In this document: one piece after another, positions 1 through 64,000 of the stretch | Numbering within the stretch: the stretch's first letter is position 1 | Layout of the letters: every line of letters starts with the position of its first letter | Assembly (NCBI GenBank): GCA_041660605.1 | Contig: JBAZWB010000001.1 | Location: forward strand, 137,295 to 201,294 | From: Patescibacteria group bacterium | Lineage (GTDB): Bacteria > Patescibacteriota > Patescibacteriia > UBA10025 > JAHIVO01 | Direction: 5' to 3' | DNA length: 64,000 nucleotides | The notes under the pieces: generated by a model | What the model was told of the DNA's origin: nothing | The model's database searches: none | The model's input: only the letters and a program-made list of their open reading frames with translations | Made by a program: the position numbers and the translations under genes

Positions 1-1
1 T

Positions 2-181
2 AAAGTCAAGCTGAAAGTCAAACAAGCGCCGCCGGGCATCCGCGGAGATACGGCTCAGGGATCCGTTACCAAAAGAGTTACTCTGGAAAACGGCTATGAA
101 GTTGACACTCCGCTTTTCATCAAAGAAGGGGAGATAGTTGAAGTAAACACGGAAACAGGCAAATACGTCGGCAAGGCATAA
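2..181 (+). CDS. efp: Elongation factor P, C-terminal fragment (gene starts upstream of window)
   Basis: Frame-2 translation ...GDTAQGSVTKRVTLENGYEVDTPLFIKEGEIVEVNTETGKYVGKA* matches the EF-P C-terminal OB domain pattern; stop TAA at 179-181. Confidence 0.7.
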   Translation, partial: KVKLKVKQAPPGIRGDTAQGSVTKRVTLENGYEVDTPLFIKEGEIVEVNTETGKYVGKA

Positions 182-244
182 TTTTTTGGATAAGTAAAAT
201 AAAAACCCACTTCGTTAGAAGCGGATTTTTTATAATAAATGATT

Positions 245-1378
245 TTAGGCTAGGCCAATCTTTTTCTTGATCTTCAGCAGGTTTCTGACGGCCTGTACTC
301 TGGCTTTTTTGCTGCCCTGCTTGAGGATATTCTCTATTTCTTTCGGATTTTTTACCAGTTCCGCCCTTTTCTTGCGGAATTTTACAAAAGCGGGGTATTT
401 AACGATTTTTTCCGTCAATAATTTTTTGTATTCAGAGAATTTTATGTTGCCGCCGCTAAGCTCATCAACAAATTTGCGCCTGTCCCTGGTTTCGGTGAAA
501 ATATACAATAACATGTAGAAATTGAAGATGGCCATGAAGGTTTTGAAGTTTTTCTGGCCCAGACGGTTAGCAATGGCGCTCAGGTCTTTTTCAACTTTAA
601 CGCCTTTTTCCGGCGGGTATTTTGCAGCCATATCCTTAAATTCCGTGTTAATTTCCTTGGTATTTCTTAAAAATTCCGTAATCACATGCCGTTCCGTGCC
701 GGTGGCCGTAGGCATGGCTTTTATTTTATTCTCAATTTCCGCCGGCGAATCCGCCAGGGCGATGTATGATTTCGGCCCCAGGCTCTTACTCATTTTTTTG
801 GTCGGATCAATCAGGCTCATGATTTTCGGGGTGGGCGTGATTTTGTCTTTTGGTTCGATAAGGATTTTTCCGTAGCGGGAGTTGAAACTGCGGGCAATTT
901 CCCTGGTCAGCTCCAGATGAGGGAGCTGGTCATAGCCGACCGGCACTACTTCTGCATTATATAGCAGGATATCAGCCGCCATCAGAACCGGATAATCCAT
1001 CAGCCCCATATTAACATTATTGGCAAAACGCTCTGATTTTTCCTTGAATGTCGGCACCCGTTCCAGCCAGGCAACCGGCGTTGTGCAGTTCAGTATCCAG
1101 GCCAGGTCAGTATGTTCCGGCACGAATGACTGCAGCATGACAATGCTTTTCTTGGGATCCAGACCGCAAGCCAGAAAATCAACCGCCGTATCAAAAACGC
1201 GCTGCTCCAGTTCTTTCGGATCAGGGCCCTCCGTCAGCGCGTGATAATCAACGATGGCGAAAATACAGTCGTGCGTTTTGTCTTTCTGCAGCTCAATCCA
1301 CGATTGGATGGCGCCGAAGTAGTTGCCGATATGCAATTGTCCTGACGGCTGGATACCGGAAAAAACGATGTGTTTCAT
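245..1378 (-). CDS. trpS: Tryptophanyl-tRNA synthetase
   Basis: Class I aaRS HIGH-type motif (QPSGQLHIGNY) and KMSKS motif present; 377 aa with a C-terminal extension. Confidence 0.9.
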   Translation of the reverse strand: MKHIVFSGIQPSGQLHIGNYFGAIQSWIELQKDKTHDCIFAIVDYHALTEGPDPKELEQRVFDTAVDFLACGLDPKKSIVMLQSFVPEHTDLAWILNCTTPVAWLERVPTFKEKSERFANNVNMGLMDYPVLMAADILLYNAEVVPVGYDQLPHLELTREIARSFNSRYGKILIEPKDKITPTPKIMSLIDPTKKMSKSLGPKSYIALADSPAEIENKIKAMPTATGTERHVITEFLRNTKEINTEFKDMAAKYPPEKGVKVEKDLSAIANRLGQKNFKTFMAIFNFYMLLYIFTETRDRRKFVDELSGGNIKFSEYKKLLTEKIVKYPAFVKFRKKRAELVKNPKEIENILKQGSKKARVQAVRNLLKIKKKIGLA

Positions 1379-1596
1379 AGGTTTTATTAGGTAGCTTATG
1401 GTTTATAGCTTATAGCTCTAGGGGATTTATGAAAGTAATCGTGAAATAATTATAGGCTATTTTCCATATGCTATAAGCCATCTATTAATTATTATACCAC
1501 ATTACTCCAGATTGGGATTTTTTGCAATAAAAAAGAAGGCGGATGCTGTCCATCCACCTTCAGCCAAGTTATATGTAACTATATTTTTCAGCAGTC

Positions 1597-2034
1597 TCAG
1601 ACGACGGCTTGGCTGCTGAAAAATTCGAAATGAACTCTGATGCCGGCTTGAGGTAATGCCTTGTCTATTTCTTCAACTATGTGTTGAAGACTGGCATAAA
1701 CTATTGGCACTACTGATGCGGGAATTGCATCCGCATAATCCGTTGTACCCCACCATCCCGTATTTGGCGTGTCCAGCTTATCATTATGGATTTCCCCGGT
1801 AAGAAACCCCTTGTGGTGTGAAATGGAAAAAACATATTCACCAAATGGAATTTCGAGAATGATCTGACCGAATTTCCATTTGTTGCCTTTGATCACCGCG
1901 GATTTGCTAAGCAGCGACTCGACGGATGTAAGAATCCGCGTGATGACCTTCCTCTTCCGGTCAATTTCCTCGCACCCTCGAACGAAGCGTTCGCAGTCAA
2001 TCTTTTCAGTTGACATTTCAGTTCTCCTTTCCAT
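1597..2034 (-). CDS. Hypothetical protein (145 aa)
   Basis: Intact ORF, no motif recognised. Confidence 0.4.
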   Translation of the reverse strand: MERRTEMSTEKIDCERFVRGCEEIDRKRKVITRILTSVESLLSKSAVIKGNKWKFGQIILEIPFGEYVFSISHHKGFLTGEIHNDKLDTPNTGWWGTTDYADAIPASVVPIVYASLQHIVEEIDKALPQAGIRVHFEFFSSQAVV

Positions 2035-2246
2035 GTCTGGAAAAGCCTGTCGACTATTACGTTGTCTGTAGAATTATAACTTGGCTTTAAACGTGCAAAT
2101 TGATTTATTTAAGCAAATAATTCAGTAAGTGTCAATTGAACTAATGAGTTGTAAATTGCAGGTTTAAAATAGAAATCGCTTTGTTAGTGGTGGCTTTTTA
2201 TTAATTTTTTTGAGAAAACAGATTCTGCTTGAGTATATTTACATTG

Positions 2247-2276
2247 TTGACTTCATGAGTTTAAATAGTGTATAGT
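2247..2276 (+). promoter_or_regulatory. Sigma70-like promoter (TTGACT-N18-TATAGT) upstream of the 2308 gene, followed by a GGAGGTG RBS
   Basis: Sequence read directly; spacing is consistent with a -35/-10 pair. Confidence 0.45.
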
Positions 2277-2307
2277 AGAAAACTAACTTTGACAATTTGG
2301 AGGTGGC

Positions 2308-2820
2308 ATGAACTATTTGATAGAATTTTTTGCTTTAACTCGTGAACATGATGGATCATCCGCTGTTTGGCGCTGTCGGAATGAGCGTTTAAATGGCCAA
2401 GCGCCTTTTTTTCAGAAAGTGCTGGGTACGCAAGTGCAAATATGCAGCCGTCCGAGCGGTCTGGGCGGTTTGCCGGTAGGTGCGTTTGTGCCGACACGGC
2501 GTCCAGCCGGCCTGATTGGCATTACCCGATCCGGTCTGTGCGTGTATAGTGACTGTGATCAGGCTAATCCCGCGCCAGCGGGTAGGTTGCATCAGCGCCC
2601 GGATAAGGTGCGCAGCGGTTTACTGGACGGATCCACTGGTGAAGTAGTAGCGCTGTTTCTGGATGAGCATGAAGCAGCCGAAGCCGCAAAGCAGTCTGGG
2701 GTATTGCCTCTGGACCAGCGCTGGCACAGGCAGACCAGGGAAACGCTTGAGGCCATTGGCCTTAACCATCCGATCTTTATTTCGTCGGATCGCGATTTTC
2801 AGGAGGTTTTTTCCGTCTAA
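2308..2820 (+). CDS. Hypothetical protein (170 aa), GC-rich relative to neighbours
   Basis: ORF with good promoter and RBS; composition visibly more GC-rich than the flanking genes; no recognisable motif. Confidence 0.5.
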   Translation: MNYLIEFFALTREHDGSSAVWRCRNERLNGQAPFFQKVLGTQVQICSRPSGLGGLPVGAFVPTRRPAGLIGITRSGLCVYSDCDQANPAPAGRLHQRPDKVRSGLLDGSTGEVVALFLDEHEAAEAAKQSGVLPLDQRWHRQTRETLEAIGLNHPIFISSDRDFQEVFSV

Positions 2821-2973
2821 GCTTTCGCTGTTTTTAGAAGTGGGCGTGTCCAGTTTCCGGACACGCTTTTTTATTATTTTAAATTTTTTTTTGTGCCTGT
2901 TAAGAGTTTTTAATTATACAAACAAGCGCACCCACAGAGGGGTGCGCTTGGAGCGGTTATTATAAGGTTTGAT

Positions 2974-4686
2974 TTATACTTCTATCACAACCGGTAGCAC
3001 CATCGGCCTTCTCTGAGTTTTTGTAAACAGGAATTGTCCGATGTCGTCGCGGATCTTATTTTTGATGTACTGCTCGTCAGCTTCGGCGCGCGGTTCGCGT
3101 TCTTTAAATATCGCTTGTACTTTCTTTTTAGTCTGTTCCAATAGCTGTTTGTTCTGCTTGACATAAATGAAGCCACGGGAAATAATGTCCGGCGCATTGA
3201 GGATGTCTCCTGTTTTAGAATCTACGGTAACGATAATGACAAACATGCCGTCAGCCGCCAGCATCTGCCGGTCGCGCAGAACCACATTTGAAACGTCTCC
3301 GACCCCCAGGCCATCGACAAAAACATAATGCGAAGGGGCTTTTTGGGGAGACAGGTTCGCACCATTTTTGCTTATTTCCAAAATAGAACCGTTATCCAGA
3401 ACAAAAATATGATTTTTCGGATAGCCCCGGCGGACCACCAGTTTTTCCGCCTCCTTGAGGAAATAATGGTTGGCATAGACGGGCAGGAAATACGTGGGCT
3501 TGATTTGCTTGACGACTTCCACCAGGTCAGCGGCGTTGCTGTGCCCGCTGGAATGGACATCCATAATATCCGTATGTATGACATTGTCGCACAGTCGGTA
3601 TAAATTATCTTTTAGCCGCTGGATAGTCCGCTCATTACCGGGTATTACGGAAGACGAAAAGATAACCGTATCGTTTTTCTTTATTTTGATAAAACGATGG
3701 TTGTTGCTGATGATACGGGAAAGCACCGCCCGCGGCTCACCCTGGGCGCCGGTGCAGACGACCAGCACTTTGCGGTCGGGATATTTGTGTATCTGATCAA
3801 CGGTGATCAGCGAGCCTTTTTTAGTTTTAATGTATCCCAGCTGTCTGGCTACTTCCACATTGACTTTCATGCTGTAGCCATCCAGTGCTACTTTTTTTCC
3901 TACTTTTTGCGCCTGGTCCAGCACCCATCTGATTCTTTCCAGCTGTGAGGAAAAAGTGCCGATGATGATGCGTCCGGGCGCCTGTTCCATCAGCCTCTGC
4001 AGATTCTGGTACATTATTTTTTCCGGAGTCCTTTCTTTATTGGCCGTGGAACCCAGACTTTCCAGCATTAGTATGGTTGGTTTAGGTAATCCGGCCAGGC
4101 GGTTATAGGTGACAGGATTCCGATCCAGAGGGTCTCTCTCGTAAGTCCAATCACCGGGGTGGATAATAGTGCCCTGCGGAGTCTGCAGAATAACGCCGAT
4201 AGCATCCATGATAGAATGATCAACCTGAAAGAAATTAGCCGTGAATTTTCCCAGCCTAATATTCTGGTTAAGATTTTTGATATTGATCGTATGCAGCCGC
4301 TTGGATGCCCCTTTTTTATAATCTTCCACGCGATGTTTTATCATAGCCAGCGTCAGTGGCCGGCCGATAATCGTCGGATTATTCAGCCTTTCTAGGAGAA
4401 TCGGAGCCGCGCCGATATGGTCCAGATGTCCGTGGGAAAAAATAACCCCTCTGATATTTTTTTCCTTGCCGCGCAGATAGGCGATATTGGGAATTATATA
4501 ATCAATGCCGGGCATGTCTTCTTCCGGGAACTGTACGCCCATATCCAGAATTACAATATCGTTGCCGTATTCGAACACGGTCATATTGCGGCCGACTTCT
4601 TCCTGGCCGCCGAGTGGGATGATCCGCAGGCGGTTATCCTGATGCTGCGGTTGTCTGATTTTTTTAGTTTGTTTTTTTTGTATCAT
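2974..4686 (-). CDS. rnj: Ribonuclease J (beta-CASP metallo-beta-lactamase RNase)
   Basis: HxHxDH motif (SHGHLDHIGA), beta-CASP and RMMBL-like C-terminal region; 570 aa. Confidence 0.9.
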   Translation of the reverse strand: MIQKKQTKKIRQPQHQDNRLRIIPLGGQEEVGRNMTVFEYGNDIVILDMGVQFPEEDMPGIDYIIPNIAYLRGKEKNIRGVIFSHGHLDHIGAAPILLERLNNPTIIGRPLTLAMIKHRVEDYKKGASKRLHTINIKNLNQNIRLGKFTANFFQVDHSIMDAIGVILQTPQGTIIHPGDWTYERDPLDRNPVTYNRLAGLPKPTILMLESLGSTANKERTPEKIMYQNLQRLMEQAPGRIIIGTFSSQLERIRWVLDQAQKVGKKVALDGYSMKVNVEVARQLGYIKTKKGSLITVDQIHKYPDRKVLVVCTGAQGEPRAVLSRIISNNHRFIKIKKNDTVIFSSSVIPGNERTIQRLKDNLYRLCDNVIHTDIMDVHSSGHSNAADLVEVVKQIKPTYFLPVYANHYFLKEAEKLVVRRGYPKNHIFVLDNGSILEISKNGANLSPQKAPSHYVFVDGLGVGDVSNVVLRDRQMLAADGMFVIIVTVDSKTGDILNAPDIISRGFIYVKQNKQLLEQTKKKVQAIFKEREPRAEADEQYIKNKIRDDIGQFLFTKTQRRPMVLPVVIEV

Positions 4687-4872
4687 ATATTTTTAAAAAT
4701 TTCCAATTTCCAAGCTCTAATTTCTAATCAATTTTTTAATATCTAATGCTAATAATGCCCAATTTAAACGTTTAATTATTGGATATTGGGGTTTGGTTAG
4801 GTATTAGAAATTTGTCATTAGAAATTCAAATAGGTTTTGGATTTCGTATTTTGAGATTAGAATTTAATTATT

Positions 4873-4945
4873 TGATGCCGGAGACCCCGTACAATTCGCT
4901 TCGCTCATGTACGGGGCAGGGAGCCCCGCTAGTCAGCGGGATCTC
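4873..4945 (+). repeat. Hairpin element: 12-nt tgatgccggaga (4873-4884, copy of 5208-5219) followed by CCCCGTACA-ATTCGCTTCGCTCA-TGTACGGGG hairpin and a second CCCGCT-agtc-AGCGGG hairpin
   Basis: Perfect 9-bp inverted repeat around a CGCTTCGCTC core; same core and flank logic at 30175-30213 and 63359-63435. Confidence 0.6.
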
Positions 4946-5207
4946 ATCATTTTATTAAGTTATTGTTTTCGAGAATCTCCGCAAAAGGCGGGATGCGTCA
5001 TCTGGTAATCAATTTTAGGGGTTATAATGGGCGAAAGAGGAGTCGCCACGCCCGCTTCGACGCAGCTGCGTCTGCAGCGAGTCGGGCGGGAACCTCCACG
5101 GGATTGCTCCCACACGGCCCTGCCACCGCCATACGGCGGGGTCCCACCTCCATTTGATTGAAAATATTGTAGCGGGAAACCGTGTGTATTGCTATTGTAA
5201 ATTTTAA

Positions 5208-5262
5208 TTGGTGCCGGAGAGAGGAATTGAACCTCCAAGCCCTTGCGGGCACACGGCCCTCC
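5208..5262 (-). other. tRNA-like 3' fragment (variable arm, T-arm, acceptor 3' strand, encoded CCA); no matching 5' half found
   Basis: Minus strand reads ...GCCCGCAAGGGCTTGGAGGTTCAATTCCTCTCTCCGGCACCA. T-arm and ACCA end are clear, but no 5' acceptor or D-arm could be folded in the 124 nt before tRNA-Leu. Confidence 0.35.
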
Positions 5263-5332
5263 GCCTTTGCCCTCATTATATTCGGGCTATGGCGGACAGG
5301 TGAACAGTGCGCTTCGTGCCTGCCTGTGCCTA

Positions 5333-5416
5333 TGCCGAGAAGAGGACTCGAACCTCCATGGGCTTGCGCCCGCTAGCTCCTGAAGCTAGTGCGTCTACCA
5401 AATTCCGCCATCTCGG
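5333..5416 (-). tRNA. tRNA-Leu (anticodon CAG), type II with long variable arm, CCA not encoded
   Basis: Manual fold: acceptor GCCGAGA/TCTCGGC, D-arm GCGG..CGC, anticodon stem CTAGC/GCTAG with loop TTCAGGA, variable arm CGGGCGCAAGCCC, T-arm GGAGG-TTCGAGT-CCTCT. Confidence 0.85.
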
Positions 5417-5487
5417 CTCAGACATAGGTAGGCAGGTTTGCTAACTTGTCCCGTCGAATGACGGGGTTTCACCACTCCGGCAGAAAA

Positions 5488-7320
5488 TTACTGCCAACCC
5501 AATTTAACTTTTATATACCTGTCCTCGATGCCGTTAAAGCGATCGGAGGGTATAGTTATAGGTATATCCTTAATACCTTTAATTTTTTTTGCTGCACCAT
5601 AATTATAATACGGGCTGTAGAGAAAGACTGCGGGAACATCTTCGGCGATAATGTTTTGGAAATCTATGTAGTCCTTCGCCCGATCATCCAAATTATCGGT
5701 TTTTCTGGCTTCTTCGAGTAATTTATCCGCGTCTTTATTATAATAGTTTGATAAATTCAATCCACCGGAAACGCTTTGGCTGGAGTGCCAGAATGGATAA
5801 GGGTCGGGATCGGCGCCTAATATTTCACCGTATAAAAAAGCCTCGTAGGCCCTGGGCTTGATGACTTCCTTATCAATGCGCAGGGGATTCATAATTTTCA
5901 GTTCAATGCCGACGCCGATATTTTCCCAGTTCTCACGCAGGATATCGGCAGTTTTCAGATATTCAGGCTGGTCAACGGTGGTCAGGGAAAATTTAAGTTC
6001 GTTCCCGTCTTTTTGCCTCAGACCGCCTCCTTCAGGCACTTTCCAGCCGGCGTCGTTGAGTATCTGTTCAGCCTTGGCTTTATCAAAATCGTATTTTTTT
6101 ATATCCGGGTTATAGCCTAGAAAACCCTCAAGTATCGGCCCGTTAATGATCTGGCCTTCGTTACTAAGCGCTTCCTGCAAGATCCGGTTTCTATCAGTGG
6201 CGTAGGCCAGCGCCTGCTTTATTTCTTTTACCTTCAGCAGAGGATTTTTTTGGTTAAAAAATATGGCGGTATATTGCGGCAGCCGGAGAGAATAATTTAC
6301 AATATCCTTGTTTTTCCCGAGTGAACCGCTGTAATCTTTTGGGATATAGCTGATGCCGTCAACTTTATTATTTTGCAGAGAGCTGAGCGCGGATTCGAAG
6401 TCAGGATAAAATTTGAAAGTAATTTTTTCGATATAAGGTTTCTGATTGTAATAATCAGGATTCAGAGTCAGTAAATATGATTTTATCGTTCCAGACTGGT
6501 CTTTTACCAGTTCACTGAATTTGTACGGCCCGGAACCGATCGGTTTGGTATTATATTCCGCCAGACGGAAGTTGCTGGCAGTGACATCGCTCCAGATATG
6601 CGCCGGCAAGATGCCGATCGTCAAGTTTGAAAGAAACGGAGAAAATGGTTCATCCAGGCCGAAAGAAACAGTATAGTCATCAACTCTATTTATCGTTACA
6701 CCCTGGAAACTGGCGTAATAAGGGCTGTTAAAATCCGCTTCTTTGATGGTTTCATAAGTATAAACCACGTCGTCGGCCATCAGCGGATTGCCGTTCTGCC
6801 ATTTGACGTCCTGACGGAGATGTATGGTGTAGGTTTTTTTATCTTCTGAAATTTCATAATTCTGGGCCAAATCAGGCAGAAGCTTGAGGTTTTTATCGTA
6901 GCGGAATAATCCCGAGTAAACCAGCCGGGCGATATCGCGATCAATGTCATTCTGGGCCAGAATAGGATTGATATATGATGGCTGGCCAATCAGCGCTTCA
7001 CTGTAGCTACCGCCTGCTTTTGGCAGGTAAATAACGTGGCGCTGGTAAAAGCGAACCACTAAAAATCCGAGACTGGCGATAATCAATAAAAGCAGTACGC
7101 GGATAACTACCGCCTCCTTTTTTGTCAGGTATTTGGGTATATATTGCAGCTGCTGCCAGTTTGGGAAACGCTGCTTAGCCATGGAAAAAACGAGTTTTTT
7201 GTCCAAGTCAGTCTGTTCGGAAACAATTTCCGGTGTTTTTACCTGGCTATTGTCTGACTTTTGTCTTTTCCGAAAGATGTTTTTAGCCTGCGAAAATATT
7301 TTTGATACGTTCAGTTTCAA
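5488..7320 (-). CDS. ABC transporter substrate-binding protein, family 5 (oligopeptide/dipeptide-type), N-terminal membrane anchor
   Basis: 610 aa, N-terminal TM segment, SBP_bac_5-like sequence pattern through the mature domain. Confidence 0.7.
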   Translation of the reverse strand: MKLNVSKIFSQAKNIFRKRQKSDNSQVKTPEIVSEQTDLDKKLVFSMAKQRFPNWQQLQYIPKYLTKKEAVVIRVLLLLIIASLGFLVVRFYQRHVIYLPKAGGSYSEALIGQPSYINPILAQNDIDRDIARLVYSGLFRYDKNLKLLPDLAQNYEISEDKKTYTIHLRQDVKWQNGNPLMADDVVYTYETIKEADFNSPYYASFQGVTINRVDDYTVSFGLDEPFSPFLSNLTIGILPAHIWSDVTASNFRLAEYNTKPIGSGPYKFSELVKDQSGTIKSYLLTLNPDYYNQKPYIEKITFKFYPDFESALSSLQNNKVDGISYIPKDYSGSLGKNKDIVNYSLRLPQYTAIFFNQKNPLLKVKEIKQALAYATDRNRILQEALSNEGQIINGPILEGFLGYNPDIKKYDFDKAKAEQILNDAGWKVPEGGGLRQKDGNELKFSLTTVDQPEYLKTADILRENWENIGVGIELKIMNPLRIDKEVIKPRAYEAFLYGEILGADPDPYPFWHSSQSVSGGLNLSNYYNKDADKLLEEARKTDNLDDRAKDYIDFQNIIAEDVPAVFLYSPYYNYGAAKKIKGIKDIPITIPSDRFNGIEDRYIKVKLGWQ

Positions 7321-7340
7321 TTTAAACAGTGATTAATAAT

Positions 7341-7601
7341 TTATTGACGGATCAAAATATTCGCTACGGCCACTCCAAAGAATAAAATACTTATCACAAT
7401 GGTGACCACGAAAAGAGATTTTTCAAAACCCCGCTTCGTCCGATAAACGTTTCCGTCACCCCCTAAGGCAGTGGAAAGACCGGCGCCCTGGTTTTGCAGT
7501 AAAATTACCGTCACCAGCAGACCGGCGAGTACAATCTGCGCAATATTTAGAATGTTTTGCATATAAAAAAATATAGCTCTAAGCTTAGTATAAGGTATCA
7601 A
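7341..7601 (-). CDS. secG: Preprotein translocase subunit SecG (true start possibly at 7556, MQNIL...)
   Basis: Small two-TM protein with LLQ.QGAGL...GG pattern typical of SecG. Confidence 0.7.
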   Translation of the reverse strand: MIPYTKLRAIFFYMQNILNIAQIVLAGLLVTVILLQNQGAGLSTALGGDGNVYRTKRGFEKSLFVVTIVISILFFGVAVANILIRQ

Positions 7602-7636
7602 ATTACAGGCCTTTTGTCAAGAAAGGCCTGAACTGG

Positions 7637-7774
7637 TTATTTCCCGGCTCTTTTTATTATAATTTTTTGCAGCTTTTTCACGCTGGCTCCGGAGACTTTC
7701 ATCCGGATTTTTTTCCGCCTGGATTTTTGCTGGTTTTTTCTCTCTATCTCTCTCTGCAATTTTTCGTAATCCAT
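7637..7774 (-). CDS. Small highly basic ORF (45 aa, MDYEKLQREIERKNQQKSRRKKIRMKVSGASVKKLQKIIIKRAGK) 2 nt downstream of the uvrC stop
   Basis: Translated by hand from the minus strand; missing from the ORF track because it is under 60 aa; function unknown. Confidence 0.25.
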   Translation of the reverse strand: MDYEKLQREIERKNQQKSRRKKIRMKVSGASVKKLQKIIIKRAGK

Positions 7775-7776
7775 TT

Positions 7777-9561
7777 TTATAAGTATTCCTTAATGATTTT
7801 TACCAGTTTTTTCCCGGCAATTTTTCCCAGTTCCACCACGGAGGCGCCGGCGATTCCCTGGGTTGAACTGAAATGGGCCAGAAGTTTTTTCTTGGTTTTC
7901 GGCCCCAGCCCGGGGATTTCATCAAGGATTGATTTTTTAATTTCTTTGCCATGTTCTTTGCGAAAAAAGGCAATAGCAAAACGATGCGCCTCATCCCGCA
8001 GCCGCTGGATCAGGAAAAGGGCCGGGGAGTCAGGAGGGAAATTTACCGGCATCTCCCGGTCAGGCAGATAGATGTTCTCATGTTTTTTTGCCAGAGCCAC
8101 TGTCGGTATTTGGCGCCCAATAGCTTTTATCACTGTATTAAGCTGGCCTCGGCCGCCATCCAGAATTACCAGATCGGGTCTTGGCCACGGCCCCCTCATC
8201 CCAACCTTCTCCCCCGCAGGGGGAGAAGGGGGCAGTTTAAGGTGACCAAAACGGCGTTTGAGCATTTCCGCCAGCATCGCCGTGTCATTGGCCCCTTTGA
8301 CGCTTTTTATCTTAAATTTGCGGTACCATTTTTTATCAGGGCGGCCGTCGGTAAAAACAATCATGGAGCCAACCGGATTCTGGCCCTGAATGTTAGAAAT
8401 ATCATAAGTTTCAATGCGCCTGGGAATATGGGGTAAAGACAATAATTTTTTAAATTGCTCCAGCGCGATTTTTGTTTGAGTCTTTTCTTTTTCCCAGGAT
8501 GCTTTTTGCTGTTCCAGATAGCCTACGGCATTCTCAACTCCCAGTTCAAGATATTTTTTCTTTGTTCCTTTTTGGGGAACGATTATTCTAACTCCGAAAG
8601 TATTTTCGATAATTTTTTGGTCAGCCAGCTTTAGAGGCAAAATAATTTCCCCGGGCAGGTCGGTGGTTTGGGGGTAGTATCTTTCTAGGAAGGCCTGAAT
8701 GATCTCCCCTTCAGTCTGGCTGGCAATATTTTTCAAAATGAAATTCTGCTTGTTCAGAAGTATTCCCTGCCTGATGATGAAAAGGTTGATGCAGGCCAGT
8801 TCACGATTTTGTGCCAGGCTGACGATATCCTGGTTCTCCCGTTTGGCTGAGACGACAATCTGTTTTTCCATCAGCCTTTTGATTGACTGTATCTGGTCGC
8901 GGCAGGTGGCGGCTTTTTCGTATTGCCGGTTATGCGAAGCACGGGCCATTTTTTTCCCCAGCTCCTCGGCAATCATCCGGTACTCGCCTTTGAGAAATTT
9001 AATAATATTATTAATGTTTAATCTGTACTCACGCGGGTCACTGGGGCCCAGCAGCTGCGGATACCTTTTAACCAGGAAGTTCAAATGATATTTAGACGCC
9101 GAACGGGAAAAATTACGATGCGGAAAAAGCTTGCGCAGCAGGCGCAAAGTCTGCCTAACCGAACCGGCTGAGACGTAAGGGCCGAAATATCTGGCTTTAT
9201 CCCAGCTGATTCTCCTGACCGTAAAGACGCGCGGGAATTCCTCATCCAGCGATATTTTAATATATAAAAAGTTCTTGTCATCCTTCAAATCAATATTAAA
9301 CGGCGGCTGGCGCTTTTTTATCAGATTTGACTCTAGGAGCAGGGCTTCTGACGGCGAGGTGGTAATAATAAATTCCAGTTTGGAAATTTTTTCCACCATC
9401 AATTGCTTTTGCGGCGTCAGCTGGCTGGTCTGCCGGAAATATGAAGAAATGCGGTCTTTTAATTTTGTCGCTTTGCCAATATAAAGTATGCTGTCATTTA
9501 CATCTTTGAAGATATAAACTCCGGGTTTTTTGGGTATTTTTTGCAGGCTGATTTTTTTCAT
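7777..9561 (-). CDS. uvrC: Excinuclease ABC subunit C (start moved to MKKISLQKIPKKPGVYIF)
   Basis: GIY-YIG N-terminal motif (GVYIFKD...ILYIGKA), UvrC central and HhH C-terminal regions. Confidence 0.9.
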   Translation of the reverse strand: MKKISLQKIPKKPGVYIFKDVNDSILYIGKATKLKDRISSYFRQTSQLTPQKQLMVEKISKLEFIITTSPSEALLLESNLIKKRQPPFNIDLKDDKNFLYIKISLDEEFPRVFTVRRISWDKARYFGPYVSAGSVRQTLRLLRKLFPHRNFSRSASKYHLNFLVKRYPQLLGPSDPREYRLNINNIIKFLKGEYRMIAEELGKKMARASHNRQYEKAATCRDQIQSIKRLMEKQIVVSAKRENQDIVSLAQNRELACINLFIIRQGILLNKQNFILKNIASQTEGEIIQAFLERYYPQTTDLPGEIILPLKLADQKIIENTFGVRIIVPQKGTKKKYLELGVENAVGYLEQQKASWEKEKTQTKIALEQFKKLLSLPHIPRRIETYDISNIQGQNPVGSMIVFTDGRPDKKWYRKFKIKSVKGANDTAMLAEMLKRRFGHLKLPPSPPAGEKVGMRGPWPRPDLVILDGGRGQLNTVIKAIGRQIPTVALAKKHENIYLPDREMPVNFPPDSPALFLIQRLRDEAHRFAIAFFRKEHGKEIKKSILDEIPGLGPKTKKKLLAHFSSTQGIAGASVVELGKIAGKKLVKIIKEYL

Positions 9562-9729
9562 AGCTGATAGAATTATAACATAGTCGGCGGGTATTGGTAT
9601 TGACAAAAGCCAATGTCCATGCTAATATTGCCAGTTATTTCTCCACGCACTTTTTTATTTTCAAGTTAATCGAAGAAGTCAGGCTTCTTCGGCATTTTTT
9701 TCACAATTTTCAATTCTGGAGGCGGTGTT

Positions 9730-10386
9730 ATGAGTCTCAAGGTTCAGGCAGTATTGGCAAAGCCGGCAAGCGAAACCAGGCGTGGCCGCGTAGCTCATGG
9801 AGTGAACTACGGCAAGAATTACGTTTTCGTGGACAGCCATGCTTCACGTTGGAGCGATGGGGTCGGTGAATTCGCCATTAATCTCGATGGGCATGGGGAG
9901 GCGATCGATTATCAGGCAGTTTTGACCTGGCGTCCGGGCGAAGCAACTGATCGATACCTGGTGCCCCTGATACCTACCTCTGATGGCTTCGCGGTTCTCC
10001 CGGCTTTCAATATGCCGCATAGTGGGTACGATTTCCACTGCTACAGTTTTTGCGGCAGGATCGACCAGGGGGAGAGCAAGTCGCCGATGTATTTGCCTAT
10101 GTATCTGGTAGCTGTGTATAGCGACGGCTATGTACAGATCGATCGGTACGAAATTGACCGCGGCAACATTGTCAGCAACGGGGATATCCGTGTTATCAGA
10201 GTGAAAGAAGATCGCATCTATCAGTCGGCCCATGTGCAGACTAACACCCACCTGCTCCAGTTGGATTTGCCGGGCGCTACGTCAGCCATGGCAAAGTACA
10301 TCCTGGCAGCCTGGCAGACGGTTTGTGGTGATGCCCAGCCTGAAAGGGTTGGCAAGTCTCACCGACGCAGCAGAAATGCGGCCTGA
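9730..10386 (+). CDS. Hypothetical protein (218 aa), GC-rich
   Basis: Promoter-like TTGACA upstream, RBS GGAGG; overlapping antisense ORF 9844-10251 judged less likely; no motif recognised. Confidence 0.5.
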   Translation: MSLKVQAVLAKPASETRRGRVAHGVNYGKNYVFVDSHASRWSDGVGEFAINLDGHGEAIDYQAVLTWRPGEATDRYLVPLIPTSDGFAVLPAFNMPHSGYDFHCYSFCGRIDQGESKSPMYLPMYLVAVYSDGYVQIDRYEIDRGNIVSNGDIRVIRVKEDRIYQSAHVQTNTHLLQLDLPGATSAMAKYILAAWQTVCGDAQPERVGKSHRRSRNAA

Positions 10387-10477
10387 TGGTCGCCAACGGT
10401 CCGGTCTTAGCAATAAGATCGGACCGCCTTTTTTTAGTAGGTAATAAAAAGTTAAATGTTAATAGACTAATAGTATT

Positions 10478-10546
10478 ACGTTCTGCTCTATTGACCGAGA
10501 TTTCTCCGCTCCTCTTCGGCTACGCTCAGAGTCGGTCGAAATGACA
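10478..10546 (+). repeat. Solo copy of the structured repeat family (acgtt..tgct...cgagatttctcc-N-tcggtcgaaatgaca) also present at 25.3, 26.0 and 29.6 kb
   Basis: About 52 nt nearly identical to 25297-25346 and 25469-25520. Confidence 0.8.
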
Positions 10547-10612
10547 ATCGTTCAGCCATATAATAAAGGTAACTGTTTGAAAGGCACTTGTCCGGGGTAC
10601 TCCTATTATCTC

Positions 10613-10641
10613 TTGACCGATCTTGACACGGGGTGTATAAT
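10613..10641 (+). promoter_or_regulatory. Sigma70-like promoter TTGACC-N17-TATAAT upstream of uvrA
   Basis: Read directly; exact 17-nt spacer. Confidence 0.5.
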
Positions 10642-10678
10642 GGCTTTCGTATCTTTAACCTGTGGATATTTTTTTATA

Positions 10679-13522
10679 ATGAAAAATAGTGTAGACAAAA
10701 TAATAATTCGCGGTGCCCGGGTGCACAACCTGAAGAATATTGACGTTGACATACCGCGCGATAAATTAGTGGTGATCACCGGCATCTCCGGTTCAGGAAA
10801 ATCATCACTGGCTTTTGATACTATTTATGCTGAAGGCCAGCGTCGGTATGTGGAATCCCTTTCCGCTTATGCCCGGCAGTTTTTAGGCTTAATGGACAAG
10901 CCGGATGTTGATTTGATTGAGGGCTTGTCGCCCGCCATTTCCATTGATCAGAGATCTACTTCGCATAACCCCCGGTCCACCGTCGGCACAGTAACGGAGA
11001 TATATGATTACCTGCGATTGTTATTCGCTAGGGTGGGCAAGCCGCACTGCCCGCAATGCGGCCGGCTGGTCAACAAGCAGTCTATTGAGCAGATTGCCGT
11101 TAGTGTTGCCAGCTTGGCGTCCGGATCCCAATTCATGATTTTAGCGCCGGTTATCCGCGACCAGAAAGGCGAGCACAAAAAAATTATTTCCGAAGTGCGC
11201 AAGGCCGGATACGTGCGCGTGCGCTTTGACAAGGAGATGTATTCGGTCGAGGAAGCGGAAGACCTGAGAGTAGATAAAAATAAAAAGCACAATCTGGAAG
11301 TGGTGGTTGACCGCCTGACCAATGATGGCAGCCTGGATAAAAAGAGGCTGAATGAGTCATTGGAAGCGGCGCTGGACCTGGGCGACGGCCTGGTTATCAT
11401 TCAGGTAAATGGAAAAAAGGAAGACCTGCTTTTTTCCCAGAATTATTCCTGCCCGCACTGCAATATCAGTTTGCCGCCGATTGAACCAAGAAATTTTTCA
11501 TTTAATAGCCCTCACGGCGCCTGCCCGGATTGCACCGGCCTGGGCACCCGCCTGGAAATAGATCCGCAGCTGGTCATTCCCAACCCCCGGCTGACTATTG
11601 CCGAGGGCGCCATCCGTCCGTGGTCCAGAACTTCCTCCAACCAGGCCTGGTATCTGCGGTTTCTGGAAGGCGTGGCCCAGGAGCATGGTTTTTCCCTGGA
11701 CGTACCGGTTGCAGATTTGACCAAGAAACAGCTGGACATGGTTTTAAACGGCACCGGCAACAAAGAATATACCATGGAATACTCCAGCGACCGGTTCAGC
11801 GGTGAATTCACCAGAAATTTCGAGGGCGTGATGCCGAACCTGATGCGCCGCTATAAGGAAACACAGTCAGATTATATACGGGCCGAGATTGAAAGGTACA
11901 TGCGCGTGCTGCTTTGCCCGACCTGCCACGGCAAGAGGCTGAAACCGGAAGCGCTGTCAGTTAAAATTGCCAATATCTCCATTGCCGACGTCGCCGCCAT
12001 GACGGTTGACCTGGCGCGCGGGTTTTTTAATACCCTGAAGCTGGAAACAACCAAGGAAAAAGCCATTGCCAAGCAGATCCTGAAAGAAATCTCCGCGCGC
12101 CTCACTTTCCTGCACAACGTCGGTCTTGATTATTTAAGCCTGGACCGGGCGGCCCAGACTTTAGCCGGCGGCGAAGCCCAGCGCATCCGTTTGGCTACCC
12201 AGATCGGCTCTTCTTTAGTTGGCGTGGTTTATATATTAGACGAGCCTTCCATCGGACTTCACCAGCGCGACAATGAAAAATTGATCAGCACTTTAATTGC
12301 TTTGAAAGAATTGGGCAATACCGTAATAGTCGTTGAACACGATGAGGGCACTATTTTAGCTTCGGATTACGTTATTGATATCGGTCCGGGCGCTGGCGAG
12401 CACGGCGGCAAAGTTGTGGCCTGCGGCACTCCGATAGAATTGAAAAAAAACAAGAATTCCCTGACCGGGGCGTACTTATCCGGCCGCAAAAAAATCGTCG
12501 CGCCGAAAAAATACCGCCCGGGCAACGGCAAGAACCTGACTATCCGCGGCGCCAGCGAATTCAACCTGAAAAATATTGACGTGAAAATTCCCCTGGGCAA
12601 ATTTGTCTGCATCACCGGCGTTTCCGGCTCGGGCAAATCCACATTAATGACGGAAATTCTGGCGAAATCTTTATCCCAAAAATTTTACCAATCCAAGGAC
12701 GTGCCGGGAAAGCACAAAGCCATAGACGGCACGGAAAATCTTGATAAGGTCATTAATATCGACCAGTCGCCGATCGGCCGCACGCCCCGCTCCAACCCCG
12801 CCACTTATACCGGCGTTTTTACCTATATCCGGGATTTGTTCTCGCAGGTGCCGGAAGCCCGCATCCGCGGCTATTCTCCGGGACGCTTCAGCTTCAACGT
12901 CGTGGGCGGACGCTGTGAAGCCTGCCAGGGCGACGGTTTAGTCAAAATAGAAATGCAGTTCCTGCCGGATGTCTATGTGGAATGCGAAGAATGCAAGGGC
13001 CGGCGCTACAACCAGCAGGCCCTGGAAATTCATTATAAAAGCAAGAATATTTCCGAGATCCTTAATATGACGGTGGAAGAGGCGATGGAATTTTTTGAGA
13101 ATCTGCCGCCGATCCATAATAAGCTAAAAACTTTGCACGAAGTCGGTTTGGGCTATATCCATCTCGGCCAGTCAGCCACGACCTTATCCGGCGGCGAAGC
13201 CCAGCGCATCAAGCTGGCGACTGAATTATCCCGCCGTGCGACGGGCAAGACTTTGTATATCCTGGATGAGCCGACCACCGGCCTGCACTTCGAGGACGTG
13301 AAAAGGCTGTTAAACGTTTTAAACAAGCTGGTGGACAAGGGCAATACGGTGCTGGTGATTGAGCATAACCTGGACGTTATCAAGTCCGCTGACTGGATAG
13401 TTGATCTGGGACCGGAAGGCGGGAGCAAGGGCGGGGAAATCGTGGCTCAGGGCACACCGAGGGAAGTAGCTAAAGTAAAAAAAAGCTATACCGGTTACTT
13501 CCTACAAGGCATGCTGGATTAG
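10679..13522 (+). CDS. uvrA: Excinuclease ABC subunit A (start at [14 protein letters not shown]; the track ORF starts 46 codons earlier at an ATG inside the repeat)
   Basis: Two ABC ATPase modules with Walker [13 protein letters not shown] / [10 protein letters not shown], zinc-finger cysteine pairs (CPQC, CPTC, CEAC), LSGGE signatures. Confidence 0.95.
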
Positions 13523-13606
13523 CTAGCTATTTATATTTTTAAAATCACCCCTTATCTTTTTGACAAGGCGGGCTTATTGTATTAAGATTCCGGTAATGGA
13601 TTTTTA

Positions 13607-13954
13607 ATGGAGGTATGGAGTATGTTCTTTGCAGCGATTGGTTTAGCCGCTTTAATTTCCTGCGTGGTGGCTATGTATAGGGACCAGAGTAAAATAATGG
13701 GGATTCTTCTGATATTTGCAATTGTGGCGACGGTGGTATTTTCATTCTGGGATGACCTGTATTTTTTACTGGTAATGTTCAACTATAAGGCACCGGAGGC
13801 AGCTATTATTTCAGTGGTGGTATCAGGTTTTTCCGTTATGTCGCTGGTGGCGCTGCGGCTTTACAACCAATCACGTGAGACGCGTCTGGTTGGCGGACTG
13901 GTTTCGCAGGTGTTCCTTTCTATTGCTTTCGTTTTTTTGCGCGCGGCAGTTTGA
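13607..13954 (+). CDS. Small integral membrane protein (about 4 TM), hypothetical
   Basis: Hydrophobic segments; promoter-like TTGACA-N17-TAAGAT upstream. Confidence 0.5.
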   Translation: MEVWSMFFAAIGLAALISCVVAMYRDQSKIMGILLIFAIVATVVFSFWDDLYFLLVMFNYKAPEAAIISVVVSGFSVMSLVALRLYNQSRETRLVGGLVSQVFLSIAFVFLRAAV

Positions 13955-13983
13955 AATTAACTGCCCATTCGGTCAGATTATCG

Positions 13984-14012
13984 GGGACGACTTGTATCGT
14001 CCTCTTTTTTTT
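13984..14012 (+). terminator. Rho-independent terminator (GGGACGA-cttgta-TCGTCC plus T9)
   Basis: GC-rich stem followed by a run of T immediately after the 13607-13954 gene. Confidence 0.6.
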
Positions 14013-14032
14013 ATCCTCACTATATATCACCG

Positions 14033-14059
14033 TAGAAGCTAAATAGGATTTAGCTTCTA
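14033..14059. repeat. Perfect 12-bp-arm palindrome TAGAAGCTAAAT-agg-ATTTAGCTTCTA, related to the 17.9 kb palindromes
   Basis: Shares the GCTAAAT-AGG-ATTTAGC core and the following ctacgcgg with the 17900/17961 elements. Confidence 0.6.
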
Positions 14060-14148
14060 CGCGGCGGGGTATGTAAGTGGAGGAGAATAAAAAAGAGGGC
14101 ACCTCATAGAGGGTCCTCTGGTTTTCGTTAGACATAATGAATGGGCTG

Positions 14149-14448
14149 TTACGGCGTGGCCTTTGCCTTGGGATCGCGGAAAGGGAGATCCCGTGACTGA
14201 CAAAAACCCCGGAGAAATTCGTAGAACCTGTCTTCGTCATCCTCATGCACGCTTGCTTTAATGTGCCAACCGCTTGGATGATTGTAGTAGCTGTCAACGG
14301 CCTTAATCCTTCTAATACCCTCGCGGCCACCCTCAACAGCGAATGCCTGGCCGAACTCCATTATGAATTCTCCGAAGTACTTCTCGGGAATGACCACCTC
14401 CAACCTGATGTGGCGCGAGTAAATGCTTACCTCGCTTTGATCCGACAT
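14149..14448 (-). CDS. Hypothetical protein (99 aa)
   Basis: ORF only; overlaps the alternative frame 13920-14336; weak call. Confidence 0.3.
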   Translation of the reverse strand: MSDQSEVSIYSRHIRLEVVIPEKYFGEFIMEFGQAFAVEGGREGIRRIKAVDSYYNHPSGWHIKASVHEDDEDRFYEFLRGFCQSRDLPFRDPKAKATP

Positions 14449-14561
14449 GACTATCCTCCACTTGTTGAATAGGTTAAAAATACTTTATTTTTTAAATTTA
14501 CTACTTTAATCGGCTGGTGTCAACACTTTTAATAAGGCCATGAAAAGGCTATAATATTCAC

Positions 14562-15485
14562 ATGACCGCAGTTGAAAAAGCTATTTTATCGGCTATTTGC
14601 TATTTTGATGTTTTCGACTATCCATTAACCCTGATGGAGATTTGGAAATGGCTTTTTTTCCAAGAGGGTGCGCAAAAAACAACTCTGGCAGAGGTTGAAG
14701 AAATTCTGCAGAGCAGCAAGTTATTGGGAGAAAAACTGGAAACAAAGAACGGATTTTATTTTTTGCGCGGCAGAGAGGAGATTGTTAATCGTCGGCTGGA
14801 GCGTTACCGTTTGGCAGAGGATAAATATGAGCGCGCCGTGAGAATCATAAAATATTTGCGCTGGATGCCTTTTGTTAAAATAATTGCCATTTGCAATACC
14901 CTCGCGTACAGCAACAGCCGCCGCGAGGGGGACATTGATTTATTCATCATTACCAGCCCGCGGCGGGTGTGGCAGGCGCGCTGGTGGGTGACCGGCTTTT
15001 TAAAACTTTTTAACCTGCGGCCAACCCTGCAAAAAACGCAGGACACTTTTTGCGCCAGCTTTTTCATTGATAAGAATAATCTTAACCTGGAAATTTTTAA
15101 AGTCGCCGACGATATTTACCTGCCGTATTGGATCGTCCAGCTGTATCCGGTTTATGACGAGGGCTTATATAATGATTTCGAAACCCAAAACGCCTGGGTG
15201 CGCAAAAAAATTCCGAATTGGATCCCGGCCAGCACTGTGCCCCGGCGCACTGTTGCTCCCGCCGGCTGGTTGAAAAGCGTTTATACCGGATTTTTCACTT
15301 TACTGCCGGAGAGTTTTTTCAAGAAACAACAGATGCACATTATGCCAGAAAAACTTAGGGAGGCGGCTAATAAAGATACCCGCGTAATTATTAACGACGG
15401 TGTTTTAAAATTTCACGATAACGACCGGCGCCGCCTTTATTATGAAAGCTGGAAAAAAAGACTTAATCAAGCTTATGGCCAGTAA
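14562..15485 (+). CDS. Hypothetical protein with a possible nucleotidyltransferase-fold motif (SNSRREGDIDLFII)
   Basis: GS...DxD-like motif; otherwise unrecognised; 307 aa. Confidence 0.45.
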   Translation: MTAVEKAILSAICYFDVFDYPLTLMEIWKWLFFQEGAQKTTLAEVEEILQSSKLLGEKLETKNGFYFLRGREEIVNRRLERYRLAEDKYERAVRIIKYLRWMPFVKIIAICNTLAYSNSRREGDIDLFIITSPRRVWQARWWVTGFLKLFNLRPTLQKTQDTFCASFFIDKNNLNLEIFKVADDIYLPYWIVQLYPVYDEGLYNDFETQNAWVRKKIPNWIPASTVPRRTVAPAGWLKSVYTGFFTLLPESFFKKQQMHIMPEKLREAANKDTRVIINDGVLKFHDNDRRRLYYESWKKRLNQAYGQ

Positions 15486-16812
15486 ACTGGAAAAAATCGT
15501 CAGCTACGCCTTTTACCTGTTTATTTTTTTATTGCCCTGGCAGACGCGGTGGATATGGCATCAGGGTTTTCTTAACGGCGGGGCGTGGGAATACGGCACG
15601 CTCAGCCTGTACGGAGTGGATATTCTTTTTGTCCTGATATTTCTGGTTAGTATCTTTTTACCGCGGCCAAAAAAGCCGAGACACGGTGTCTTTTTAATGA
15701 TCATCGCCGGTCTAGCGCTGGTCAGTTTTATTTCCATAATTTATTCGCAGAACCGCGAAGTTTCCTGGTATTATTTCCTTAAACTGGCAGAGGCGGTACT
15801 ATTGGTTGTTTATGTTTTGCGCCAGCCGCTGCACTGGAGAAAAATAAGCCTGGCTTTTATTTCTGCCGGAGTCATCCAGGCCGTGCTGGGCATTTACCAG
15901 TTTTTTACCCAGAGCGTCTTCGCCTCCAAATGGCTGGGCATGGCCGCCCAGTCGCCTGACCAGATAGTTGGGGAGTCAGTGGTGGCCACTTCCGCCGGAC
16001 GGTGGTTGCGCGCCTACGGTTCTTTTCCGCATCCCAACATACTGGCCGGCTTCCTGGTGGTCTGCCTGATTTTTTTGATCGGCTACCTGTTCATCATCAG
16101 GGCGCATTTACGCGTCCGCGTCTGGCAGATAGTGCTGACGGTCAGCGCCTTTGTGGTGACGGCTTTCGGCTTGATTCTGACCTTTTCGCGCGCGGCCTGG
16201 CTGGTATTCGGTGTTTGCCTGCTCTTCTGCCTGCTGATCGCCTGGCTGCAGAAAAATAAATTCAGAGTGAGGATATTACTGGAGATTTTTGCCTGGCTGA
16301 TAATGCTGGCGGTTTTTAGTTATGTACAGCTGCCGGAATTGTGGCACACGCGCCTGACCGCCACTGGCCGTTTGGAAACCATGTCGTTAACGCAAAGAAC
16401 CGAGCAATATTCGCAGGCGGAAACGGTTTTGAATAAATACTGGACTTACGGCGCCGGACTGGGAAGCTACACTTATGCCCTTTATCAGAATCATTCATCG
16501 TTGGAGGCCTGGGATTATCAGCCAGTACATAATATTTACATTTTGGCAGCTGCAGAAATCGGGGTTTTTGGCGGCCTGCTGATTTTATTGTTGGCGATGG
16601 AATTTTTCCGGCAGGCTTTTGTTATTCACTGGAAAAAACTTGACGAGGACCAGTGGTTTTTCGTTTACACGATTGCTTTTTTGGCTTTGCTGCTGCTCGG
16701 GTTTTTTGACCATTATTTATGGACCATGTCATTTGGAGTGCTGTTTTTCTGGCTGATATTCGGTTTGTGGCTGAAGCGGTTGCGCAGAGTTACCGATAAA
16801 AGTCGGGATTAG
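15475..16812 (+). CDS. O-antigen ligase / Wzy-type polymerase-like polytopic membrane protein
   Basis: At least 10 TM segments; Wzy_C-like region (TFSRAAWL... and PVHNIYILAAAEIGVFGG, the H-N-x-Y-L ... E-x-G motif). Confidence 0.65.
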   Translation: MASKLEKIVSYAFYLFIFLLPWQTRWIWHQGFLNGGAWEYGTLSLYGVDILFVLIFLVSIFLPRPKKPRHGVFLMIIAGLALVSFISIIYSQNREVSWYYFLKLAEAVLLVVYVLRQPLHWRKISLAFISAGVIQAVLGIYQFFTQSVFASKWLGMAAQSPDQIVGESVVATSAGRWLRAYGSFPHPNILAGFLVVCLIFLIGYLFIIRAHLRVRVWQIVLTVSAFVVTAFGLILTFSRAAWLVFGVCLLFCLLIAWLQKNKFRVRILLEIFAWLIMLAVFSYVQLPELWHTRLTATGRLETMSLTQRTEQYSQAETVLNKYWTYGAGLGSYTYALYQNHSSLEAWDYQPVHNIYILAAAEIGVFGGLLILLLAMEFFRQAFVIHWKKLDEDQWFFVYTIAFLALLLLGFFDHYLWTMSFGVLFFWLIFGLWLKRLRRVTDKSRD

Positions 16813-16823
16813 TAATCCCGACT
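16801..16823. repeat. Palindrome AGTCGGGATTA-g-TAATCCCGACT overlapping the stop codon; a second copy lies at 18126-18148
   Basis: Perfect 11-bp arms; two copies in the window. Confidence 0.7.
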
Positions 16824-16836
16824 TAGAAAATAAAAA

Positions 16837-16862
16837 AACGGACAACCAAGGGGTTGTCCGTT
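16837..16862. terminator. Hairpin AACGGACAACC-aagg-GGTTGTCCGTT between convergent genes (possible bidirectional terminator)
   Basis: 11-bp perfect stem; weak T tract. Confidence 0.4.
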
Positions 16863-16880
16863 AATAGTTTGTGCTGTTTG

Positions 16881-17699
16881 TTAGAGCAATTGCTCATGCT
16901 CAAATATTCGTTGAATGAAGGCGTTTTTTGTTCTCATCAATCGGGTGATAGCCACCGCTTTATCGAGGAGATTCATGCGTTTGAAGACGCCATAGGTCAT
17001 TATGGTGGCGAGATCATAGCCGATTTCGTTCGGTTCACCACCCAGGTTTTCCAGCGGATATCGTTCGCTGTAAATCGCCGTGATTATCTTCTGGATGTCT
17101 TTTTGCCTGTGAGTGTCTCCTTGGCGCCCGGCGAAGAAAAAGGCTTTGCTGATCCACTCCTCAATGGCTGACGAAAGCAATTCGCGGATATTCTTTTCCG
17201 GTCTTATTTCACTGGAATTAGTGGGATACGCACGGAAATGTTTCATCATTATAATGATGATGGCGTCTGGCAGGTCTTTCTCAAACTTGGCGCGTTGTTT
17301 GAAATAGTTATCGCGCCAGACCGCCGCAAACATAAGCGCCACAGGCAGGGCATGAATAAAATCCGTAATATCCGGTTTATTCTCTCTGTCCTTTTCCGTT
17401 CTGCCAAACGGCTTCATCAAAGTTGCCATCCAGATATCGGCAGTGACGGGATTTTCCAGCAACACAGCCAGAATAGCTCTGGCGATCACCAGAGGATTCT
17501 TGCAGTTCAGGCAGGCTTCAAGAAATTTCTTCGGTCCTTCCACGGTTTCTTGCAGAGTGCAATTGCTTAGGGCGCCGAATGTCCAGCCCAACAGGGGATC
17601 TGGAGTGGCCGCATCCATTTTTGGAAATTCAACCACAGGTGAGCTTTGGTTGACCCGGAAAGAGCCATAAAGTACCTGGCTCACTAATTGTTCGTCCAT
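16881..17699 (-). CDS. Hypothetical protein (272 aa)
   Basis: ORF only. Confidence 0.45.
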   Translation of the reverse strand: MDEQLVSQVLYGSFRVNQSSPVVEFPKMDAATPDPLLGWTFGALSNCTLQETVEGPKKFLEACLNCKNPLVIARAILAVLLENPVTADIWMATLMKPFGRTEKDRENKPDITDFIHALPVALMFAAVWRDNYFKQRAKFEKDLPDAIIIIMMKHFRAYPTNSSEIRPEKNIRELLSSAIEEWISKAFFFAGRQGDTHRQKDIQKIITAIYSERYPLENLGGEPNEIGYDLATIMTYGVFKRMNLLDKAVAITRLMRTKNAFIQRIFEHEQLL

Positions 17700-17897
17700 T
17701 TTTTGCTCCTTTCGAAGCGTGACTCTTCCTTTCGGAATAGCTGCGTCCCTTTCGGGCGCGATGGTTATAAGGTACAGTGAATTTGTAAACGTGCGTTAGC
17801 TAAACTTAATGCGATTGGCTGATATTGTCAAGTAATAATTATTGCCCCATCCGCATTTCCTGGTAAATCACTTGAATGACAATTTATGCAAGAAAAG

Positions 17898-17990
17898 CGG
17901 CTAATAAATAGGGATTTATTAGCTACGCGATATTATAACGTATCTGCTTCCAAAAAAACGGCTAATAAATAGGGATTTATTAGCTACGCG
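17898..17990. repeat. Two direct copies (17898-17929, 17959-17990) of cggCTAATAAAT-AGGG-ATTTATTAGctacgcg, each a perfect 10-bp-arm palindrome
   Basis: Read directly; lies in the divergent intergenic region between 16881-17699(-) and groES. Confidence 0.7.
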
Positions 17991-18125
17991 GATTTTTTCG
18001 TTGCGTCTATTTTTTAACCGTGTGAAGTCCAAATTTATTTGGGCTTACGTGTTTCTCCATATCTAAGCTAAGTCATCTCACGCTTAAGCGCGGGTAGGGC
18101 AGGCAATTAATTAGCAAACCTGCAA

Positions 18126-18148
18126 AGTCGGGATTATTAATCCCGACT
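18126..18148. repeat. Palindrome AGTCGGGATTA-t-TAATCCCGACT (second copy)
   Basis: Same element as 16801-16823. Confidence 0.7.
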
Positions 18149-18189
18149 CAAACTCCAAGAACTTGTGGATAACCTAATTATCGCTTGAC

Positions 18190-18218
18190 TTGACTTCGGA
18201 TATATCATTATATACAAT
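18190..18218 (+). promoter_or_regulatory. groESL promoter TTGACT-N17-TACAAT
   Basis: Read directly. Confidence 0.55.
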
Positions 18219-18230
18219 AAATACTACGAC

Positions 18231-18257
18231 TTAGCACTCTAAAGGTAAGAGTGCTAA
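18231..18257 (+). promoter_or_regulatory. CIRCE operator (HrcA binding site) TTAGCACTC-N9-GAGTGCTAA
   Basis: Perfect match to the CIRCE consensus, between the promoter and groES. Confidence 0.85.
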
Positions 18258-18310
18258 TTTAAGCCAAAAAATTAGTATCATTAGCTAAATAATCATTAAA
18301 AAGAAAAAAT

Positions 18311-18586
18311 ATGAATTTGAAACCATTGGGCGATAGAATAATCGTCAAGCCGGTAACCGAGGAAGAAGTGACTAAATCAGGCATTGTGCTGCCCGACACC
18401 GTTGAGAAAGAAAAAAAAGAAGAGGGCGAAGTGGTGGCTGTCGGCGACGGCGAAAAAATAAAAAAGCTGGGACTGAAAAAAGGCGACAAGGTTATTTTCG
18501 GCAAGTATTCCGGCGAAGAAGTAAAATTAGAAAAAATTGAGTATAAGGTTTTGAAAGAAGAAGACGTGCTGGCGAAGATTGAATAG
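18311..18586 (+). CDS. groES: Co-chaperonin GroES
   Basis: 91 aa, MNLKPLGDRIIVKP... canonical. Confidence 0.95.
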   Translation: MNLKPLGDRIIVKPVTEEEVTKSGIVLPDTVEKEKKEEGEVVAVGDGEKIKKLGLKKGDKVIFGKYSGEEVKLEKIEYKVLKEEDVLAKIE

Positions 18587-18738
18587 TTAGTGGTAAGTAG
18601 AAAGTTGTAGGAAGAAGGAAAAGAAGAAAGAAGTATGTAGAAAGTCTTATACCTAACATCCTTTTTCCAAACTTACTTCTTTAAACTTTAAACTAAAGAC
18701 CAATTTCGAAATTATACATTATTCATTATAAATCTTAA

Positions 18739-20400
<1,662 letters not shown>

Positions 20401-20857
20401 GAATTTCGGAAAACCCTTTTAGAAAGTGTTTTCCGATACCTTTCGCAAAATATTTGTATCGCTCGGTTCGGGACCCACGAGACCCGCAACCTCGCGATGA
20501 TCAGGAATAATAATCACCTGCACCTTTTAATATAAATTATAAACAAAGCTCCTGGTTTTCACTGGGAGTTTTGTTGTTTATGAAGGCGTTTGCGATTTAT
20601 TTAATTAAAAAAACCACTCCAAGGGGAGCGTTATAAAATTGATTGACAAACTACAATTTATTTGGTATCGTAAAAAACTTGCTCATTGACAAAGCAAGAC
20701 GCATCAAATATCGCGGCTAATGCCGTGCGGAGCAAGGTACCGAAGTCACGCCTTACTCCAGCGAAGGATTTCCCTTTGATAGATGCGCGACCTTACGGCT
20801 CACGTATTTCGGCCTACATGAAATAGGGTAGGAAGTTCAGGGTGAGAAGGAGGATTT

Positions 20858-21691
20858 ATGTCAGATTTTCTTGTTACCACTAGGCTCACGCTCAATGCCT
20901 GTTTTAGGTCACACTGGCATTGTCATGAATCCATAACGTATGGCAATGTTACAGATCAGTGTCGAGCTGATTTGGGGCAAAACGCCCTTGACGTTCCAGA
21001 GTGTCCAACTGAGGAATGGTGTGAAGCGCGAGGCGGGAGTAGTCATTTCGTATTTATTCCAGTTTTTTGCAAAGCCTGCAATGTGTGGACATTCCACGCA
21101 TACTCGAATTTTGGTGGGGACGCCTACTATAAGTGGAAAACATTCCGATTTTGGCAGTTTGGCGACTCATCGTCAGTTGACTTCAGGTTCGTTGCGAGCT
21201 ATCATAGCGAAAAACCATTTTGCGGTATTATTGAAATGGTTGTTCGTTTTGGCTGGCGGCTTCGAAAATCTATTCATTTTAGGTTTCCGATTACAGAATT
21301 TTCAAATACGCCATGTTTCTCGTTCAAGGCTGCTTTGCTAAAGTCGTTTCTTTACAACTCTACTTTAGTTGAAGGGAGTAGTAGGCGATTCGCAAAACTA
21401 TGTCAATTTTCTCAAGATGAGGCATTGCAGAATTTTTTCCCTCAGCTGGCGGGTTATGAAAGTAAAGCCGAACTGTTGAAGCGAAATGCAATTGCGACGG
21501 TATTTGATCTTCACCGACTGAAGGATAGCATCCAGGCCCCATCGTTGCAGTTGACGCGCGAGGTATTACAGCGCGCAGTATTGGATTACGACCCAGAATC
21601 GCGTAAAATATTCCTCGACGCAGGTATTCCGTTACCGGAATCGGGGCAATCGCAAACTGGAGAAATCCGCGGAACAAACGTTCCTGGCTGA
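20858..21691 (+). CDS. Hypothetical Cys/Trp/Phe-rich protein (277 aa)
   Basis: Strong RBS AGGAGG and TTGACA-N17-TATCGT promoter upstream; no motif recognised. Confidence 0.45.
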   Translation: MSDFLVTTRLTLNACFRSHWHCHESITYGNVTDQCRADLGQNALDVPECPTEEWCEARGGSSHFVFIPVFCKACNVWTFHAYSNFGGDAYYKWKTFRFWQFGDSSSVDFRFVASYHSEKPFCGIIEMVVRFGWRLRKSIHFRFPITEFSNTPCFSFKAALLKSFLYNSTLVEGSSRRFAKLCQFSQDEALQNFFPQLAGYESKAELLKRNAIATVFDLHRLKDSIQAPSLQLTREVLQRAVLDYDPESRKIFLDAGIPLPESGQSQTGEIRGTNVPG

Positions 21692-21848
21692 TAGCTACCA
21701 AAGTTCATTTTATCCCGGGATTGAGGAAACTCAGTCCCGATTTTTTATGTATTTAAAGAACTATTCTAATAAAAAATTGTTCTAAGCAATTAGTTTGTCA
21801 AAACACATTTAATAACCTATAATTCAGTCAGAAGATTAAATCAAAAAT

Positions 21849-22346
21849 ATGCCGGAAATTATCCAGGAAAAAAATGACAATATTTCTGCGGATAATGACG
21901 CCTTGATCGCGGGCAAAAGCCCGTCGTTTTACTGGCAGGCCAGCCGCTGGTTTGCCTTGCTTTTAGTTGTACTGGAAGCATTGAATATCAAGTTTGATTT
22001 TTTCAAATACGCGGAGTGGGTGATTATTGTGGCGGTTTTTGCTGTTTTTGCCTTTTGGCTGCAAACTCGCAGGCGAATCAGTCTGACCGCGGCCCTGGTT
22101 GCCGGCGTTTTTCTGGGCGTTATTTCCGGTTTATTGCTGGCAATTTTTGACATTATTTGGTATCATCAATGGTGGTACCTGCTGAATCTTATCAGAATGC
22201 CATTTATAAACACGGCGGTGGGGGCAGCGACTATATTAGTTTTCTATCTATTGATTCAAAGTTTAAAAAACAATAAAATTTTTAAAGCCTCGAAAGGGGG
22301 TGGCAATTATGGAGGAAAAGAAACCAACTACAGTAAATACCGATAG
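21849..22346 (+). CDS. Hypothetical membrane protein (about 4 TM)
   Basis: Hydrophobicity pattern. Confidence 0.5.
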   Translation: MPEIIQEKNDNISADNDALIAGKSPSFYWQASRWFALLLVVLEALNIKFDFFKYAEWVIIVAVFAVFAFWLQTRRRISLTAALVAGVFLGVISGLLLAIFDIIWYHQWWYLLNLIRMPFINTAVGAATILVFYLLIQSLKNNKIFKASKGGGNYGGKETNYSKYR

Positions 22347-22611
22347 CAATTTAATGGGCGCTTTATCGTATGTCTGGATACTCAGCGTGGTGATGTTGAT
22401 CATAAAAAAGGACGATGAATTCGTGAAATTTCATGCCAAACAGGGTTTGATTCTTTTTATCGCGTCTTTTATCGGCGTAGTACCGGTGATCGGCTGGGCA
22501 ATCTGGCTGGTGGTAGTGGTCCTGGATATCGTCGGATTTATCAAAGCTTTATCGGGTGAGAGATACAAAATGCCGGTTATCGGCGACATCGCTGGCAAAA
22601 TTAAACTATAA
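22300..22611 (+). CDS. Small membrane protein, DUF4870/Tic20-like (tentative)
   Basis: Pattern GALSYVWILSVV ... KFHAKQGLILFI ... GWAIWLVVVVLDIV recalled as typical of that family; overlaps the upstream ORF. Confidence 0.4.
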   Translation: MAIMEEKKPTTVNTDSNLMGALSYVWILSVVMLIIKKDDEFVKFHAKQGLILFIASFIGVVPVIGWAIWLVVVVLDIVGFIKALSGERYKMPVIGDIAGKIKL

Positions 22612-22714
22612 ATATTACCGTTTAATAAGATAATATTACAAAGAGTCCGATTTTAATATTCGGGCTTTTTGTGTTATAATTATAGAAAGATTATTATTTA
22701 TTAACTATTTTTTT

Positions 22715-25117
22715 ATGGCAAAAAAAATGAACAGGCAGATAAAAACAATTCTTTGGTTTAATGAAATCGGCATCAAAGATGTGCCCCTGGTTGGCGGCAA
22801 AAACGCTTCCCTGGGTGAAATGTACCGCAATCTGGTGCAGAAAGGCGTATTGGTACCCAACGGCTTCGCCATTACGGCCAGCGCTTATTTTTATTTAATA
22901 AAAGAAGCGGGCATCATGCAGCGCATACGCCAGATATTATCCGACCTGAATACCAAGAGTCTGAAAAATTTAATGGTACGCGGCGCAAAGGTTCGTCAGA
23001 CGATTTTACACGCTGAAATACCGGCGGATTTAAAACAGGAAATCGTCGTTTCCTATAGAAAATTAGAAAAAAAATACGGGAAGAACTGCGATGTAGCGGT
23101 TCGTTCTTCTGCAACAGCTGAAGATCTACCCGATGCTTCGTTCGCCGGACAGCAGGAGACCTATCTGAACATCCGCGGCGAGAAGGCACTGCTGGAAGCC
23201 TGCAAAAAATGTTTTGCCTCTTTATTTACCAACCGCGCTATTTCTTACCGCGTAGACAAAGGCTTTGACCATTTCAAAATCGGCCTGTCCATCGGCGTGC
23301 AGAAAATGGCTCGTTCGGACAAGGCCTGCTCCGGCGTGATGTTTTCCATTGATACCGAATCAGGATTTAAAAATGCAGTATTGATAAACGGTTCCTGGGG
23401 GCTAGGTGAAAATATCGTGCAGGGCGCGGTTACTCCGGATGAATTCTATATTTTCAAACCCACGCTGGATAAATACAAGCCGATTTTAACGAGAAAGCTG
23501 GGCACCAAGCTTATAAAAATGGTGTACAGCACCGGCGCGCAGCCGACTAAGAATATTCCCACTACTACCGAGGAAAGGAATAAATACGTTTTAACGGACA
23601 AGGAAATTCTACAGCTGGCCAAATGGGCGGTAGTCATTGAAAAACATTACAAAAAACCCATGGACATGGAATGGGCTAAGGATGGAGTTGATAATAAGCT
23701 TTATATTGTACAAGCGCGCCCGGAAACCGTGCAGTCCCAGCGCGACATGTCCGTTCTGGAAGAATATCAGCTGGGCAAGAAGGGGAAAGTGCTGGCAGTC
23801 GGTTCGCCGGTTGGAGCGAAGATTGGATCCGGCACTGCGCGGGTAATCTTTGACGTAAAAAATATTAGCGAATTTAAAAAAGGCGAGGTGCTAGTTACCG
23901 ATATGACGGATCCGGACTGGGAGCCGATCATGAAAATCGCCTCGGCCATTATAACTAACCGCGGCGGACGTACCTGCCACGCGGCCATCATTTCCCGCGA
24001 ACTCGGCATTCCCTGCATCGTCGGTACCGGTAACGCCACTCGCCTGATAAAAACCGGCCGCAAAGTAACCGTTTCCTGCGCCGAAGGCGAGGAAGGCTAT
24101 GTTTATGACGGCATTATGCCTTATAAAGTGAAAAGGACTAATCTGAAAAAGCTAGGCCGCCCGCGCACCAAGATTATGATGAATATCGGCACTCCGGAAA
24201 TGGCTTTCAGCCAGAGCTTCATACCGAATGACGGCGTGGGTTTGGCGCGCGAGGAATTTATCATTTCCAGCTATATCAAAATTCATCCGCAGGCTTTATT
24301 AAAATATCCAAGATTGAAAGATAAGAAAGCTGTTAAGCAGATCGCTGAACTTACCGCTATGTATAAAAATAAACCGCAATATTATGTAGATAAACTGGCC
24401 TCTGGCCTGGCCTTGATTGGCGCGGCTTTCTACCCCAAGGACGTGATTTTCCGCCTGGCTGATTTCAAATCCAATGAATATGCTAACCTTATCGGCGGCA
24501 AGGAATTTGAACCGGTAGAGGACAATCCTATGATCGGCTGGCGCGGTGCTTCCCGCTATTACGACGAGAATTACAAGGCGGCTTTCGCCCTGGAGTGCCA
24601 GGCTTTTAAGAAAGTCCGTGACGGAATGGGTCTCCATAACATCAAAGTAATGGTACCGTTCTGCCGTACGGTGGAGGAAGGCAAGAAAGTTATCGCGGAA
24701 ATGGCTAAAAACGGGCTGAAACACGGCGAAAAGGGTTTGGAAATATATGTGATGTGCGAAATACCCTCCAATGTCATTATCGCCGAGGAGTTCTGCAAAA
24801 TTTTTGATGGGTTTTCCATCGGCACCAATGATTTAACCCAGTTAACCCTGGGAGTTGACCGCGATTCAGAGCTGGTCGCCCATGTCTATGACGAACGCAA
24901 TCTGGCGGTGAAAAGGCTGGTCTCGGGAATTATCAGGGCGGGTAAAAAATATCACCGCAAGGTTGGTATCTGCGGTCAGGCGCCGTCTGATTATCCGGAA
25001 TTCGCCAGGTTTATCACCAAAGAGGGCATTGACAGTATGTCATTAAATCCTGATACGATAATTAAAACCACCATTGATATTATCAAGACGGAGAAGTCGC
25101 TGAAAAAGAGAAAATAA
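22715..25117 (+). CDS. ppsA: Phosphoenolpyruvate synthase (pyruvate, water dikinase)
   Basis: 800 aa; ATP-grasp N-terminal region, mobile phospho-His domain (GGRTCHAAIISRELGIPCIVG), PEP-utilizing C-terminal barrel. Confidence 0.9.
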   Translation: MAKKMNRQIKTILWFNEIGIKDVPLVGGKNASLGEMYRNLVQKGVLVPNGFAITASAYFYLIKEAGIMQRIRQILSDLNTKSLKNLMVRGAKVRQTILHAEIPADLKQEIVVSYRKLEKKYGKNCDVAVRSSATAEDLPDASFAGQQETYLNIRGEKALLEACKKCFASLFTNRAISYRVDKGFDHFKIGLSIGVQKMARSDKACSGVMFSIDTESGFKNAVLINGSWGLGENIVQGAVTPDEFYIFKPTLDKYKPILTRKLGTKLIKMVYSTGAQPTKNIPTTTEERNKYVLTDKEILQLAKWAVVIEKHYKKPMDMEWAKDGVDNKLYIVQARPETVQSQRDMSVLEEYQLGKKGKVLAVGSPVGAKIGSGTARVIFDVKNISEFKKGEVLVTDMTDPDWEPIMKIASAIITNRGGRTCHAAIISRELGIPCIVGTGNATRLIKTGRKVTVSCAEGEEGYVYDGIMPYKVKRTNLKKLGRPRTKIMMNIGTPEMAFSQSFIPNDGVGLAREEFIISSYIKIHPQALLKYPRLKDKKAVKQIAELTAMYKNKPQYYVDKLASGLALIGAAFYPKDVIFRLADFKSNEYANLIGGKEFEPVEDNPMIGWRGASRYYDENYKAAFALECQAFKKVRDGMGLHNIKVMVPFCRTVEEGKKVIAEMAKNGLKHGEKGLEIYVMCEIPSNVIIAEEFCKIFDGFSIGTNDLTQLTLGVDRDSELVAHVYDERNLAVKRLVSGIIRAGKKYHRKVGICGQAPSDYPEFARFITKEGIDSMSLNPDTIIKTTIDIIKTEKSLKKRK

Positions 25118-25275
25118 ATTCAGTTTAAATTTTAAACCGGTTGCTATATGGCAGCCGGTTTTTCATTTAATCCTGATGGTTTTTAGTCGTGGTTTTGTTG
25201 CAATCAGCTGTGCCTGTTGTATTGACTAAAGGTTTTAAACGGGAGGCTAGCGGAGACATATTGGTTAAAAACCGC

Positions 25276-25645
25276 TTACGTTGCTAATCTTTAATCGAGA
25301 TTTCTCCACTCCTCTTCGGCTACGCTCAGAGTCGGTCGAAATGACAGACGTTTGTTCTGGTAAAACCCTTATGACAGGCACTTACGTTTGTCGCCTCGAC
25401 CGATCCCGTCATCCTTCGGTGAGTGGTAGGAGTCCCCGTTGGACACAACTAACGTTGCTAATCTTCAACCGAGATTTCTCCGCTCCTCTTCGGCTACGCT
25501 CAGAGTCGGTCGAAGTGACACACGCCGATGGATTATCAACACCGAGCTACAAACTCAACCAACGCCTGTCACCTCGACCGAGTCACGCGGAGCGTGATGA
25601 GTGGAGAGGTCTCTGTAAATGCCACCTCACTCATTCATACCACCC
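25276..25645. repeat. Array of structured modular repeats (two tandem units containing cgagatttctcc...tcggtcgaa[a/g]tgaca plus tgtcNcctcgaccga inverted modules) that abuts and overlaps the 3' end of the GIY-YIG gene
   Basis: Internal tandem copies at 25297-25346 and 25469-25520; homologous to 10478-10546, 26015-26300 and 29569-29925. Confidence 0.8.
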
Positions 25646-25924
25646 CTCGCTCAAATCATTCCAACAGGGATTCATATTATTAATTAACCATTCTTTTTTT
25701 CCCCGTCGCCACCGTTTTATTTGTTTTTCCCTTTGTATCGCCACAAAAATATCGTCATGCACTTCGTAATACACTAGCTTGTTAACATTATACTTATTAG
25801 TAAAACCAGGATTTACTTTAGTCTTATGTTGCCAAACCCGACTTTCAAGATTTGAAGTCACCCCGACATACAAAACATTCTTTCTTTTATTAGTCAAAAT
25901 ATAAACGTAATATTGCCTTGCCAT
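25631..25924 (-). CDS. Small GIY-YIG nuclease-domain protein (YhbQ/UPF0213-like, 97 aa)
   Basis: YYVYILTN...LYVGVT..L..R..QH motif. Confidence 0.8.
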   Translation of the reverse strand: MARQYYVYILTNKRKNVLYVGVTSNLESRVWQHKTKVNPGFTNKYNVNKLVYYEVHDDIFVAIQREKQIKRWRRGKKEWLINNMNPCWNDLSEGWYE

Positions 25925-26014
25925 AATAAAAATTCCTTCCGTTTGGGGAAGGCTATGCTGTTATGCTACTACTTTTTCGAATGTTGTCAAATACTACCAG
26001 CATTTTTTATTCAA

Positions 26015-26300
26015 GCCGAGATTTCTCCACTCCCACCGCTTGCGCGGCGGTCGGTCGAAATGACAGACGTTTGTTCAGGTAAAACCCTAATGACTGGCAT
26101 TCACGCTTGTCATGTCGACCCCCTCGACTACGCCCCTTCGATAAACTCAGAGGCTACGCTCGGGGCAGGCTTTACGGAGACATCTCTGTTAATTACCACC
26201 CACGTTATTCGCCCTAATCGAGATTTCTCGACGAAGTTTACCCTGAGCATAGCCGATGTGCTCGAAGTGACAAATATGGCGGATAAAAAAAGAAACGGTT
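26015..26300. repeat. Second locus of the modular repeat family, including an inverted copy of the ccccgagcgtagcc...ggggcgtagtcgaggg module and a terminal AACGGTTGC/GCAACCGTT hairpin
   Basis: Shares cgagatttctc, tcggtcgaaatgacagacgtttgtt, gtgacaaNNtggcggataaaaa with loci B and D; one module is the reverse complement of its copy in locus D. Confidence 0.8.
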
Positions 26301-26726
26301 GCTTTCTAGGGCAACCGTTCTGTAGGTGTAAAAATCCAATACTAAAGGAAGCTATTAATCTCGGCTAGAGACTAATAGACTCCCGGACTTGGTCGTCAAG
26401 TGAACCTAGAGGGGAAAAATCTTTTCCAGTCCAGTGCTCCCTTGGTAGGGATATGTATGCCATCCCATGCAACTTTTAGCCGGGCGGCACACACTAGGCA
26501 CACAAAGCTCCTGCAGAGGAGCAGACCAATGTCCGGGAAGGATCGATGCAGCAAATTAATGTACATAGATTTCCCTCCACGGTTATTCTTCAATTAGGAT
26601 AGCAGTTGCATTTTATTTGTCAATTTTTTAACGAATTATTACTGGCAATTACGCTTGACTTAAGGCCTGGACTTTGTTAGGATTTTTTAATTAGTTCTTT
26701 GATATCATAACAAATGGAGACAGAAA

Positions 26727-29045
26727 ATGACGCAAATTGTCGGTTTCGAGTTTGAGGAAGTAGTAGTAGTCGCGGAAAGCCCACACGATATTTTTTCTCC
26801 CCAGCTGCGCAAAGCCGGCATCAAATACAAAAGATGTTCGGAACGCGAGGCGCGGGAGTTAATACTCGGAGATTCTGCGCTTATCATTGTCGTGAATTTA
26901 GGCGCTGAAAAAGTAGGCGAGCGGTTAAGAGCTCTATTTCCCCGAGCGCAGGTAGTTGTCTGTACCGGCGGCGAGAAGGTTTTTGATCCGCGGGTAGTCG
27001 TAGTGCACGGGAAAGGCGAGCATGACCTGCACCGCTTTTCCGACTGGGGAGGCTTTATCAGGCTTATTGGCCAACGGTTAAAGCCGCTGCCCAGGATTTT
27101 CACGCCGGTTCCCGGAGGGCACGACCTGTTTACTTATCTTCAGCCGGAGGAAGATGACTATGCGTACTGTCCGCAAGGGCTCAGCGACGCTTCCGGCACT
27201 ATGCTGAATATGTCCATAGTTTATCTGCGCTGGTACCGGCAGTGGCTGGAGGATGTCAGCAAAATTTCTTTTGATTGCCACTTCAGTTTTTCCGGCAAGA
27301 AAAGAAAAGTCAGGCGCGTGACGGTGCTGGTGGATGAAGTGACATTTATTCATCTTGGGCTGCCGATTTTCCACGAGGAAGACCGGGTGACATTCTTTGA
27401 CTCTGGCGGCAACGAGCACCGGGCTATTGTTGAGCGCATCGGCGATGAAGAAATGAAACTGTATTTTCCGGAAGAGTTGGACCGTTTTGTCGCGGAAGAT
27501 CTGGTTTTTTTCCAGAGAGATGTGGACAACGGCCTGATTGAGGCGCAACTGCAGCTTTGCGAGAATTTTACCACGGGCATGATTGCCAATTATTCCCTTC
27601 CCTGGCTAGTGGCTACCGGCCAGTACAGAAATCAGCAGGCTGACCCGCAAGATAGAGTTTGCTTGCCTGAACGTGAATGGCGCAGGCTGTCCCAGGACCG
27701 TTCGCAGTGTTTGGCCCTGGTTGACATGGTTGGGACGGCTAATTTGGTTTTTACCAATGGACCAGCCGGTACGGGCAAGACTTTCGTTATCTCGCAAGCC
27801 ATACCCCAAAATATCAGTCGCAGGAAAGTCACGCTAGTGCTATCCCATTCCAACAGGGGACTGGATAATATGATAGCCGCCATTGCCAAGCGGTTTACTG
27901 ATCATCGTCTTATTTATCGCCTGGGCAATAGCCAGGATAGCGTGGCTCCAGAGGCACTGCCTTTTCACCGGAGCCAGCGCTTCCGCGGTCCTGACGATAG
28001 GCCGTATCCAGAGGCACGGCAGGCTATGGAGGAGACTCGTAACATTTTGGAGCAATTAGATTTTGGCGACGGCATTGTCATTGGGTGCACCTTGACCTCG
28101 TTCTGGCTGGATAAGACGATGCTAGCTTTGCAGAAGAGCGGGATCCGGTTCCAGGTCGCTTATGTGGACGAAGCTTCGCGCTGCTATTTCTTTGAGCTGC
28201 TGCCTATCCTGCGCGCGGTGGCGGAAAAAGTCATTTTTGTCCTTGATCCCGAACAGCTGGGCAATATCGGCTTGTCTCCCCAGGCTAAGGATCACTTGGT
28301 GCAAAAAGGTTTTGAACCCGGGCAAATTGACGAATTCTTGGCAGGCTGGCCGGCCAGTGTCATTAAGAAGCGCCTGCTTAATTCCAGGATGCTGACAGTC
28401 AACAGGCGTTCCTTGCCTGTGATTTGCCGGCTGGTTAGTGAGGTTTTTTACGACGGTGAGCTTGAATCCGGACGTTTTGATCCGAATAATTCCGGGCAGG
28501 TTATTTTCTACGATACGGCCGCCGCGCAGGATAAGGGCCAGGAACGGCATCACAAATCTTTCAAGAATAGGCGTGAGGCTAATATAGCCGTTAGCTATGT
28601 TGTTAAACGCCTGGCTGCCGGCACAGCGCCAGATCAGATTGGGATTATTACTCCTTACCGGGGACAGATCGGCCTGATCCGGGGCAAGCTACGGCAAGAA
28701 TTGCTTTTTAACGACAAGCTGAAAGCGGTTCGCCAGCGGTATAACATTAACGCTGAAACTATTGATGCCATAGCCACTGCCATGGTGGATACGGTGGATG
28801 CTTTCCAGGGATCAGAGCGGACAGAGATAATCCTAAGCTTCGTCCGCTCAAATGACGAAGGCGACGTGGGTTTCAACCGCTTCGTCAACCGTTTATTGGT
28901 GGCGTTCTCGCGAGCCCGCAACCGCCTGGTGATAATCGGGGATACGCAGACTTTCCTGGCTTCGGAATTTCCAGAAGTGGTCAGGATATTCAAGCAGGTA
29001 ATTGAGTACGTGAAAAAGTATGGTACATACGTGGAGGTAAAATAA
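26727..29045 (+). CDS. Superfamily-1 helicase, Upf1/DNA2-like (AAA_11/AAA_12-type), with an unrecognised N-terminal region of about 330 aa
   Basis: Walker A FTNGPAGTGKTF, Walker B-like VDEASRC, C-terminal VDAFQGSER...NRLLVAFSRARNRLVIIGD; GC-richer than surroundings. Confidence 0.75.
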   Translation: MTQIVGFEFEEVVVVAESPHDIFSPQLRKAGIKYKRCSEREARELILGDSALIIVVNLGAEKVGERLRALFPRAQVVVCTGGEKVFDPRVVVVHGKGEHDLHRFSDWGGFIRLIGQRLKPLPRIFTPVPGGHDLFTYLQPEEDDYAYCPQGLSDASGTMLNMSIVYLRWYRQWLEDVSKISFDCHFSFSGKKRKVRRVTVLVDEVTFIHLGLPIFHEEDRVTFFDSGGNEHRAIVERIGDEEMKLYFPEELDRFVAEDLVFFQRDVDNGLIEAQLQLCENFTTGMIANYSLPWLVATGQYRNQQADPQDRVCLPEREWRRLSQDRSQCLALVDMVGTANLVFTNGPAGTGKTFVISQAIPQNISRRKVTLVLSHSNRGLDNMIAAIAKRFTDHRLIYRLGNSQDSVAPEALPFHRSQRFRGPDDRPYPEARQAMEETRNILEQLDFGDGIVIGCTLTSFWLDKTMLALQKSGIRFQVAYVDEASRCYFFELLPILRAVAEKVIFVLDPEQLGNIGLSPQAKDHLVQKGFEPGQIDEFLAGWPASVIKKRLLNSRMLTVNRRSLPVICRLVSEVFYDGELESGRFDPNNSGQVIFYDTAAAQDKGQERHHKSFKNRREANIAVSYVVKRLAAGTAPDQIGIITPYRGQIGLIRGKLRQELLFNDKLKAVRQRYNINAETIDAIATAMVDTVDAFQGSERTEIILSFVRSNDEGDVGFNRFVNRLLVAFSRARNRLVIIGDTQTFLASEFPEVVRIFKQVIEYVKKYGTYVEVK

Positions 29046-29568
29046 GTAAAAAAATAGGGTGGCTGTGGCAAACAGTCACCCTTTAGTTTTTTGGTCAGGT
29101 CCAAGCTTTATTAAATGCCTTGCAAGTTGCATATAATATTTTTGCCTATACCCCTTCGAATGCCATCAGTGAGGTAAGGAAGCCAGTTAACGTAAGCGTT
29201 AACCTAGTAAAAGGACCGGACCCCTCTTCGAACTCCACCGTGGGTCTTCGCCGTAGTCAACTGCTCATCGCCGTCATGACATATATGATAAGAAGACCAT
29301 TGGCCGTGCAACCACCTACGAATTGCACTGACCAGCTGCCTGCTCCCAGAGAGATTTTCTCTCTTGAACAGGGGCGGAATTGAAGAGGAAATGAACCCTG
29401 CTGGGACTATCCCAAAAGCGAACCTTTGAGAAAGTAGCATTAGAGAACCTCCTCCCTATTCCAGAAATGTAACCGTCCGTACACTAGGCACTGCGACTGT
29501 TACGTGCATATCTTAGCAGAATAAATAATACTGTCAAGGGATTTTTAATGAATTTGAACTCACGCGAT

Positions 29569-29925
29569 TGTCTCCTCGACCGATCCCGTCATCCGTCAGG
29601 GGAGTGGCGGGAACCTCCGTTAAACATAACTAACTTTGTTAATCTCCAAGTCGAGATTTCTCCATTCGTCCTCGTTCCACTCGGGCTCAGTCGAAATGAC
29701 ATGCGTTTTTTGACGACAAACAACACTTGATAAAACCACCCACGTCTGTCATGTCGACCGAGTTACGCGTAGCGTGATGAGCGGAGACATCTCGGTTAAA
29801 CACCACCTCAGCCAGCCCTAACCGAGATTTCTCCATTCAATCTGCCCCGAGCGTAGCCTCTGAGTTTATCGAAGGGGCGTAGTCGAAGGGCTCGAGGTGA
29901 CAAGCGTGGCGGATAAAAAGAGGCG
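29569..29925. repeat. Third large locus of the modular repeat family
   Basis: Contains tgtcNcctcgaccgatcccgtcatcc, aactaacNttgNtaatct..cgagatttctcc, tcagtcgaaatgaca and ggtgacaagcgtggcggataaaaag modules. Confidence 0.8.
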
Positions 29926-30145
29926 GCAATCGTATAAGTTCCATTGGCATGAACCCCCCTTGTTTTATAATCAAAGGGTGGTATGATATACTGATTTTAG
30001 GCATTTTTTAACAAAAAGATGCAGAGGTGAGTTTAACTACGTTTTTTAAGAAGCTGCATCTAAAGTGCAATCAAAGCGGAGAGGTCGCCCCGCCTCCGTA
30101 AAAACTCCGGCGGGGCAGGCATAGTGTAATATATTTCATCAGAAT

Positions 30146-30213
30146 GGAGGGATCGCATAGTTGGTCTAGTGCGCACGCCCCGAAGAATACTCGCTTCGCT
30201 CGTATCTACGGGG
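30146..30213 (+). pseudogene. Partial duplicate of the tRNA-Ser 5' end (29 nt, 30146-30174, 2 mismatches) fused to a CCCCG...CGCTTCGCTC...CGGGG hairpin element (30175-30213)
   Basis: ggagggatcgcatagttggtctagtgcgc versus ggaagggtcgcatagttggtctagtgcgc of the intact tRNA 90 nt downstream. Confidence 0.7.
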
Positions 30214-30267
30214 TAAACTTGGAAAGTAGTTTTTAAAAAAGCAGATATTATTTATTGGGCTCGGAGC

Positions 30268-30356
30268 GGAAGGGTCGCATAGTTGGTCTAGTGCGCTTGC
30301 TTGGAAAGCAAGTAAAGGCCAAAAGCCTTTCGCGAGTTCGAATCTCGCCCCTTCCG
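30268..30356 (+). tRNA. tRNA-Ser (anticodon GGA), type II, CCA not encoded
   Basis: Manual fold: acceptor GGAAGGG/CCCTTCC, D-arm GCAT..GTGC, anticodon stem CTTGC/GCAAG with loop TTGGAAA, variable arm AAAGGC-caaaa-GCCTTT, T-arm GCGAG-TTCGAAT-CTCGC. Confidence 0.8.
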
Positions 30357-30384
30357 CTCCGGATCTTATTAGATAGTATAGTTG

Positions 30385-30480
30385 GTTTTAAGTTCGCCAC
30401 GTCATCCTGTCATCCGACAGGACATATCCGACGTGGCGCCCCGAGTTTATCTTGGGGCGAATCTTTACCCCGCTGAATAG
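30385..30480. repeat. Nested hairpins (GCCACGTC..CCTGTC-atccga-GACAGG..GACGTGGC; CCCCGCT-gaat-AGCGGGG) and a terminal 17-nt segment that is the inverted repeat of 30137-30153
   Basis: tccctccgttctgatga (30464-30480) is the reverse complement of tcatcagaatggaggga (30137-30153) with 1 mismatch. Confidence 0.55.
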
Positions 30481-30889
30481 CGGGGCCTTTCCCTCCGTTC
30501 TGATGAAGTAAACCGCAGGTTTGAATCTTACAACAATAATTTGATTTATGCGAAATTAAATCATTTTAATCATTATAGCCGCAATGATTTTAGAAGCTTT
30601 AGTGTTAACCGTGATTATATTTTCAGACACCTCTTACGTGATCCAAATTATTGAATCAAAAGAAGAATACAAAGAACTCTCAATTCCAAACAGTGGTTAT
30701 CTTTAAGAATAGCCGGCAAGTTTTAGTTAAAAAAATATTTTTTTCTAATTTTGACACTAATCTTATAAAAAACTATAATTAAAGCACGTAATCCTTAATA
30801 AAATAGCGGATCAGAGCAAAACCGATATTGCATTATAATATGACATGAAAAGCGCTGAAAAAAAGTTACAAAATATTTAATCAACAAAT

Positions 30890-32905
30890 ATGAATGAGAA
30901 TTTTAAGGCGATAGAGGACTGGATAGCGCAAGCCCGCACTGCCGGTCTTTCTGACAATCAAATTTCAGATCAGCTTCGCAACAGCGGCTGGCAGGAAAGC
31001 CAAATTGCACAATTTATCAAGAATGAAGTTTCCGGAGTTTCTCACCCGGGCACACCCGCCCGAGATTACACTTTCCCAGTGAAGGGTATGAAAAATGTCG
31101 GCACTTCTGCGACGGAACTAAGGCAAAAGCCCTGGCTTTTACGGCACACCGCGTTATTATTCGGGGTGCTTGGGGGCATTCTCATCATTGGCGGTACTGC
31201 CTTTGCCGCGGTACAAGGATATATTCAAATTCCATTTATTTCTAATAGCAATAAACTGCTGACCCAGGCAATAAAACGCCTGGAAACCGTGGAAAGCGGC
31301 GAATTCGGCATTGTTTTCAGCATTGCTACTGAACCGCGCACTCCAGATGCAGTTCCATGGCCAAAAAATTCGAATATAGATGAGGGTATGGATGATTTTT
31401 CCCTAGATTTTACTGATATGATCCCGGCCGATGTCGCGCTTGAAGGCGTCATCACCACATTTATGAATACAGATTCCGCTGATTTGCAGAAACTCCGCGG
31501 CATTCTTACAGCAAAGGGCTCTTACCGCAGCTCAGGTACGACAATGAGCATGGACTTAGAGGCAAGGATCGTTGATGGACTGGGCTACCTTCTCGTGCGG
31601 CAATTTCCCGCCCTTCCTTTTGTGGATACCAGTCCATTCGTTGGAAAGTGGATATCACTGAATACAAAGGGGGATTCAACTGCGGATGATTTTCTTAGCG
31701 CCTATACGCCTGATAATGTAAATGTGTCAGAGGAATCAAAAAAGGTAAAAATTGAGGCAGCAGCTATTTTCCGGCTAGCGCTCTCCACGAAGGCTCTCTC
31801 TGCCGCAAACAGCGGTAGCGAGAAGCTGGACGGGCACGCTACGAAAAAAATTACCCTGACGATTAACCCTGAAAAAATTCCTGCGTTCCTGGCGGCTTAC
31901 CGTGATGATGCTGACAAGCGAGGCGTCTCCACGGCGTATGTCGATGAAACCCTGCAAGAATTAAAAGATCCGAAATACCTCGAACTTATCCGGGCAATGG
32001 CGAGCAACCTGCGCATTACAGTCTGGATCGACAGTGCGGATCATACTCCCCGAAAAGCCGAGTACTCGCAAATTATAGTACCAGATGAGACTGCCACGAA
32101 CTTCAAGGATAAACAGATCCATGCGACATTTGGATTCACGCTTGATCATGTCAATGAACAGCCTAACGTCGAAGCGCCAAAGGACGCTGTTACGCTTGAA
32201 ACAGTTCTTGAGCCGGTGTTAGCTGGACCTCGCGCTAAGTCCCGGAACGCACAGCGCAAATCCGATATTGGACAATTGAGGACCGCGCTTATTCTGTATT
32301 ATGATGATAATACCCACTACCCAAAAGATATAAATGAGGTGGCCGAAAAACCAAATCAGACTATCAGCCAGATGCCTGTCCCGCCATTGCCAAATGAGAT
32401 ATATGCGTACACTCCCACAGAAGACCTTTCGGGTTTTACTATCTGTGCAACTCTCGAGGATGTAGGGGAGGGCGCAGGGAAATACTGTTATGACCAGGCC
32501 GGAATTTTAACAGAAACTCCCGGAAACTCATTGGCTGGCCCGACGGATTTATTTTCTGAGCCAGGGCAAAGAAATGAAAAACGATTAGCAGACCTAAAAA
32601 AACTTCGGGAAGGGGTTTTGCTTTTCTATGATTATGAAAATCAAATGCCAAAATCATATACGGATCTGCTGAGGCATACCCCGCCTGTTATTGAGGGCGT
32701 CGCGCCGCCAGTACAAGGTGAAATGTATAAATACACCCTGTTAGATGGCGTAAAACGGGACTTCAGCGTATGCGCGGATTTTGAAAACTCAGTAGAATAT
32801 GAAGCTGGTCAGTATTGCTTTGAAACCGCAAAACCGAATGCCCTTATCCAAAAAGGCGTAAATGGCGGCATTGACATTGAAATTGTGGGTGATTATAACA
32901 GCTAG
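30890..32905 (+). CDS. Membrane-anchored protein (671 aa) with two tandem pseudopilin/type-IV-pilin head-like motifs in the C-terminal half
   Basis: TM segment around aa 88-110; SRNAQRKSDIGQLRTALILYYDDNTHYP and QRNEKRLADLKKLREGVLLFYDYENQMP resemble the region just after the N-terminal helix of Parcubacteria-type pilins (recalled consensus ARDARR.ADLKQIQTALELYYDDNGSYP). Confidence 0.6.
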   Translation: MNENFKAIEDWIAQARTAGLSDNQISDQLRNSGWQESQIAQFIKNEVSGVSHPGTPARDYTFPVKGMKNVGTSATELRQKPWLLRHTALLFGVLGGILIIGGTAFAAVQGYIQIPFISNSNKLLTQAIKRLETVESGEFGIVFSIATEPRTPDAVPWPKNSNIDEGMDDFSLDFTDMIPADVALEGVITTFMNTDSADLQKLRGILTAKGSYRSSGTTMSMDLEARIVDGLGYLLVRQFPALPFVDTSPFVGKWISLNTKGDSTADDFLSAYTPDNVNVSEESKKVKIEAAAIFRLALSTKALSAANSGSEKLDGHATKKITLTINPEKIPAFLAAYRDDADKRGVSTAYVDETLQELKDPKYLELIRAMASNLRITVWIDSADHTPRKAEYSQIIVPDETATNFKDKQIHATFGFTLDHVNEQPNVEAPKDAVTLETVLEPVLAGPRAKSRNAQRKSDIGQLRTALILYYDDNTHYPKDINEVAEKPNQTISQMPVPPLPNEIYAYTPTEDLSGFTICATLEDVGEGAGKYCYDQAGILTETPGNSLAGPTDLFSEPGQRNEKRLADLKKLREGVLLFYDYENQMPKSYTDLLRHTPPVIEGVAPPVQGEMYKYTLLDGVKRDFSVCADFENSVEYEAGQYCFETAKPNALIQKGVNGGIDIEIVGDYNS

Positions 32906-33378
32906 TAATGTTCATGATCAGCGCCGATTAATTGTCTGGCAACAGTCCAGTATCTTCTGAAACAAATGACGGATCAGGGTTATTATTAGTATAATTTCTC
33001 ACCTTCAGTTGGGCTGTATACTGGAAATAAAAATAATTCAAGAGGGCGGGGCATTTACGCCTGGCTAGAGTTTTTGAGTTTTCTTAATGCGCATAAAAAT
33101 ATTTATCATATTCTGACTAATGAATTTTATTATATTTTTTATAGAGCAATAGCGGGATACCCTATAAGCCGTAATTAAAAGATAGTTTTCCGTGATAAGA
33201 CTGGACAAGTCGCTGCTTTTTTGGTATACTTATGGTAGTATTGTTGTTAAGTTAATGGTATTTTTTAGCTTAGATTAGTAAAAATAATAATAAAAAAGTC
33301 TGATATCATAGCCTTCTGGGAAATCAAAGCAGTCTATTCTAGACAAAAAAAGAAGCGTTATTATTAGGCAGAAGCGTT

Positions 33379-36300
33379 GTGACTTTACAACGATTTTTCA
33401 ACAAAAACACGCCTAATTGGCTGACAAAACCAAAAAGGGGTAATAGGGGGAAAGAAATTGATTTTAAAAGCTATCCTGCGTTACTCACCATTGAGCAGGT
33501 TGGTGAGATTTTTAATATTCACGCAAACACCGTACGCAATTGGGACCGAACAGGCAAGCTTAAGGCGGTGAGAATGGGCAGCAGGCGTGACAGACGCTAT
33601 CCAAAAGAAATGGTGCAAAAAATATATCTGGAAATGCACCCAAAGGAAACGGAAGATAAAAAGGAATCAAACGAAAAGACAGCTTTACCTGCTCCGGAAG
33701 TCAGCAAATACATAATTCAACCCGGTTTTTCTTTTAATAAAATACGCCTGCTGTTAATCAGCAAGCGGTTTACTGTTTTTGTTTACTCCGTAATCATGGT
33801 GGCCGTAGCTTTTGTAACTGTTCAGGTTTCCTTTTTTGCTTATGTTTATACTATTCGTGCCGAGGAAAAGCCTCCGGAAGAATATACTCTGACCATTAAT
33901 CCTACTGTGGTAAAAGGCTGGCAAAATCCGGATAAGGCAAAAGAGATTGAAACCAAGACGAATTCTCCCATAAGTGATTTTACGGAAAAAAATGCCGCGA
34001 TTTTTCACAATAAGCCGGTAGTGTCGCCGACTGAAGCGCCAGCTGTCCCAATAAAAGCGGAAGAAGTTTTGCCGGCGGCTAACACTAACCATGAGACTAT
34101 AACTGACACCAATGTAAATATAAACACCGCTGTCCCACCCCCCAGTCCAGAGCCACCGCCAGCCAATTCTAATCTGAATCAGGCAGTCACGCCGGCCAAT
34201 ACCAATGTTAATGTAAATACAAATACCAACAGCAATAGCAATGCTAATGCGAATACTAATTCTGAGAGCGTTAACACTAATAGTGAGAATACCAATACCA
34301 ACTTAAATTCCAATTCCAACGCTAATACGGGGGTGGAATCTGATCTGAATGCAAATACTAATACCTCCGTACCTGTTGAGGGACAGCCGCAGGTTAAAGT
34401 TTTAGGCGAGGAAACCAGCCAGGTAGGCGAGGTAATAGAAACGGCGCAGGAGAATATTTTTGAAGCCAGCGGCTATGCCTTTCCCGATACGGTACCGGAA
34501 TTGGCGAAATTAAAAAGCGTGAAAATAATATACTCCCTGGCCGCTGATACTTATCCGGACAACGAGGACGTCATTACTTTGAGCTACTCCCTGGATAACG
34601 GGGATTCCTGGCAAACGGCGGATTCATTCGCCCTGCTGGATAATGTCAGTAACAGCACCCACGGCGGTTATTGGGAGGTATCTTTAAATAATATTGATAT
34701 AAAAGATTTTGCAAAGATCCGCGCACGCGTTTCTTATAACGCCGTACCTAGTGATAAAGACGCAAAAGCTTACCTCGATGGCATAATTCTGGAAGCGGTA
34801 GTCAAAAATCCTGAACCGGCCGTAGTTGAGATTCAAAACAGCGTTGAAATAGAAAAGACAGACGTCAAAATTGACGAGCAGCCGGTCGTCAGCGTGGCTG
34901 TCGAGCAGGAAAGTTTTTTCTCTTTTATTGGGGCAGCTTCACAGACGCGCGAAGTCAAGGACATTGAGCTGGTGGATCCTTCCGGTGAAGCTATCAAGGA
35001 GGTAAATTATGACCTGCAGGAAGTGCAGGAAGGAAAAACAATAAAAGCTGAATATGCGATTCAAACCGATAATTTTGACAAACCCGGACGCTATCAAGTA
35101 AAAATGCAGATAGAGCAGGACGGAGTTACCGAAGAAGTGACGCAGGAATTCAACTGGGGCGTATTGGCTATAAATCCCGACCAGTCTATTTACCAGGCGG
35201 GACAGCCAGCCATGCTCTCTATCGGCGTGCTGGATGAAACCGGAAATATGGTCTGCGACGCGGATGTCACCCTGGAGATTACCAATCCAGACGGAGAAGT
35301 GACCATAAAAAAAACCAGCGATGGCGGAATAACCGTCAGCCAGTACTGCACTTATAAAGGAGAATTCAAGGGTCCGGACTATTATACAGATTACATTCCG
35401 TCAGTCCCCGGTACTTATAAAATGAAATTATCGGCTACACATCACAGCGGCACCAATGTCATAAATGACAGTTTTGAAGCGCAATTATTCCCTGAATACA
35501 CCATCAAGCGGACCGGACCAACCCGCGTCTTCCCATATATTTATCAGCCTATGGTCCTGGAGGTAACTGCCCAAAAAGATTTTGAGGGAGAAATCACGGA
35601 AGTGGTGCCGGATGTTTTTGAAGTAAAAGACACCGATGACGCTCAGATGCGCAGGTTTACGAGCGGCACAGTAATATACAAGGAAATAGTTTGGCAGCGT
35701 GCTTTGGCCGCGGGGCAGACGATGAAATTAAGTTATAATTTCAAAACCCCGGAAAAAAGTCCGGCACTCTATTTCGTGGGTCCGGCCAGGGTAGGCGACT
35801 GGAATGAGGGGCGCGAGTGGCAGATGGCCATTGATGTGACTTATATGTACGTCCTGGCTAAGAACGCCTCTGCGCCGAGCGGATGGACTGACGATACGGC
35901 CACTTTTGATAATAAATATTTACGTGGCGCGGCGACGTTCAGCTCAACCGGTGGCGGTGCCGCGACGCACGCTCCCACGATCCACCATAATAATGTAAAT
36001 CCCTCCACTGATGCTGCTGGTACCACCTGTACACGCCGTTGCGGTGCCGTGGCGACTCTTGCCCATACTCATACGTCCAGTAACCCAACGATCGGTGATG
36101 CCAGTAATGATCCCGCTTATCACACTTTTTATGTCTGGAAAAACAATACCGGCGTCCCGGCCAATATCCCCCAGAATGCCTTTGGCTTTTTTGATGCCAA
36201 CCCGGGCGGTTCCTGGACACGACTTAGCGCGGCCGACAGCCGTTTAGTCAAACTGGACAATTCGCATACAACCGGCGGTACTGATACGCATTCACATACG

Positions 36301-39300
36301 GTCACCTGGCAGTCACTCGCTGCCGCCAGCGGTAGTTCAAGCTCGCTTGACCCTCTTTTAGGAGATGGTACTGCGGCTAGCGTACATGGGCATTTTGCGC
36401 CAGCGTTTGGATCCACGGATTCGCAAACATCCGTTCCCCAGTATGTGACGACCTTGATTTATGAGCAAACGAACGCCACTCCGCCAGCCATTCCGACCGG
36501 TTATATTGGATTGTTTGATGCCGATCCAGGCGCGGGCTGGACAGTGATTTCTGACGGTGCACTTGAGGACTACTACCAGAGATTTATCCGCGGCGATGCC
36601 ACGACTGAAGGTACCAAGGCCGGCGCAAATACAACCGACCACGCAGAAGTAACGAGCGGTGCTTCGGACGCGCCTGACACAAATGCGCTCGGCAGCGTTG
36701 GAACGGTTTATTCCGGCCCTAACCATACGCATACCATCACCACCGGCTTTAATACCGAGGACCATACGCCTTCGTATGTTGACTTTGTGGTAGCGCAATA
36801 CACTGGTGCATCATCGACAATCAATCTTTCCGGCGTGGCATATCAGGAAAATGAGAGCAGTCCGATTAACGGAAGTTCAGTCAATAAAACAGTAAATTTA
36901 CTGGTTAATGGAGCGGCCACTGCCTGCGGCGGAGCGGCCTGCACTGATGAAATAACGACGTCGGACGGCGCCTGGGCCATTACCGGCATAACAGCCGTGA
37001 GCGGTGACATTATCACCGTTTTCCTAAATGACGAGACGGAAGAAGGCACGACGGTATTTAAAAGCGACGGCGTGACCCAGACGAATATAAATATATTCCA
37101 AAACGCGGTTATCGTGCGCAATGATACCGGTACTTCCATTACTAATGCCAATCTTGAGAGCGGCGACCGGGATGCCGGCGATAATGATATTAAGTTTGAT
37201 GTTTCTTCCAGTAATGTCACGGTTGATTCCGGCTTTGAACTGCATGTCTGGACGGGCGATACGTATGACCCGGGAGGTACGGTCTCAACTAACGCGACTG
37301 GCGGCGACGTGCATGTGGATGACAGCGCTACAATATACTTCGATACTGCCACGAGCCAGGTCGGACTCGGAACCATAGTCGATGCCAGCGCGACGCTCAA
37401 CCTTGACGCGGCCACCACTTTTGGCGGCGATGTCACTATAAATTCTACCGGCACCTGGAATAACACAACTGCAAACCTGTCACTGACTATCCCAGGCAGT
37501 TTGCAGAATAATGGCACATTTAACGCCGGTACAGGCACCTATACTTTTAACGGAGCAACCAAGACATTCAGCGGCACGACCGCGACTACCATTCCTAGCG
37601 TGTCGGTTTCCGGCACATTGCAGAATAACGGTACTTTAACCGTCTCATCGGCATTGGCTGGCGGAGGCACCTTGACTAATGGCGCTACCGGCGCCTTGCA
37701 TATTGATGTGGCCGCCGCCAGTCTGACCTTAACAACTCTGACCGCCTCGGCTTCCGGCAATACGGTGGACTACGGCTATGCCGGTGCACAGACGGTAAAA
37801 GCTGTTACTTATCACCATCTATCCTTCAGTGGCAGCGGGGCCAAAACCTTGACCAGCTTAACTACGGTCAATGGTGATCTTACCTGGAGCGGCACGGCCA
37901 CCGGCACCAGCGCCTCTAGCCTGATTGTCGGCGGGAATCTGGTTATCAACGACACTGCCAATTTTTCCGCCGGTGCCGTGAACCTGACTGTCATGGGCAC
38001 CACGAGCATTACCGGTACGCTGACTTTTAATTCTAGCACTGGTACGAAGATACTGACCGGCGCCGTGACCATTAATGCCAATGGCACCTGGACTAATTCC
38101 GGCAATTCAGCTTTGTGGTTTAAAGGCGGGCTGACTAATAACAGCGCCAATACCTTCACCGCCGGCTCTGGTGCCTATGCTTTTTACACAAACGATCAGG
38201 CTATCGGCGGCACCAACGCCATCTCTATTCCCAATGTGAACGTTCCCACCATTACTTTGACTAATAACGGCACGCTCACCGTGACGACGCAGCTCACTGG
38301 TTCTGGAGGCATAACAAATTCCGCAACCGGCGCCCTTCATATTGATGCTGCCAGCTTTTCCTTGACCACCCTGACTGCCTCGGCCTCCGGCAATACCGTG
38401 GACTATGGCTATGCCGGCGTGCAAACTGTCCACGACAACACTTATCACCACCTGACCTTGAGCGGCAGCGGAGATAAGACAATGACTACGAATACGCGGA
38501 CTATCGGCGGCAATCTCACCTTGAGCGGTACGGCGACGGCGACTACCAATGCCTCAGGTACGACGACAGTGACCGGGGATGTTATTATCAATACCGGGAC
38601 GACGCTCACTGTGGCTGTAGCTTTTGTAGTCAATGGCGGTGATATTACGGGTGACGGTACGCTGACTTATACCGGTACGCCGATTATCTATCTCAATGGA
38701 ACCGGTAACCTTGGTGGCGCGACCGCCTGGACATTCTACAGTTTAAATTTAGCTGCCAGCGGTGGAACAGCGACGACGACGGCAATCGGTGCCGGACAAA
38801 TAACGATCGCGTCCACTCTGACGCTGGTCTACTATTATAATGCGGGAAACGACACGGAAAGTTTCCACCACCTGAACGCCGGGCCAAAGACCTGGACATT
38901 GAGCGGGTCGGGCACGCCATTCATTAAAAATGCAACATTTACGCCAGCTACCTCGACATTCATCTACTCAGGGACAGGGAGCACAAATATCACGGGGGCG
39001 ACCTACAATAACCTCACCTTGCAGCCTTCTTCTGGCACCCCGACCTATACTCTTGCAGATAGTACGGCGTACACAATTGGCGGTAACCTGGTCATGAGTT
39101 CAACCGCAAATTTAACAGTATCCGCTGGAACGTCCATAATTACCATGACTGGTACCTCCAATACCATCACCGGTGGCGGACAGACGATTTACGACCTGAC
39201 CATCAATCCTGCCACTGCCGGGACTATTACGTTGCAGACCTCCGGGCTGACGTTGACGCGCAATTTGATTGTTTCTAGCGGCGATATCTTCTCCGTTGGT

Positions 39301-42300
39301 GCCATCGCCCTGACTGTGACTGGTACTTCCACCATTACTGGTACGATCAATATTACCAGTGCTACTGGCACCAAGATATTTACCGGCCTGGTGACCGTCA
39401 GCACGACCACCGGTGTCTGGAATAATTCCGGCAATTCAGCCGTGACCTTCCGTGGCGGGATAACCAATAATAATACCTTCACCGCAGGCAGTGGCGTGCA
39501 TACCTTTGATACCAACAGCCAAGCCCTGACTGGAACCTTTTCCATCCCCAGCGTGACCGTGACCAGCCCTACCACCCTGACCAATGACGGCACGCTCACC
39601 ATATCAACGGCCCTGTCCGGAACTGGAGGCCTGACAAACAGTGCCACGGGCACATTGAATATCGGCGGCACGTCCGGTATCACCACGATTACTGCCTCAG
39701 CTTCCGGCAATACGGTGAACTATACCGGCGGCGTGCAGACCGTCCACATTAATACCTATCACCATCTAACCCTGAGCGGCAGTGGCGCGAAAACCATGAC
39801 CAGTGTACAAACAGTAAATGGAAATTTGACGCTCTCCGGTACGGTGACGGCAACTATCAGCTCCTCATTTGGCGTGGGGCTAGATGTAATTATCAATACA
39901 GGGACGACACTTACCGTAGCCGCTCAATTAATTGTTAGTGGCGGGGATATTACGGGTGACGGCACGATGACGTATACCGGAACGCCGACGGTCTATCTGA
40001 TCGGTACCGGTAGTTTCGGAGGCGCGAATGCCTGGAGCTTCTATAATTTGACTTTTGCTATCTCAAGTGGTGCAGCAACGACGACCACGGCAACCGGCGC
40101 CGGGCAAATAACGGTCGCCTCCGTCCTGGCATTGTCATATTGGTTCAATGGAGACAGTGATGTAAACCATTACTTGGATGCTGGCTCAAAGACATGGACG
40201 CTGTCAGGCAGCGGCACGCCGTTTCCTTATAACAGAGCTTATGCGCAATTAATTCCCAATGCCTCGACATTCATATACAGCGGAACAAGCGCGACGAATG
40301 TCCGGTACGCGCCCTACAATAACCTCACTCTGTCCGGCGCCGCGACCTATACCCAGTTGACAGGAGGCTGTACCGTGTCCGGCGCTTTGAATGTGGCTAA
40401 TGGCGCTACTTTTTCTATTCCTACTAGTATGACGGTAACAAATTCCGGGACATTCACGCTTAACACCTCTGGTACCGTGAGTGGGGCGGGAACCGTAAAA
40501 TTTACCAGTACTTCGGCTGGTCCGGGGACGGGCGGTACGCTTAGCGCGGTTGTCCAGTATGATTCATCAGGCGGAAGTATCGCCAGCACCACCTTTGACG
40601 CGCGCACCTACGTAGGGGCAGTGGATATTTATGGTAATAATTCCTCCAATTCAGTCACGGCGGCGTCTGGCACATACACGTTTTCGGGAAATTTAAGCAT
40701 TACGCAAGACGGCACCGGCACGACTACCCTGGATCTTAATACCAGCGATCCCACAGTCGGCGTTACCGGCACGACTACTATTGATGCCAGCACCATTCTC
40801 TCGGCTTCCAGCGCCAGCGCTATGTCCCTAGGCGATGATTTTACCAATAACGGCACTTTCACCCACAACAGCGGAAGCGTTGCTCTGACCACTACCGCCA
40901 CAGCGACTATCACGGGCAATACTACTTTCAATAACTTGTCAGTCAGCGGCATCGGCGCCGCCAAGACGATTACTTTCACCGCCAGTTCGGTCACGACAGT
41001 CGTCGGCACCTGGACTGTCACCGGTACGGCCGGTAATCTTATCACCCTCCAATCCTCCAGCTCGCCGACCCAGTGGACGATCAATCCGACCGTCGCTTCG
41101 GTTAGTTATGTTCAGGTATCGGATTCTAATAATACCGGTGTTGCTTTCTGCGCCACCTATTCCACTGATACGGGGGATAATAATACCAACTGGTCAGTCA
41201 GCTCCGGCGGCGTCTGCACTACTATCAATGTCTCCGGCACCATTTATACCGACGAGGGTTCCACTGTTTATAACTGCTCCAGTAACAATCTAACAGTCAG
41301 GATCAAGGTAAACGGCGTCGGTTCCTATTCAGCTGACTGTACGGCGGCTGGCGGCACCTTTGCTGTCAGTAACGTCTCCGTCGGCGCCATCAATGATGTT
41401 GTGACTGTCTTCCTGGACAACGAGACGCCCAATGCCGTTACCATTACTAAGACTGCTGACACTACGTCTAATCTTACTGATATTAATTTATATCAGAATA
41501 AGGCTATTGTCCGGCACGAAAGCGCATCGGCCATTACCAACGCTAACCTTGACCAATATGATTTTGCCAATGAAGGGAGTGACGGCGATATAGGTTTTAC
41601 CGTTACCACAAACAATATTACAGTTGCCTCCGGCTGGGAGCTGCATGTCTGGACCGGCAAGACATATAATCCGGGCGGTACGGTAGCGACCAACGCCACT
41701 GGCGGCGATCTGCATGTGGACGATTCCGGCGTCTTTACCACGGGCGGCACGACGACTGTCGGTGCAAACCTAGCCATTGATACCGGTGCTACCATGACTG
41801 CCGGCGCTTACGACCTGACCGTAACTGGCACGACGGGTATTACTGGCACCATGACCATATCATCTGCTACTGGCACGAAGATATTGACCGGCTCTGTGAC
41901 CGTAAATTCCGGCGGCACCTGGACGAATTCCGGCAATTCCAATGTGGAGTTCCAGGGTGGTTTGACTAATAACAGCGCCAATACATTTACCGCCGGCACC
42001 GGTGGCTATGCCTTTGATACGAATAGCCAGGCCATTGGCGGTACCAACGCCATTTCTATTCCCAGCGTGACTGTGACTGGCGTTACCCTAACCAATAACG
42101 GTACGCTCACGGTGACGACAGCATTGGCTGGCTCTGGTGGCATCACCAATGCAACAACCGGCGCGCTCCATATAGATGTCGCAGCGGCCAGCTTTACCCT
42201 GACCACGCTCACTGCTTCTGCCTCCGGCAATACCGTGGATTACGGCTATGCCGGTGCGCAGACCGTGAAGGCGACCACTTACCATCACTTGATCTTGAGC

Positions 42301-45300
42301 ACCAGTGGGGCAAAGACCATGACTAATGTAACGACGATCAATGGCAATCTCACCATGACCGGTACCGTCACAGCCTCCACGAGCACCTCGGGCCAAACCA
42401 CGGTGGCCGGCGACGTCAGCATCGGTACGGGGACGACCCTGACCGTGGATACGGCGAATCTGGTGGTCAATGGCGGTGACATCACTGGTGACGGTACGTT
42501 GACATATAATGGTACACCGACGGTATCACTTGATGGGAACGGCAGTTTCGGTGGGAATACCGCCTGGTCATTCTGGAATCTTACGTTCGCTGATGCAGCG
42601 TGTGCCACATTATATTCGAACGCGACAGGCAGTGGTGGGATAACGGTCAATAATGTCATGACCACCGCAAGTCAGCCCGGGGCGTGCATAGAAGTTGATG
42701 AAGTCAGTAATGCACATGACCTATACGCCGGATCAAAGACCTGGACGATCGCCGGCAGCGGCACGTCGTACGTGAAGAATAGGGGAGTATTGACGCCGGA
42801 AACCTCGACTTTCATTTACAGCGGTACTGGTTCAACGACAGTTGCCCTTGGACCGTATAATAATCTCACCTTACAGCCCTCGACCGGCACACCGACGTAT
42901 ACGCTGCAGAATTCCACGTACTCAATCGGCGGCAACCTGGTTATTGTGCCGGATATCACAGCCGGCACCTCTACCGTTAATATGACCGGCACTTCCAACA
43001 CCATCACGGGTGGCGGGCGGTCAATATATAACCTGACCATTAATCCAGCGACAGCCGGCACGATTACTTTGCAGACCTCCGGGCTGACGGTGGCTCACAA
43101 CTTGATTGTTTCCAGCGGCGATATTTTTTCTGTTGGCGCGGTGGACCTGACGGTGACCGGCACCTCCACAATCACCGGTACGCTCACTTTATCGTCTGCC
43201 ACTGGCACGAAGATTTTTACCGGCCTGGTGACGGTCAGCACGACCACCGGTACCTGGAACAATTCCGGCAATTCAGCTATAACATTCCAGGGCGGGCTGA
43301 CCAATAATAATGTATTTACAGCCGGTACCGGTGTCTATACCTTCGATACCAATGACCAGGCCATCGGCGGCACCAGCACTATCGCCATTCCCAGCGTAAC
43401 CGTGACTACTATTACCCTGACCAATAATGGCACTCTTACCGTCACCACGGCGCTGGCCGGTACCGGCGGCATTACGAACGACACAACTGGTTCACTCCAT
43501 ATAGACGTGGCGGCAGCCAGCTTAACTCTGACGACCCTTACCGCTACCGCTTCCGGCAATACGGTTGATTATGGGTATGCCGGCGCGCAGACCGTCCACG
43601 ACAACAGTTATCACCACCTGACCTTGAGCGGCAGCGGAGACAAGACCATGCCCGCCGGCACTAAGAATATAGGCGGTAATTTGACTTTGAGCGGTACCGC
43701 GACCGCTACTACATATAGCGGAGTAGGCACAACATCAGTAACCGGCGATGTCAGTATTGGTACGGGAACAACATTGACCATCGCTAAAGACATACTCGTC
43801 AGTGGCGGGGACATTACCGGTGACGGGAACTTGACATACATTAATACGCCGATTGTTTATCTGTCCGGTGCTGGTAACTTCGGTGGTGCGACCAATTGGA
43901 GCTTCTATGATTTGATTTTTTCTATCAGCAGCAGTCCAAACACAACGACCACGGCGATAGGCGCAGGACAGATAACGGTCGCGTCAGTTCTGACAATTAG
44001 CAGTTGGAATGATGGATTTGGGGAGACATATTATCATAATCTGGACGCTGGCTCAAAGACCTGGACTTTGAGCGGATCCGGTACGCCGTTTACTGGAAAT
44101 GCGACACTGACGCCAAGTGCCTCGACCTTCGTTTACAGCGGGACAAGCGCAACGACAGTCGACGCAGGACCTTACTACAACCTCAGCCTGCAGCCCGCCT
44201 CTCCGCCGGACTATGTGATCTATACCATCGGGGACACCACAGTCGGCGGCAATCTCGTCATGAGCACGCTTGCGCAAAAATTAATTACCCAAGTTGGAAC
44301 TTCCACAGTTACCATGACGGGCACCTCCAATACTATCACCAGCGGTGGTCAGTCATTATACAATCTGACCATTAACCCAAGTTCAGCAGGCACCATCACG
44401 GTGCAAACTGACGATTTCCAGGTGGATGGCGCGCTTGACATCGCTGATAACGATACATTCTCCATCCCTACGGGCCGCACGGTTACCAGCATTGGGGCGA
44501 TCACCTTGAATACGTCCGGTACGGTAAGCGGAGCGGGAACGCTATCCTTAGATTATCGTTCGACTGGCCTAGGGACTGGCGGTACGGTGAGCTGCATCGT
44601 CCGGTTTGACACGACCAGTGCGAGTATTGGAGCCGGTACGTTTGACGCCCGCACGTATGGTGGCTTGGTACAATTGTATAATAATCAGCAGACATTAGAT
44701 CGGGTGATTACCGCACCGGCTACTGGCACGTTTGTATTCAGCGGAGGCCTCACGATGAGGGTTAATAATCAGTACGGAGAGCTGACAGCCGATTTTGACG
44801 ATACGACTGACCCGACGGTCACGGTGACAGGCAGCGTTACGATTCCTGCGGGCGGCACATTCCTGGCACCTAGCAGTACGACGCTATCCGTTGGCGCGAG
44901 CTTCTCAAACTCCGGTACCTTCACCCACAACTCCGGCACGGTGGCCCTGACTACCTCGGCGGCCGCGACAATAACAGGCAATACCACCTTTAATAACCTG
45001 TCAGTGACCGGCATCGGCGCAGCCAAGGCCATCACCTTCACCGGCAGTTCAGTGACGACGGTGGCCGGCACCTGGACCGTTACCGGCACGGCCGGCAACC
45101 TGATCACCCTGCAGTCCTCGGATACCAATAACTGGACTATCAACCCTGCGGCCGCCTCGGTTTCCTACGCCAGCATCTCCCGGTCAACTAATACCGGCAT
45201 CTCGTTCTGCGCCATTTATTCTACCAATGGCGGCAATAATGCCGGATGGAATATCTCAATCGGGCCTATTTGTGAGTCAGTTTCCATTACGGGGATCATC

Positions 45301-48300
45301 TATACGGATGAAGGGTCGACGTTATATAATTGCGCATCGAATAATCTGACTATTGCCGTCAAGGTTAATGGTTATGGTACGTACAGCAGTACCTGTACAA
45401 CCGCTGACGGGGAATATGTATTAAGTGACGTGATGGTTGATGGGACCAATGATGTGCTGACTGTTTTTCTGAATAATGAAACGCCAAACGCCGTAGCCGT
45501 CTCAAAAATTGCCGATACGCCAGCGGGTATTAATAATTTAAATCTGTACCAGGATAAAGTAATCGTCCGGCACGAAAGCTCTTCAGCCATGACCAATGCG
45601 AATCTGGACAAGTATGATTTCGTCAACGAAGGCAGTGACGGCGATATAGGGTTTACTGTCACGACTAATAATATTACCGTGGCCTCCGGCTGGGAGCTGC
45701 ACGTCTGGACTGGCGATACGTATGACCCGGGCGGTACGGTTACGACCAACGCGACCGGCGGTGATCTGCACGTGGACGATAGTGCGGTAGTCTATCTGGA
45801 TACGGCTACTAATGCCATTGGCCGGGATATTCTGGTTGACGGTAGCGCCACCCTGAACATTGATGCTGATACGACCGTCTCCGGCGGCGATATCACCATT
45901 TCAGGAAGCGGGGCGACGGTTACAAAATCCACCGGCACGCCAACTGTGACAATTACCGGCACCGGCAGTATCGGCGGCGGCACGACGCCCTCAATAAGCT
46001 TTTACAGCCTGACCGTCGGCACGGCTACAGCCGCCAGCACGACAGCTGCAAATAATATTTCTGTTACCAATACCCTTAATGTCGATACCAGCGATTCTTT
46101 GGCTATTGCCTCGGGAATGACTGTCACACATAGCGGCGCCACCCTGACTTTGAATGGCACGATATCCGGCGCTGGGCGCTTAACCTATAAGAGCTCCACG
46201 GCTTTCCCGACCGGCGGTACCATTTCTTCAATATTACGCTTTGATTCCTCGTCTAATAATCAAGATTTGAGTTCGCGGACCTATGGCGGTAACGTGGAAA
46301 TTTACGGCAACAACGCATCAAATATTGTTACGGCAGCATCAGGTACTTATACAATCAGTGGTAGCTTGACCACAAGCCAGGATGGGACAGGCGCTACCGC
46401 GTTGGATTTGAATGCCAACGCCCCCAATCTGACGGTCAATGGCGCGTTGACCGTCGGTGCTAATACGATCCTCAGCTCCACTGCCAACATACTAGATGTG
46501 AAGGGTAATCTAACTAATAATGGAACATTTTCTAATAACGGCGGCACGGTACGCCTCAGTGGCACTTCACAGCAGACCATGTCCGGCTCCTGGAATGGGG
46601 CTCAACTTGCCGACCTGACAGTTACCAATAATTCCGGGTCTGATCCGGATACCAGTCCATCAGTTATTTTTTCCTCCTCAGTTTCACTTAATGGCACCTT
46701 TACTGCCGCTACCGGCGGAACCAAGCTAAGGTTCAACACTGGCATCACTTTTTGGGCTTATGGCTTGACCCTAACGGGTTCAGCCGGCAATCTGGTTTAC
46801 CTGCGCAGTTCCACGTCGGGTACGGAAGTGACTTTTGAATACGGCGGTTTGGCCCAGAGCGTCACCTATGCTGATGTCAAAGACATGGACAATGGTGGTG
46901 GTACCGTCATAAACGCCACCGGAACCGGTAACGTCAATTCCGGCAATAATACCAACTGGGACTTCGGCTCTATCCGCGTAGCTGGTACGATTTATTCCAA
47001 TGACGGAGTAACGCCCTATAACTGCAGTTCGGACAATTTGACTATCAAGGTTTCGACGAATGGCGGGGCGGTTAATTCCGGCACCTGCACGGCAGCCAAC
47101 GGCACATTTGTCATGACTAATATAACTAAGCCCGGTGCCATAGACCAGCCAATTGCCCTGTTAATTGACAGCGGGGAAACACCGCAGGCGACTTCTGTCA
47201 CGTTGGCAGCCAGTACCCTTGGTGACGCGAATATGGATTTATACCAGAACCGACTGATTATTGACTCCGAGACCGGTACCACAATGACCGATATTTTATT
47301 GGATACAGCGGACAACAGCGGTGATGCCGGAATACGTTACGCTATTGCCAGCGGTAACCTAAGCGTGTCGAGCGGGCTCGGCTTGTGGGTATGGACTGGG
47401 AAGAACTTTACCCCCGGCGGGACAGTCACTACGCCGGCGTCCGGCACTGCTGCCGGAGGCGCTGGAGATGTCAATATTGCAGCCAGCGCGACGCTTAATA
47501 TGGCTGCCAACGCGCTTTCAGTCGGCGGCGATTTTACTAACAGTGGAACATTTACTATAACTTCAGGCCAGGCAACGACATTTACCGCCACGGGTACCGA
47601 TTTCGCGATTGACGACGGTACGGCAACTTTTCAGAATATTATTTTTAATGGTTCCGGCGGAGGCTGGTCATTTAGTTCAGCGGTAACCTTGTCAGGTGAT
47701 TTGACGATGACTGCCGGCATGCTTTCCGGCACCAGCGACATCACCGTCAATGGGAACGACATTACCGGCAATGGCACTATTAATTTAACGGGTGGCACGG
47801 TTTCCCTGCCGGATACCGGCAGTCTGGGAGGGGATGCGGCCTGGACGTTTTATAATCTTTCCCTGACTCAGGCAAGTTTTACTGATAAAACAACCACTGC
47901 CATCGGCAGCGGCAGTATCACTGTCAGCAATGTTTTAAGAGGCTATAGTGCTTATGACGCGGGTAGCGACCATGATTATTTCCATATTCTCGCGGCAGGG
48001 TCGAAAACGTGGATACTGTCAGGCACCGGCACTCCATTTGCGAATGGCGGTCTTCTCGTCGGCGATACTTCTACGTTCCGCTATACCGGCAACGGGGCGA
48101 CTAATATCGCTTCTGCCGAGGATGCTACTACGAATTATTATTATAACTTAGAGCTAAAACCATCCGGTACCGCCACTTATACCCTGCCTGACGCAATTGT
48201 TAGCACGCCCCAGCGAGTGAACGGCAATCTGATAATTGGCAACGGCACTAATTCAGTTACCGTCGATGGCACGACGAATAATCCATATTATAATATCGGC

Positions 48301-51300
48301 GGCAATGTTACCTGTACTACGGGTGCTGGGACGAATACTGTCCAAACCGGCACTGCTACCTGGGCCATCGCGGGTGATTTTGATCTCTCGAATTGCGACG
48401 TATTTACCGCGACTGCGGGGAACACTATTACGCTTTCCGGCACGAGCAAAACCTACACGCATAATAACCTGGCCGGCAACCCCTATAATTTGAATATTAC
48501 TGGCACGATTGCCGAATCAACGCCCGGCACCAACTATATTGATAATAACCTAACTATCAGCGGTACATTCACCAGCACGGCGGCTACTCTAGGCGTTGGC
48601 AATACTTTTACTAATAATGGTACGTTTAACGCGAATAATGGCGATGTTGTCTTCAGCGGCAGCAGCGGTATAATTGCCGGTTCCAGCACTACGACTTTCT
48701 TCGGCCTTTTCGTCCAGCCTACCGGCAGCGGCACGGTGACGGTCAATGGCTCCAATCCTACGGTAACGGACGACCTTTCTGTCGCTACCGGAGACACCCT
48801 CTCAATAAGCAGCGGGCAAATATTATCGCATACCGGCGGTACGATTGACCTGCTTGGAATAATGTCAGGCGACGGCCTGTTACGAATTACTAACGGATCG
48901 AGTGGTCCTGGCACGACCGGCACTCTCAATGTTGATGTGCGCTATGAAAATGGCATATCGGAGACCACGCTTGATGCCAGGACTTATGGCGGGGATGTGG
49001 AATTTTATATTGATTCTGAGGCTTTAATGTCAGCATCATCCCGGATGGCCAGCGGCACTTATAATTTCAATGGCAATTTGTACATAAATGCCGTCAATAA
49101 CGCCAATATTTCTTTAGAGGGGAATTTTAATAATCCAACGGTTAATGTCACCGGTAATATTGATTTTCTCGGATCGGGTCCTGGAATGGAAATCATCCAG
49201 ACAGGCACCGGCACCTGGACGGTCGGTGGAAATATCGATTTTACTGATGGCACTTATACGGCAACAACGGGAAATACGCTGACCATGAACGGCGCAGACG
49301 CCACTATTAATACCGGCGGCAATAGTTTGTATAATTTCAGCACTTCAGGCACCGGCATTATCACTACCGCATCTGCCATTACAGTGACTAATGATGTGAG
49401 TATCGGCACTGGCAGCACATTGCGCGCCAATACAGATACCAGCGTAGCGGGTGATTTGACTGGCGATGGCACGCTGACTTACACCAGCGGCACGCCTACG
49501 GTCACTATGTCTAATACAGGCAATATTGGCGGTGCGACAGCCTGGACATTTTACAATTTGACGCTGTCTGCTGATGCCTCCAGCGATTACACGACTACCG
49601 CTGCTGGCATCGGCAACATTAACATTGATAATGTTTTAACCACCGAATCGGCTGACTGCGGCGTGGACTGTTTTCGTTATCATTACCTTAATGGCGGGCT
49701 GAAGACCTGGACGCTCACTGGTTCCGGTACGCCGTTTATAAATAATGGATCATTGACGCCGGCAAGCTCTACCTTTGTTTTTTCAGGAACGTCAGCCACA
49801 ACTGTTGCCGGAGCGACGTACAATAATTTATTGCTCCTGCCGCCGAGCGGTACGCCAACCTATACGTTGGCCGGATCGCAATATATTGCCGGCGATTTTT
49901 CAATGGCGGCTGGACTAACCATGGATGCCGGTGCGTATACGGTTACGATGGCCGGCACAAACAACAGCATCATCAGTAACGGTCAAACACTGTATAATTT
50001 AACGATCGATCCGGCGACGACCGGCACTATTACTGTACAGACAGGCAATCTGACAGTCTCAAACAATCTGCGAATTGAAGCGGGCGATACTCTGGCCATC
50101 GACAACGGCGTGACGCTGGCCCACACCGGGAATGATTTGATCATCTTGGACAGCGCGAGTACGATTGCGGGTCCCGGCCGGCTGACTTACCGCAGCGCCA
50201 CGGCGTTTCCCACTGATGGTACGTTATCAGCTGGCCTGATCCTGCGGCTGGATACGACTAGTACCAACCAGACGATGAGCAGCCGGACTGATTATCAGCT
50301 GGTGGAAATCGACAACAGCGGAGCCACCGGCGGCCGGACGGTAACCATAGGTTCGGGTACTGCGCAGACCGTTACTACGTCGGGCGCTTTGTCCGTCCTG
50401 TCTTCCGGTAGCGGTTCAGTTGAGTTGGCGGGAGCGACATATAATCCAGCGGTCAATATCGGGGGAGACCTGAGCTACACGGCGGGAGGAGGGACGAAGA
50501 CCATAACGACCGGGACTGGCACCTGGACCGTTTCCGGCAATGTCAATCTGACTAATGGCACCTTTACCAAAAGCACCGGCCATACGCTTGTTATGAACGG
50601 TTCTTCTAAGACGCTTACTTCGGCTGCACAGATATTGGAGAACCTGACGCTTTCCGGCACCATTACGCTGGCTAATGCCACCCACACAGTCAATGGCAGC
50701 CTGACGTTAAGCGGAACGGTAACTGCCGGATCCTCTAATGTAACCATGACGGGTACGTCGAATACTATCGTCGGTGGTGGAAATATTTTAAGTACATTGA
50801 CCATAAATCCTTCATCCACCGGTACAATCACGTTACAGACCTCTGACTTAACTGTTTCCGGGACGCTGAGTGTTGCCGCAGACGATACATTGAGCATTGA
50901 TACCAGTCGCACTGTGACTGCTGTAGATACGTTAGTCATTAATGGCACCATTTCAGGCGCCGGACGTTTAACATTCAAGGGCTATACCTTCCCGGGTACC
51001 GGCACCGTGAGCTCAATCGTCCGGATGGACGCGACCGATGCCGGCTCAGGCCAGAATATCGGCGCCCGGACATTCGGCGGCTTAGTTGAGATATATAATA
51101 ATTCCGCCAGCAGTAACCGGATTGTTTCTCTGCAAAGCGGTACGTTCAATTTCAGCGGCGATGTCAATCTTACCGCCGCCAACAATCAAAATGTAACCCT
51201 CGATGGTTCGGGTAATGATTCCACCGTCAACATCACTGGTAACCTTGATTTCACTGGAGCAGGCTCCGGCAGTGAAATTATCGCTTCCGGCACCGGCACT

Positions 51301-53412
51301 TGGACTATTTCTGGCAATATTGATTTTACTGACGGGACTTACACGGCCACAGCAGACAATATTCTCAAGATGAACGGAACAGCTAAGGCCATCACTTCCG
51401 CCAGCAATGCCTTAAGTAAATTTGAAGTCTCCGGCGGCAGCGTTTCTACTGCAGATGCCTTGTTGGTCAATAAAACGCTCAATATTTCTGGCGGGGGATT
51501 TACGCAGGCAGCCAATGCCAACCTTACCGTGTATGGCAATTTTACGATCGCTATTGGCACGACATTCACCAACGCCTCGGGCACCGGCATCCTCATCTTA
51601 GACGGCAACCCCACGGCCAATACTTTCACGGATAACTCGTCCCCAAAACAGAACATGGGTGACGTACAAATTGGCTTGTCGCCGGGTACCACGGATCTAG
51701 CCAGCGATATGATCGCTAAGAAGTTGACGATTAACGATGGCGACATATTCAACACTAATGGTTATGATCTAAACATTGGTATCGGAGGGATTATTGTCGC
51801 TGCTGATGGTGGCTCAGGCGGAGGCACATTGGATGTTGACGATGACGTGGAAACAGACGGTACGGTTATGGAAACAGACGGCATCTTTGACTTAAAAAGT
51901 GGCGGTGATTTATTAAACAGCGGTGGGACAAACGTGGGTTCCTTGCTGAAATTTACCATGCCGGCAGCCTTAGCTGACGTAACCAGTGATTTAATAACTG
52001 CTGGCACTGGCTCGCTATATGATCTTGAAGTTGATGACGGAGCCGGAGATTATAATTTAATCGTTGAAGTTGAGGATCCATTGGATGTGGATAATAATAT
52101 TAACATTACTGGCGGTATTTTAGATACGAAAACCGGTGAGAGTAACGCTATTACTATTGGCGGCAGTTGGGCCAACAGCGATACGTTTACTGCCCGGTCT
52201 GGTACTGTGACGTTTGACGCAACGTCAGGCACGAAGACCGTAAACCCCGGAACGTCTCCTTTTTATGTGCTTACCTTTAACGGTGTTGGCGGCACCTGGC
52301 AACCGACCACTAATACGGTTACGGTGTCCAGTAATCTGAATGTTACCAACGGTACAGTGGACAACGAAACCAACGACCAGATCCTGGATATTGGCGGAAA
52401 TGTGGCTATCAGTTCTGGCGGAGTACTGCAGGCTTCCTCAACCGCCAGCTTTACTGTCGCTGGCAACTGGGCAAACAGCGGCGATTTCACTGATGGCACC
52501 GGGACAGTCACGCTCGATGGTACGGCGCAGCAGACGCTCTCCGGCCAGCTGACAGGCGCGAATGATCGCTTCTATAACCTGACGGTTACTAACGCGGGCG
52601 CTGCTGACCCTGACGTCATCTTTGATGCCAGCGCTGATACGGATAATAACTTCACGGCCGCAACGGCGGGTACGCAGCTTCAGTTCAAAGCTGGCAGTAC
52701 TTATGCGTTTGACAATATCGCCCTGGACGGCCAGGCAGCGGGTACCAGAGTTTTCCTGCGCTCTTCGTCATTGGGCACGCAGTGGAATATAAATGTCTCC
52801 GGTTCGCGTTCAGTCTCCAACACTAACGTGCGCGATTCATACGCCTGCGGCCAGCCGCCCGATATAGACGCCTCCGACGGCACGAATTTTGACGCTACCA
52901 ATAATAATTGCTGGTTCATTAATTCACTGACTTTTTCGATATCAGATGTAGCCATCGGTTTCGGTCCGCTGGGAGCCGGGGGAGCCCGCTGGGCGACCGG
53001 CGATGGCAATGGCACTGGCGCGCAGCCGGCCGTAGGCAGCGGAGCCCATGAATTGACTATCAGCAGCAATTCAGACAATGGTTACGCCATTACTTACTAC
53101 GGCACGACCCTGACTGGCGAGCATGGCACTATCAGCAATGCCACCATTGCCGGTGATGGCAATGGTATACCGGGGACTGAGCAGTTTGCGCTGTCAGCTT
53201 CTGCCTCTGGCGATGCGGTTATCCCCGTTGACTATCGGTATAGCAGCAATAACTATGGTTTTGTTGAAAATTCGCTCACTACATTAGTCTCTGAATCCGG
53301 GCCAACAGCTTCAGAAACAATTGATCTATATTATATAGCTAATATTGCGACGCAAACCGAAGCCGGAGAATATAGTACAGCAATAATATATATTGCCACC
53401 GCAACTTTCTAA
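33379..53412 (+). CDS. Giant surface protein (6677 aa): N-terminal excisionase-type HTH plus TM helix, Asn/Thr-rich linker, Ig-like and Thr/Gly/Ser/Asn-rich beta-helix-like super-repeats, C-terminal SCPU/Csu-pilin-like domain
   Basis: Single uninterrupted ORF of 20 kb. Repeated modules ASASGNTVDYGYAGAQTV..YHHL.LSGSG.KT (5 copies), ELHVWTGDTYDPGGTV.TNATGGD.HVDD (3-4 copies), SGTIYTDEGS..YNC.SNNLT..VKVNG (3 copies). Confidence 0.85.
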   Translation: MTLQRFFNKNTPNWLTKPKRGNRGKEIDFKSYPALLTIEQVGEIFNIHANTVRNWDRTGKLKAVRMGSRRDRRYPKEMVQKIYLEMHPKETEDKKESNEKTALPAPEVSKYIIQPGFSFNKIRLLLISKRFTVFVYSVIMVAVAFVTVQVSFFAYVYTIRAEEKPPEEYTLTINPTVVKGWQNPDKAKEIETKTNSPISDFTEKNAAIFHNKPVVSPTEAPAVPIKAEEVLPAANTNHETITDTNVNINTAVPPPSPEPPPANSNLNQAVTPANTNVNVNTNTNSNSNANANTNSESVNTNSENTNTNLNSNSNANTGVESDLNANTNTSVPVEGQPQVKVLGEETSQVGEVIETAQENIFEASGYAFPDTVPELAKLKSVKIIYSLAADTYPDNEDVITLSYSLDNGDSWQTADSFALLDNVSNSTHGGYWEVSLNNIDIKDFAKIRARVSYNAVPSDKDAKAYLDGIILEAVVKNPEPAVVEIQNSVEIEKTDVKIDEQPVVSVAVEQESFFSFIGAASQTREVKDIELVDPSGEAIKEVNYDLQEVQEGKTIKAEYAIQTDNFDKPGRYQVKMQIEQDGVTEEVTQEFNWGVLAINPDQSIYQAGQPAMLSIGVLDETGNMVCDADVTLEITNPDGEVTIKKTSDGGITVSQYCTYKGEFKGPDYYTDYIPSVPGTYKMKLSATHHSGTNVINDSFEAQLFPEYTIKRTGPTRVFPYIYQPMVLEVTAQKDFEGEITEVVPDVFEVKDTDDAQMRRFTSGTVIYKEIVWQRALAAGQTMKLSYNFKTPEKSPALYFVGPARVGDWNEGREWQMAIDVTYMYVLAKNASAPSGWTDDTATFDNKYLRGAATFSSTGGGAATHAPTIHHNNVNPSTDAAGTTCTRRCGAVATLAHTHTSSNPTIGDASNDPAYHTFYVWKNNTGVPANIPQNAFGFFDANPGGSWTRLSAADSRLVKLDNSHTTGGTDTHSHTVTWQSLAAASGSSSSLDPLLGDGTAASVHGHFAPAFGSTDSQTSVPQYVTTLIYEQTNATPPAIPTGYIGLFDADPGAGWTVISDGALEDYYQRFIRGDATTEGTKAGANTTDHAEVTSGASDAPDTNALGSVGTVYSGPNHTHTITTGFNTEDHTPSYVDFVVAQYTGASSTINLSGVAYQENESSPINGSSVNKTVNLLVNGAATACGGAACTDEITTSDGAWAITGITAVSGDIITVFLNDETEEGTTVFKSDGVTQTNINIFQNAVIVRNDTGTSITNANLESGDRDAGDNDIKFDVSSSNVTVDSGFELHVWTGDTYDPGGTVSTNATGGDVHVDDSATIYFDTATSQVGLGTIVDASATLNLDAATTFGGDVTINSTGTWNNTTANLSLTIPGSLQNNGTFNAGTGTYTFNGATKTFSGTTATTIPSVSVSGTLQNNGTLTVSSALAGGGTLTNGATGALHIDVAAASLTLTTLTASASGNTVDYGYAGAQTVKAVTYHHLSFSGSGAKTLTSLTTVNGDLTWSGTATGTSASSLIVGGNLVINDTANFSAGAVNLTVMGTTSITGTLTFNSSTGTKILTGAVTINANGTWTNSGNSALWFKGGLTNNSANTFTAGSGAYAFYTNDQAIGGTNAISIPNVNVPTITLTNNGTLTVTTQLTGSGGITNSATGALHIDAASFSLTTLTASASGNTVDYGYAGVQTVHDNTYHHLTLSGSGDKTMTTNTRTIGGNLTLSGTATATTNASGTTTVTGDVIINTGTTLTVAVAFVVNGGDITGDGTLTYTGTPIIYLNGTGNLGGATAWTFYSLNLAASGGTATTTAIGAGQITIASTLTLVYYYNAGNDTESFHHLNAGPKTWTLSGSGTPFIKNATFTPATSTFIYSGTGSTNITGATYNNLTLQPSSGTPTYTLADSTAYTIGGNLVMSSTANLTVSAGTSIITMTGTSNTITGGGQTIYDLTINPATAGTITLQTSGLTLTRNLIVSSGDIFSVGAIALTVTGTSTITGTINITSATGTKIFTGLVTVSTTTGVWNNSGNSAVTFRGGITNNNTFTAGSGVHTFDTNSQALTGTFSIPSVTVTSPTTLTNDGTLTISTALSGTGGLTNSATGTLNIGGTSGITTITASASGNTVNYTGGVQTVHINTYHHLTLSGSGAKTMTSVQTVNGNLTLSGTVTATISSSFGVGLDVIINTGTTLTVAAQLIVSGGDITGDGTMTYTGTPTVYLIGTGSFGGANAWSFYNLTFAISSGAATTTTATGAGQITVASVLALSYWFNGDSDVNHYLDAGSKTWTLSGSGTPFPYNRAYAQLIPNASTFIYSGTSATNVRYAPYNNLTLSGAATYTQLTGGCTVSGALNVANGATFSIPTSMTVTNSGTFTLNTSGTVSGAGTVKFTSTSAGPGTGGTLSAVVQYDSSGGSIASTTFDARTYVGAVDIYGNNSSNSVTAASGTYTFSGNLSITQDGTGTTTLDLNTSDPTVGVTGTTTIDASTILSASSASAMSLGDDFTNNGTFTHNSGSVALTTTATATITGNTTFNNLSVSGIGAAKTITFTASSVTTVVGTWTVTGTAGNLITLQSSSSPTQWTINPTVASVSYVQVSDSNNTGVAFCATYSTDTGDNNTNWSVSSGGVCTTINVSGTIYTDEGSTVYNCSSNNLTVRIKVNGVGSYSADCTAAGGTFAVSNVSVGAINDVVTVFLDNETPNAVTITKTADTTSNLTDINLYQNKAIVRHESASAITNANLDQYDFANEGSDGDIGFTVTTNNITVASGWELHVWTGKTYNPGGTVATNATGGDLHVDDSGVFTTGGTTTVGANLAIDTGATMTAGAYDLTVTGTTGITGTMTISSATGTKILTGSVTVNSGGTWTNSGNSNVEFQGGLTNNSANTFTAGTGGYAFDTNSQAIGGTNAISIPSVTVTGVTLTNNGTLTVTTALAGSGGITNATTGALHIDVAAASFTLTTLTASASGNTVDYGYAGAQTVKATTYHHLILSTSGAKTMTNVTTINGNLTMTGTVTASTSTSGQTTVAGDVSIGTGTTLTVDTANLVVNGGDITGDGTLTYNGTPTVSLDGNGSFGGNTAWSFWNLTFADAACATLYSNATGSGGITVNNVMTTASQPGACIEVDEVSNAHDLYAGSKTWTIAGSGTSYVKNRGVLTPETSTFIYSGTGSTTVALGPYNNLTLQPSTGTPTYTLQNSTYSIGGNLVIVPDITAGTSTVNMTGTSNTITGGGRSIYNLTINPATAGTITLQTSGLTVAHNLIVSSGDIFSVGAVDLTVTGTSTITGTLTLSSATGTKIFTGLVTVSTTTGTWNNSGNSAITFQGGLTNNNVFTAGTGVYTFDTNDQAIGGTSTIAIPSVTVTTITLTNNGTLTVTTALAGTGGITNDTTGSLHIDVAAASLTLTTLTATASGNTVDYGYAGAQTVHDNSYHHLTLSGSGDKTMPAGTKNIGGNLTLSGTATATTYSGVGTTSVTGDVSIGTGTTLTIAKDILVSGGDITGDGNLTYINTPIVYLSGAGNFGGATNWSFYDLIFSISSSPNTTTTAIGAGQITVASVLTISSWNDGFGETYYHNLDAGSKTWTLSGSGTPFTGNATLTPSASTFVYSGTSATTVDAGPYYNLSLQPASPPDYVIYTIGDTTVGGNLVMSTLAQKLITQVGTSTVTMTGTSNTITSGGQSLYNLTINPSSAGTITVQTDDFQVDGALDIADNDTFSIPTGRTVTSIGAITLNTSGTVSGAGTLSLDYRSTGLGTGGTVSCIVRFDTTSASIGAGTFDARTYGGLVQLYNNQQTLDRVITAPATGTFVFSGGLTMRVNNQYGELTADFDDTTDPTVTVTGSVTIPAGGTFLAPSSTTLSVGASFSNSGTFTHNSGTVALTTSAAATITGNTTFNNLSVTGIGAAKAITFTGSSVTTVAGTWTVTGTAGNLITLQSSDTNNWTINPAAASVSYASISRSTNTGISFCAIYSTNGGNNAGWNISIGPICESVSITGIIYTDEGSTLYNCASNNLTIAVKVNGYGTYSSTCTTADGEYVLSDVMVDGTNDVLTVFLNNETPNAVAVSKIADTPAGINNLNLYQDKVIVRHESSSAMTNANLDKYDFVNEGSDGDIGFTVTTNNITVASGWELHVWTGDTYDPGGTVTTNATGGDLHVDDSAVVYLDTATNAIGRDILVDGSATLNIDADTTVSGGDITISGSGATVTKSTGTPTVTITGTGSIGGGTTPSISFYSLTVGTATAASTTAANNISVTNTLNVDTSDSLAIASGMTVTHSGATLTLNGTISGAGRLTYKSSTAFPTGGTISSILRFDSSSNNQDLSSRTYGGNVEIYGNNASNIVTAASGTYTISGSLTTSQDGTGATALDLNANAPNLTVNGALTVGANTILSSTANILDVKGNLTNNGTFSNNGGTVRLSGTSQQTMSGSWNGAQLADLTVTNNSGSDPDTSPSVIFSSSVSLNGTFTAATGGTKLRFNTGITFWAYGLTLTGSAGNLVYLRSSTSGTEVTFEYGGLAQSVTYADVKDMDNGGGTVINATGTGNVNSGNNTNWDFGSIRVAGTIYSNDGVTPYNCSSDNLTIKVSTNGGAVNSGTCTAANGTFVMTNITKPGAIDQPIALLIDSGETPQATSVTLAASTLGDANMDLYQNRLIIDSETGTTMTDILLDTADNSGDAGIRYAIASGNLSVSSGLGLWVWTGKNFTPGGTVTTPASGTAAGGAGDVNIAASATLNMAANALSVGGDFTNSGTFTITSGQATTFTATGTDFAIDDGTATFQNIIFNGSGGGWSFSSAVTLSGDLTMTAGMLSGTSDITVNGNDITGNGTINLTGGTVSLPDTGSLGGDAAWTFYNLSLTQASFTDKTTTAIGSGSITVSNVLRGYSAYDAGSDHDYFHILAAGSKTWILSGTGTPFANGGLLVGDTSTFRYTGNGATNIASAEDATTNYYYNLELKPSGTATYTLPDAIVSTPQRVNGNLIIGNGTNSVTVDGTTNNPYYNIGGNVTCTTGAGTNTVQTGTATWAIAGDFDLSNCDVFTATAGNTITLSGTSKTYTHNNLAGNPYNLNITGTIAESTPGTNYIDNNLTISGTFTSTAATLGVGNTFTNNGTFNANNGDVVFSGSSGIIAGSSTTTFFGLFVQPTGSGTVTVNGSNPTVTDDLSVATGDTLSISSGQILSHTGGTIDLLGIMSGDGLLRITNGSSGPGTTGTLNVDVRYENGISETTLDARTYGGDVEFYIDSEALMSASSRMASGTYNFNGNLYINAVNNANISLEGNFNNPTVNVTGNIDFLGSGPGMEIIQTGTGTWTVGGNIDFTDGTYTATTGNTLTMNGADATINTGGNSLYNFSTSGTGIITTASAITVTNDVSIGTGSTLRANTDTSVAGDLTGDGTLTYTSGTPTVTMSNTGNIGGATAWTFYNLTLSADASSDYTTTAAGIGNINIDNVLTTESADCGVDCFRYHYLNGGLKTWTLTGSGTPFINNGSLTPASSTFVFSGTSATTVAGATYNNLLLLPPSGTPTYTLAGSQYIAGDFSMAAGLTMDAGAYTVTMAGTNNSIISNGQTLYNLTIDPATTGTITVQTGNLTVSNNLRIEAGDTLAIDNGVTLAHTGNDLIILDSASTIAGPGRLTYRSATAFPTDGTLSAGLILRLDTTSTNQTMSSRTDYQLVEIDNSGATGGRTVTIGSGTAQTVTTSGALSVLSSGSGSVELAGATYNPAVNIGGDLSYTAGGGTKTITTGTGTWTVSGNVNLTNGTFTKSTGHTLVMNGSSKTLTSAAQILENLTLSGTITLANATHTVNGSLTLSGTVTAGSSNVTMTGTSNTIVGGGNILSTLTINPSSTGTITLQTSDLTVSGTLSVAADDTLSIDTSRTVTAVDTLVINGTISGAGRLTFKGYTFPGTGTVSSIVRMDATDAGSGQNIGARTFGGLVEIYNNSASSNRIVSLQSGTFNFSGDVNLTAANNQNVTLDGSGNDSTVNITGNLDFTGAGSGSEIIASGTGTWTISGNIDFTDGTYTATADNILKMNGTAKAITSASNALSKFEVSGGSVSTADALLVNKTLNISGGGFTQAANANLTVYGNFTIAIGTTFTNASGTGILILDGNPTANTFTDNSSPKQNMGDVQIGLSPGTTDLASDMIAKKLTINDGDIFNTNGYDLNIGIGGIIVAADGGSGGGTLDVDDDVETDGTVMETDGIFDLKSGGDLLNSGGTNVGSLLKFTMPAALADVTSDLITAGTGSLYDLEVDDGAGDYNLIVEVEDPLDVDNNINITGGILDTKTGESNAITIGGSWANSDTFTARSGTVTFDATSGTKTVNPGTSPFYVLTFNGVGGTWQPTTNTVTVSSNLNVTNGTVDNETNDQILDIGGNVAISSGGVLQASSTASFTVAGNWANSGDFTDGTGTVTLDGTAQQTLSGQLTGANDRFYNLTVTNAGAADPDVIFDASADTDNNFTAATAGTQLQFKAGSTYAFDNIALDGQAAGTRVFLRSSSLGTQWNINVSGSRSVSNTNVRDSYACGQPPDIDASDGTNFDATNNNCWFINSLTFSISDVAIGFGPLGAGGARWATGDGNGTGAQPAVGSGAHELTISSNSDNGYAITYYGTTLTGEHGTISNATIAGDGNGIPGTEQFALSASASGDAVIPVDYRYSSNNYGFVENSLTTLVSESGPTASETIDLYYIANIATQTEAGEYSTAIIYIATATF

Positions 53413-53558
53413 TATTAGCCATTGTCTTTGACACATTAAAGTATTTATGATATACTATCTGCAGATAACGTGGTTAAATGTGGTTTTTCTCGGATTTTTT
53501 AATAAAACCGAAAAAATTAAATTAATATATAAAAATTAATAATTAAAATGAGCAAAAT

Positions 53559-54626
53559 ATGGTTAAACTAAAACGATTGTATGTCGTAATTTTAGCTCTT
53601 TTTTTAGTGGTAGCGTTTAACGTACCAGCCCTACCAGCCTGGGCTGCCAGTCTGTCTGATATGTCAGACACCTTGACTACGGCTGCTCAGAATACTGTTG
53701 CAAATCATACTATTCTCTTCACCACCCCGACTGGCGTTCCTGCAGGGCAGACAATCACCTTAACATTTGATACGGATTTTCAGGATCTGGCGGGTATCAC
53801 TGAGAATGACGTGGATATTGCCGATGACACCGTAGATTTAACAACTGCTGCCGACTGTACCGGCGCTGAACAGGCTAGCGTAGCCATGGCCAGCCCGACT
53901 TTAACGATTACCATCTGCGCTGGTGACGGTGGAGATATCGCGGCTGCCAGTAATGTAACTATTGAAATAGGTACTAATGCTACTGCCTCCGGTATTGGCG
54001 CTAATCAGATAAAGAATCCAGCCGCCGCGGAAACTTCCATGATTGCTTTAGCCGGCACGATGGCTGATTCCGGCACTCTTTCGGTAGTAACAATTGCAGA
54101 CGATAGCGTCGCGGTTACCGCCACGGTAAATCCTAGTATTACTTTTTCAATAACAGACACGGCTATTGGTTTTGGCGCTTTGACTTCAGCCAATGCCCGT
54201 TTTGCTACTGCAGATGGTAACGGCTCTGATACTGACAGCACCGCTGCCTTTACTATGGATGTATCCACAAATTCAACAAATGGTTATGCCATTACATATA
54301 ATGGTTCAACGCTGACTAGCGGAGCAGATACCATTACTGTAGCCAATATTACCAATGATGCAAATGGAACTGCTAATACGGAAGAGTTCGGCATGGGCTT
54401 GTCAGCCAGCGGAGACGCGACAGTTGCCGCTGCCTATGATCACAATGCGACAGCAGGCAATCGCGACTGGGCATTTATCGATGCCACGACCACCACGATT
54501 GTTTCCGAAAACGGCCCAACCGCCACGGAAACCATCAGCGCTTTCTTCCTGGCGAACATTTCCGGCAATACCGAAGCAGGCAGCTATTCAACCGCGATAA
54601 CCTATATTGCCACCGCCACTTTTTAG
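53559..54626 (+). CDS. Secreted protein (355 aa) whose C-terminal ~165 aa is homologous to the C-terminus of the giant protein
   Basis: Signal peptide (MVKLKRLYVVILALFLVVAFNVPALPAWAAS); C-terminus ...NGYAITYNGSTLTSG...EAGSYSTAITYIATATF versus giant ...NGYAITYYGTTLTGE...EAGEYSTAIIYIATATF. Confidence 0.8.
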   Translation: MVKLKRLYVVILALFLVVAFNVPALPAWAASLSDMSDTLTTAAQNTVANHTILFTTPTGVPAGQTITLTFDTDFQDLAGITENDVDIADDTVDLTTAADCTGAEQASVAMASPTLTITICAGDGGDIAAASNVTIEIGTNATASGIGANQIKNPAAAETSMIALAGTMADSGTLSVVTIADDSVAVTATVNPSITFSITDTAIGFGALTSANARFATADGNGSDTDSTAAFTMDVSTNSTNGYAITYNGSTLTSGADTITVANITNDANGTANTEEFGMGLSASGDATVAAAYDHNATAGNRDWAFIDATTTTIVSENGPTATETISAFFLANISGNTEAGSYSTAITYIATATF

Positions 54627-54708
54627 CCGTGAACAAGCTTTTTGCTCTTCCTAACCTTAGGTAAAGGATACAGGAGGGAGGGTAGACATAATTTAAATAA
54701 TTAACCCC

Positions 54709-55638
54709 ATGCTTATGTCGAAAAAAAATATTATCGCTTTCAGCGCTATCCTGTTCTTTGCCTTTTTGGTGCTGCCGAAGATTTCGGCTGCACTGGAAGT
54801 AACGCCCGCTATACGCGAGGTTGATCTGGCTAAGGGAGAGAAGACCGTGGTCATGATTGAACTGCAGAATGAGGCCACAGAAACCATGCAATTAAACACG
54901 CAGGTGGTCAATTTTACGGCTAAAGATGAGATTTCCGGCGAGCCGGAATACAATCTGACCGGTACGCCTACTGGTATTGCTACCTGGACTACTGTACAGG
55001 CAGGCCCGATAGTTATCCAGCCTTCCGGCAAAGTAGAAGTCCCGGTAACTTTTGATACGCCTGCCACTGCTACACCCGGCGGCCACTACGTCGGGGTGGT
55101 TTTTAGTTTTGTAGAATCTGCCGCTGCGGCAACCAATAACAGCCTGAAGATTGAGTCAAAAGTGGCAGTACCAATATTAGCGACTGTCGCGGGCAACTTT
55201 ACGGAAAGCGCCAGGATTGTTGCTTTCAAAACAAATAAGACTAATTATACTTCCGGCCCGGTTAAATTTACCCTGCGTTATGAAAATACCGGCGCTGTTC
55301 ACCTGAAGCCTACCGGTAAAGTCACCGTAACCAGCATGTTCGGCAAGGTGGTGAAGGAAGCTACCATTAATACCGAATTAAGCGCAGTCCTGCCGGGGAC
55401 TATCAGGCAGTATGACGTCGCCAGCTGGAAAGACCTAGGCAGTGCTTTTGGCAAATATACCGCCAAGGTCACTCTGACATCAAGCGGCGTAGTCACTAAT
55501 GACACTTACGATTTTTGGGTATTTTCAACCACCGGCATTGTTATCGCGGTTGTCATATTATTAGTGGTTATGATCCTGATAGTTTTACTGATTAAGGCTT
55601 TAACCAAGAAAAAAACAGAAGCCCCGGCTGCTAAATAG
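54709..55638 (+). CDS. Cell-surface protein with signal peptide, beta-rich ectodomain of about 260 aa, C-terminal TM anchor and Lys-rich tail (paralog 1)
   Basis: N-terminal signal peptide, C-terminal IVIAVVILLVVMILIVLLIKALTKKKTEAPAAK; shares PGGHY and NTGAVHLKPTGKVTV motifs with the next gene. Confidence 0.75.
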   Translation: MLMSKKNIIAFSAILFFAFLVLPKISAALEVTPAIREVDLAKGEKTVVMIELQNEATETMQLNTQVVNFTAKDEISGEPEYNLTGTPTGIATWTTVQAGPIVIQPSGKVEVPVTFDTPATATPGGHYVGVVFSFVESAAAATNNSLKIESKVAVPILATVAGNFTESARIVAFKTNKTNYTSGPVKFTLRYENTGAVHLKPTGKVTVTSMFGKVVKEATINTELSAVLPGTIRQYDVASWKDLGSAFGKYTAKVTLTSSGVVTNDTYDFWVFSTTGIVIAVVILLVVMILIVLLIKALTKKKTEAPAAK

Positions 55639-55653
55639 CTTTTATAATAAGTT

Positions 55654-56661
55654 TTGTGTATGCATTGCATTGTGAAAAAAATTAATTTTCGCCTGATCTT
55701 CCTTTTTGCATTTGTTGTCGTTGGGACTCTGCTTTTGGGAAATGGAGCGCAAGCCGTGACGCTTATTCCGCCGTCGTTGGAAATTGGCTTAAAACCGGGC
55801 GCTGAATATGACACAGTTATAAAGCTTTTTAACGAAACTTCAAATACCATCAGTTTATATACTGAAGTAACCAATTTTTCCGCTAAGGGAGAAACCGGTC
55901 AGCCGGAATTTGATTTTGGCGGTGAGCTAATCGGCCTGGCAAAATGGATAAACGTGGAAAAAGGCCCGATCGTCATTGAGCCGGGAAAACGTTATGAAGT
56001 TCCGGTGGCCATCAAGACTCCTGTTGACGCCGATCCGGGCGGCCATTATGCGACCTTGTTTTTCAGCTCTTCTCCTCCGGAAGAAGGCCAGCTGCGCATT
56101 GCCTCAAAGGTAGGTACGCTGATCCTAGCGCGAGTCGACGGGGAAATAAAGGAAGCAGGAAGCATCACTGAATTCAGCGCTAGCAAAAAAACTTTTTCGA
56201 GTCTGCCGGTTGAATTTACCATTCGCTTCAGTAATTCCGGAAATGTCCATCTGAAGCCCACAGGAAAGATTGCTGTAAAAAATATTTTTGGGAAGGAAAC
56301 AGTTTCTATTGATTTTAACGCCAGCAAAGGAGCCACTCTGCCAAATACCGTACGCATGTATCAGGCTACCTGGGACAAGGGGCTGATCATTGATAAATCG
56401 GGCAATGTCTGGTCAGATTTCTGGCAGGGTTACAGCAATGAAAAAAACAATTTTGCCCTGGGCAAATATACCGCTGAATTAAGCATTACTGCTGGTACGC
56501 TGGAGAGCGTCAAGGACACCGCTAAGGTGGGTTTCTGGGTATTGCCCTGGCACATGATGCTGGTCTGGGGCTTACTAGCGGTTTTAGCGGTATTATTGAT
56601 TATATTTTTGATCAAGAAATATAACGCATGGATATTAAAAAAAGCGAAATCACAGCAATAA
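55654..56661 (+). CDS. Cell-surface protein with signal peptide and C-terminal TM anchor (paralog 2)
   Basis: DPGGHYATLFF, NSGNVHLKPTGKIAV; C-terminal LLAVLAVLLIIFLIKKYN...KKAKSQQ. Confidence 0.75.
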   Translation: MCMHCIVKKINFRLIFLFAFVVVGTLLLGNGAQAVTLIPPSLEIGLKPGAEYDTVIKLFNETSNTISLYTEVTNFSAKGETGQPEFDFGGELIGLAKWINVEKGPIVIEPGKRYEVPVAIKTPVDADPGGHYATLFFSSSPPEEGQLRIASKVGTLILARVDGEIKEAGSITEFSASKKTFSSLPVEFTIRFSNSGNVHLKPTGKIAVKNIFGKETVSIDFNASKGATLPNTVRMYQATWDKGLIIDKSGNVWSDFWQGYSNEKNNFALGKYTAELSITAGTLESVKDTAKVGFWVLPWHMMLVWGLLAVLAVLLIIFLIKKYNAWILKKAKSQQ

Positions 56662-56664
56662 GTA

Positions 56665-57576
56665 ATGAAAAAATCGTGCCCGTCATCAGTTAAATATTTT
56701 CGTATACTTTACGTGTTTGTCCCGCTATTAGTATTGATAGCGGGATATTCATTTGCCGAAGCGCAAGTGTCGCGTCAGGTTACGGTCACGGCCACAGTGC
56801 CGGAAAAACCGCCCATAGAAGAGCCGGATACTATTGTAATTTTCCGCGGCATCGCTTACCCCTCATCCACGGTCACTATTAATCAGGACGGTTCGGCTAT
56901 TTCTATTATAACTACCAATACCCAGGCGCAATTTGACGTTTCAGCCAAGGTGGATCCGGGCACTTACACTTTCACCATTATCGGCGTGGATACTGACGGG
57001 GTTGAGGGCAAGGTTTCCAATTTTACTTTGATGCTTTCAGAAGGGACGACTACCACCATCAGCGGGATATTTCTAGGACCGACTATTTCCATTGACGATA
57101 CCGTCATCGGGCCCGGAGAAACCGCCACCCTGGCCGGCACTACGGTGCCTGACAGCGAGGTTAATGTTACCGTCAGCTCGATTGGTACGGCCGCCGCCGC
57201 CGGCGATCCCCAGATTGCCGTGCATATCGCCAGTGCTGATTCAAACGGCCGCTGGCTGCAGCTTTTAAATGCCGACGAAATGGAAGCGGGAGATTATGAA
57301 GCAAAGGCGCAGTCAACAGAACCGCAGAATCATGCGGTTTCTGAATTCAGTAAAATCGTCGGTTTCCAGGTACAGGGGCAGACAGAGCCTGACCAATGCG
57401 CCGGCGCCTTGCCGGGCGATATCAACTGCGATACTTTTGTCAATCTGGTGGATTTCAGTATTTTGCTTTTTTATTGGGACAGCTCCAGCCCGGCTAATCC
57501 GCGGGCCGACATAAATACCGACGGGGTCGTTAATATTATTGATTTTAGCATTATGCTTTTTTACTGGACTGGATAA
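56665..57576 (+). CDS. Secreted Ig-like-domain protein with a C-terminal dockerin (two Ca-binding-loop-like repeats)
   Basis: GDINCDTFVNLVDFSILLFYW and ADINTDGVVNIIDFSIMLFYW form a dockerin type I-like duplicated segment. Confidence 0.7.
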   Translation: MKKSCPSSVKYFRILYVFVPLLVLIAGYSFAEAQVSRQVTVTATVPEKPPIEEPDTIVIFRGIAYPSSTVTINQDGSAISIITTNTQAQFDVSAKVDPGTYTFTIIGVDTDGVEGKVSNFTLMLSEGTTTTISGIFLGPTISIDDTVIGPGETATLAGTTVPDSEVNVTVSSIGTAAAAGDPQIAVHIASADSNGRWLQLLNADEMEAGDYEAKAQSTEPQNHAVSEFSKIVGFQVQGQTEPDQCAGALPGDINCDTFVNLVDFSILLFYWDSSSPANPRADINTDGVVNIIDFSIMLFYWTG

Positions 57577-57580
57577 ATAT

Positions 57581-58711
57581 ATGACCAAAAAAAATATTAA
57601 AATTCTGATTTTTTCCTTAATCTTCATCGGCGCTTTTTTATTGGCCGGACGGGTCAGCGCGGCAACTCTTTCCATCCAGCCGTCGCAGGATGAATACGCC
57701 ATCGGAGAAACATTCATTGTCGAAGTGCATTTAAAAGGAGAAGGGGAAATTGTCAATGCGGTGAAAGCGACCATAACGTATCCCAGTGATTTATTGGAGG
57801 TGACGGAATTATCAAAAGGGGGTTCGTTTTTATCGCTTTGGGCGCAAGAGCCAGCCAATGAATCAAGCGGCGGAGTTATCAGTCTGGCTGGCGGGATACC
57901 GAACGGCAGTTATGTGGTAGATGGCAGAGTGCTGGCTATCACTTTCCGCACCATTGCTCCGGGCGGAGCGGAAATCGCTTTTGACCAGAACCAGACGGGC
58001 GTTTATCTGAATGACGGCCATGGTACGCCGGCAAATTTAACTCTGAAATCAGGCATCTTCAACATTGCCGATCGCACTAACGTGAAAATAACTTCACCGA
58101 CCCATCCTGACGAAGAGGCCTGGTACCAGAATAAAACATTTACGGTAAATTGGAGCCCGAAAGAAGGGGCGAAGTACAGCTACTTACTGACCAATGATCC
58201 TGATAAAGCCCCGGATGAAGTGCAGGAATTCGCCGAGGGCGTAGTAACATTCAAGGATTTGCCGGACGGAATTTCATATTTTATTTTAAATGAGCAACTC
58301 CCGGGAAAATCGTGGCAGATCGTGGGCAAACGGCGGGCGATGGTGGATACTGTCCTGCCCTCGCCGATTGAAACGATTGTCAGCCGGGACAGGACATTGT
58401 ATGATGGGAAATATTTCTTGATTTTTTCTGCCGTGGACAGGACTTCCGGCGTGGATCATTATGACATTATTGAAGATGGAAAGAAATCCAGCCATGCCGT
58501 TTCCCCCTACATTTTATCAGATCAAACAAGGCAGGAAATGATAGAGATTCGCGCTTTTGATAAAGCGGGTAACGTCAGAACCGCGGTTTTGGGGGACAAG
58601 AGGGGGAGCCTAGAGGAAGAGAGGGGTTTCACCATAGCCCTGCTGATGTTTATCGGCGCCTTAATTCTCTTGCTGGTTTTTGTTCTGGTTAGGACCAGGT
58701 CAAAAAAATAA
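57581..58711 (+). CDS. Cohesin-domain surface protein with C-terminal TM anchor (start moved to MTKKNIKIL)
   Basis: N-terminal ATLSIQPSQDEYAIGETFIVEVHLKGEGEIVNAVKATITYPSDLLEVTELSKGGSF is cohesin-like; C-terminal hydrophobic segment plus RTRSKK. Confidence 0.65.
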   Translation: MTKKNIKILIFSLIFIGAFLLAGRVSAATLSIQPSQDEYAIGETFIVEVHLKGEGEIVNAVKATITYPSDLLEVTELSKGGSFLSLWAQEPANESSGGVISLAGGIPNGSYVVDGRVLAITFRTIAPGGAEIAFDQNQTGVYLNDGHGTPANLTLKSGIFNIADRTNVKITSPTHPDEEAWYQNKTFTVNWSPKEGAKYSYLLTNDPDKAPDEVQEFAEGVVTFKDLPDGISYFILNEQLPGKSWQIVGKRRAMVDTVLPSPIETIVSRDRTLYDGKYFLIFSAVDRTSGVDHYDIIEDGKKSSHAVSPYILSDQTRQEMIEIRAFDKAGNVRTAVLGDKRGSLEEERGFTIALLMFIGALILLLVFVLVRTRSKK

Positions 58712-58722
58712 CAGACCAGATT

Positions 58723-61185
58723 ATGAGGAGGTTAATATTAATATTTTTTTTTGCAGCGGCCTTAGTTTTATTTTTGCCTGATTCCGCCTCGGCCGCCTCT
58801 TTATATCTAAGCCCGGCGAGCGCCAGCCATACGGTCGGCGACAGTTTTAACGTTACCGTCGGGGTAAATACCGCCAATGCCGCCATTAATTCCGCCATGG
58901 CGACAGTCTCTTTTACCAATGATTTGCTGGAAGTAACGTCGGTTTCGCAAACGGGAATTTTCAGCCTCTGGCCGGTAACACCGTCGTATTCCAATGGCAG
59001 CGGGACGGTCAGTTTTGCCGGCGGCCTGCCTAATCCCGGTTATAACGGATCTTCGGGAACCATTATATCCATAAGCTTCAAAGCAAAAGCAGTAGGCACG
59101 GCCAGGGCCAGCATCGGTTCGGCCAGTGTCCTGGCTAATGACGGATTTGGTACAAACGTCCTCACTTCTTCCGGCAGCGGTACGTATACGATAACCGCAG
59201 CCGCACAGCCAAAACCCGAGCCCGAGCCGGAACCGCAGCCTGAGCTTAAATTCCCGGATGTCCCGAAAATAACTTCATCAACGCATCCTGAGCAGGTATT
59301 TTGGTATTCTAATAATAATCCGTCATTTACCTGGAATAAGCAGGAGGGGGTGGTCGGCTTCAGTTATGCTTTTGATGATAGCTCAGGCACTGTACCCGAT
59401 AAAAATCGCGATTCAACATCTAATTCCATCAGTTATACCAGCACCGGCGATGGTGTCTGGTATTTTCACGTGCGCGCCCAAAATGCCGATGGCTGGGGAG
59501 ACACCGGGCATTATAAAGTGCAGATAGACACCGCCCCACCGCGGGCTTTTGCCATTGAGCTCTTGGACGGCAAGCGCACCACCGTGACCTCGCCCCGCCT
59601 GTCATTTTCCACTACAGATGATAAGTCAGGAGTGCACCATTACAGTTTATCAATAAATAGCCAGGCGCCAATCAGCATTGATGTCGGCAAGACCACGCCT
59701 TATACTCTGGCAAATCTGGCCGTTGGCGATTATAAAGTGGTCGCTACAGCTTATGACAACGCCAGCAACCAGACACAAGCGACTAATAATTTTACGATTT
59801 ATAAGCCCGAGGAAAAAACTCCGGAGGAGAAGAAAGAAGAAAAGGAAAAGTCCGAGGAAGTTCTGCCGCCGGTCGCAAAAACGCTAAAGAAAATTCAGGA
59901 GGCATTGCCGGCGCCTATCAGAAAAATTACGGAGCAGATCGGCAAAACTGTCCAGCAAATAAAAGAAAATGAAACAGTCAGTAAGACGGTGGACCGGGTC
60001 GTGCAGCCGGTAGTGGCCACTTCCGCGGTGGTAGCTGTCACCGGCCTGGCGGCAACAGCCGGCTCTACCCAGTTTTTCAATTTATTGTATTTATTCTTCC
60101 GTTTCGGCTATTTCTGGCTGGTGCCGATATCTTTCGGCAAAAAAAGGAAAGCCTGGGGCACTGTCTTCGACAGCCTGACCGGCCGGCCGATTTCCCGGGC
60201 AGTGGTGAGAATTTTTTCGCGCGAATTCAATAAGCTGCGTGAAAGCCAGATAACCGACAAGGAAGGCCGTTTCGGCTTTATCGTCGATGAGGGCGTGTAT
60301 TATCTGACCGTCACCCGCCCCGGCTATGTCTTCCCTTCGCACATATTGGAGACCGCGGCCATCAGCCAGTACATTAATATTTATCGGGGCAATACCATTA
60401 GTATTGATGATGGCAATAAGGGCACCTTGGCTTTGAATATCCCCGTTGATCCGAATATGAGGGAAATCAGCAGTGGCCGCGTAAATTGGCTGAAGATAAT
60501 CAGCTTTATTGGAAATCTGCTGGAAAAAATGAACACTCCGCTGTTGATTGGCGGTACGATATTAAGCTGGTTAGCCCTGATTATTGAGCCAAAATTGATA
60601 AATTACCTGCTACTGGGACTGTACGCCGCACTTTTGTTTTTAAGGTACATAACTGCCCGCCATTTAGGCCGTTCTTGGGGCGTGGTCAAGGATAAATATA
60701 CCGGTGCGCCGATCGAACAGGCGGTGGTCCGCATCTACAACGTGAATACCGGCAATCTCTTATGGACGCGCGTGACCAATCAGCAGGGCCAGTTCAATGG
60801 CTTGCTGTCGCCTGGCAGATATTATCTGGTAATAATAAAATACGGCTATCATATGTTCCAGAGCAAACCGGTGAATGTCTCCAGGAAACGCGGTTACATC
60901 AGGTTCACGGCTGAATTAATTTCCAAGAAAGCGCAGCTGCCGCCGGTCAGCGGCAAGGGCGACCAGGATATACACCTGGAATCGATTTCCGTCCCAGGTG
61001 CATACAAGGATAATACGGCACCGCGGCCGGTGCGCGAGGAAAACGTTTTTCAGCCGCCGGTGCCGCGGCGTCCGTCAGCCTCAGGCAAAAATGTTTTTGA
61101 ACCCCCTAAGCCTATAAACGGACTGGGGCAGTCCGGGAATCAAACAGCAGCGCCGAAAAGCCGCCGTTCGGCAAAAAAGAAATAA
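58723..61185 (+). CDS. Large surface protein: cohesin-like domain, shared ITSxTHP domain, Pro/Glu linker, polytopic TM region and two carboxypeptidase-regulatory-like (CarboxypepD_reg) domains
   Basis: SLYLSPASASHTVGDSFNVTVGVNT...ATVSFTNDLLEVTSVSQTG is cohesin-like; GTVFDSLTGRPISRAVVRIF...DKEGRFGF and GVVKDKYTGAPIEQAVVRIYN...NQQGQFNG are CarboxypepD_reg-like. Confidence 0.65.
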   Translation: MRRLILIFFFAAALVLFLPDSASAASLYLSPASASHTVGDSFNVTVGVNTANAAINSAMATVSFTNDLLEVTSVSQTGIFSLWPVTPSYSNGSGTVSFAGGLPNPGYNGSSGTIISISFKAKAVGTARASIGSASVLANDGFGTNVLTSSGSGTYTITAAAQPKPEPEPEPQPELKFPDVPKITSSTHPEQVFWYSNNNPSFTWNKQEGVVGFSYAFDDSSGTVPDKNRDSTSNSISYTSTGDGVWYFHVRAQNADGWGDTGHYKVQIDTAPPRAFAIELLDGKRTTVTSPRLSFSTTDDKSGVHHYSLSINSQAPISIDVGKTTPYTLANLAVGDYKVVATAYDNASNQTQATNNFTIYKPEEKTPEEKKEEKEKSEEVLPPVAKTLKKIQEALPAPIRKITEQIGKTVQQIKENETVSKTVDRVVQPVVATSAVVAVTGLAATAGSTQFFNLLYLFFRFGYFWLVPISFGKKRKAWGTVFDSLTGRPISRAVVRIFSREFNKLRESQITDKEGRFGFIVDEGVYYLTVTRPGYVFPSHILETAAISQYINIYRGNTISIDDGNKGTLALNIPVDPNMREISSGRVNWLKIISFIGNLLEKMNTPLLIGGTILSWLALIIEPKLINYLLLGLYAALLFLRYITARHLGRSWGVVKDKYTGAPIEQAVVRIYNVNTGNLLWTRVTNQQGQFNGLLSPGRYYLVIIKYGYHMFQSKPVNVSRKRGYIRFTAELISKKAQLPPVSGKGDQDIHLESISVPGAYKDNTAPRPVREENVFQPPVPRRPSASGKNVFEPPKPINGLGQSGNQTAAPKSRRSAKKK

Positions 61186-61321
61186 AAATTTCGTTCAGGC
61201 GTATTTAAATACATTATAATGCATAGTGGCAGATTATTTGCCCAAAAATATTGATTTATGTTAAAGTAGCTGTTAGATAAGCCGGTTTTTTGTACTATTT
61301 TAAAATCCCCAATGAACATTT

Positions 61322-62266
61322 ATGGCCATAGAAATGAGAAAAACCCGGATTGTGAATTTATTGAAAAAGTACCGGTTTGGGGCAATAGTCGGTTTTTACC
61401 GGATTAAAAAAGGCTTTGCCAATACAGTAATTGATTTATCAACAACCGCAGGGCGTTATATTTTAAAAATCGCGGAAAGAAACAATCCGGTTCGCGTCAG
61501 ATATGAGGTGGCTTTGCTGAATTTTATCAGGGGATTGCCTACGCCCCGGCCAATCGCCGCCAGTAACGGAAATTTTTTAAATAATTATAATAAAACAAAT
61601 AAAGCGTTTATTTATAAATATTTGCCCGGGCGGTTCGCCGGAGAATTGACTCCTGCGAGATTGAGAGCAGCGGGGATTTTTTTAGGGAAACTGCACAAAC
61701 AGACAAGGCGTTTTCACTCGCCGATCAAGCGGATGGAATTTTATAATATTACTCCGCAAAATTTAAAAGCGACAATTAAGAGGATCCGCCGGGGTCGCCA
61801 TCAGGAGGTAGTTCATCATCTGCCATATCTGGAACAAAACATTTTAAAATACGTTCCTTCAAAGAAGCTGCCCGCTGGCGCCATGCACATTGATTTTAAA
61901 CCGGAAAACGCCCTTTTTACCGGGCAGAAGCTGACTGGCGTAGTTGATTTTGATAACTCCTACAACGGGCCATTAGTGCTGGATTTAGCCAATACTATCA
62001 TGTGGTTTTGTTCGAAAAACGGCCGTTTCAACCTGAAAGCGGCGCTAATAATTTTTCGGTCATATCAGAGCGTCAGGGCATTAAATCAGTCAGAGAAAAG
62101 AAATTTTATTAAAGTTTTGCACTTTGCTTTTTTAAGCCACATATTGGTGGACATGTATCATCTGGCGCTGGGAAAATTGCCGCTGGGATATATCAGATGG
62201 GGAATAAAAAATTTACTGCTGACGGAAAAGGATCTTAAGGTAACCGACAAAGATTTTAAACTATAA
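61322..62266 (+). CDS. Aminoglycoside/choline/homoserine-kinase-type (APH fold) phosphotransferase
   Basis: HIDFKPENALF (catalytic HxDxxxxN) and VVDFDNSY (DFD) motifs. Confidence 0.65.
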   Translation: MAIEMRKTRIVNLLKKYRFGAIVGFYRIKKGFANTVIDLSTTAGRYILKIAERNNPVRVRYEVALLNFIRGLPTPRPIAASNGNFLNNYNKTNKAFIYKYLPGRFAGELTPARLRAAGIFLGKLHKQTRRFHSPIKRMEFYNITPQNLKATIKRIRRGRHQEVVHHLPYLEQNILKYVPSKKLPAGAMHIDFKPENALFTGQKLTGVVDFDNSYNGPLVLDLANTIMWFCSKNGRFNLKAALIIFRSYQSVRALNQSEKRNFIKVLHFAFLSHILVDMYHLALGKLPLGYIRWGIKNLLLTEKDLKVTDKDFKL

Positions 62267-62270
62267 AAAT

Positions 62271-63176
62271 ATGGGATACGCTGAAACGCGCTATAACATT
62301 GAAAGAAATCCCGAAATAAAAGAACAGGAACCGGACGTTCGCGTGCCGCTGGTTGACATTGTCAGGCACGGCGATACCGATTATAAAGAATTGCGTGACC
62401 CTAGTTTCAAATTTGATCCGCAGGCTCTGGATTTTAAACTTGATGCCGAGCACCTGGATTTGAACGAGCAGGGGATTGAAAATATTCTCCAGACTGCAAT
62501 GCAGCTGTGCCAGTCTATTGATAAAGAAAAAGAGGTCGTTATGTTGGTTTCCAGCCCGAATTACAGGGCGCAATCAAGCATCCTGCTTATAGAGAAAATT
62601 TTGCAGGAAAATGGCATCGATGTATTGAATTCTTCGGCAGCCAAGCAGGCAGGGGCAAGTAAAGGCATTAGGTTGGTTGGAAATTTGCGGCAGATTGAGC
62701 AACGAGACTCTAATTTCAATCCGACTTGGAGCGCTGAGGACAAGAAATACCGGGAAGAGGATCCGCAAAGACAGAAAATAAGCGCACGCGAAGCGCACAC
62801 GGAAATTGCCGCCCGACTAGGTAAAACCGTTCCCGAGATTTTTACCAGAGATCATGACCAGCTGGATTTGGATTTTAGAAAGTGGCTGCGCCACATGATA
62901 AACATTGATCAAAATTTTGATGAAAAAACTAAAAAAGTCATTGCTGGCCGGAGAATCAGATTAATCTGCGCGACTCACGAAGAAGTGCCTGAAAAGTTTA
63001 TGCAAGAAGCACTGGGTGTGGAGGGTAATTTAGCAAAAGGCCAGGTAATGGAGATAAACGCACAGAATAAACTATCACCGGGCGAAAAAACGGCAGCGCA
63101 GGTAAGCTTGTTTGAGAAAGGAGAGGCAAGAGGTGCGCAGGGCAAGATTTCCATTTCATATGATAAAAAGGAGTAA
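62271..63176 (+). CDS. Histidine-phosphatase-superfamily-like protein (tentative)
   Basis: N-terminal VPLVDIVRHGDTDY resembles the RHG catalytic motif; otherwise unrecognised. Confidence 0.4.
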   Translation: MGYAETRYNIERNPEIKEQEPDVRVPLVDIVRHGDTDYKELRDPSFKFDPQALDFKLDAEHLDLNEQGIENILQTAMQLCQSIDKEKEVVMLVSSPNYRAQSSILLIEKILQENGIDVLNSSAAKQAGASKGIRLVGNLRQIEQRDSNFNPTWSAEDKKYREEDPQRQKISAREAHTEIAARLGKTVPEIFTRDHDQLDLDFRKWLRHMINIDQNFDEKTKKVIAGRRIRLICATHEEVPEKFMQEALGVEGNLAKGQVMEINAQNKLSPGEKTAAQVSLFEKGEARGAQGKISISYDKKE

Positions 63177-63187
63177 ATTTTTTTAAT

Positions 63188-63435
63188 ATGGCACAAGCCC
63201 CATACCAGAGCTCACCTTTGGCTAGCTCCCATCGGGCCTGAGCCCTCAGGGCCGAAGGCAGGGTCATATGGTACGGGGTTAAAGAGCGGTAAAATGGCTT
63301 TTATACGATTATAAAAAGATTAAGTAAATAGATAAGCAATGGCACAGGATAATATCGACCCCGCACCAAAGCTCCCCTTCGACTCCGCTCCTTCAACAAG
63401 TTCAGGAGCTTCGCTCAGGGTCGCTTGATGCGGGG
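63188..63435 (+). repeat. Two decayed duplicates of the dnaG 5' end (63188-63197, 10 nt; 63339-63358, 20 nt), each fused to a CCCC...GGGG hairpin element (63198-63278; 63359-63435)
   Basis: atggcacaag / atggcacaggataatatcga versus the true start atggcacaagataatatcga at 63493; element 2 contains the CTTCGCTC core. Confidence 0.7.
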
Positions 63436-63492
63436 CTAGGTAGAACAATTATTGGTCTAAGGTTTTTCACAGATATAACAAATTATTATACT

Positions 63493-64000
63493 ATGGCACA
63501 AGATAATATCGAGGAAATTAAATCAAAAATTGATGTCGTTGATTTGATACAGGAGTACATCCAGGTCAAGCCGGCAGGCGCCAACAGTTTCAGGGCGCTC
63601 TGTCCGTTTCACCACGAAAAGACGCCGTCTTTCATGGTTTCACGGGACAAGCAGATCTGGCACTGCTTCGGCTGCGCCGAGGGCGGCGATATTTTCGGCT
63701 TTGTCATGAAGATGGAAGGCCTGGAATTTCCTGAGGCACTGCGCATCCTGGCGAAAAAAGCCGGCGTGCAGCTGAAATACCAGGATCCGGCGCAAAGTAA
63801 CCAAAAAACCAGGCTGATGGAGATCTGCAAATCGGCGGCATTTTTCTTCCATAAAATTTTATTGGATCACCCCAAGGCGGAATTTGTCCGGGAATATTTG
63901 AAGAAAAGAAAAGTACAGGAGCAGACAACGGAAGCCTGGCAGCTTGGCTACGCGCCTGACGCCTGGGAGACGCTCAACACTTATTTGACCGGCAAGGGGT
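63493..64000 (+). CDS. dnaG: DNA primase, N-terminal zinc-binding domain (partial, continues beyond window)
   Basis: CPFHHEKTPSF...WHCFGC zinc-ribbon motif. Confidence 0.85.
   Translation, partial: MAQDNIEEIKSKIDVVDLIQEYIQVKPAGANSFRALCPFHHEKTPSFMVSRDKQIWHCFGCAEGGDIFGFVMKMEGLEFPEALRILAKKAGVQLKYQDPAQSNQKTRLMEICKSAAFFFHKILLDHPKAEFVREYLKKRKVQEQTTEAWQLGYAPDAWETLNTYLTGKG

What the first reader, a model, noticed from the sequence alone, without database searches (positions are those of the whole stretch)
25118..30267. Accessory island between ppsA and tRNA-Ser: GIY-YIG nuclease plus Upf1/DNA2-like SF1 helicase with unknown N-terminal domain
The 5.1-kb interval is gene-poor, repeat-rich and GC-heterogeneous. 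It ends at a tRNA gene with a partial tRNA duplicate, the classic signature of an integration hotspot. It encodes a standalone GIY-YIG nuclease flanked on both sides by the repeat arrays. It also encodes a 772-aa SF1 helicase (Walker A GPAGTGKTF, VDEAS, Upf1-like C-terminus) whose first ~330 aa match nothing I recognise. Nuclease-plus-Upf1-like-helicase combinations recur in anti-phage systems such as Nhi-like, Hachiman-like and Gabija-like systems, so this may be a defence or mobile module.
Basis: partly seen in the sequence, partly recalled or inferred. Interest (0 to 1): 0.65.

Follow-up and report, generated by a model that had tools for sequence, protein, structure and literature searches.

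The report
Conserved helicase beside inserted Ssn module
This stretch is not a defence island: it holds a helicase gene that sits at the same spot in related genomes, plus a small, separately mobile nuclease gene with its own hairpin repeats, a kind of element first described in 2025.

Summary
The window is from a Patescibacteria (CPR) genome. The order ppsA, helicase, tRNA-Ser(GGA) is conserved in relatives (L012; ppsA-helicase in L009). Those relatives lack the GIY-YIG gene and the repeats. More distant family members sit beside polA/ddl or ftsH.

The helicase is a lineage-restricted Upf1/IGHMBP2-like SF1B helicase. Residues about 150-320 are the usual Upf1 stalk and 1B barrel. Only residues 1-145 are new: a small alpha/beta domain found only in this family, with no nuclease fold. 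No defence partner gene is present.

The 97-aa GIY-YIG protein is an SsnA-type single-domain nuclease (Chenal 2025). It is 51-55% identical to proteins flanked by canonical NTS hairpins. Here it is flanked, in the same inverted layout, by an extended variant of that hairpin, 12 units in the interval. A 92%-identical copy with the same repeats lies at an unrelated locus in another genome. Its GC is 35% against about 48% for the window.

The partial tRNA copy does not bound the interval. It belongs to an unexplained nested structure around the tRNA.

The parts
22715..25117 (+). ppsA (PEP synthase), the left-hand conserved neighbour
   Evidence: Pfam PPDK_N, PEP-utilizers and PEP-utilizers_C. It is 71% identical to the L012 ppsA fragment.
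25134..25161 (+). ppsA intrinsic terminator. The inserted DNA starts after it.
   Evidence: 12-bp stem followed by a T run.
25250..25620 (.). Hairpin-repeat cluster A, 3' of the GIY-YIG gene. Units in alternating orientation: a degenerate unit ending at 25264(+), 25295-25346(-), 25389-25437(+), 25469-25520(-), 25567-25615(+).
   Evidence: Unit consensus is TGTC|ANNTC GACCGA ...20-55 nt... GGA GAN'N'T|CTCGG, with NN and N'N' covarying.
25631..25924 (-). ssnA-like gene: a 97-aa single-domain GIY-YIG nuclease. Predicted catalytic residues are Y8, Y19, R29, H33, E66, N85.
   Evidence: PF01541, E 1.3e-17. It is 51-55% identical to proteins flanked by canonical NTS repeats, and the listed residues are invariant. 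GC is 0.35.
25963..25990 (-). Promoter-like site of the GIY-YIG gene (TTGACA-16-TAGCAT)
   Evidence: 10 of 12 positions matched.
26016..26272 (.). Hairpin-repeat cluster B, 5' of the GIY-YIG gene. Units: 26016-26065(-), 26108-26188(+, long type), 26218-26272(-).
   Evidence: Together with cluster A it reproduces the layout seen at NTS-flanked homologues: sense unit upstream, antisense unit downstream.
26293..26640 (-). Small minus-strand unit upstream of the helicase. Promoter-like site at 26596-26623, GGAGG then ATG at 26566, a 56-aa ORF running to 26396, and a terminator at 26293-26320.
   Evidence: (called as a gene in L002). Function unknown. No family hit.
26655..26683 (+). Helicase promoter-like site (TTGACT-17-TAGGAT). 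The sequence around it is conserved in L012.
   Evidence: Compare the sequences (GCTTGAC...AATTAGTTCTTT in both).
26727..29045 (+). 772-aa Upf1/IGHMBP2-like SF1B helicase. Residues 1-145 are a family-specific alpha/beta domain. Residues about 150-305 are stalk helices plus the 1B barrel. Residues about 310-772 are RecA1 and RecA2 with motifs I to VI intact.
29056..29082 (.). Bidirectional terminator shared by the helicase and the convergent small ORF
   Evidence: There is an A run before the stem and a T run after it.
29204..29537 (-). Convergent small gene: promoter-like site TTGACA-16-TAAGAT at 29510-29537, GGAGG ribosome-binding site, 78-aa ORF at 29204-29440.
   Evidence: (called in L002). 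An equivalent unit follows the helicase in all 8 distinct loci examined.
29569..29905 (.). Hairpin-repeat cluster C, with no nuclease gene. Units: 29569-29620(+), 29651-29701(-), 29747-29795(+), 29822-29905(-, long type). The last is 88% complementary to 26102-26191.
   Evidence: (I1).
29944..29971 (+). Promoter-like site (TTGGCA-16-TATAAT) that could drive the tRNA transcript
   Evidence: 11 of 12 positions matched.
30132..30510 (+). Nested structured element around tRNA-Ser. The outer 21-nt inverted repeat is 30132-30152 / 30490-30510. The partial tRNA 5' copy is at 30145-30174. Leader and trailer extend the acceptor stem of the real tRNA (30268-30357).
   Evidence: D9, I5, I13; MFE -180.4 kcal/mol, z -11.7.

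Best explanation
The interval is a composite of unrelated parts, not one system.

(1) The helicase is a vertically inherited, lineage-restricted gene of Patescibacteria. It has its own promoter and terminator and occupies its ancestral site between ppsA and tRNA-Ser(GGA). It is a Upf1/IGHMBP2-type SF1B helicase, so it is inferred to be an ATP-driven 5'-to-3' translocase on single-stranded nucleic acid. It carries a family-specific N-terminal alpha/beta domain, inferred to be regulatory or a partner-binding domain. Its likely role is housekeeping DNA or RNA metabolism. That role is an inference from its neighbours only.

(2) An Ssn-type module of about 1.1 kb has been inserted into the ppsA-helicase spacer. 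It consists of a 97-aa single-domain GIY-YIG endonuclease gene bracketed by inverted clusters of its cognate hairpin repeat. A nuclease-less cluster of four such repeats has been inserted into the helicase-tRNA spacer.

By homology with Neisseria SsnA, the nuclease is inferred to bind the hairpin only when the repeat is single-stranded DNA. It would read the conserved GTC 5' of the stem and the C just 3' of it, and cut a few bases upstream. The repeats are inferred to spread and cluster in alternating orientation, as REP/BIME elements do. Nuclease and helicase are neighbours by accident of insertion.
For: Shown: synteny.
- The order ppsA, helicase, tRNA-Ser(GGA) is conserved in L012, with spacers of 467 and 518 nt against 1609 and 1222 nt here.
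- L009 is collinear over 8 genes and has a 293-nt spacer.
- Removing about 25164-26295 leaves about 477 nt, close to the L012 spacer.
- Other family members lie beside polA/ddl (L003, L006, L010, L076) or ftsH/L32/nusB/rnc (L074).
- Helicase GC matches the host genes, here and in the relatives.

Shown: helicase fold.
- AF2 model with pLDDT 84. PDB profile hits to Upf1 (4e-43) and IGHMBP2 (1.7e-39, aligned from residue 206).
- Foldseek TM up to 0.70, normalised by target length, to the Upf1 and IGHMBP2 cores.
- The N-terminal domain occurs in only 50 clusters among 1.84 billion representatives, almost always at the N-terminus of proteins of 750-1000 aa.

Shown: the nuclease module.
- No repeat units occur in any locus of a helicase relative.
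- L021 carries a copy that is 92% identical in protein (93% for the 84-aa gene call). It has 3 and 2 flanking units of the same repeat, between pilin and ABC-transporter genes. 779 nt align at 75% across repeats and gene.
- 14 published-SRM matches lie within 500 nt of 8 of 52 homologous genes: 0.30 per kb near the gene against 0.008 per kb further away. They are in a '+' upstream, '-' downstream orientation. Those proteins are 51-55% identical to the window protein.
- Many other homologues carry longer variants of the GTC...stem...AATC type.
- Four fully complementary stem variants occur among 14 units: TT/AA, TG/CA, CT/AG and CC/GG.
- Y8, Y19 and E66 have the same spacing as the mutated Nm residues Y6, Y17 and E64 (PMC11893778).

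From the paper: SsnA cuts only ssDNA near its hairpin. The bases before the stem and the C after it are critical. The NTS-ssnA-NTS layout resembles IS and REP/BIME elements.
Against: - The published SRM search pattern gives 0 hits in the window. The local repeat is a longer variant of 50-85 nt, so the cognate relationship is inferred from layout, shared flank signature and homology, not shown.
- CDD class cd10448 and direct similarity to Nm SsnA could not be tested.
- No biochemical data exist for this protein.
- Repeat units flank the helicase on both sides, so some functional interplay cannot be excluded. One possibility is a helicase that exposes ssDNA hairpins.
- The helicase role is inferred from neighbourhood only. 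It evolves fast (42% identity where ppsA is 71%), which is also seen in conflict genes.
Confidence: 0.75

Rival explanations
1. The interval is an integrated accessory or defence island in which the GIY-YIG nuclease and the Upf1-like helicase work together, as in Nhi, Hachiman, Gabija or Mokosh.
For: - PADLOC MkoA hit at 2.5e-57, with weak GajB and Nhi hits.
- NCBIfam gives weak hits to anti-phage helicases.
- The region is gene-poor, repeat-rich and next to a tRNA.
Against: - The MkoA hit covers only the helicase core (profile positions 616-1099 of 1112). No PLD nuclease, Ser/Thr kinase domain, HamA or GajA is present in any ORF nearby.
- The helicase is syntenic in relatives that lack the nuclease.
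- The nuclease recurs without the helicase.
- The two genes are on opposite strands, have separate promoters and differ in GC.
- No integrase is present, and no tRNA direct repeat lies at the far end of the interval.
Confidence: 0.04
2. The helicase alone is a conserved, chromosomally fixed immune or surveillance helicase, in effect an orphan Mokosh-like sensor. The N-terminal domain, or the small convergent peptide gene, would act as effector or regulator.
For: - The closest profile is MkoA.
- It diverges fast relative to ppsA (42% against 71%).
- A small convergent ORF with a hydrophobic N-terminus follows it in all 8 distinct loci examined.
- The N-terminal domain is family-specific.
Against: - Its neighbours are housekeeping genes and its position is stable within clades.
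- No effector domain is recognisable.
- No full-length relatives were found in viral contigs.
- The small ORFs are barely conserved in sequence.
Confidence: 0.12
3. The GIY-YIG gene is a free-standing homing endonuclease that targets a specific dsDNA site. On this view the repeats are unrelated MITE-like or terminator-like elements.
For: - Weak hits to group I intron and homing endonuclease models, all below their cut-offs.
- The gene is absent from the orthologous sites.
Against: - At 97 aa the protein has no DNA-binding domain.
- No intron was detected (Rfam).
- Gene and repeats travel together.
- Homologues are flanked by canonical NTS hairpins.
- The stem covaries while the GTC and C flanks stay fixed.
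Confidence: 0.04
4. The repeats act mainly as RNA: structured transcripts, attenuators or terminators that regulate the helicase and its neighbours. They would not be ssDNA targets of the nuclease.
For: - The stems covary.
- The clusters lie in transcribed spacers on either side of genes.
Against: - Units occur in both orientations in strict alternation. That fits a DNA element better than an RNA element.
- Nm SsnA does not act on RNA.
- No Rfam family matches.
- The predicted fold energies are modest, -4 to -10 kcal/mol.
Confidence: 0.05

Closest known systems
SsnA with NTS/SRM repeats (Ssn family of site-specific ssDNA endonucleases; Chenal et al., Nat Commun 2025, PMC11893778)
   Same: - A single-domain GIY-YIG protein of about 95 aa with the same spacing of catalytic Tyr, Tyr and Glu.
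- The gene is bracketed by inverted hairpin repeats.
- The repeat has GTC immediately 5' of the stem and C immediately 3' of it.
- Extra repeat clusters lie around other genes.
- The protein is 51-55% identical to proteins flanked by near-consensus NTS, such as CGTCATTCCCGCGAAAGCGGGAATCCAG.
   Different: - The repeat is 50-85 nt, with a 5-bp outer stem, an internal mismatch and a variable inner hairpin. NTS is about 28 nt.
- The published SRM pattern does not match it.
- The host is a Patescibacteria genome, a phylum the paper does not mention.
- Only about 13 units occur in 64 kb, nearly all next to the gene. Activity is untested.
REP/BIME elements with RAYT (Y1) transposases
   Same: - Short imperfect palindromes lie clustered in alternating orientation in intergenic DNA.
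- They flank the gene of the enzyme presumed to act on their ssDNA hairpin form.
- Nuclease-less clusters also occur elsewhere.
   Different: The enzyme is a GIY-YIG nuclease, not an HUH/Y1 transposase. No strand-transfer chemistry is known for it.
Upf1-like SF1B helicases (Upf1, IGHMBP2, Sen1/SETX, Dna2)
   Same: The protein has two RecA domains with all motifs, two stalk helices and a 1B beta-barrel inserted before RecA1.
   Different: - It has no CH, R3H, nuclease or other known accessory domain.
- Instead it has a 145-aa alpha/beta domain found only in this family.
- It is bacterial, confined to a Patescibacteria lineage, and about 20% identical to the solved structures.
Mokosh MkoA/MkoC (Millman et al. 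2022, bioRxiv 10.1101/2022.05.11.491447)
   Same: A COG1112/Upf1-like helicase core, which is the best PADLOC hit.
   Different: - It has no Ser/Thr kinase domain, no PLD nuclease domain and no MkoB neighbour.
- It is in housekeeping synteny rather than a defence island.

Membership tests
Ssn family (SsnA-type GIY-YIG ssDNA endonucleases) | Single-domain GIY-YIG protein of about 90-100 aa with catalytic Tyr, Tyr and Glu | tested here: met
   97 aa, with PF01541 as the only domain. Y8, Y19, R29, H33, E66 and N85 are invariant in the alignment with homologues. The spacing matches Nm Y6, Y17 and E64.
Ssn family (SsnA-type GIY-YIG ssDNA endonucleases) | Homology to SsnA proteins / CDD class cd10448 | tested here: inconclusive
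   The protein is 51-55% identical over its full length to proteins whose genes are flanked by near-consensus NTS. It matches the UPF0213 structure 1ZG2 only weakly (E 0.036). The Nm SsnA sequence and CDD were not available, so the formal criteria were not run.
Ssn family (SsnA-type GIY-YIG ssDNA endonucleases) | Gene flanked on both sides by SRM hairpin repeats, using the published pattern HGTCWYN(0-2)YYVSBRHN(0-5)WNVSBRGN(0-2)RNCYNB | tested here: not met
   0 matches in the window, against 0.22 in shuffles. The local repeats keep the GTC|stem|C signature and the inverted flanking layout, but they are too long for the pattern.
Ssn family (SsnA-type GIY-YIG ssDNA endonucleases) | Gene and cognate hairpin repeat co-occur and co-vary between genomes | tested here: met
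   The same repeat family flanks the 92%-identical gene in L021. Other homologues carry their own variants in the same positions.
Ssn family (SsnA-type GIY-YIG ssDNA endonucleases) | Site-specific cleavage of ssDNA only, near the hairpin | not testable with these tools
   This needs purified protein and oligonucleotide substrates.
Mokosh (types I and II) | COG1112/Upf1-like helicase together with a PLD-family nuclease, as a separate MkoB or fused. Type I MkoA also carries a Ser/Thr kinase domain. | tested here: not met
   Only the helicase core matches. Neither the protein nor any neighbouring ORF has a PLD or kinase domain. Definition taken.
Nhi (nuclease-helicase immunity) | A nuclease domain fused N-terminally to the SF1 helicase | tested here: not met
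   The N-terminal model (pLDDT 84) has no significant PDB neighbour (best E 3.9e-3, TM at most 0.39). Its weak neighbours are SIS, receiver and BRCT-like alpha/beta folds. The PADLOC Nhi hit is E 0.0033 with no stretch passing on its own. The Nhi definition is from my own knowledge.
Hachiman / Gabija | HamA nuclease with an SF2 HamB helicase, or GajA (OLD-type ATPase-Toprim) with a UvrD-like GajB helicase, encoded as adjacent co-oriented genes | tested here: not met
   There are no HamA, HamB or GajA hits. GajB hits are limited to the Walker A region (E 2e-5 and weaker). The neighbours give no PADLOC hits.
tRNA-targeted integrative island | An integrase gene, and a direct repeat of part of the tRNA at the far end of the inserted DNA | tested here: not met
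   The interval has no integrase or recombinase ORF. The only tRNA fragment lies 122 nt from the tRNA, and none lies near 25118. The cargo helicase is present at the same site in relatives.
Upf1-like SF1B helicases | RecA1 and RecA2 with motifs I to VI, plus stalk helices and a 1B barrel | tested here: met

The most novel reading that the evidence does not exclude
The 'partial tRNA duplicate' may be half of an older tRNA-Ser gene that was split when a self-contained tRNA cassette inserted into it. The cassette would be a complete tRNA-Ser(GGA) whose leader and trailer pair to extend the acceptor stem. The window's only other tRNA, tRNA-Leu(CAG), shows the same nested layout, with an outer 3' half that has a variable arm, a T arm, an acceptor and CCA. 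That would point to a previously undescribed way of replacing or propagating tRNA genes in this Patescibacteria lineage, or to a tRNA-in-tRNA transcript with its own processing pathway. Tandem triplication followed by decay explains much of the same data.
Probability: 0.12. Interest if true: 0.7.

Novelty: new variant of a known kind. Interest (0 to 1): 0.33.

Why it matters
- It removes a false defence-island candidate. It also shows a trap for guilt-by-association calls in CPR genomes: a nuclease next to a helicase near a tRNA can be an accident of insertion.
- It places the newly described Ssn nuclease and hairpin-repeat system in Patescibacteria. The hairpin variant here is longer than the published search pattern can detect, so Ssn-associated repeats are probably under-counted.
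- These repeats also generate spurious ORF calls.
- It defines a small Patescibacteria-restricted Upf1-like helicase family. The family has a private N-terminal domain and an ever-present convergent small ORF. Neither is a major surprise, but each can be tested directly.

Tried and rejected
- The published SRM pattern gave 0 hits on the window. I did not treat this as excluding Ssn, because homologues with 51-55% identity carry canonical NTS and intermediates exist.
- My own generalised 'GTC + exact 6-nt arm ... reverse complement + C' scan returned only noise, because the local stems are imperfect.
- Rfam found only the tRNAs at gathering threshold over the whole window and at E<=1 over 25100-30900. 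The anti-hemB hit at 27.6 bits is below its cut-off of 49.5 bits and looks like a chance hit on three hairpins.
- ARAGORN with intron and pseudogene options found no outer tRNA. Its low-threshold 'tRNA-Arg with intron' call on the opposite strand overlaps the real tRNA and was discarded.
- The repeat-core scan of viral contigs returned almost only single matches per contig (one contig had two), as expected by chance.
- A look-up of P0018, the 92%-identical GIY-YIG, found no record.
- RNAalifold on three spacers downstream of the helicase was inconclusive. The peptide alignment of the small ORFs is weak.
- I considered a cryptic PD-(D/E)xK or HNH nuclease in helicase residues 1-330. I rejected it on fold and on the invariant residues F23, V56, N57, G81, G82, F86 and D100. 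These include only one acidic residue and no His, Lys or Cys of the kind those active sites need.


Full report
**What is there**

The window comes from a Patescibacteria (CPR) metagenome-assembled genome. The helicase is recorded at NCBI as 'MAG: DEAD/DEAH box helicase [Patescibacteria group bacterium]', and the same contig is in ENA sample ERZ27249449. The interval 25118-30267 starts one base after the ppsA stop and ends one base before tRNA-Ser(GGA). It holds two solid genes:
- a 97-aa GIY-YIG ORF at 25631-25924 on the minus strand;
- a 772-aa SF1 helicase at 26727-29045 on the plus strand.

Three clusters of one repeat family lie at 25250-25620, 26016-26272 and 29569-29905. The repeat core TGTCAYNTCGAC occurs 8 times in 64 kb against 0.02 expected, and 7 of the 8 are in the interval. 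GC ranges from 0.35 (GIY-YIG) to 0.52 (helicase and repeats), against 0.48 for the whole window. A 29-36-nt copy of the tRNA 5' end lies 122 nt upstream of the tRNA.

**The helicase is not island cargo**

About eleven full-length homologues exist in the 5.8-billion-protein collection. They are 770-784 aa long, 30-44% identical, and all cover the N-terminus.

The closer relatives keep the same neighbours:
- In L009 the gene order Wzy_C, Cpn10, Cpn60..., DUF4870, ppsA, helicase is the same as in the window. The ppsA-helicase gap is 293 nt and there is no GIY-YIG gene.
- In L012 the ppsA fragment is 71% identical. It is followed after 467 nt by the helicase (42% identical) and after another 518 nt by tRNA-Ser(GGA).
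- The helicase promoter region is recognisably conserved between the window and L012.

The more distant members (30-33% identical) lie in other housekeeping contexts:
- divergent from polA and upstream of ddl and mur genes in three genomes, with polA 3.8 kb upstream in a fourth (L076);
- beside ftsH, rpmF, nusB and rnc in another.

Helicase GC follows the local genome in every case.

**What the helicase is**

An AlphaFold model built on the family alignment is confident (pLDDT 84, pTM 0.81).
- Residues about 150-305 form two long stalk helices and a beta-barrel.
- Residues about 310-772 form two RecA domains.
- A PDB profile search gives Upf1 (4e-43), IGHMBP2 (1.7e-39, aligned from residue 206), Sen1/SETX, ZNFX1, Dna2 and Aquarius.
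- Foldseek aligns about 680 columns to the whole Upf1 and IGHMBP2 cores, with TM up to 0.70 normalised by target length.

Only residues 1-145 are extra.

Modelled alone (pLDDT 84), that domain is a small three-layer alpha/beta fold. Its best PDB matches have E of 3.9e-3 or worse and TM of 0.39 or less. They are SIS, receiver and BRCT-like folds. It shows no PD-(D/E)xK or HNH architecture.

A profile of the domain, searched against 1.84 billion representative proteins, finds 50 proteins. Nearly all are 750-1000 aa long with the domain at residues 1 to about 140. It is therefore a private domain of this helicase family.

I infer a 5'-to-3' ssDNA or ssRNA translocase used in housekeeping nucleic-acid metabolism. 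That inference rests only on family membership and neighbourhood.

**No defence system**

PADLOC gives MkoA at 2.5e-57, but only over the helicase core. Mokosh is defined by a Upf1-like helicase plus a PLD nuclease, and type I MkoA also carries a Ser/Thr kinase domain. None of these extra parts is present in the protein or in any neighbouring ORF. GajB and Nhi hits are marginal, and no HamA, HamB or GajA is found.

**What the GIY-YIG gene and the repeats are**

The protein belongs to a very large family: more than 5600 hits at E<1e-5, many at 60-68% identity across phyla.

A literature search led to Chenal et al. 2025 (PMC11893778).
- SsnA of Neisseria meningitidis is a 94-aa single-domain GIY-YIG enzyme.
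- It binds the NTS hairpin repeat (CGTCATTCCCGCG...GCGGGAATCYRG) only as ssDNA and cuts a few bases upstream.
- The gene is typically bracketed by its own repeats (NTS-ssnA-NTS).
- The bases just 5' of the stem and the C just 3' of it are critical.

I tested the link from the gene side, using 52 metagenomic loci that encode homologues 38-63% identical to the window protein.
- The published SRM pattern hits 14 times within 500 nt of the gene and once elsewhere (0.30 against 0.008 per kb).
- The hits fall in 8 loci, typically '+' upstream and '-' downstream.
- The sequences are almost identical to the Neisseria consensus.
- Those proteins are 51-55% identical to the window protein, with Y8, Y19, R29, H33, E66 and N85 invariant.
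- Many of the other loci carry longer variants of the same design, for example GTCATTGCGAGG...GGCAATCCCG and a 60-nt form in L038.

The window's own repeat is such a variant: TGTC|ANNTC-GACCGA, then 20-55 variable nt with an inner hairpin, then GGA-GAN'N'T|CTCGG.
- Among 14 units from the window and L021, the two variable stem positions occur as four fully complementary combinations: TT/AA, TG/CA, CT/AG and CC/GG. The GTC before the stem and the C after it stay fixed.
- Units alternate in orientation, as in BIMEs.
- In the gene's own orientation, a sense unit lies 92 nt upstream and an antisense unit 16 nt downstream. This is the same layout as at the NTS-flanked homologues.
- The published SRM pattern itself finds nothing in the window, so that formal criterion is not met.

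**The module is separately mobile**

- It is missing from the orthologous spacers of L009 and L012, and no unit occurs in any locus of a helicase relative.
- Its GC is 0.35 and its GC3 0.35, against 0.55-0.58 GC3 for the neighbouring genes.
- In L021, a 960-kb contig of a different genome from the same sample, a 92%-identical protein lies between a pilin gene and an ABC transporter. It has three units upstream and two downstream.
- 779 nt spanning repeats, gene and repeats align at 75% to window 25469-26229.
- Removing about 25164-26295 from the window leaves a ppsA-helicase spacer of about 477 nt, close to the 467 nt of L012.
- Cluster C after the helicase is a nuclease-less cluster. Its long unit 29819-29908 is 88% complementary to 26102-26191, so the helicase is now bracketed by inverted copies.

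**The tRNA end**

The partial copy is not an att-type repeat of a 5-kb island. No tRNA fragment lies near 25118, there is no integrase, and the 'cargo' is ancestral. It is instead part of a compact nested structure.
- The real tRNA's leader and trailer pair over about 23 bp.
- A 21-nt inverted repeat (30132-30152 / 30490-30510) joins the partial 5' copy (GGAGGGA plus a D arm) to a matching TCCCTCCG 133 nt downstream of the tRNA.
- The 391-nt region folds at -180 kcal/mol, z -11.7.
- The window's other tRNA, tRNA-Leu(CAG), shows a similar layout. It includes an outer 3' half with a variable arm, T arm, acceptor and CCA.
- Seventeen tRNAs in other loci, including the orthologous tRNA-Ser of L012, show nothing comparable.

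I could not decide between tandem duplication with decay and insertion of a tRNA cassette into a tRNA gene of the same isotype.

**Other content of the spacers**

- A minus-strand unit follows the helicase convergently: a promoter-like site, GGAGG, a 78-aa ORF and a shared bidirectional terminator.
- An equivalent small ORF with a hydrophobic N-terminus follows the helicase in all eight distinct loci examined. The peptides are barely alignable.
- A similar unit lies upstream at 26293-26640.
- The long mechanical ORFs 25281-25769 and 25913-26368 run across the repeats. One of them is called as a 141-aa gene in the public record. Both are spurious.

**Verdict**

- The nuclease module is an extended-hairpin variant of the Ssn system described in 2025.
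- The helicase is an uncharacterised, lineage-restricted member of the Upf1-like family.
- Overall interest is modest.
- The nested tRNA structures are the one item that remains truly unexplained.

Noticed in passing
window 30132-30510 and window 5195-5500 (minus strand): Both tRNA genes of the window sit inside nested structures. Leader and trailer pair to extend the acceptor stem. Around that lie the two ends of a degenerate tRNA-like copy of the same isotype: for Ser, an acceptor plus D arm upstream and a matching 3' acceptor downstream; for Leu, an outer 3' half with variable arm, T arm, acceptor and CCA. Fold z-scores are -11.7 and -4.9. 17 tRNAs in other loci lack this.
   Followed up: partly
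window 29204-29537 (minus strand); L003 10447-10674; L006 10553-10768; L012 4188-4432; L009 10418-10702; L010 about 5601-5910 (= L011 2961-3305); L075 2767-2952; L076 9541-9726: A small convergent ORF of 56-114 aa follows the helicase in every family locus examined. It has a hydrophobic N-terminus and its own promoter-like site, and it shares a terminator with the helicase. Sequence conservation is weak and there is no family hit. It may be a functional partner or just a recurrent spacer gene.
   Followed up: partly
window 26293-26640 (minus strand): A second minus-strand mini-unit lies upstream of the helicase, with a promoter-like site, GGAGG-ATG, a 56-aa ORF and a terminator. L012 has a similarly organised unit in its ppsA-helicase spacer.
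   Followed up: partly
window 26102-26191 and 29819-29908: A 90-nt inverted pair, 88% complementary, of the long repeat type brackets the helicase gene. Recombination between the arms could invert the 3.6-kb segment.
   Followed up: no
window 10495-10546 (minus strand) and 63375-63428: One perfect solitary repeat unit lies just upstream of uvrA. A degenerate repeat-related stretch lies near the window end. These are the only copies outside the interval.
   Followed up: partly
window 25281-25769 and 25913-26368; L001 9217-9642: Long ORFs run across the hairpin repeats. One is called as a 141-aa gene in the public assembly. Their translations contain the repeat-derived peptide '...RSVEMTDVCSGKTLMTG...'. 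They are annotation artefacts.
   Followed up: yes
L021 1420-5562: The 92%-identical GIY-YIG module in the other genome lies directly after a type IV pilus / competence-like gene set (T2SSE ATPase, response regulator, T2SSF, pilin). Neisseria SsnA modulates natural transformation, so this may or may not be a coincidence.
   Followed up: no
window 33379-53412: A single 6677-aa ORF rich in repeated Thr, Gly, Asn and Ser segments lies about 3 kb downstream of the tRNA. It looks like a giant surface or adhesin-like protein. The public record gives only a faint PelX_Ig hit.
   Followed up: no
L012 (CAZVMV010000006.1): The genome holding the closest GTDB relative of this Patescibacteria-type locus is titled 'uncultured Gammaproteobacteria bacterium' in its record. 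The label looks doubtful given the gene content and synteny.
   Followed up: no

Follow-up and report, generated by a model that had tools for sequence, protein, structure and literature searches.

The window analysed here is a 64,000-nucleotide stretch of a Patescibacteria group genome. It contains a gene for a 97-aa GIY-YIG protein and an SF1 helicase gene, accompanied by a family of short hairpin repeats. Ten intact and two degenerate copies of the hairpin were found, all of them extragenic: a single solo copy (10495-10549) and two arrays of alternating orientation (25295-26275 and 29569-29902). The features are listed below, with the hairpins given as putative Ssn-related motifs (SRMs). 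The strand stated for each copy is the one reading 5'-TGTC-stem-GA...GA-stem'-CTC, scores are from the covariance model R1, and L121 denotes a locus of the same sample that carries a paralogous nuclease gene.

10495-10549, minus strand: solo putative SRM hairpin, intergenic, upstream of uvrA; 50.6 bits, E 3e-12; strict pattern, stem ATTTC/GAAAT paired
25295-25349, minus strand: putative SRM hairpin, first intact copy of array 1; 53.1 bits, E 6e-13; strict pattern
25389-25437, plus strand: degenerate putative SRM; TGTC head (one mismatch) and TCGACCGA retained, foot stem weak
25469-25523, minus strand: putative SRM hairpin, stem ATTTC/GAAGT with one G-T wobble; 46 bits, E 6e-11
25564-25615, plus strand: putative SRM hairpin 3' of the nuclease gene, stem ACCTC/GAGGT, compensated; 53.2 bits, E 6e-13
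25631-25924, minus strand: ssn-like gene, 97-aa GIY-YIG protein, between two inverted putative SRMs; Pfam GIY-YIG E 1.3e-17
25963-25990, minus strand: promoter-like site TTGACA-16-TAGCAT, upstream of the nuclease gene and within the hairpin-bounded cassette; TTGACA occupies the equivalent place in the homologous L121 cassette
26016-26068, minus strand: putative SRM hairpin flanking the nuclease gene 5'; top-scoring match, 60.1 bits, E 6e-15
26108-26185, plus strand: long putative SRM of 78 nt, stem ATGTC/GACAT; strict pattern; its loop holds a nested hairpin of opposite orientation, detected by R1 at 26120-26165; 26-nt insertion relative to the L121 homolog
26218-26275, minus strand: putative SRM that ends array 1, the conserved tail TGGCGGATAAAAA coming next; 34.3 bits, E 1e-07; also found by self-BLAST
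26727-29045, plus strand: SF1 helicase gene with MkoA-like helicase core, bracketed by the two arrays; Pfam AAA_11/AAA_12; PADLOC MkoA E 2.5e-57
29569-29618, plus strand: degenerate putative SRM, first element of array 2; self-BLAST and word matching
29651-29704, minus strand: putative SRM hairpin, 51.4 bits; sequence identical to the arm at L121 9820-9867
29744-29795, plus strand: putative SRM hairpin, stem ATGTC/GACAT, compensated; 53.7 bits, E 4e-13
29825-29902, minus strand: long putative SRM with nested hairpin, followed by the TGGCGGATAAAAA tail shared with 26218-26275; inverted repeat I1, 88% over 90 nt, the inverted twin of 26108-26185

The initial annotation had described a family of structured repeats at four loci, and its reality was confirmed by self-BLAST and by word counts compared with those in shuffled sequence. 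The four loci share the named words, and a search of 25100-30100 against the window gave E values from 1e-39 to 1e-15. With sensitive settings, 29565-29810 aligned with 25385-25629 (74% over 248 nt, E 2e-39), an alignment within which the two degenerate copies are about 74% identical; 10476-10552 aligned with 25276-25352 (88%, E 5e-17); and 26102-26191 paired in inverted orientation with 29819-29908 over 90 nt (88%, E 3e-22). The word CGAGATTTCTC, allowing up to one mismatch, occurs nine times in the window against 0.95 expected, a number reached in 0 of 100 shuffles, and TCGARRTGACA occurs 13 times against 2.8 expected, likewise matched in 0 of 100.

What had been read as separate modules, some the reverse complements of others, proved to be one hairpin motif present in both orientations. 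The units reported as up to about 180 bp long each comprise a pair of hairpins in opposite orientations and a spacer. The module ccccgagcgtagcc...ggggcgtagtcgaggg, correctly seen to occur in opposite orientations, is a single long nested-hairpin variant found on opposite strands at 26108-26185 and 29825-29902. The reported overlap of the repeats with the end of the GIY-YIG gene was not upheld, as hairpin 25564-25615 stops 16 nt before the stop codon (25631-25633). A CRISPR array was rejected, as it had been originally: the copies alternate in orientation and vary between 46 and 78 nt in length, and a cas gene was not found.

Read 5' to 3' on one strand, the motif opens with TGTC and a 5-nt stem, in most cases ATTTC; GA follows, then a variable G+C-rich hairpin, a second GA, the complementary stem (GAAAT) and finally CTC(G), for an overall length of 28-108 nt. 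The 10 strict copies in the window have in common AG-stem-TC...TC-stem'-GACA, with the stems ATTTC/GAAAT, ATGTC/GACAT and ACCTC/GAGGT; stem pair 1 is A-T in all 10 and pair 2 is T-A in nine, and TGTC is present in all 12 window copies. The predicted fold begins with a 5-bp stem, after which come tandem G-A/G-A mismatches, a clamp of 1-2 bp, a second GA/GA loop and the variable G+C hairpin. G-T wobbles occur in three window copies and become A-C mismatches on the TGTC strand. At positions -5 to -3 from TGTC, nine of 10 window copies carry CG, eight of these as ACG.

It is apparent that pairing in the stem has been maintained. Across the 119 genome stretches in which the motif was found, non-canonical stems were fully paired in 73 cases, whereas shuffles gave 20.7 on average and at most 30. 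The closing pair was G/C in 162 hairpins vs C/G in 130. In alignment A2, compensatory change was observed for 13 of 13 pairs, and 87.9% of cells were paired vs about 40% when partners were slid. Because such compensatory changes hold the pairing, a folded form is under selection. With DNA energy parameters, folding favours the TGTC strand in 190 of 252 hairpins (Wilcoxon p 4e-19). Doublets lacking a gene number 93 in the 119 loci, and tail-to-tail arrangements outnumber head-to-head ones (93 vs 34). Spacers differ between genomes and show no conservation, and some hairpins are nested within the loops of others.

The only domain of the 97-aa protein is Pfam GIY-YIG, spanning residues 4-75 (E 1.3e-17), and 39 homologs without exception retain its catalytic-type residues Y8, Y19, R29, H33, E66 and N85. 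A link between the repeats and this gene had been proposed at the outset, and it is well founded: inverted hairpins (25564-25615 and 26016-26068) bracket the gene. L075 (59% aa identity) has the same layout, as does the L121 paralog (93% by BLASTP), for which the gene model is 84 aa. In all, 5633 homologs were found, many of them on very short contigs.

The association was examined in 80 metagenomic homolog loci, which were selected by protein only and in which hairpins were sought with model R1. A hairpin lay within 200 nt of the gene in 41 of the 80, on both sides in 23 and as an inverted bracket in 13. Hairpin density was 2.86 per kb within 200 nt of the gene and 0.16 per kb further away, a difference of about 17-fold. 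Roughly half of the loci have no R1 hairpin, and at least some of these bear a third class, TGTCATTGCGAG...GAAGCAATCTC. The canonical Neisseria NTS, CGTCATTCCCGCG[A/C]A[A/G]GCGGGAATCCAG, was found by the published-SRM regular expression to flank the gene in nine of the 80. Hairpin class follows nuclease phylogeny, with all nine NTS-flanked proteins falling in one clade. One protein with canonical NTS on both flanks shares 52% identity (E 2e-36) with the window protein; a homolog search seeded with this NTS-flanked protein returned no named Neisseria protein among its best 120 matches.

Confinement of the copies to this island had been named initially as a sign of decaying duplications. They are not so confined: the motif occurs in at least 119 genome stretches from many phyla, against about four chance matches estimated for the scan pattern, and homologous L-R-L-ssn-R-L-R arrays lie at two unrelated loci of one sample. 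The window holds 12 copies in its 64 kb, and six more were found in another 20 kb of the same sample. Ssn homologs reaching about 60% aa identity, and identical hairpin words, were found across Planctomycetota, Chloroflexota, Bacteroidota, Clostridia, Coriobacteriia and Proteobacteria. The helicase gave no tblastn match in the 119 repeat loci. In a relative with a 77%-identical PEP synthase the whole block is absent, and PEP synthase and tRNA-Ser are separated by 650 nt vs 5.1 kb here. In this genome the two genes flank the whole SRM/ssn/helicase block, a lineage-specific insertion. In 2.9 million viral contigs the hairpin motif was not found and the nuclease gene is rare. In one Planctomycetota MAG, the doublet forms the core of a unit of about 170 nt with its own terminal inverted repeat, GTACGTGTTTAGCG, present in 6-7 copies with sharp boundaries.

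These features closely resemble those of a published system. SsnA is a 94-aa single-domain GIY-YIG protein (type member N. meningitidis NMV_0044, CDD cd10448) that acts on ssDNA only, cutting upstream of a hairpin, and does not bind RNA; the published architecture is NTS-ssnA-NTS, and SRMs lie near 71% of homolog genes, on both sides in 42% (Chenal et al., Nat Commun 2025, PMC11893778). Shared with that system are a GIY-YIG protein with a single domain and about 95 aa, encoded between two inverted hairpin repeats; apparently numerous gene-less copies, mainly extragenic and clustering around particular genes; a directional (C/T)GTC head, a stem opening A-T/T-A and a short tail; and covariation of hairpin class with protein clade. 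There are also differences. The published SRM pattern, HGTCWYN(0-2)YYVSBRHN(0-5)WNVSBRGN(0-2)RNCYNB, has no match in the window and none among 297 hairpins, so that membership in the Ssn system rests on architecture and protein homology. The window-type hairpin is 28-108 nt long with an interrupted 5-bp stem and some nested copies, the published one being 28 nt; its tail is CTC(G) rather than CYRG/CCA; and the host is a Patescibacteria (CPR) genome.

Other hairpin families share some of these traits. CGTC repeats often read TGTC, have stems starting A-T, T-A, form dimers and have no known transposase (Di Nocera et al. 2013, PMC3733652). The window hairpins are like such CGTC-tagged REPs, including Neisseria dRS3 and Rickettsia RPE-4/-6, in their unpaired CGTC/TGTC end tag, A-T/T-A first pairs, frequent inverted dimers, extragenic location, wide phylogenetic spread and lack of a tyrosine transposase. 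In families CGTC-1 to -4 the stem is uninterrupted and 8-9 bp long, the loop has 4-5 nt, the tail is CCA and most dimers are head-to-head; the window-type hairpins differ in their interrupted and extended stems and CTC(G) tail, and among them tail-to-tail doublets prevail. REPIN-RAYT systems likewise comprise many-copy inverted hairpin doublets with a short spacer, a partner gene between two inverted repeats and a folded single strand as the implied recognition target. Here, in contrast, a GIY-YIG nuclease takes the place of the HUH/Y1 transposase and TGTC that of the GTAG tag, the 28 window ORFs scanned contain no RAYT/Y1_Tnp, and, unlike the lineage-specific REPINs, the family is strongly conserved in sequence across phyla. 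Sub-terminal hairpins recognised as ssDNA, with cleavage at an adjoining short site, are also a feature of IS200/IS605 and derived palindrome-associated elements, but TnpA/TnpB are lacking here and the two ends are symmetric.

Taken together, the sequence data argue with good confidence that the repeats are SRMs, TGTC/CGTC-tagged REP-type hairpins that serve the 97-aa Ssn-family GIY-YIG nuclease encoded beside them as its cognate recognition elements. The interpretation offered in the initial annotation was partly supported; the repeats are real and are largely explained by a known nuclease/hairpin-repeat system.

An active mobile element is a possible though unlikely alternative. The SRM-ssn-SRM cassette would then be an autonomous IS-like unit with the GIY-YIG nuclease as its mobilising enzyme, and the gene-less doublets would be MITE/REPIN-like derivatives that arose from it by internal deletion and insert into the single-stranded loops of hairpins. 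As a proposal about function, this could hold in addition to the assignment to the Ssn system. Consistent with mobility are the homologous arrays at two unrelated loci of one sample, the absence of the block in the relative, the cross-phylum identity of Ssn proteins and hairpin words, the nested hairpins, the sharply bounded Planctomycetota unit with its terminal inverted repeat, and the repeat-like occurrence of many homologs on very short contigs. In their 3' part, the window doublet spacers match the cassette 3' end (p about 0.001-0.002), but the 5' part had no cassette match in three of four tests. To our knowledge, strand transfer has not been described for GIY-YIG enzymes, and the viral contigs, with no motif and few copies of the gene, offer little sign of mobility. 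Of the MITE-like element suggested initially, the resemblance to small REP/MITE-type DNA repeats stands, but no target-site duplication was seen, nor any empty or filled site at strain level. Chenal et al. favour domestication, the effect they showed being on transformation rather than transposition (PMC11893778). The suggestion of recombination or inversion sites found no support, as no transposase, recombinase or integrase was identified in the 28 Pfam-scanned window ORFs (of 56 of at least 120 aa).

It is improbable that the doublets are an independent repeat family into whose spacer a selfish, free-standing homing endonuclease gene has homed. GIY-YIG is a classic homing-endonuclease fold, the gene occupies the spacer between two inverted hairpins, gene-less doublets are far commoner, and there is a weak TIGR01453 match (E 4e-5). 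No DNA-binding domain lies outside the 97-aa catalytic core, however, and the tracking of nuclease clade by hairpin class fits recognition of the hairpin rather than of a variable spacer. Spacer sequence shows no conservation from one genome to another, and published relatives cut ssDNA beside a hairpin, not duplex spacers. Elements acting at the RNA level, as mRNA stabilisers, terminators or small RNAs, have been proposed for many REPs, and Di Nocera et al. argue for the transcription of many of them (PMC3733652). Such a role is very improbable here. Covariation of structure, the extragenic location of every copy and wobbles on the GAGA-reading strand, tolerated only in RNA or ssDNA, are in its favour. 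Against it, and against the sRNA genes proposed originally, copies occur in alternating orientation without a U tract, and the strand with tandem G-A mismatches is more stable as DNA; no Rfam family was matched, either at gathering score in the window or, within 25100-30300, at E up to 5; the repeats accompany a DNase gene rather than gene ends generally; and SsnA does not bind RNA (PMC11893778). That the repeats are functionless, decaying segmental duplications is hardly credible: two copies are degenerate, and homology among the two window arrays and the L121 array extends over the blocks as wholes, but conservation across phyla far above the chance estimate, frequent compensatory stem changes and specific enrichment beside Ssn genes all argue otherwise.

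As SRMs, the repeats would function in the manner of those recognised by the enzymes of Neisseria, N. elongata, N. wadsworthii and Wolbachia, from which the following mechanism is drawn. During ssDNA phases (replication, transformation, repair), the strand 5'-TGTC-ATTTC-GA... would fold, and Ssn would bind the folded hairpin and nick the strand slightly 5' of the TGTC head, at a distance of a few nucleotides, where the conserved ACG lies (-5 to -3). Duplex DNA, RNA and the opposite strand would be left alone. Paired and solo copies may behave as non-autonomous relatives of the SRM-ssn-SRM unit, much as REPINs do to RAYT genes. What is new is that these hairpins would represent a divergent class within the Ssn system, in a Patescibacteria genome.

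The repeat family reported in the initial annotation is real. When the region 25100-30100 was compared with the whole window in a sensitive self-comparison, 29565-29810 aligned with 25385-25629 (E 2e-39), 26102-26191 with 29819-29908 as an inverted pair (E 3e-22) and 10476-10552 with 25276-25352 (E 5e-17). The core words CGAGATTTCTC and TCGARRTGACA occur nine and 13 times in the window (0.95 and 2.8 expected, respectively), counts that no shuffled sequence attained. The modules said to be shared among the loci are genuine repeats, but they are not separate modules, all being parts of one hairpin. Those taken for reverse complements of others are merely copies of that hairpin in opposite orientation. 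The long module described in opposite orientations at 26015-26300 and 29569-29925 is indeed shared by these loci, as a single variant of 78 nt whose loop encloses another hairpin.

One strand of the hairpin reads (C)GAG, 5-nt stem, TC, S, variable part, S', TC, complementary stem, GACA; the other reads TGTC, stem, GA, ..., GA, stem', CTC(G). On the TGTC strand a 5-bp stem gives way to tandem G-A/G-A mismatches and then to a short clamp, beyond which lie a second GA/GA loop and the variable G+C hairpin. The hairpins measure 28 to 108 nt in all, and some contain nested copies. The first RNAfold proposal, a single 150-nt hairpin per unit, was rejected because ATGTC/GACAT and ACCTC/GAGGT are compensated within arms and would mismatch between arms. 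A strict scan of the window yielded ten intact copies, listed here with two degenerate ones.

Hairpin copies in the window
10498-10546, strict copy
25298-25346, strict copy
25389-25437, degenerate copy
25472-25520, strict copy
25567-25612, strict copy
26019-26065, strict copy
26108-26185, strict copy, 78-nt variant
26221-26272, strict copy
29569-29618, degenerate copy
29654-29701, strict copy
29747-29792, strict copy
29825-29902, strict copy, 78-nt variant

Orientation alternates along the window, with gaps of 42-46 nt head-to-head and 32-35 nt tail-to-tail, and the tail TGGCGGATAAAAA terminates both arrays (array 1, 25295-26275; array 2, 29569-29902) alike.

Further copies, which the initial annotation had proposed to seek in whole genomes, were abundant. 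A scan of species-representative genomes found the pattern CGAGATTTCTC-N20-50-TCGAARTGACA in at least 119 stretches, against an estimated chance expectation of about 4. Among the matches listed, the hosts include Planctomycetota, Chloroflexota, Bacteroidota, Ignavibacteriae, Clostridia, Coriobacteriia, Synergistaceae and Proteobacteria, and the pattern is frequently present on many contigs within one genome. Among the matches listed from these loci (at least 119), there were 73 fully paired non-canonical stems versus a shuffle mean of 20.7, including ATTCC/GGAAT, GTCTC/GAGAC, ATCTC/GAGAT and ATCCT/AGGAT, and the closing pair alternates between G-C and C-G. A 51-sequence alignment revealed compensatory change at 13 of 13 proposed pairs; 87.9% of its cells were paired, compared with approximately 40% when the partners were slid. 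The covariance model derived from this alignment, R1, recovers eight window copies (E 1e-7 to 6e-15) and also detects the nested inner hairpins in both long ones. The commonest arrangement among the matches listed is the inverted doublet with a spacer of 7-36 nt (93 versus 34 in the opposite arrangement).

Several other repeats were observed in the course of these searches. In the Planctomycetota MAG CSMAG_1261 (L001, L032, L038, L055, L066, L084 and L092), the doublet forms the core of a repeat of approximately 170 nt that has its own terminal inverted repeat, GTACGTGTTTAGCG ... CGCTAAACAGGTAC, and whose homology stops sharply at both ends in six to seven copies, in the manner of a MITE. At 63375-63420, a hairpin broadly resembling the family, though weak and degenerate (R1 18 bits, E 0.006; CCCCT-TC...TC-AGGGT), sits within a larger inverted repeat immediately upstream of a dnaG-like gene. 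A 24-nt perfect palindrome, AGTCGGGATTAGTAATCCCGACTT, present at 16801-16824 and 18125-18148, 1.3 kb apart, flanks the ORF at 16881-17699 and bears no relation to the hairpin family.

The ORF at 25631-25924 (minus strand) encodes a 97-aa protein with a single GIY-YIG domain. It has its own promoter-like site and exactly fills the spacer of the inverted doublet 25564-25615 plus 26016-26068. A gene is similarly placed in another genome (L075), its protein showing 59% identity to that of the window, and so is a paralog (93% identical) from a different contig of the sample (L121). The entire L-R-L-gene-R-L-R array of the latter is homologous to the window's (75% over 796 nt), the gene being visibly better conserved than the hairpins. 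The decisive test of the pairing of gene and hairpin was made on 80 metagenomic loci picked solely by protein similarity, in which hairpins were located with R1. Of the 80 loci, 41 had a hairpin no more than 200 nt from the gene, 23 had hairpins on both sides and 13 had the inverted bracket, and hairpin density was 2.86 per kb near the gene versus 0.16 per kb farther off.

The public gene call across array 1, a 141-aa hypothetical protein at 25943-26368 (9506-9931 in L120), looks like a spurious ORF of repeat sequence. On contig L121, a 23S_rRNA_IVP (four-helix-bundle) gene at 131-499 lies between A+T-rich inverted repeats (TAATTCATAATT...), and looks like another small gene boxed by inverted repeats.

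Hairpins of this kind have been described previously. Di Nocera et al. defined a CGTC-tagged REP superfamily, including dRS3 of Neisseria, in which the tag is frequently TGTC, stems begin with A-T and T-A pairs and dimers are common; it 'apparently lacks a dedicated transposase' (PMC3733652). Chenal et al. reported that SsnA, a 94-aa single-domain GIY-YIG protein (cd10448), has such hairpins on its flanks, named NTS (CGTCATTCCCGCGMAVGCGGGAATCYRG) or, generally, SRM (PMC11893778). The enzyme binds single strands in their folded form, cutting upstream of the fold and leaving duplex DNA, RNA and the reverse strand uncut, and it modulates natural transformation; SRMs occur near 71% of homolog genes and on both sides of 42% (PMC11893778).

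Using the published degenerate SRM pattern, canonical NTS were found to adjoin nine of the 80 homolog genes, locus L195 being a perfect NTS-gene-NTS unit. One of the NTS-flanked proteins shares 52% identity (E 2e-36) with that of the window. Neighbour-joining placed all nine NTS-flanked proteins in a single clade and those with GA-interrupted hairpin flanks, including the window's, outside it; a third group of homologs has flanking hairpins of yet another class, TGTCATTGCGAG...GAAGCAATCTC. The homolog search yielded no direct link to the Neisseria SsnA itself. On grounds of architecture and protein homology, the window locus is very probably an Ssn/SRM pair of a divergent hairpin class. The hairpins differ from published SRMs in their 5-bp GA-interrupted stem and their length of 28-108 nt, and the published pattern has no match in the window or among 297 hairpins. 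The novelty is limited, since the best explanation is a system published in 2025; what is new here is the divergent hairpin class in a CPR genome.

The third hairpin class, in the form (C/T)GTCATTGCGAG...GAAGCAATCTC, flanks a separate GIY-YIG homolog group in seven loci (L151, L153, L165, L175, L181, L184 and L188), and is missed by both the strict scan and the published SRM pattern. At L180, a frame open on the 5' side of the ssn ORF runs through canonical NTS copies (CHSRAGGNP-type peptide).

By analogy with the homologs, from which we infer the mechanism of the window pair, the single strand reading TGTC would be recognised and cut some nucleotides upstream. When folded with DNA energy parameters, 190 of 252 hairpins were more stable on the TGTC strand, which is consistent with recognition of that strand. 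CG is found at -5 to -3 from TGTC in nine of the ten window copies, in eight of them as ACG, and this conserved ACG may mark the region of the Neisseria enzyme's cut.

Other explanations of the hairpins were considered. A structured RNA, in line with the sRNA genes suggested in the initial annotation, was rejected, as Rfam gave no matching family, either at gathering score in the window or at E up to 5 in 25100-30300. Inspection by hand likewise dismissed GAUGAG/CGAAA as hammerhead-like: a G occupies the position equivalent to H17, and such a fold is incompatible with the TCGGTCGA/TCGACCGA pairing. Integron attC or other recombination sites were discounted, since the 28 ORFs scanned against Pfam, of 56 with at least 120 aa, include neither an integrase nor a recombinase. 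The SF1 helicase gene between the arrays was rejected as partner, no helicase homolog occurring in the repeat loci (at least 119) among the matches listed; its association with hairpins was not found elsewhere.

The helicase itself (26727-29045, 772 aa) has a core matching the Mokosh MkoA helicase model (PADLOC E 2.5e-57) and an N-terminal 320 aa without a Pfam match; its bracketing by both arrays may be likened to the NTS clusters around selected genes in Neisseria. Two candidate structured RNA genes, both on the minus strand, adjoin it and have the word GUGCCUAGUGU in common. That at 26293-26590, between array 1 and the helicase gene, has a promoter-like site (26623-26596) and an intrinsic terminator (26320-26293), and folds at -117.2 kcal/mol (z -6.96) versus -101.2 (z -4.01) for the plus strand. 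The other, at 29050-29505 between the helicase terminator and array 2, has a promoter-like site at 29537-29510 and folds at -158.4 kcal/mol (z -3.79) versus -133.9 (z -2.99). Neither matched an Rfam family or had a homolog in any fetched locus.

It was also of interest whether the family represents an active mobile element, a hypothesis that is kept alive here, although unproven. The window sequence corresponds to ENA ERZ27249449 k141_609689, and it was compared with one relative, whose PEP synthase is 77% identical. Synteny is conserved in that relative, but 18 kb of it contain no hairpins, and the gap from PEP synthase to tRNA-Ser is 650 nt, compared with 5.1 kb in the window; the SRM/ssn/helicase block (approximately 25170-29970) is therefore a lineage-specific insertion. 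This block and the Planctomycetota unit of approximately 170 nt are supportive of mobility, as are the window's doublet spacers, which in their 3' half resemble the 3' end of the SRM-ssn-SRM cassette. The 5' half is mostly unlike it, so that derivation of the spacers by internal deletion of the cassette is only partly supported. Against mobility, neither target duplications nor polymorphisms at strain level were observed. Carriage by phage was rejected: viral contigs contained no match to the hairpin motif and 12 to the ssn-like gene. It is a possibility, albeit an unlikely one, that the GA-interrupted hairpins and their Ssn clade constitute a self-propagating element, with SRM-ssn-SRM autonomous, doublets and nested copies non-autonomous, and insertion into single-stranded hairpin loops. 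If so, the bare 97-aa GIY-YIG domain would be the first nuclease of this fold driving REPIN-like transposition, and such an element would have crossed between bacterial phyla, CPR among them, through horizontal transfer.

The 5' half of tRNA-Ser(GGA) is duplicated at 30146-30174, where the inserted block ends and 120 nt upstream of the intact copy. This duplicate matches 30268-30296 at 27 of 29 nt and may be a recombination or integration scar; none stood out by eye in the upstream region of the relative (L203). The segment from tRNA-Ser to the DnaG region spans approximately 33 kb in the window versus approximately 1.2 kb in L203, and holds a single 6677-aa ORF (33379-53412) with many internal repeats of approximately 1.3 kb period (repeat families D1-D20).

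Taken together, the family is confirmed as an observation and is best explained by a known system: a puzzling 'complex modular repeat' is now a defined nuclease/hairpin pair, and the Ssn system is placed in a Patescibacteria genome. The sequences reveal a large, cross-phylum hairpin class, with an interrupted stem bearing tandem G-A mismatches and extended, nested apices, that is invisible to the published SRM pattern; surveys using that pattern therefore undercount Ssn partners. Recognition of the motif also aids annotation, because gene callers turn the arrays into hypothetical proteins that are spurious. The biotechnological interest of the family lies in its distinct hairpin/enzyme pairs, each of them a candidate site-specific ssDNA cutter of new specificity.

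What the first reader, a model, noticed from the sequence alone, without database searches (positions are those of the whole stretch)
30137..30480. tRNA-Ser preceded by a 29-nt copy of its own 5' end fused to a CGCTTCGCTC hairpin element, the whole bracketed by 17-nt inverted repeats
30146-30174 duplicates the first 29 nt of tRNA-Ser (30268-30296) with 2 mismatches and then runs straight into the hairpin ACGCCCCG...TCGCTTCGCTCG...CGGGGT. The segment 30137-30153 is repeated in inverted orientation at 30464-30480 after further nested hairpins. This looks like the footprint of a small hairpin element that captured or duplicated the 5' part of its target.
Basis: seen in the sequence. Interest (0 to 1): 0.7.

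Follow-up and report, generated by a model that had tools for sequence, protein, structure and literature searches.

The report
tRNA gene nested inside its predecessor
The working serine tRNA gene of this candidate-phyla-radiation bacterium sits inside the hairpin-riddled wreck of an older copy of the same gene; the same arrangement recurs in related bacteria, which points to a process, not found in the papers searched, that keeps replacing their tRNA genes.

Summary
The partner of the inverted repeat lies at 30490-30510, outside the reported span, and the repeat is 21 nt.

This repeat is the acceptor stem plus a 14-bp leader/trailer extension of an outer tRNA-Ser(GGA) gene. The outer gene (30146-30497) encloses the intact gene (30268-30356). 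It carries GC-rich hairpins at three sites: the anticodon stem, the T loop and just before the 3' acceptor strand. Removing the hairpins and the inner module gives a sequence that ARAGORN calls tRNA-Ser(GGA). An older 5' fragment lies at 30078-30126.

The window's only other tRNA, Leu(CAG), is nested in the same way. At least ten loci from other Patescibacteria show same-isoacceptor nests. Eight remnants have hairpins exactly between TTC and GAA of the T loop. Nineteen small GIY-YIG nuclease ORFs sit directly upstream of a tRNA gene, usually after a hairpin-bearing 5' fragment of that tRNA.

Best reading: recurrent invasion by tRNA-carrying, inverted-repeat-flanked modules. The resident gene dies and the incoming copy takes over. 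The nuclease link and the insertion mechanism are inferred. I found no published description.

The parts
29944..29971 (+). Promoter-like site TTGGCA-16-TATAAT upstream of the whole stack. It is probably the promoter of the long precursor that contains the intact tRNA.
   Evidence: 11 of 12 consensus positions. No promoter-like site lies between the outer 5' part and the inner gene. The downstream stretch from about 29981 (TATGATATACTGA...) aligns with locus L133; the hexamers themselves lie outside that alignment.
30078..30126 (+). Oldest layer: a tRNA-Ser 5' fragment, GGAGAGGTCGC [GC hairpin about 30087-30116] (G)CATAGTG, covering tRNA positions 1 to about 18.
   Evidence: Read from sequence. 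Hairpin CCCCG..CGGGG at 30088-30115. The same fragment plus hairpin is present in L133 and L189.
30132..30145 (+). Leader of the outer gene. It is the 5' arm of a 14-bp helix that continues the outer acceptor stem.
   Evidence: (inverted repeat I1).
30146..30177 (+). Outer tRNA-Ser(GGA) gene, 5' part: acceptor 5' strand GGAGGGA, D arm, and the first 3 nt of the anticodon stem.
30178..30216 (+). Hairpin A (loop TCGCTTCGCTC), inserted in the 5' strand of the outer anticodon stem.
   Evidence: The boundaries 30176/30216 or 30177/30217 are the ones that give ARAGORN Ser(GGA) calls.
30217..30230 (+). Outer gene: the rest of the anticodon arm, AC TTGGAAA GTAGT. The loop is identical to that of the inner gene and the stem pairs at 4 of 5 positions.
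30231..30267 (+). Leader of the inner module. Its last 6 nt, CGGAGC, pair with the trailer.
   Evidence: (I3).
30268..30356 (+). Intact inner tRNA-Ser(GGA), with no encoded CCA.
30357..30387 (+). Trailer of the inner module (GCTCCG...). Together with the leader it occupies the variable-arm position of the outer gene.
30388..30395 (+). Outer gene: T stem 5' strand TTAAG plus TTC of the T loop.
30396..30458 (+). Hairpins B (30396-30437) and C (30438-30458), inserted exactly between TTC and GAAT of the outer T loop.
   Evidence: Seven other remnants have an insertion at the same site.
30459..30467 (+). Outer gene: GAAT of the T loop plus the T stem 3' strand CTTTA.
30468..30489 (+). Hairpin D (CCCCGCTGAATAGCGGGG) plus CCTT, inserted between the T stem and the 3' acceptor strand.
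   Evidence: Related copies lie at 4923-4940 and in L189.
30490..30510 (+). Outer gene: acceptor 3' strand TCCCTCC, discriminator G, and a 13-nt trailer. This is the 3' arm of the 21-bp helix.
30515..30531 (+). Possible decayed T arm (GCAGGTTTGAATCTTAC) belonging to the oldest layer.
   Evidence: Read from sequence only. Weak.
4872..5481 (-). Second nest. The outer Leu-like gene runs from 5' GCCGGAGTGGTGAAA (5481-5467) to its variable arm, T arm and CTCCGGC-A-CCA (5250-5209). It encloses a hairpin (5466-5450) and the intact tRNA-Leu(CAG) (5417-5333) in its D loop. A 19-nt hairpin sits in its anticodon loop (5287-5269). A further Leu-like 3' fragment has a 45-nt hairpin between TTC and GACT of its T loop (5097-5028). 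An acceptor remnant TCTCCGGCA (4884-4876) follows D-like and A-like hairpins.

Best explanation
Positions 30078-30531 hold three generations of the tRNA-Ser(GGA) gene stacked inside one another. Only the innermost (30268-30356) is a working gene.

The middle generation was once a normal gene with an extended acceptor helix. A self-contained module (leader, tRNA-Ser(GGA), trailer, with leader and trailer pairing to prolong the acceptor stem) was inserted at its variable-arm position. The incoming copy supplied the essential function. The resident gene was then free to decay and to collect GC-rich hairpin insertions.

The whole stack is probably transcribed from one upstream promoter. The inner tRNA would be cut out by the ordinary end-processing enzymes and given its CCA afterwards.

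The process is recurrent and lineage-wide in Parcubacteria-type Patescibacteria. In many relatives it is associated with an ~80-aa GIY-YIG nuclease ORF placed between a hairpin-bearing 5' fragment and the intact gene. I therefore infer that nuclease-driven breakage and repair (homing-like) spreads these cassettes, and that the window shows an ORF-less product.

Shown: the anatomy, the recurrence, the GIY-YIG association and turnover between relatives. Inferred: the order of events, mobility as the cause, the role of the nuclease, and transcription and processing.
For: (1) Anatomy. Deleting hairpin A, the inner module, hairpins B+C and hairpin D leaves a sequence that ARAGORN calls tRNA-Ser(GGA) at its default threshold (634 of 11,484 boundary combinations). 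Acceptor stem 7/7, D arm identical to the inner gene, loop TTGGAAA, T loop TTCGAAT.

(2) Second case. The window's only other tRNA, Leu(CAG), is nested inside a Leu-like gene.

(3) Other genomes. Same-isoacceptor nests occur in L030, L133, L166, L183, L184, L186, L197, L208, L243 and L191. The outer genes range from fully intact when spliced (L030; apparently L184, by eye) to badly decayed (L166, L197, L243, L190). That range fits repeated events followed by decay.

(4) Turnover. L184 and L191 have flanks 82-83% identical and identical inner tRNAs. Yet the inner gene sits at position 34/35 of the outer gene in one and in the D loop in the other, with unrelated leader/trailer stems.

(5) T-loop site. 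Hairpins lie exactly between TTC and GAA of the T loop in 8 remnants. In L183 and L208 the hairpin at that site carries the inner tRNA at its tip.

(6) Nuclease. 19 of 24 GIY-YIG ORFs in the fetched loci end between -11 and +130 nt of a same-strand tRNA: Ser(GGA), Asn, Val and Met. 14 of the 18 examined are preceded by a 5' fragment of that tRNA carrying a GC double hairpin. Pfam GIY-YIG E = 3.6e-16 and 5.9e-10.

(7) Extended stems. 13 of 108 intact Ser(GGA) genes have 5 or more consecutive leader/trailer pairs, against about 0.8 expected. On 17 selected sequences 92% of cells pair, against about 50% in slid controls, and 18 of 21 pairs change on both sides.

(8) Transcription. One strong promoter-like site lies upstream of the stack and none lies inside it.

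(9) Artefact excluded. The 3' part appears in an independent assembly (L002).
Against: There is no nuclease, integrase or transposase gene at this locus. The nearest GIY-YIG ORF (25631-25924) is 4.2 kb away and not next to a tRNA.

The ~80-aa GIY-YIG proteins have no DNA-binding domain, so site-specific homing is unproven.

The intact inner genes often share the anticodon-arm sequence of the outer gene (L030, L240). How they would escape cleavage is unexplained.

The outer 21-bp helix is perfectly paired although the rest of the outer gene has decayed. The outer acceptor stems of the window and L133 differ by two compensated pairs. Both facts could mean selection on the outer helix rather than neutral wreckage.

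The outer T stem (TTAAG/CTTTA, 4/5) is AT-rich and quite unlike that of relatives. I chose the deletion boundaries by eye before the ARAGORN test.

The loci were collected by tRNA-Ser patterns, so frequencies are biased.
Confidence: 0.6

Rival explanations
1. Functional composite precursor. The outer pieces are kept by selection because their long-range helix (acceptor stem plus 14 bp) and the hairpins form a processing scaffold for the inner tRNA. An example would be a double-strand-specific RNase site, like the leader-trailer stems of rRNA operons.
For: The 21-bp outer helix has 19 Watson-Crick and 2 G.U pairs and no mismatch, although the interior has decayed. The two acceptor pairs that differ between the window and L133 are compensated. 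Extended stems around intact genes covary across lineages. A single upstream promoter implies the remnants are co-transcribed.
Against: Most intact Ser(GGA) genes in the same clade (95 of 108) have no extended stem. Outer parts are lost or decayed to very different degrees in relatives (L190, L162, L166). L133 keeps only the 7-bp acceptor pairing. The origin of the nest would still need an insertion event.
Confidence: 0.17
2. Fossil of a classical integrative element. [quoted passage not shown] Genome reduction later deleted everything except the now essential tRNA.
For: The logic of disrupting the host tRNA and carrying a replacement is established for mycobacteriophages (PMC10865867). tRNA fragments left by element integration are common (PMC9897764). 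A repeat-rich zone with a GIY-YIG ORF and an SF1 helicase lies just upstream (25264-29925).
Against: No integrase or phage gene was noticed in or beside any of the nests read, though these were not all screened formally. The inserts are only 110-430 nt. Their ends are flush palindromes that pair right up to the junctions (L208, L183, L030 family). Independent deletions would not leave that. Insertion positions vary among four different loops.
Confidence: 0.12
3. Purely local rearrangement. Replication slippage or template switching at the palindromic tRNA locus duplicated parts of the gene in place, with no mobile element or nuclease involved.
For: In GIY-YIG loci the 5' fragments are often identical to the 5' part of the adjacent intact gene (L240 36/36, L204 22/23). 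tRNA genes with extended inverted repeats are fold-back prone.
Against: In nests the inner and outer genes differ strongly in acceptor stem, variable arm and T stem (window, L030, L184). The leader of the L030-type insert is conserved across species with different tRNAs. The tight, oriented association with a nuclease ORF is not explained.
Confidence: 0.08
4. The outer gene is a working tRNA with several introns, group I or archaeal-type, one of which happens to hold another tRNA.
For: Group I introns at 35/36 are frequent in Patescibacteria tRNA genes (PMC13011429). The outer gene of L030 is intact when the insert is removed, and that of L184 appears so by eye.
Against: No group I intron or any other Rfam family appears in the window at E up to 10, nor in 13 related loci at gathering score. 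ARAGORN intron mode is negative. Four separate excisions would be needed. The restored gene has imperfect stems and no variable arm. Most outer genes in relatives are decayed.
Confidence: 0.03

Closest known systems
tRNA-dependent lysogeny of actinobacteriophages (Guerrero-Bustamante and Hatfull 2024, PMC10865867)
   Same: [quoted passage not shown]
   Different: There the element is a whole prophage with a tyrosine integrase and an att core. Here the insert is 110-430 nt with no recombinase. It is flanked by inverted repeats that prolong the acceptor stem, sits in loops of the target gene, and occurs in layers.
SegB-type free-standing GIY-YIG homing endonucleases in phage tRNA clusters (PMC2330249; PMC13096335)
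   Same: A GIY-YIG nuclease gene sits next to tRNA genes. In T-even phages it cleaves tRNA-gene DNA, drives inheritance of the region and can amplify segments that contain tRNA genes.
   Different: SegB is about 220 aa with a DNA-binding part and lies between intact phage tRNA genes. The ORFs here are about 80 aa (catalytic domain only) and chromosomal in Patescibacteria. They are preceded by a hairpin-bearing fragment of the very tRNA that follows. Their activity is untested.
tRNA gene fragments left by integration of genetic elements (van der Gulik et al. 2023, PMC9897764)
   Same: Partial, non-functional tRNA copies lie next to intact genes as footprints of mobile DNA.
   Different: My understanding is that the usual footprint is a 3' fragment at the far end of a large element. 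Here 5' and 3' parts bracket the intact gene within a few hundred bases, and GC hairpins are inserted in the fragments.
Group I introns at position 35/36 of Patescibacteria tRNA genes (Nakagawa et al. 2026, PMC13011429)
   Same: Same phylum and the same hotspot. Several double hairpins and modules here lie at 34/35 or 35/36 of the anticodon loop.
   Different: Those are self-splicing ribozymes of about 200 nt or more that Rfam RF00028 detects and that leave a single functional gene. No intron model matches here, and a complete second tRNA gene is present.
Archaeal split and multi-intron tRNA genes (Nanoarchaeum, Thermoproteales; from my own knowledge)
   Same: tRNA genes are interrupted at several non-canonical loop positions. 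Leader/trailer helices abut the break.
   Different: Those need the archaeal splicing endonuclease and yield one mature tRNA. This is a bacterium, the interrupted copy is decayed, and the insert itself is the functional tRNA.
Small palindromic repeat elements that invade genes (REP/BIME, Rickettsia palindromic elements; from my own knowledge)
   Same: Short GC-rich hairpins are repeated in a genome and inserted into structured RNA genes.
   Different: Here they are concentrated in tRNA-gene remnants at defined loop positions. There are few copies per 64 kb, and no associated RAYT or TnpA gene was seen.

Membership tests
Canonical bacterial tRNA gene (inner copy 30268-30356) | Cloverleaf recognised by tRNA models above the curated threshold | tested here: met
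   ARAGORN Ser(GGA). Rfam RF00005 57.2 bits against a gathering score of 29.
Intron-containing tRNA gene (outer copy) | One excision restores a canonical tRNA, detectable in intron-aware mode | tested here: not met
   ARAGORN -i up to 400 nt finds nothing. 2,190 single-deletion variants gave 0 hits. Four deletions are needed.
Group I intron | Match to the group I covariance model (conserved catalytic core) | tested here: not met
   No RF00028 match in 29700-30900 at E up to 10 or in 13 related loci at gathering score.
Archaeal-type split or BHB-intron tRNA | Bulge-helix-bulge motif at each junction and a splicing endonuclease in the genome | not tested
   The organism is a bacterium (Patescibacteria). 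I did not score BHB motifs or search for EndA.
Integrase-mediated att duplication / tRNA-dependent lysogeny | Tyrosine or serine recombinase and element genes between the tRNA fragments | tested here: not met
   Only 37 + 31 nt plus the tRNA lie between the outer halves. No ORF with a Pfam hit lies in 29100-30890. Flanking genes are a helicase and a 671-aa protein with no Pfam match.
Free-standing GIY-YIG homing-endonuclease cassette (SegB-like) | GIY-YIG ORF adjacent to the target tRNA gene | tested here: not met
   Not met in the window: the nearest GIY-YIG ORF, 25631-25924, is 4.2 kb away. Met in 19 related loci, which is why I infer a link.
Free-standing GIY-YIG homing-endonuclease cassette (SegB-like) | Site-specific cleavage of the cassette-free allele and biased inheritance | not testable with these tools
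   Needs enzyme assays or population data.
REP / MITE-like palindromic repeat family | Many dispersed copies with conserved sequence in one genome | tested here: inconclusive
   Two copies each of the A-type and D-type hairpins in 64 kb, all in tRNA nests. The loop motif TCGCTTCGCTC recurs in hairpins of other loci. The whole genome is not available.
IS200/IS605-derived hairpin elements (PATE) | Y1 transposase (TnpA) in the genome and insertion 3' of a fixed short target | not tested
   No TnpA appeared among the 15 larger ORFs scanned, but the window is only 64 kb. The fixed TTC|GAA site in T loops is compatible with this family but not diagnostic.

The most novel reading that the evidence does not exclude
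Parcubacteria-type Patescibacteria harbour a class of mobile cassette that does not seem to have been described. It is a tRNA gene embedded in a long inverted-repeat hairpin, with or without a minimal GIY-YIG nuclease. It homes into the loops (D, anticodon, variable, T) of the resident gene for the same isoacceptor, kills it and replaces it, so that the host becomes dependent on the invader. Successive invasions leave Russian-doll stacks such as 30078-30531.
Probability: 0.35. Interest if true: 0.9.

Novelty: new variant of a known kind. Interest (0 to 1): 0.75.

Why it matters
tRNA genes are usually regarded as the most static genes of a reduced genome. Here they look like a site of continual selfish replacement. 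Three consequences follow if the reading is right.

(1) Annotation. Hairpin-bearing and nested tRNA copies, and the assembly breaks they cause, would need attention when tRNA sets of candidate-phyla-radiation genomes are annotated.

(2) Nuclease function. The abundant, unexplained ~80-aa GIY-YIG genes of these bacteria would gain a testable role.

(3) Mobile-element logic. It would add a very small 'replace what you destroy' element to the known addiction strategies of mobile DNA.

It also yields two testable RNA-biology questions. One is how tRNAs with 12-22-bp extended acceptor helices and no encoded CCA are matured. The other is why hairpins land exactly between C56 and R57 of the T loop.

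Tried and rejected
- **Outer gene as a tRNA with one intron.** ARAGORN intron mode and relaxed thresholds gave only a spurious overlapping Arg call at -ps80. Single-deletion splicing gave 0 hits for Ser and inconsistent His(GTG) artefacts for Leu.
- **tmRNA.** The ARAGORN tmRNA search was negative.
- **Known RNA families.** The only sub-threshold Rfam hit over the hairpins is anti-hemB, 27.6 bits against a gathering score of 49.5. It is a generic three-hairpin match.
- **Synteny route.** Homologues of the downstream 671-aa ORF (36-55% identity) have PspC-like genes upstream, not a tRNA, so they gave no orthologous locus.
- **Genome-collection scan with the D-arm 22-mer.** It did still yield L030, L068 and L072.
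- **Nuclease gene inside or beside the window's nests.** None was found.
- **Empty-site search.** A BLAST of the flanks of nine nests gave only the informative pairs L184/L191 and window/L133.
- **Assembly artefact.** Rejected, because independent assemblies share the 3' part (L002) and more than 10 unrelated assemblies show the same architecture.

Full report
**Observation**

The window holds two tRNA genes: tRNA-Leu(CAG) at 5333-5417 (-) and tRNA-Ser(GGA) at 30268-30357 (+). Upstream of tRNA-Ser, 30146-30174 repeats its first 29 nt with two mismatches, and the similarity extends 7 nt into the leader. The copy runs into a hairpin, CCCCG...TCGCTTCGCTC...CGGGG, at 30178-30213.

The reported inverted repeat exists, but its second arm is misplaced. 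The partner of 30137-30153 is 30489-30505, not 30464-30480. The full repeat is 21 nt, 30132-30152 / 30490-30510. None of 60 shuffles produced either repeat. The region folds far better than shuffled sequence (z = -11.7).

The 22-nt D-arm core shared by the two copies is conserved in tRNA-Ser genes of many phyla. Its identity therefore says 'tRNA-Ser', not 'recent duplication'.

**What the inverted repeat is**

Its inner 7 bp are GGAGGGA / TCCCTCC, followed by a discriminator G. That is a tRNA acceptor stem. The outer 14 bp pair leader with trailer. The intact gene has the same design with other bases (CGGAGC / GCTCCG). The 29-nt 'copy' and the distal arm are therefore the two ends of a second, outer tRNA-Ser gene that encloses the intact one.

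It is not an ordinary intron-containing gene. ARAGORN with introns up to 400 nt finds nothing. No single deletion restores a tRNA. Rfam finds no intron or other family here, even at E = 10.

**Anatomy of the outer gene**

Reading the sequence shows four interruptions:

| Interruption | Coordinates | Position in the outer gene |
|---|---|---|
| Hairpin A | 30178-30216 | 5' strand of the anticodon stem |
| Inner gene with 37-nt leader and 31-nt trailer | 30231-30387 | in place of the variable arm |
| Hairpins B and C | 30396-30458 | between TTC and GAAT of the T loop |
| Hairpin D plus CCTT | 30468-30489 | between the T stem and the acceptor 3' strand |

With these removed, ARAGORN at default settings calls tRNA-Ser(GGA). 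The acceptor stem pairs 7/7 and the D arm is unchanged. The anticodon stem ACGAC/GTAGT pairs 4/5 with loop TTGGAAA. The T stem TTAAG/CTTTA pairs 4/5 with loop TTCGAAT. This held in 634 of 11,484 boundary combinations. I chose the T-loop and D boundaries by eye, which is a caveat.

A still older piece lies upstream: GGAGAGGTCGC, then a GC hairpin, then (G)CATAGTG (30078-30126). This piece, with its hairpin, is shared with loci L133 and L189.

A strong promoter-like site (TTGGCA-16-TATAAT, 29944-29971) precedes the whole stack, and none lies inside it. The intact tRNA is therefore probably made from a long precursor that contains the remnants. That step is inferred.

**The second tRNA of the window is nested too**

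On the minus strand, GCCGGAGTGGTGAAA (5481-5467) begins a Leu-like gene. Its D stem closes at 5305-5299. Its variable arm, T arm and CTCCGGC-A-CCA follow at 5250-5209.

A hairpin and the intact tRNA-Leu(CAG) sit in its D loop, the latter on a long leader/trailer stem. A 19-nt hairpin sits in its anticodon loop. After both are removed, ARAGORN calls a class II tRNA, Leu-type, with the anticodon depending on the boundary chosen.

Downstream there is another Leu-like 3' fragment with a 45-nt hairpin between TTC and GACT of its T loop (5097-5028). Beyond it lies an acceptor remnant preceded by D-like and A-like hairpins. The flanking genes are housekeeping (RNase J, a solute-binding protein, UvrC, UvrA), with no recombinase.

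**Organism and relatives**

The downstream 671-aa protein is annotated in a Patescibacteria MAG. Two pattern scans supplied about 240 loci with tRNA-Ser genes. Same-isoacceptor nests occur in at least ten of them.

- **L030, L184, L197, L243, L166 and L162.** These share a homologous insert (TTCCCGATTTG..., a hairpin, then CAATCCC...AAAGC, the tRNA, then GCTTT...GGGAGA) at position 34/35 of the anticodon loop. L190 keeps only decayed traces of the same leader and trailer, with no outer gene left.
- **L183 and L208.** The inner gene sits at the tip of a 13-bp hairpin inserted in the T loop.
- **L186, L133 and L191.** These are further variants.

Outer genes range from perfect when spliced (L030; apparently L184, by eye) to badly decayed.

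L184 and L191 are close relatives, with flanks 82-83% identical and inner tRNAs 100% identical. Yet the inner gene sits at 34/35 in one and in the D loop in the other, with unrelated stems. This is the best evidence here for independent insertions.

Hairpins lie exactly between TTC and GAA of the T loop in eight remnants: two in the window, plus L068, L072, L166, L186, L197 and L243.

**The nuclease link**

In L030 and L072 a small ORF between a truncated 5' fragment and the intact gene is a GIY-YIG domain (Pfam E = 3.6e-16 and 5.9e-10). A tblastn search with five such proteins found 24 ORFs in the fetched loci. Nineteen end between -11 and +130 nt of a tRNA on the same strand: sixteen Ser(GGA), plus Asn, Val and Met.

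In 14 of the 18 examined, the ORF is preceded by a 5' fragment of that same tRNA. The fragment carries a GC double hairpin 8-30 nt before the start codon. The hairpin family CCACCGCC....GGCGGGG / TCCGCC....GGCGGA recurs across species at different tRNA positions.

No Rfam family, group I introns included, matches these loci. The window's own GIY-YIG ORF (25631-25924) is 4.2 kb away and not beside a tRNA, so the Ser and Leu nests here are ORF-less.

**Extended acceptor helices**

Among 108 intact Ser(GGA) genes, 13 have five or more consecutive leader/trailer pairs starting at -1:73, against about 0.8 expected. Five have ten or more. Ten of the 13 lack an encoded CCA.

On 17 such sequences, 92% of cells pair against about 50% in slid controls, and 18 of 21 pairs change on both sides. 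That set was chosen for pairing, so the result measures diversity of the stems, not their discovery. In nests these helices reach the insertion junctions. In effect they are the inverted termini of the inserted module.

**Interpretation**

The descriptive part is well supported. The feature is a stack of gene generations, not a hairpin element that captured a tRNA end.

For the cause, I favour recurrent invasion by tRNA-carrying, inverted-repeat-flanked modules. Small GIY-YIG nucleases are the likely driver, followed by decay of the displaced gene and loss of the ORF (confidence about 0.6).

Weak points:
- No nuclease gene lies at this locus.
- The nuclease has no DNA-binding domain.
- Nothing explains how the intact copy would be immune to cleavage.
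- The insertion chemistry is unknown.

The perfect 21-bp outer helix, and two compensated acceptor pairs between the window and L133, leave room for a rival in which the outer helix is kept as a processing scaffold. The other rivals are a fossil integrase-type element, local duplication, and a multi-intron tRNA. Each fits fewer observations.

**Comparison with the literature**

| Known system | Relation to this feature |
|---|---|
| tRNA-dependent lysogeny (PMC10865867) | Closest functional analogue: a phage destroys a host tRNA gene and supplies its own. |
| SegB in T-even tRNA clusters (PMC2330249; PMC13096335) | Closest nuclease analogue. |
| tRNA fragments from element integration (PMC9897764) | A known footprint, but not nested and without hairpin insertions. 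|
| Group I introns at 35/36 in Patescibacteria (PMC13011429) | Same phylum and hotspot. That paper does not mention fragments, hairpins, nesting or tRNA-Ser. |

Six full-text searches found no description of tRNA genes nested in their own isoacceptor gene or of GIY-YIG-tRNA cassettes in these bacteria. I therefore rate the feature as a new variant of a known kind. There is a substantial chance that it represents a new class of element.

Noticed in passing
window 4872-5481 (-): tRNA-Leu(CAG) is nested in the D loop of an older Leu-like gene that still has an encoded CCA. Further Leu-like 3' fragments and hairpins follow downstream. Both tRNAs in this 64-kb window are therefore nested.
   Followed up: yes
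window 25264-26300 and 29560-29925: A family of roughly 170-nt dispersed repeats (motifs CCGAGATTTCTCC and TCGGTCGAAATGACAGACG). It includes a 90-nt inverted repeat (26102-26191 / 29819-29908, 88%) that brackets the SF1 helicase ORF 26727-29045. The zone ends just upstream of the tRNA-Ser stack.
   Followed up: partly
window 25631-25924 (-): A 97-aa GIY-YIG ORF, 35% identical to the tRNA-associated one of L030 and with a weak NCBIfam match to group I intron endonuclease. It sits between copies of the dispersed repeat and is not adjacent to a tRNA.
   Followed up: partly
window 33379-53412 (+): A giant ORF of 6,677 aa with higher G+C (about 53%) than its surroundings. Only a faint PelX_Ig hit is on record.
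   Followed up: no
window 30191-30201 and 4896-4906; L138, L196, L214, L159: The 11-mer TCGCTTCGCTC recurs as the apical part of hairpins whose stems differ. There are 6 further hits in about 1.6 Mb of fetched loci, where about 0.8 is expected. One lies right after a tRNA-Ser gene in L138.
   Followed up: partly
L199 (reverse strand), about 6950-7840 in the shown orientation: A GIY-YIG ORF abuts an intact tRNA-Ser(GGA). Three tandem units of about 235 nt follow. Each is a full-length Ser(GGA)-like gene with the double hairpin CCACCGCC..GGCGGGG TTCCGCC..GGCGGAA at position 35/36 and a degenerate 5' acceptor strand.
   Followed up: partly
L184 906-1187 versus L191 2620-2830: Related species with identical functional tRNA-Ser(GGA). 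The gene is inserted at different positions of the same outer gene and has unrelated leader/trailer helices.
   Followed up: partly
L124 16766-16842 (-): In another Patescibacteria contig from the same sample, tRNA-Ile(GAT) lies downstream of the 16S rRNA 3' end. It has an 11-bp leader/trailer helix that includes its encoded CCA (GCCCCACTGGT / ACCAGTGGGGC). Extended acceptor helices are therefore not limited to tRNA-Ser.
   Followed up: partly
L002 1-606 (Logan SRR6484324): This independent assembly of the same organism breaks inside the D arm of the intact tRNA-Ser. That is the 22-nt repeat shared with the outer copy, so such nests can fragment short-read assemblies.
   Followed up: partly
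L196 5400-5820 (+): The same architecture occurs for tRNA-Asn(GTT): an 11-nt 5' fragment, a double hairpin, a GIY-YIG ORF, then the intact gene.
   Followed up: partly

What the first reader, a model, noticed from the sequence alone, without database searches (positions are those of the whole stretch)
30890..32905. Membrane protein carrying two tandem pilin-head-like motifs without a prepilin leader
SRNAQRKSDIGQLRTALILYYDDNTHYP (about nt 32222) and QRNEKRLADLKKLREGVLLFYDYENQMP (about nt 32570) both resemble the conserved stretch that follows the N-terminal helix in Parcubacteria-type type IV pilins and pseudopilins. Here they sit in the C-terminal half of a 671-aa protein anchored by an internal TM segment around aa 90-110. 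Pilin globular-head modules therefore appear to be reused in a non-pilin protein at the start of the surface locus.
Basis: partly seen in the sequence, partly recalled or inferred. Interest (0 to 1): 0.55.

Follow-up and report, generated by a model that had tools for sequence, protein, structure and literature searches.

The report
Leaderless pilin-head modules on membrane protein
A membrane-anchored surface protein of an ultrasmall (Patescibacteria/CPR) bacterium carries two genuine pilin "head" domains that lack the N-terminal leader and hydrophobic helix needed to build a pilus, and the same leaderless module is reused in many other membrane proteins.

Summary
ORF 30890-32905 (+) encodes a 671-aa protein identical to a Patescibacteria MAG "hypothetical protein". 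Its layout is:
- a 48-aa cytoplasmic helical domain;
- one TM segment (aa 86-108);
- an ectodomain (aa 112-432) with an LprG/LppX/LolA/RseB-like fold;
- two tandem ~100-aa modules (aa 447-544 and 558-654), each with one conserved Cys pair.

The modules are homologous to each other (E=3e-14). Both match the alpha1C-plus-head part of bona fide prepilins (hhalign 99.5% and 95.9%). A broader module profile hits solved GspG/EpsG at E=2e-7. A confident AlphaFold model has type IV pilins as its only high-probability fold matches.

There is no class III signal peptide and no hydrophobic alpha1N, so these are not filament subunits. The leaderless module is widespread: most of the best 150 of 5,624 profile hits lack a leader. 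Carriers include polytopic membrane proteins, apparent lipoproteins and a Ser/Thr kinase.

In seven sequenced homologous loci the gene is paired with a polytopic partner that shares the N-domain and usually the module. That partner is missing from this window. The link to the downstream giant-protein locus is not conserved, and no pilus machinery lies nearby. Function is inferred only: a non-polymerising surface binding or docking module.

The parts
30751..30779 (+). Sigma-70-type promoter-like site (TTGACA-17-TATAAT, 12/12), about 110 nt upstream of the ATG
   Evidence: This is a consensus match only. It suggests the gene is its own transcription unit.
30890..32905 (+). Complete ORF, 671 aa. 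Type II (N-in/C-out) membrane protein. Identical to a Patescibacteria MAG hypothetical protein (WCV50_04510).
30890..31033 (+). N-terminal ~48-aa cytoplasmic three-helix domain (W-x3-AR-x-AGLSD-x-QI-x2-QL-x3-GW motif).
   Evidence: No informative match in Pfam or the PDB.
31145..31213 (+). Single transmembrane signal-anchor, aa 86-108, preceded by basic residues. It has no Gly-1/Glu5 prepilin signature.
31223..32185 (+). Extracytoplasmic mid domain, aa 112-432, with an LprG/LppX/LolA/RseB-like fold. The low-confidence loop at aa ~150-182 is where relatives carry an inserted pilin-like module.
   Evidence: Model pLDDT ~80. Foldseek 3mh9_A LprG E=2.3e-7, prob 1.0, TM(target) 0.49, plus LppX, LprF, LolA and RseB. 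No sequence-level family match. Insertion site.
32228..32521 (+). Pilin-head module 1, aa 447-544: alpha1C helix, short helix and a 4-stranded sheet. Cys519/Cys533.
32561..32902 (+). Pilin-head module 2 (core aa 558-654, with extra C-terminal strands running to aa 671). Cys628/Cys643.

Best explanation
The gene encodes a signal-anchored (N-in/C-out) surface protein of a Patescibacteria bacterium. A 48-aa helical domain stays in the cytoplasm. One TM helix anchors the protein. Outside the membrane sit an LprG/LolA-like half-barrel and then two tandem pilin-head domains, each probably stabilised by a disulfide. The two modules are true homologues of the alpha1C-plus-globular-head part of T2SSG-type type IV pilins and pseudopilins that are common in CPR bacteria. 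[quoted passage not shown] They therefore cannot be processed by a prepilin peptidase or polymerise into a pilus core. Inferred, not shown: they act as monomeric, surface-exposed binding or docking domains, a pilin head recycled as a general extracytoplasmic module. The same leaderless module is attached to many other membrane proteins. In relatives, this family works with an adjacent polytopic membrane partner that carries the same cytoplasmic N-domain and usually the same module. Also inferred: the LprG/LolA-like domain handles a hydrophobic ligand at the membrane surface.
For: Shown:
- ORF, TM segment, motifs and Cys pairs.
- Internal duplication, E=3e-14.
- The module profile finds 5,624 proteins. 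Among the best 150 are 18 canonical prepilins in which the module starts at aa 33-44, right after alpha1N. Two of these pass NCBI's curated prepilin cutoff.
- hhalign to a prepilin-only profile gives 99.5% / E=1e-22 for module 1 and 95.9% / E=6e-9 for module 2. Both alignments begin after the hydrophobic segment.
- All 13 PDB profile hits are pilins or pseudopilins, with EpsG at 2.4e-7.
- The AF2 model has pLDDT 85, with a helix plus 4-5 strands in each module. Foldseek: 4d40 type IV pilin prob 1.00, TM 0.70; PilV 0.96; TTHA1221 0.85.
- Pfam census of 116 module carriers: T2SSG 40, N_methyl only 12.
- No leader motif anywhere in the window.
- The module is fused to a Ser/Thr kinase ectodomain in P0043 and to polytopic proteins and apparent lipoproteins.
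- A partner gene is conserved in seven sequenced loci, and a likely eighth cannot be read.
- The mid-domain fold matches LprG at E=2e-7.
Against: No functional data exist. The LprG/LolA-like assignment rests on fold alone (TM about 0.5, no sequence-family hit), and no cavity or ligand could be examined. The disulfides are inferred from conserved Cys pairs only. Foldseek E-values for the two-module model are modest (best 5e-3). Pfam T2SSG and TIGR01710 are below their curated cutoffs on this protein itself. The polytopic partner is absent from this window, so the two-protein model may not apply to this genome. The best 150 hits are biased towards multi-module proteins, so the true share of leaderless carriers among the 5,624 hits is unknown.
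Confidence: 0.75

Rival explanations
1. Envelope sensor or signalling protein. The ectodomain (an RseB/MucB-like fold plus pilin-head modules) senses an extracellular or envelope cue. The conserved cytoplasmic N-domain passes this on to partners that carry the same N-domain.
For: RseB and MucB, which are periplasmic stress sensors, are among the fold matches. The same module forms the ectodomain of a bona fide Ser/Thr kinase, P0043. The N-domain is shared by two or three adjacent genes. PspC/LiaF-like envelope-stress genes lie next to the pair in L001 and L010.
Against: The 48-aa N-domain has no recognisable signalling or DNA-binding family. No sigma factor or response regulator is nearby. LprG and LppX score better than RseB.
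Confidence: 0.2
2. Pilus-associated protein. The leaderless heads dock onto type IV pili or pseudopili, or onto the assembly platform, by head-to-head contacts. This would tether or regulate the filament.
For: The heads are clearly homologous to CPR pilins. Type IV pili are conserved and important in Patescibacteria (PMC11665869, PMC12206443).
Against: No pilin, prepilin peptidase, ATPase or platform gene lies in the window or in any of the related loci read. The main filament interface, alpha1N, is missing (PMC4471445).
Confidence: 0.15
3. Artefact: a chance resemblance, a misassembled chimera, or decayed pilin pseudogenes read through as one ORF.
For: Pfam and TIGRFAM matches on this protein alone are below threshold.
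Against: The architecture is conserved at 29-56% identity in homologues from independent MAGs, a single-cell genome and metagenomes. The Cys pairs and core motifs are conserved. Profile and structure evidence is strong. An identical protein is on a 904-kb contig.
Confidence: 0.02

Closest known systems
T2SSG-type type IV pilins/pseudopilins of Patescibacteria (e.g. P0071 and P0098, with a GFTLIE leader)
   Same: The head region is homologous: R-D/N-x2-R-x-S-D ... AL-x-LYY-x-D-x3-YP ... P-x-DP ... Y-x-Y ... C-A-x-LE ... C. The fold is the same alpha1C helix plus beta-meander.
   Different: [quoted passage not shown] The window protein has neither feature, and its heads lie at aa 447-654 of a 671-aa protein.
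GspG/EpsG major pseudopilin of type II secretion (PDB 3gn9, 3fu1, 4lw9, 1t92)
   Same: Significant profile similarity over alpha1C, the YP motif and the P-x-DP-x-G-x-Y-x-Y strand, E=2.4e-7.
   Different: It is below the curated cutoffs of PF08334 and TIGR01710. It has no leader and no gsp operon, and it has a disulfide pair. Whether it has GspG's calcium site was not examined.
Clostridioides difficile PilJ, the 'dual pilin fold' minor pilin (PDB 4ixj; PMC4471445)
   Same: Two pilin folds in one polypeptide, probably from duplication or fusion. It appears in the Foldseek list, though weakly (rank 20, E=0.92, prob 0.08).
   Different: [quoted passage not shown] Here both folds are leaderless and C-terminal.
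Modular pilins (Streptococcus sanguinis PilB/PilC; Caulobacter CpaL)
   Same: A pilin fold combined with unrelated functional domains in one protein (bioRxiv 10.1101/2021.01.27.428410, PMC9934059, PMC12607857).
   Different: In those proteins the pilin module is N-terminal, carries the leader or TM helix, and inserts the protein into the filament. The extra domain is grafted onto the pilin. Here the order is reversed and the pilin module is the grafted part.
Mycobacterial LprG/LppX/LprF lipid-carrier lipoproteins and the LolA/RseB superfamily
   Same: The predicted fold of aa 112-432. It is also located outside the cytoplasmic membrane.
   Different: There is no sequence-family match, it is anchored by a TM helix rather than a lipobox, and ligand binding is untested.

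Membership tests
Type IV pilin / type IV filament subunit | [quoted passage not shown] | tested here: not met
   No PF07963 or TIGR02532 hit. No leader motif in this ORF or anywhere in the window. The N-terminus is a soluble 48-aa domain, and the TM segment lies at aa 86-108 without Gly-1/Glu5.
Type IV pilin / type IV filament subunit | Hydrophobic alpha1N continuous with alpha1C (the filament assembly interface) | tested here: not met
   hhalign alignments to the prepilin profile start at template columns 35 (module 1) and 42 (module 2), after the hydrophobic segment. No hydrophobic stretch precedes either module.
Type IV pilin / type IV filament subunit | Globular head: alpha1C packed on a ~4-stranded antiparallel beta-meander | tested here: met
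   The AF2 model (pLDDT 85) shows a helix plus 4-5 strands in each module. Foldseek: 4d40 prob 1.00 / TM 0.70; 5v23 prob 0.96; 4bhr prob 0.85.
Type IV pilin / type IV filament subunit | Sequence homology of the head to bona fide prepilins | tested here: met
   (99.5% and 95.9% hhalign probability)
Type IV pilin / type IV filament subunit | Encoded with, or dependent on, a prepilin peptidase, assembly ATPase and platform protein | tested here: not met
   None is present in the 64-kb window or in the flanks of the homologues read. The rest of the genome could not be searched with these tools.
Type IV pilin / type IV filament subunit | C-terminal disulfide-bounded region (common in pilins but not universal) | tested here: inconclusive
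   One Cys pair per module (519/533 and 628/643). The second Cys is invariant and the first is present in most modules. Bond formation was not demonstrated.
GspG major pseudopilin (PF08334 T2SSG / TIGR01710) | Score above the curated family cutoffs | tested here: not met
   PF08334 scores 16.7 bits against a cutoff of 21, on module 1 only. TIGR01710 scores 15.6 against 88.85. Among module carriers, 40 of 116 match PF08334 at E<=1e-3.
GspG major pseudopilin (PF08334 T2SSG / TIGR01710) | Profile-level homology to solved GspG/EpsG heads | tested here: met
   3gn9 at 2.4e-7, 3fu1 at 3.5e-7, 4lw9 at 4.8e-7, 2kep at 1.5e-6
LolA/LprG/LppX/RseB-like superfamily (mid domain) | Unclosed beta-barrel/half-barrel fold | tested here: met
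   Foldseek: 3mh9_A E=2.3e-7, prob 1.0, TM(target) 0.49. LppX, LprF, LolA and RseB also match. Model pLDDT is ~80 in this region.
LolA/LprG/LppX/RseB-like superfamily (mid domain) | Sequence-family membership (Pfam/NCBIfam models) | tested here: not met
   The only hit is weak: SCO4651 lipoprotein, E=0.017, 14.8 bits against a cutoff of 65. A PDB profile search finds nothing relevant.
LolA/LprG/LppX/RseB-like superfamily (mid domain) | Hydrophobic cavity that binds lipid or lipoprotein acyl chains | not testable with these tools
   Model coordinates and ligand docking were not available.
Dual-pilin fold (PilJ type) | [quoted passage not shown] | tested here: not met
   Two folds are present, but the leader is absent.

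The most novel reading that the evidence does not exclude
The conserved pair is a Patescibacteria-specific envelope system for capturing host-derived lipids or other hydrophobic molecules. One member is the signal-anchored LprG/LolA-like protein. The other is the polytopic GPDPase_memb/UPF0259-like partner. Both carry the same cytoplasmic N-domain and the same leaderless pilin-head module. In this reading the pilin heads act as docking modules, binding each other, the type IV pilus or the host surface. This would bear on the open question of how lipid-auxotrophic CPR bacteria obtain membrane lipids; PMC11665869 states that no uptake mechanism has been identified.
Probability: 0.1. Interest if true: 0.85.

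Novelty: new variant of a known kind. Interest (0 to 1): 0.55.

Why it matters
[quoted passage not shown] A pilin head that has been separated from that helix and spread as a general extracytoplasmic module would be a new use of one of the most widespread prokaryotic folds. It turns up on signal-anchored proteins, polytopic proteins, apparent lipoproteins and a Ser/Thr kinase.

There is a practical consequence. Weak T2SSG hits can lead to such proteins being counted as type II secretion or pilin genes in CPR genomes, which would inflate pilus gene counts. Checking for the leader would separate subunits from modules.

The conserved pairing with a polytopic partner and an LprG/LolA-like domain also gives a concrete, testable candidate for envelope or lipid handling in organisms whose lipid acquisition is unexplained.

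Tried and rejected
- phmmer of the whole protein against PDB sequences found nothing.
- Pfam and NCBIfam on the whole protein gave only sub-threshold T2SSG/GspG hits.
- Word-index searches of the 5.8-billion-protein database with the module alignment and with the mid-domain alignment returned one protein each and were uninformative. The exhaustive HMMER search was the one that worked.
- A profile of the N-terminal domain hit only de novo designed helical proteins and the DotG repeat, so that domain remains unassigned.
- The mid-domain profile found nothing relevant in PDB sequences.
- The listing of cluster members gave no names or taxonomy for ten module carriers, so the taxonomic range of the leaderless module outside this family is unverified.
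- P0064 (TPR), P0086 and P0093 (He_PIG) among the top 150 are spurious sums of weak partial matches.
- I considered and rejected a functional link to the downstream giant-protein/dockerin/cohesin genes. That link is absent in all other loci, and the gene has its own promoter.
- I considered and rejected the internal TM segment as a cryptic prepilin signal, because it has no Gly-1 or Glu5.
- Literature searches found no description of leaderless pilin-head modules in CPR.

Full report
**1. The observation**

The window has an uninterrupted ORF at 30890..32905 (+) of 671 aa. Both quoted motifs are present, at aa 450-477 (starting nt 32237) and aa 560-587 (starting nt 32567). A Kyte-Doolittle scan finds one hydrophobic segment at aa ~86-108. 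The protein has only four cysteines (519, 533, 628, 643), one pair in each C-terminal module.

The two modules are significantly similar to each other: BLASTP E=3e-14, 31% identity over 89 residues. A regular-expression scan of all six frames of the window finds no prepilin-type leader. HMMs of the module and of the N-terminal domain hit only this ORF.

**2. Are the modules pilin heads?**

On the protein alone the curated libraries give only sub-threshold hits:
- PF08334 T2SSG on module 1: E=0.0076, 16.7 bits against a cutoff of 21.
- TIGR01710 GspG: E=0.012-0.18.

I built a profile from 11 modules of the eight family members (A1) and ran it exhaustively against 1.84 billion representative proteins. 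It found 5,624 proteins at E<=1e-3 and 260 at E<=1e-10.

Among the best 150, 18 are short proteins (mostly 128-187 aa) with a GFTLIE-type leader in the first 15 residues. In these the module starts at aa 33-44, directly after the hydrophobic helix. Two that I checked pass NCBI's curated prepilin model TIGR02532 (33-34 bits against a cutoff of 16.3) and resemble GspG, ComGC and PilA.

For a non-circular test I used a profile made only from 17 such prepilins (A6):
- Module 1, as a single sequence: hhalign probability 99.5%, E=1.3e-22.
- Module 2 (a three-sequence alignment): probability 95.9%, E=5.6e-9.

Both alignments begin at template columns 35-42, after the hydrophobic alpha1N, and run through the conserved YP, P-x-DP and Y-x-Y elements.

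A broader 53-sequence profile (A3) searched against all PDB sequences returned 13 hits. All are pilins or pseudopilins, led by EpsG/GspG at E=2.4e-7 to 1.5e-6.

An AlphaFold2 model of aa 432-671 built on that alignment is confident (mean pLDDT 85.1). Each module shows a ~27-residue helix, a short helix and a 4-5-stranded sheet. Foldseek against the PDB gives type IV pilins as the only high-probability matches:
- Shewanella pilin 4d40: prob 1.00, TM 0.70.
- Neisseria PilV 5v23: prob 0.96.
- Thermus TTHA1221 4bhr: prob 0.85.
- The dual-pilin PilJ (4ixj) also appears, but only at rank 20 with prob 0.08.

The modules are pilin heads.

**3. Why it is not a pilin**

[quoted passage not shown] Its ~21 hydrophobic residues form alpha1N, the main subunit interface in filaments (PMC4471445). 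Here the N-terminus is a soluble 48-aa helical domain. The only TM segment lies at aa 86-108 and has neither Gly-1 nor Glu5. Neither module is preceded by a hydrophobic stretch.

The modules correspond to the alpha1C-plus-head part of a pilin, the part that is crystallised when alpha1N is removed. They cannot be substrates of a prepilin peptidase or core subunits of a filament.

**4. The rest of the protein**

A full-length model (8-sequence alignment, mean pLDDT 65) is confident for aa 120-430 (~80) and for module 1 (~85). Foldseek assigns the mid domain to the LprG/LppX/LprF/LolA/RseB fold class: 3mh9_A E=2.3e-7, prob 1.0, TM 0.49 normalised to the target.

No sequence family supports this assignment, so it is fold-level only. 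Basic residues precede the TM segment and disulfide-type Cys pairs follow it, so the topology is N-in/C-out. This topology is inferred.

**5. Family and context**

Full-length homologues are few (29-56% identity), and every one that carries a taxonomic label comes from Patescibacteria or Parcubacteria MAGs or a single-cell genome. Module number and position vary:
- The 536-aa members have one C-terminal module.
- P0006-P0008 and the proteins in L006-L009 have an extra module inserted at aa ~150-250. This corresponds to the low-confidence loop at aa 150-182 of the window protein.
- Some members end in bacterial TSP3 calcium-binding repeats.

The homologue is immediately followed or preceded on the same strand by a partner gene in seven sequenced loci: L001, L003/L009 (near-identical), L006, L007, L008 and L010. 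The partner encodes the same N-terminal domain (HMM E=1e-9 to 1e-23), 7-9 predicted TM segments, and usually a C-terminal pilin-like module. The polytopic core weakly resembles GPDPase_memb/UPF0259. L001 also has a third small gene encoding only the N-domain plus one TM segment. P0003 has a 430-aa gene 7 nt downstream that could not be read.

The window is the exception. No partner gene is present in the 64 kb. The next gene, after a 474-nt gap, is the 6,677-aa giant protein.

None of the other loci has a giant neighbour, and none has any type IV pilus gene. The window likewise has no prepilin peptidase, ATPase or platform gene. A perfect TTGACA-17-TATAAT site lies about 110 nt upstream of the ATG. 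The tie to the 'surface locus' is therefore positional only.

**6. The module is widely reused**

Among the best 150 profile hits, 134 lack a leader and 70 carry two to four modules. Carriers include:
- single-pass proteins;
- polytopic proteins with six or more TM segments;
- proteins with lipoprotein-like N-termini;
- proteins in which a plain TM anchor without Gly-1/Glu5 directly precedes the head (e.g. P0100);
- P0043, a Ser/Thr kinase (Pkinase E=1.5e-49) followed by three TM segments and three modules.

A Pfam census of 116 carriers gives T2SSG in 40, N_methyl in only 12, TSP3_bac in 9 and ComP_DUS in 6. Three top hits (TPR and He_PIG proteins) are spurious.

The ranking favours multi-module proteins, so these fractions should not be extrapolated to all 5,624 hits.

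**7. Mechanism**

Shown: the domain identities and the absence of a leader and alpha1N. The N-in/C-out topology is inferred (section 4).

Inferred: the heads act as monomeric, disulfide-stabilised surface domains for binding or docking. The range of proteins they are attached to, including a kinase ectodomain, fits a ligand- or partner-binding role better than a filament role. The shared N-domain and shared module in adjacent genes suggest that the two proteins assemble with each other. The LprG/LolA-like domain suggests handling of a hydrophobic ligand. A review notes that lipid-uptake mechanisms are unknown in Patescibacteria (PMC11665869), but this link is speculative (probability about 0.1).

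Rivals are an envelope-sensor role (RseB-like fold, the kinase fusion, neighbouring PspC/LiaF-like genes) and a pilus-docking role. Neither is excluded.

**8. Comparison with known systems, and novelty**

The closest known systems are:
- CPR T2SSG-type pilins and GspG (homologous heads);
- PilJ (two pilin folds in one chain);
- modular pilins such as S. sanguinis PilB/PilC and Caulobacter CpaL (pilin module plus other domains).

All of these keep the N-terminal leader and helix and enter the filament (PMC4471445, PMC12607857, PMC9934059). Here the relation is reversed: the pilin head is the appended module.

Six literature searches found no description of this. The held library is incomplete, and weak T2SSG hits on such proteins already exist in databases.

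I rate it a new variant of a known kind, of moderate interest (0.55). It is real, widespread and relevant to annotation, but without functional evidence.

Noticed in passing
L001:11615-13216, L003:8632-9981, L006:2082-3089, L007:8885-10246, L008:12827-14173, L009:8647-9996, L010:8049-9161: A conserved partner gene lies directly next to every homologue that could be read. It encodes the same ~45-aa cytoplasmic N-domain, 7-9 TM segments (weakly GPDPase_memb/UPF0259-like), and usually a C-terminal leaderless pilin-head module. L001:13223-13501 is a third gene with only the N-domain plus one TM segment. The window has no such partner.
   Followed up: partly
window 33379-53412 (+): The giant 6,677-aa ORF begins with a cytoplasmic HTH_17/MerR-type helix-turn-helix (aa 35-80, E=2.8e-7), followed by a hydrophobic segment and then thousands of residues of T/G/S/N-rich repeats. 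G+C rises to ~0.53 across it, against ~0.45 for the flanks. A DNA-binding-type domain at the start of a giant surface protein is unusual.
   Followed up: partly
window 56665-57576 and 57539-58711 (+): Adjacent genes encode a dockerin type I domain protein (E=6e-7, with Ig-like domains) and a weak cohesin-domain protein (E=6e-4). They are followed by an 820-aa CarboxypepD_reg/Big_13 protein (58723-61185). This may be a cohesin-dockerin surface assembly in a CPR genome.
   Followed up: no
P0043 (766 aa; representative library): A Ser/Thr protein kinase (Pkinase E=1.5e-49) with three TM segments and three extracytoplasmic pilin-head modules. The pilin head appears to take the place of a sensor ectodomain.
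   Followed up: partly
L001:8057-9503 and L010:4392-5823: PspC-domain and LiaI/LiaF-like (Toast_rack) membrane genes lie divergently upstream of the gene pair in two loci whose target proteins are only ~36% identical. This may be an envelope-stress context.
   Followed up: no
window 30268-30357 (+) and 30751-30779 (+): tRNA-Ser(GGA) lies ~530 nt upstream of the gene, and a perfect consensus sigma-70-type promoter (12/12) lies ~110 nt upstream of the ATG. The 1.8-kb stretch 29046-30889 otherwise has no convincing ORF.
   Followed up: no
window 26727-29045 (+): A 772-aa SF1 helicase (AAA_11/AAA_12, Upf1/DNA2-like) has a ~320-aa N-terminal region with no family match.
   Followed up: no
P0007, P0008, P0019, P0036 and others (9 of 116 module carriers): Bacterial TSP3 (thrombospondin type 3-like, calcium-binding) repeats often occur together with the leaderless pilin-head module. 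They are absent from the window protein.
   Followed up: no
P0100, P0077, P0079, P0122, P0125 (representative library): These are short pilin-like proteins with an N-terminal TM anchor directly before the head, but without the Gly-1/Glu5 prepilin signature. They may be intermediates between true prepilins and the leaderless modules.
   Followed up: no
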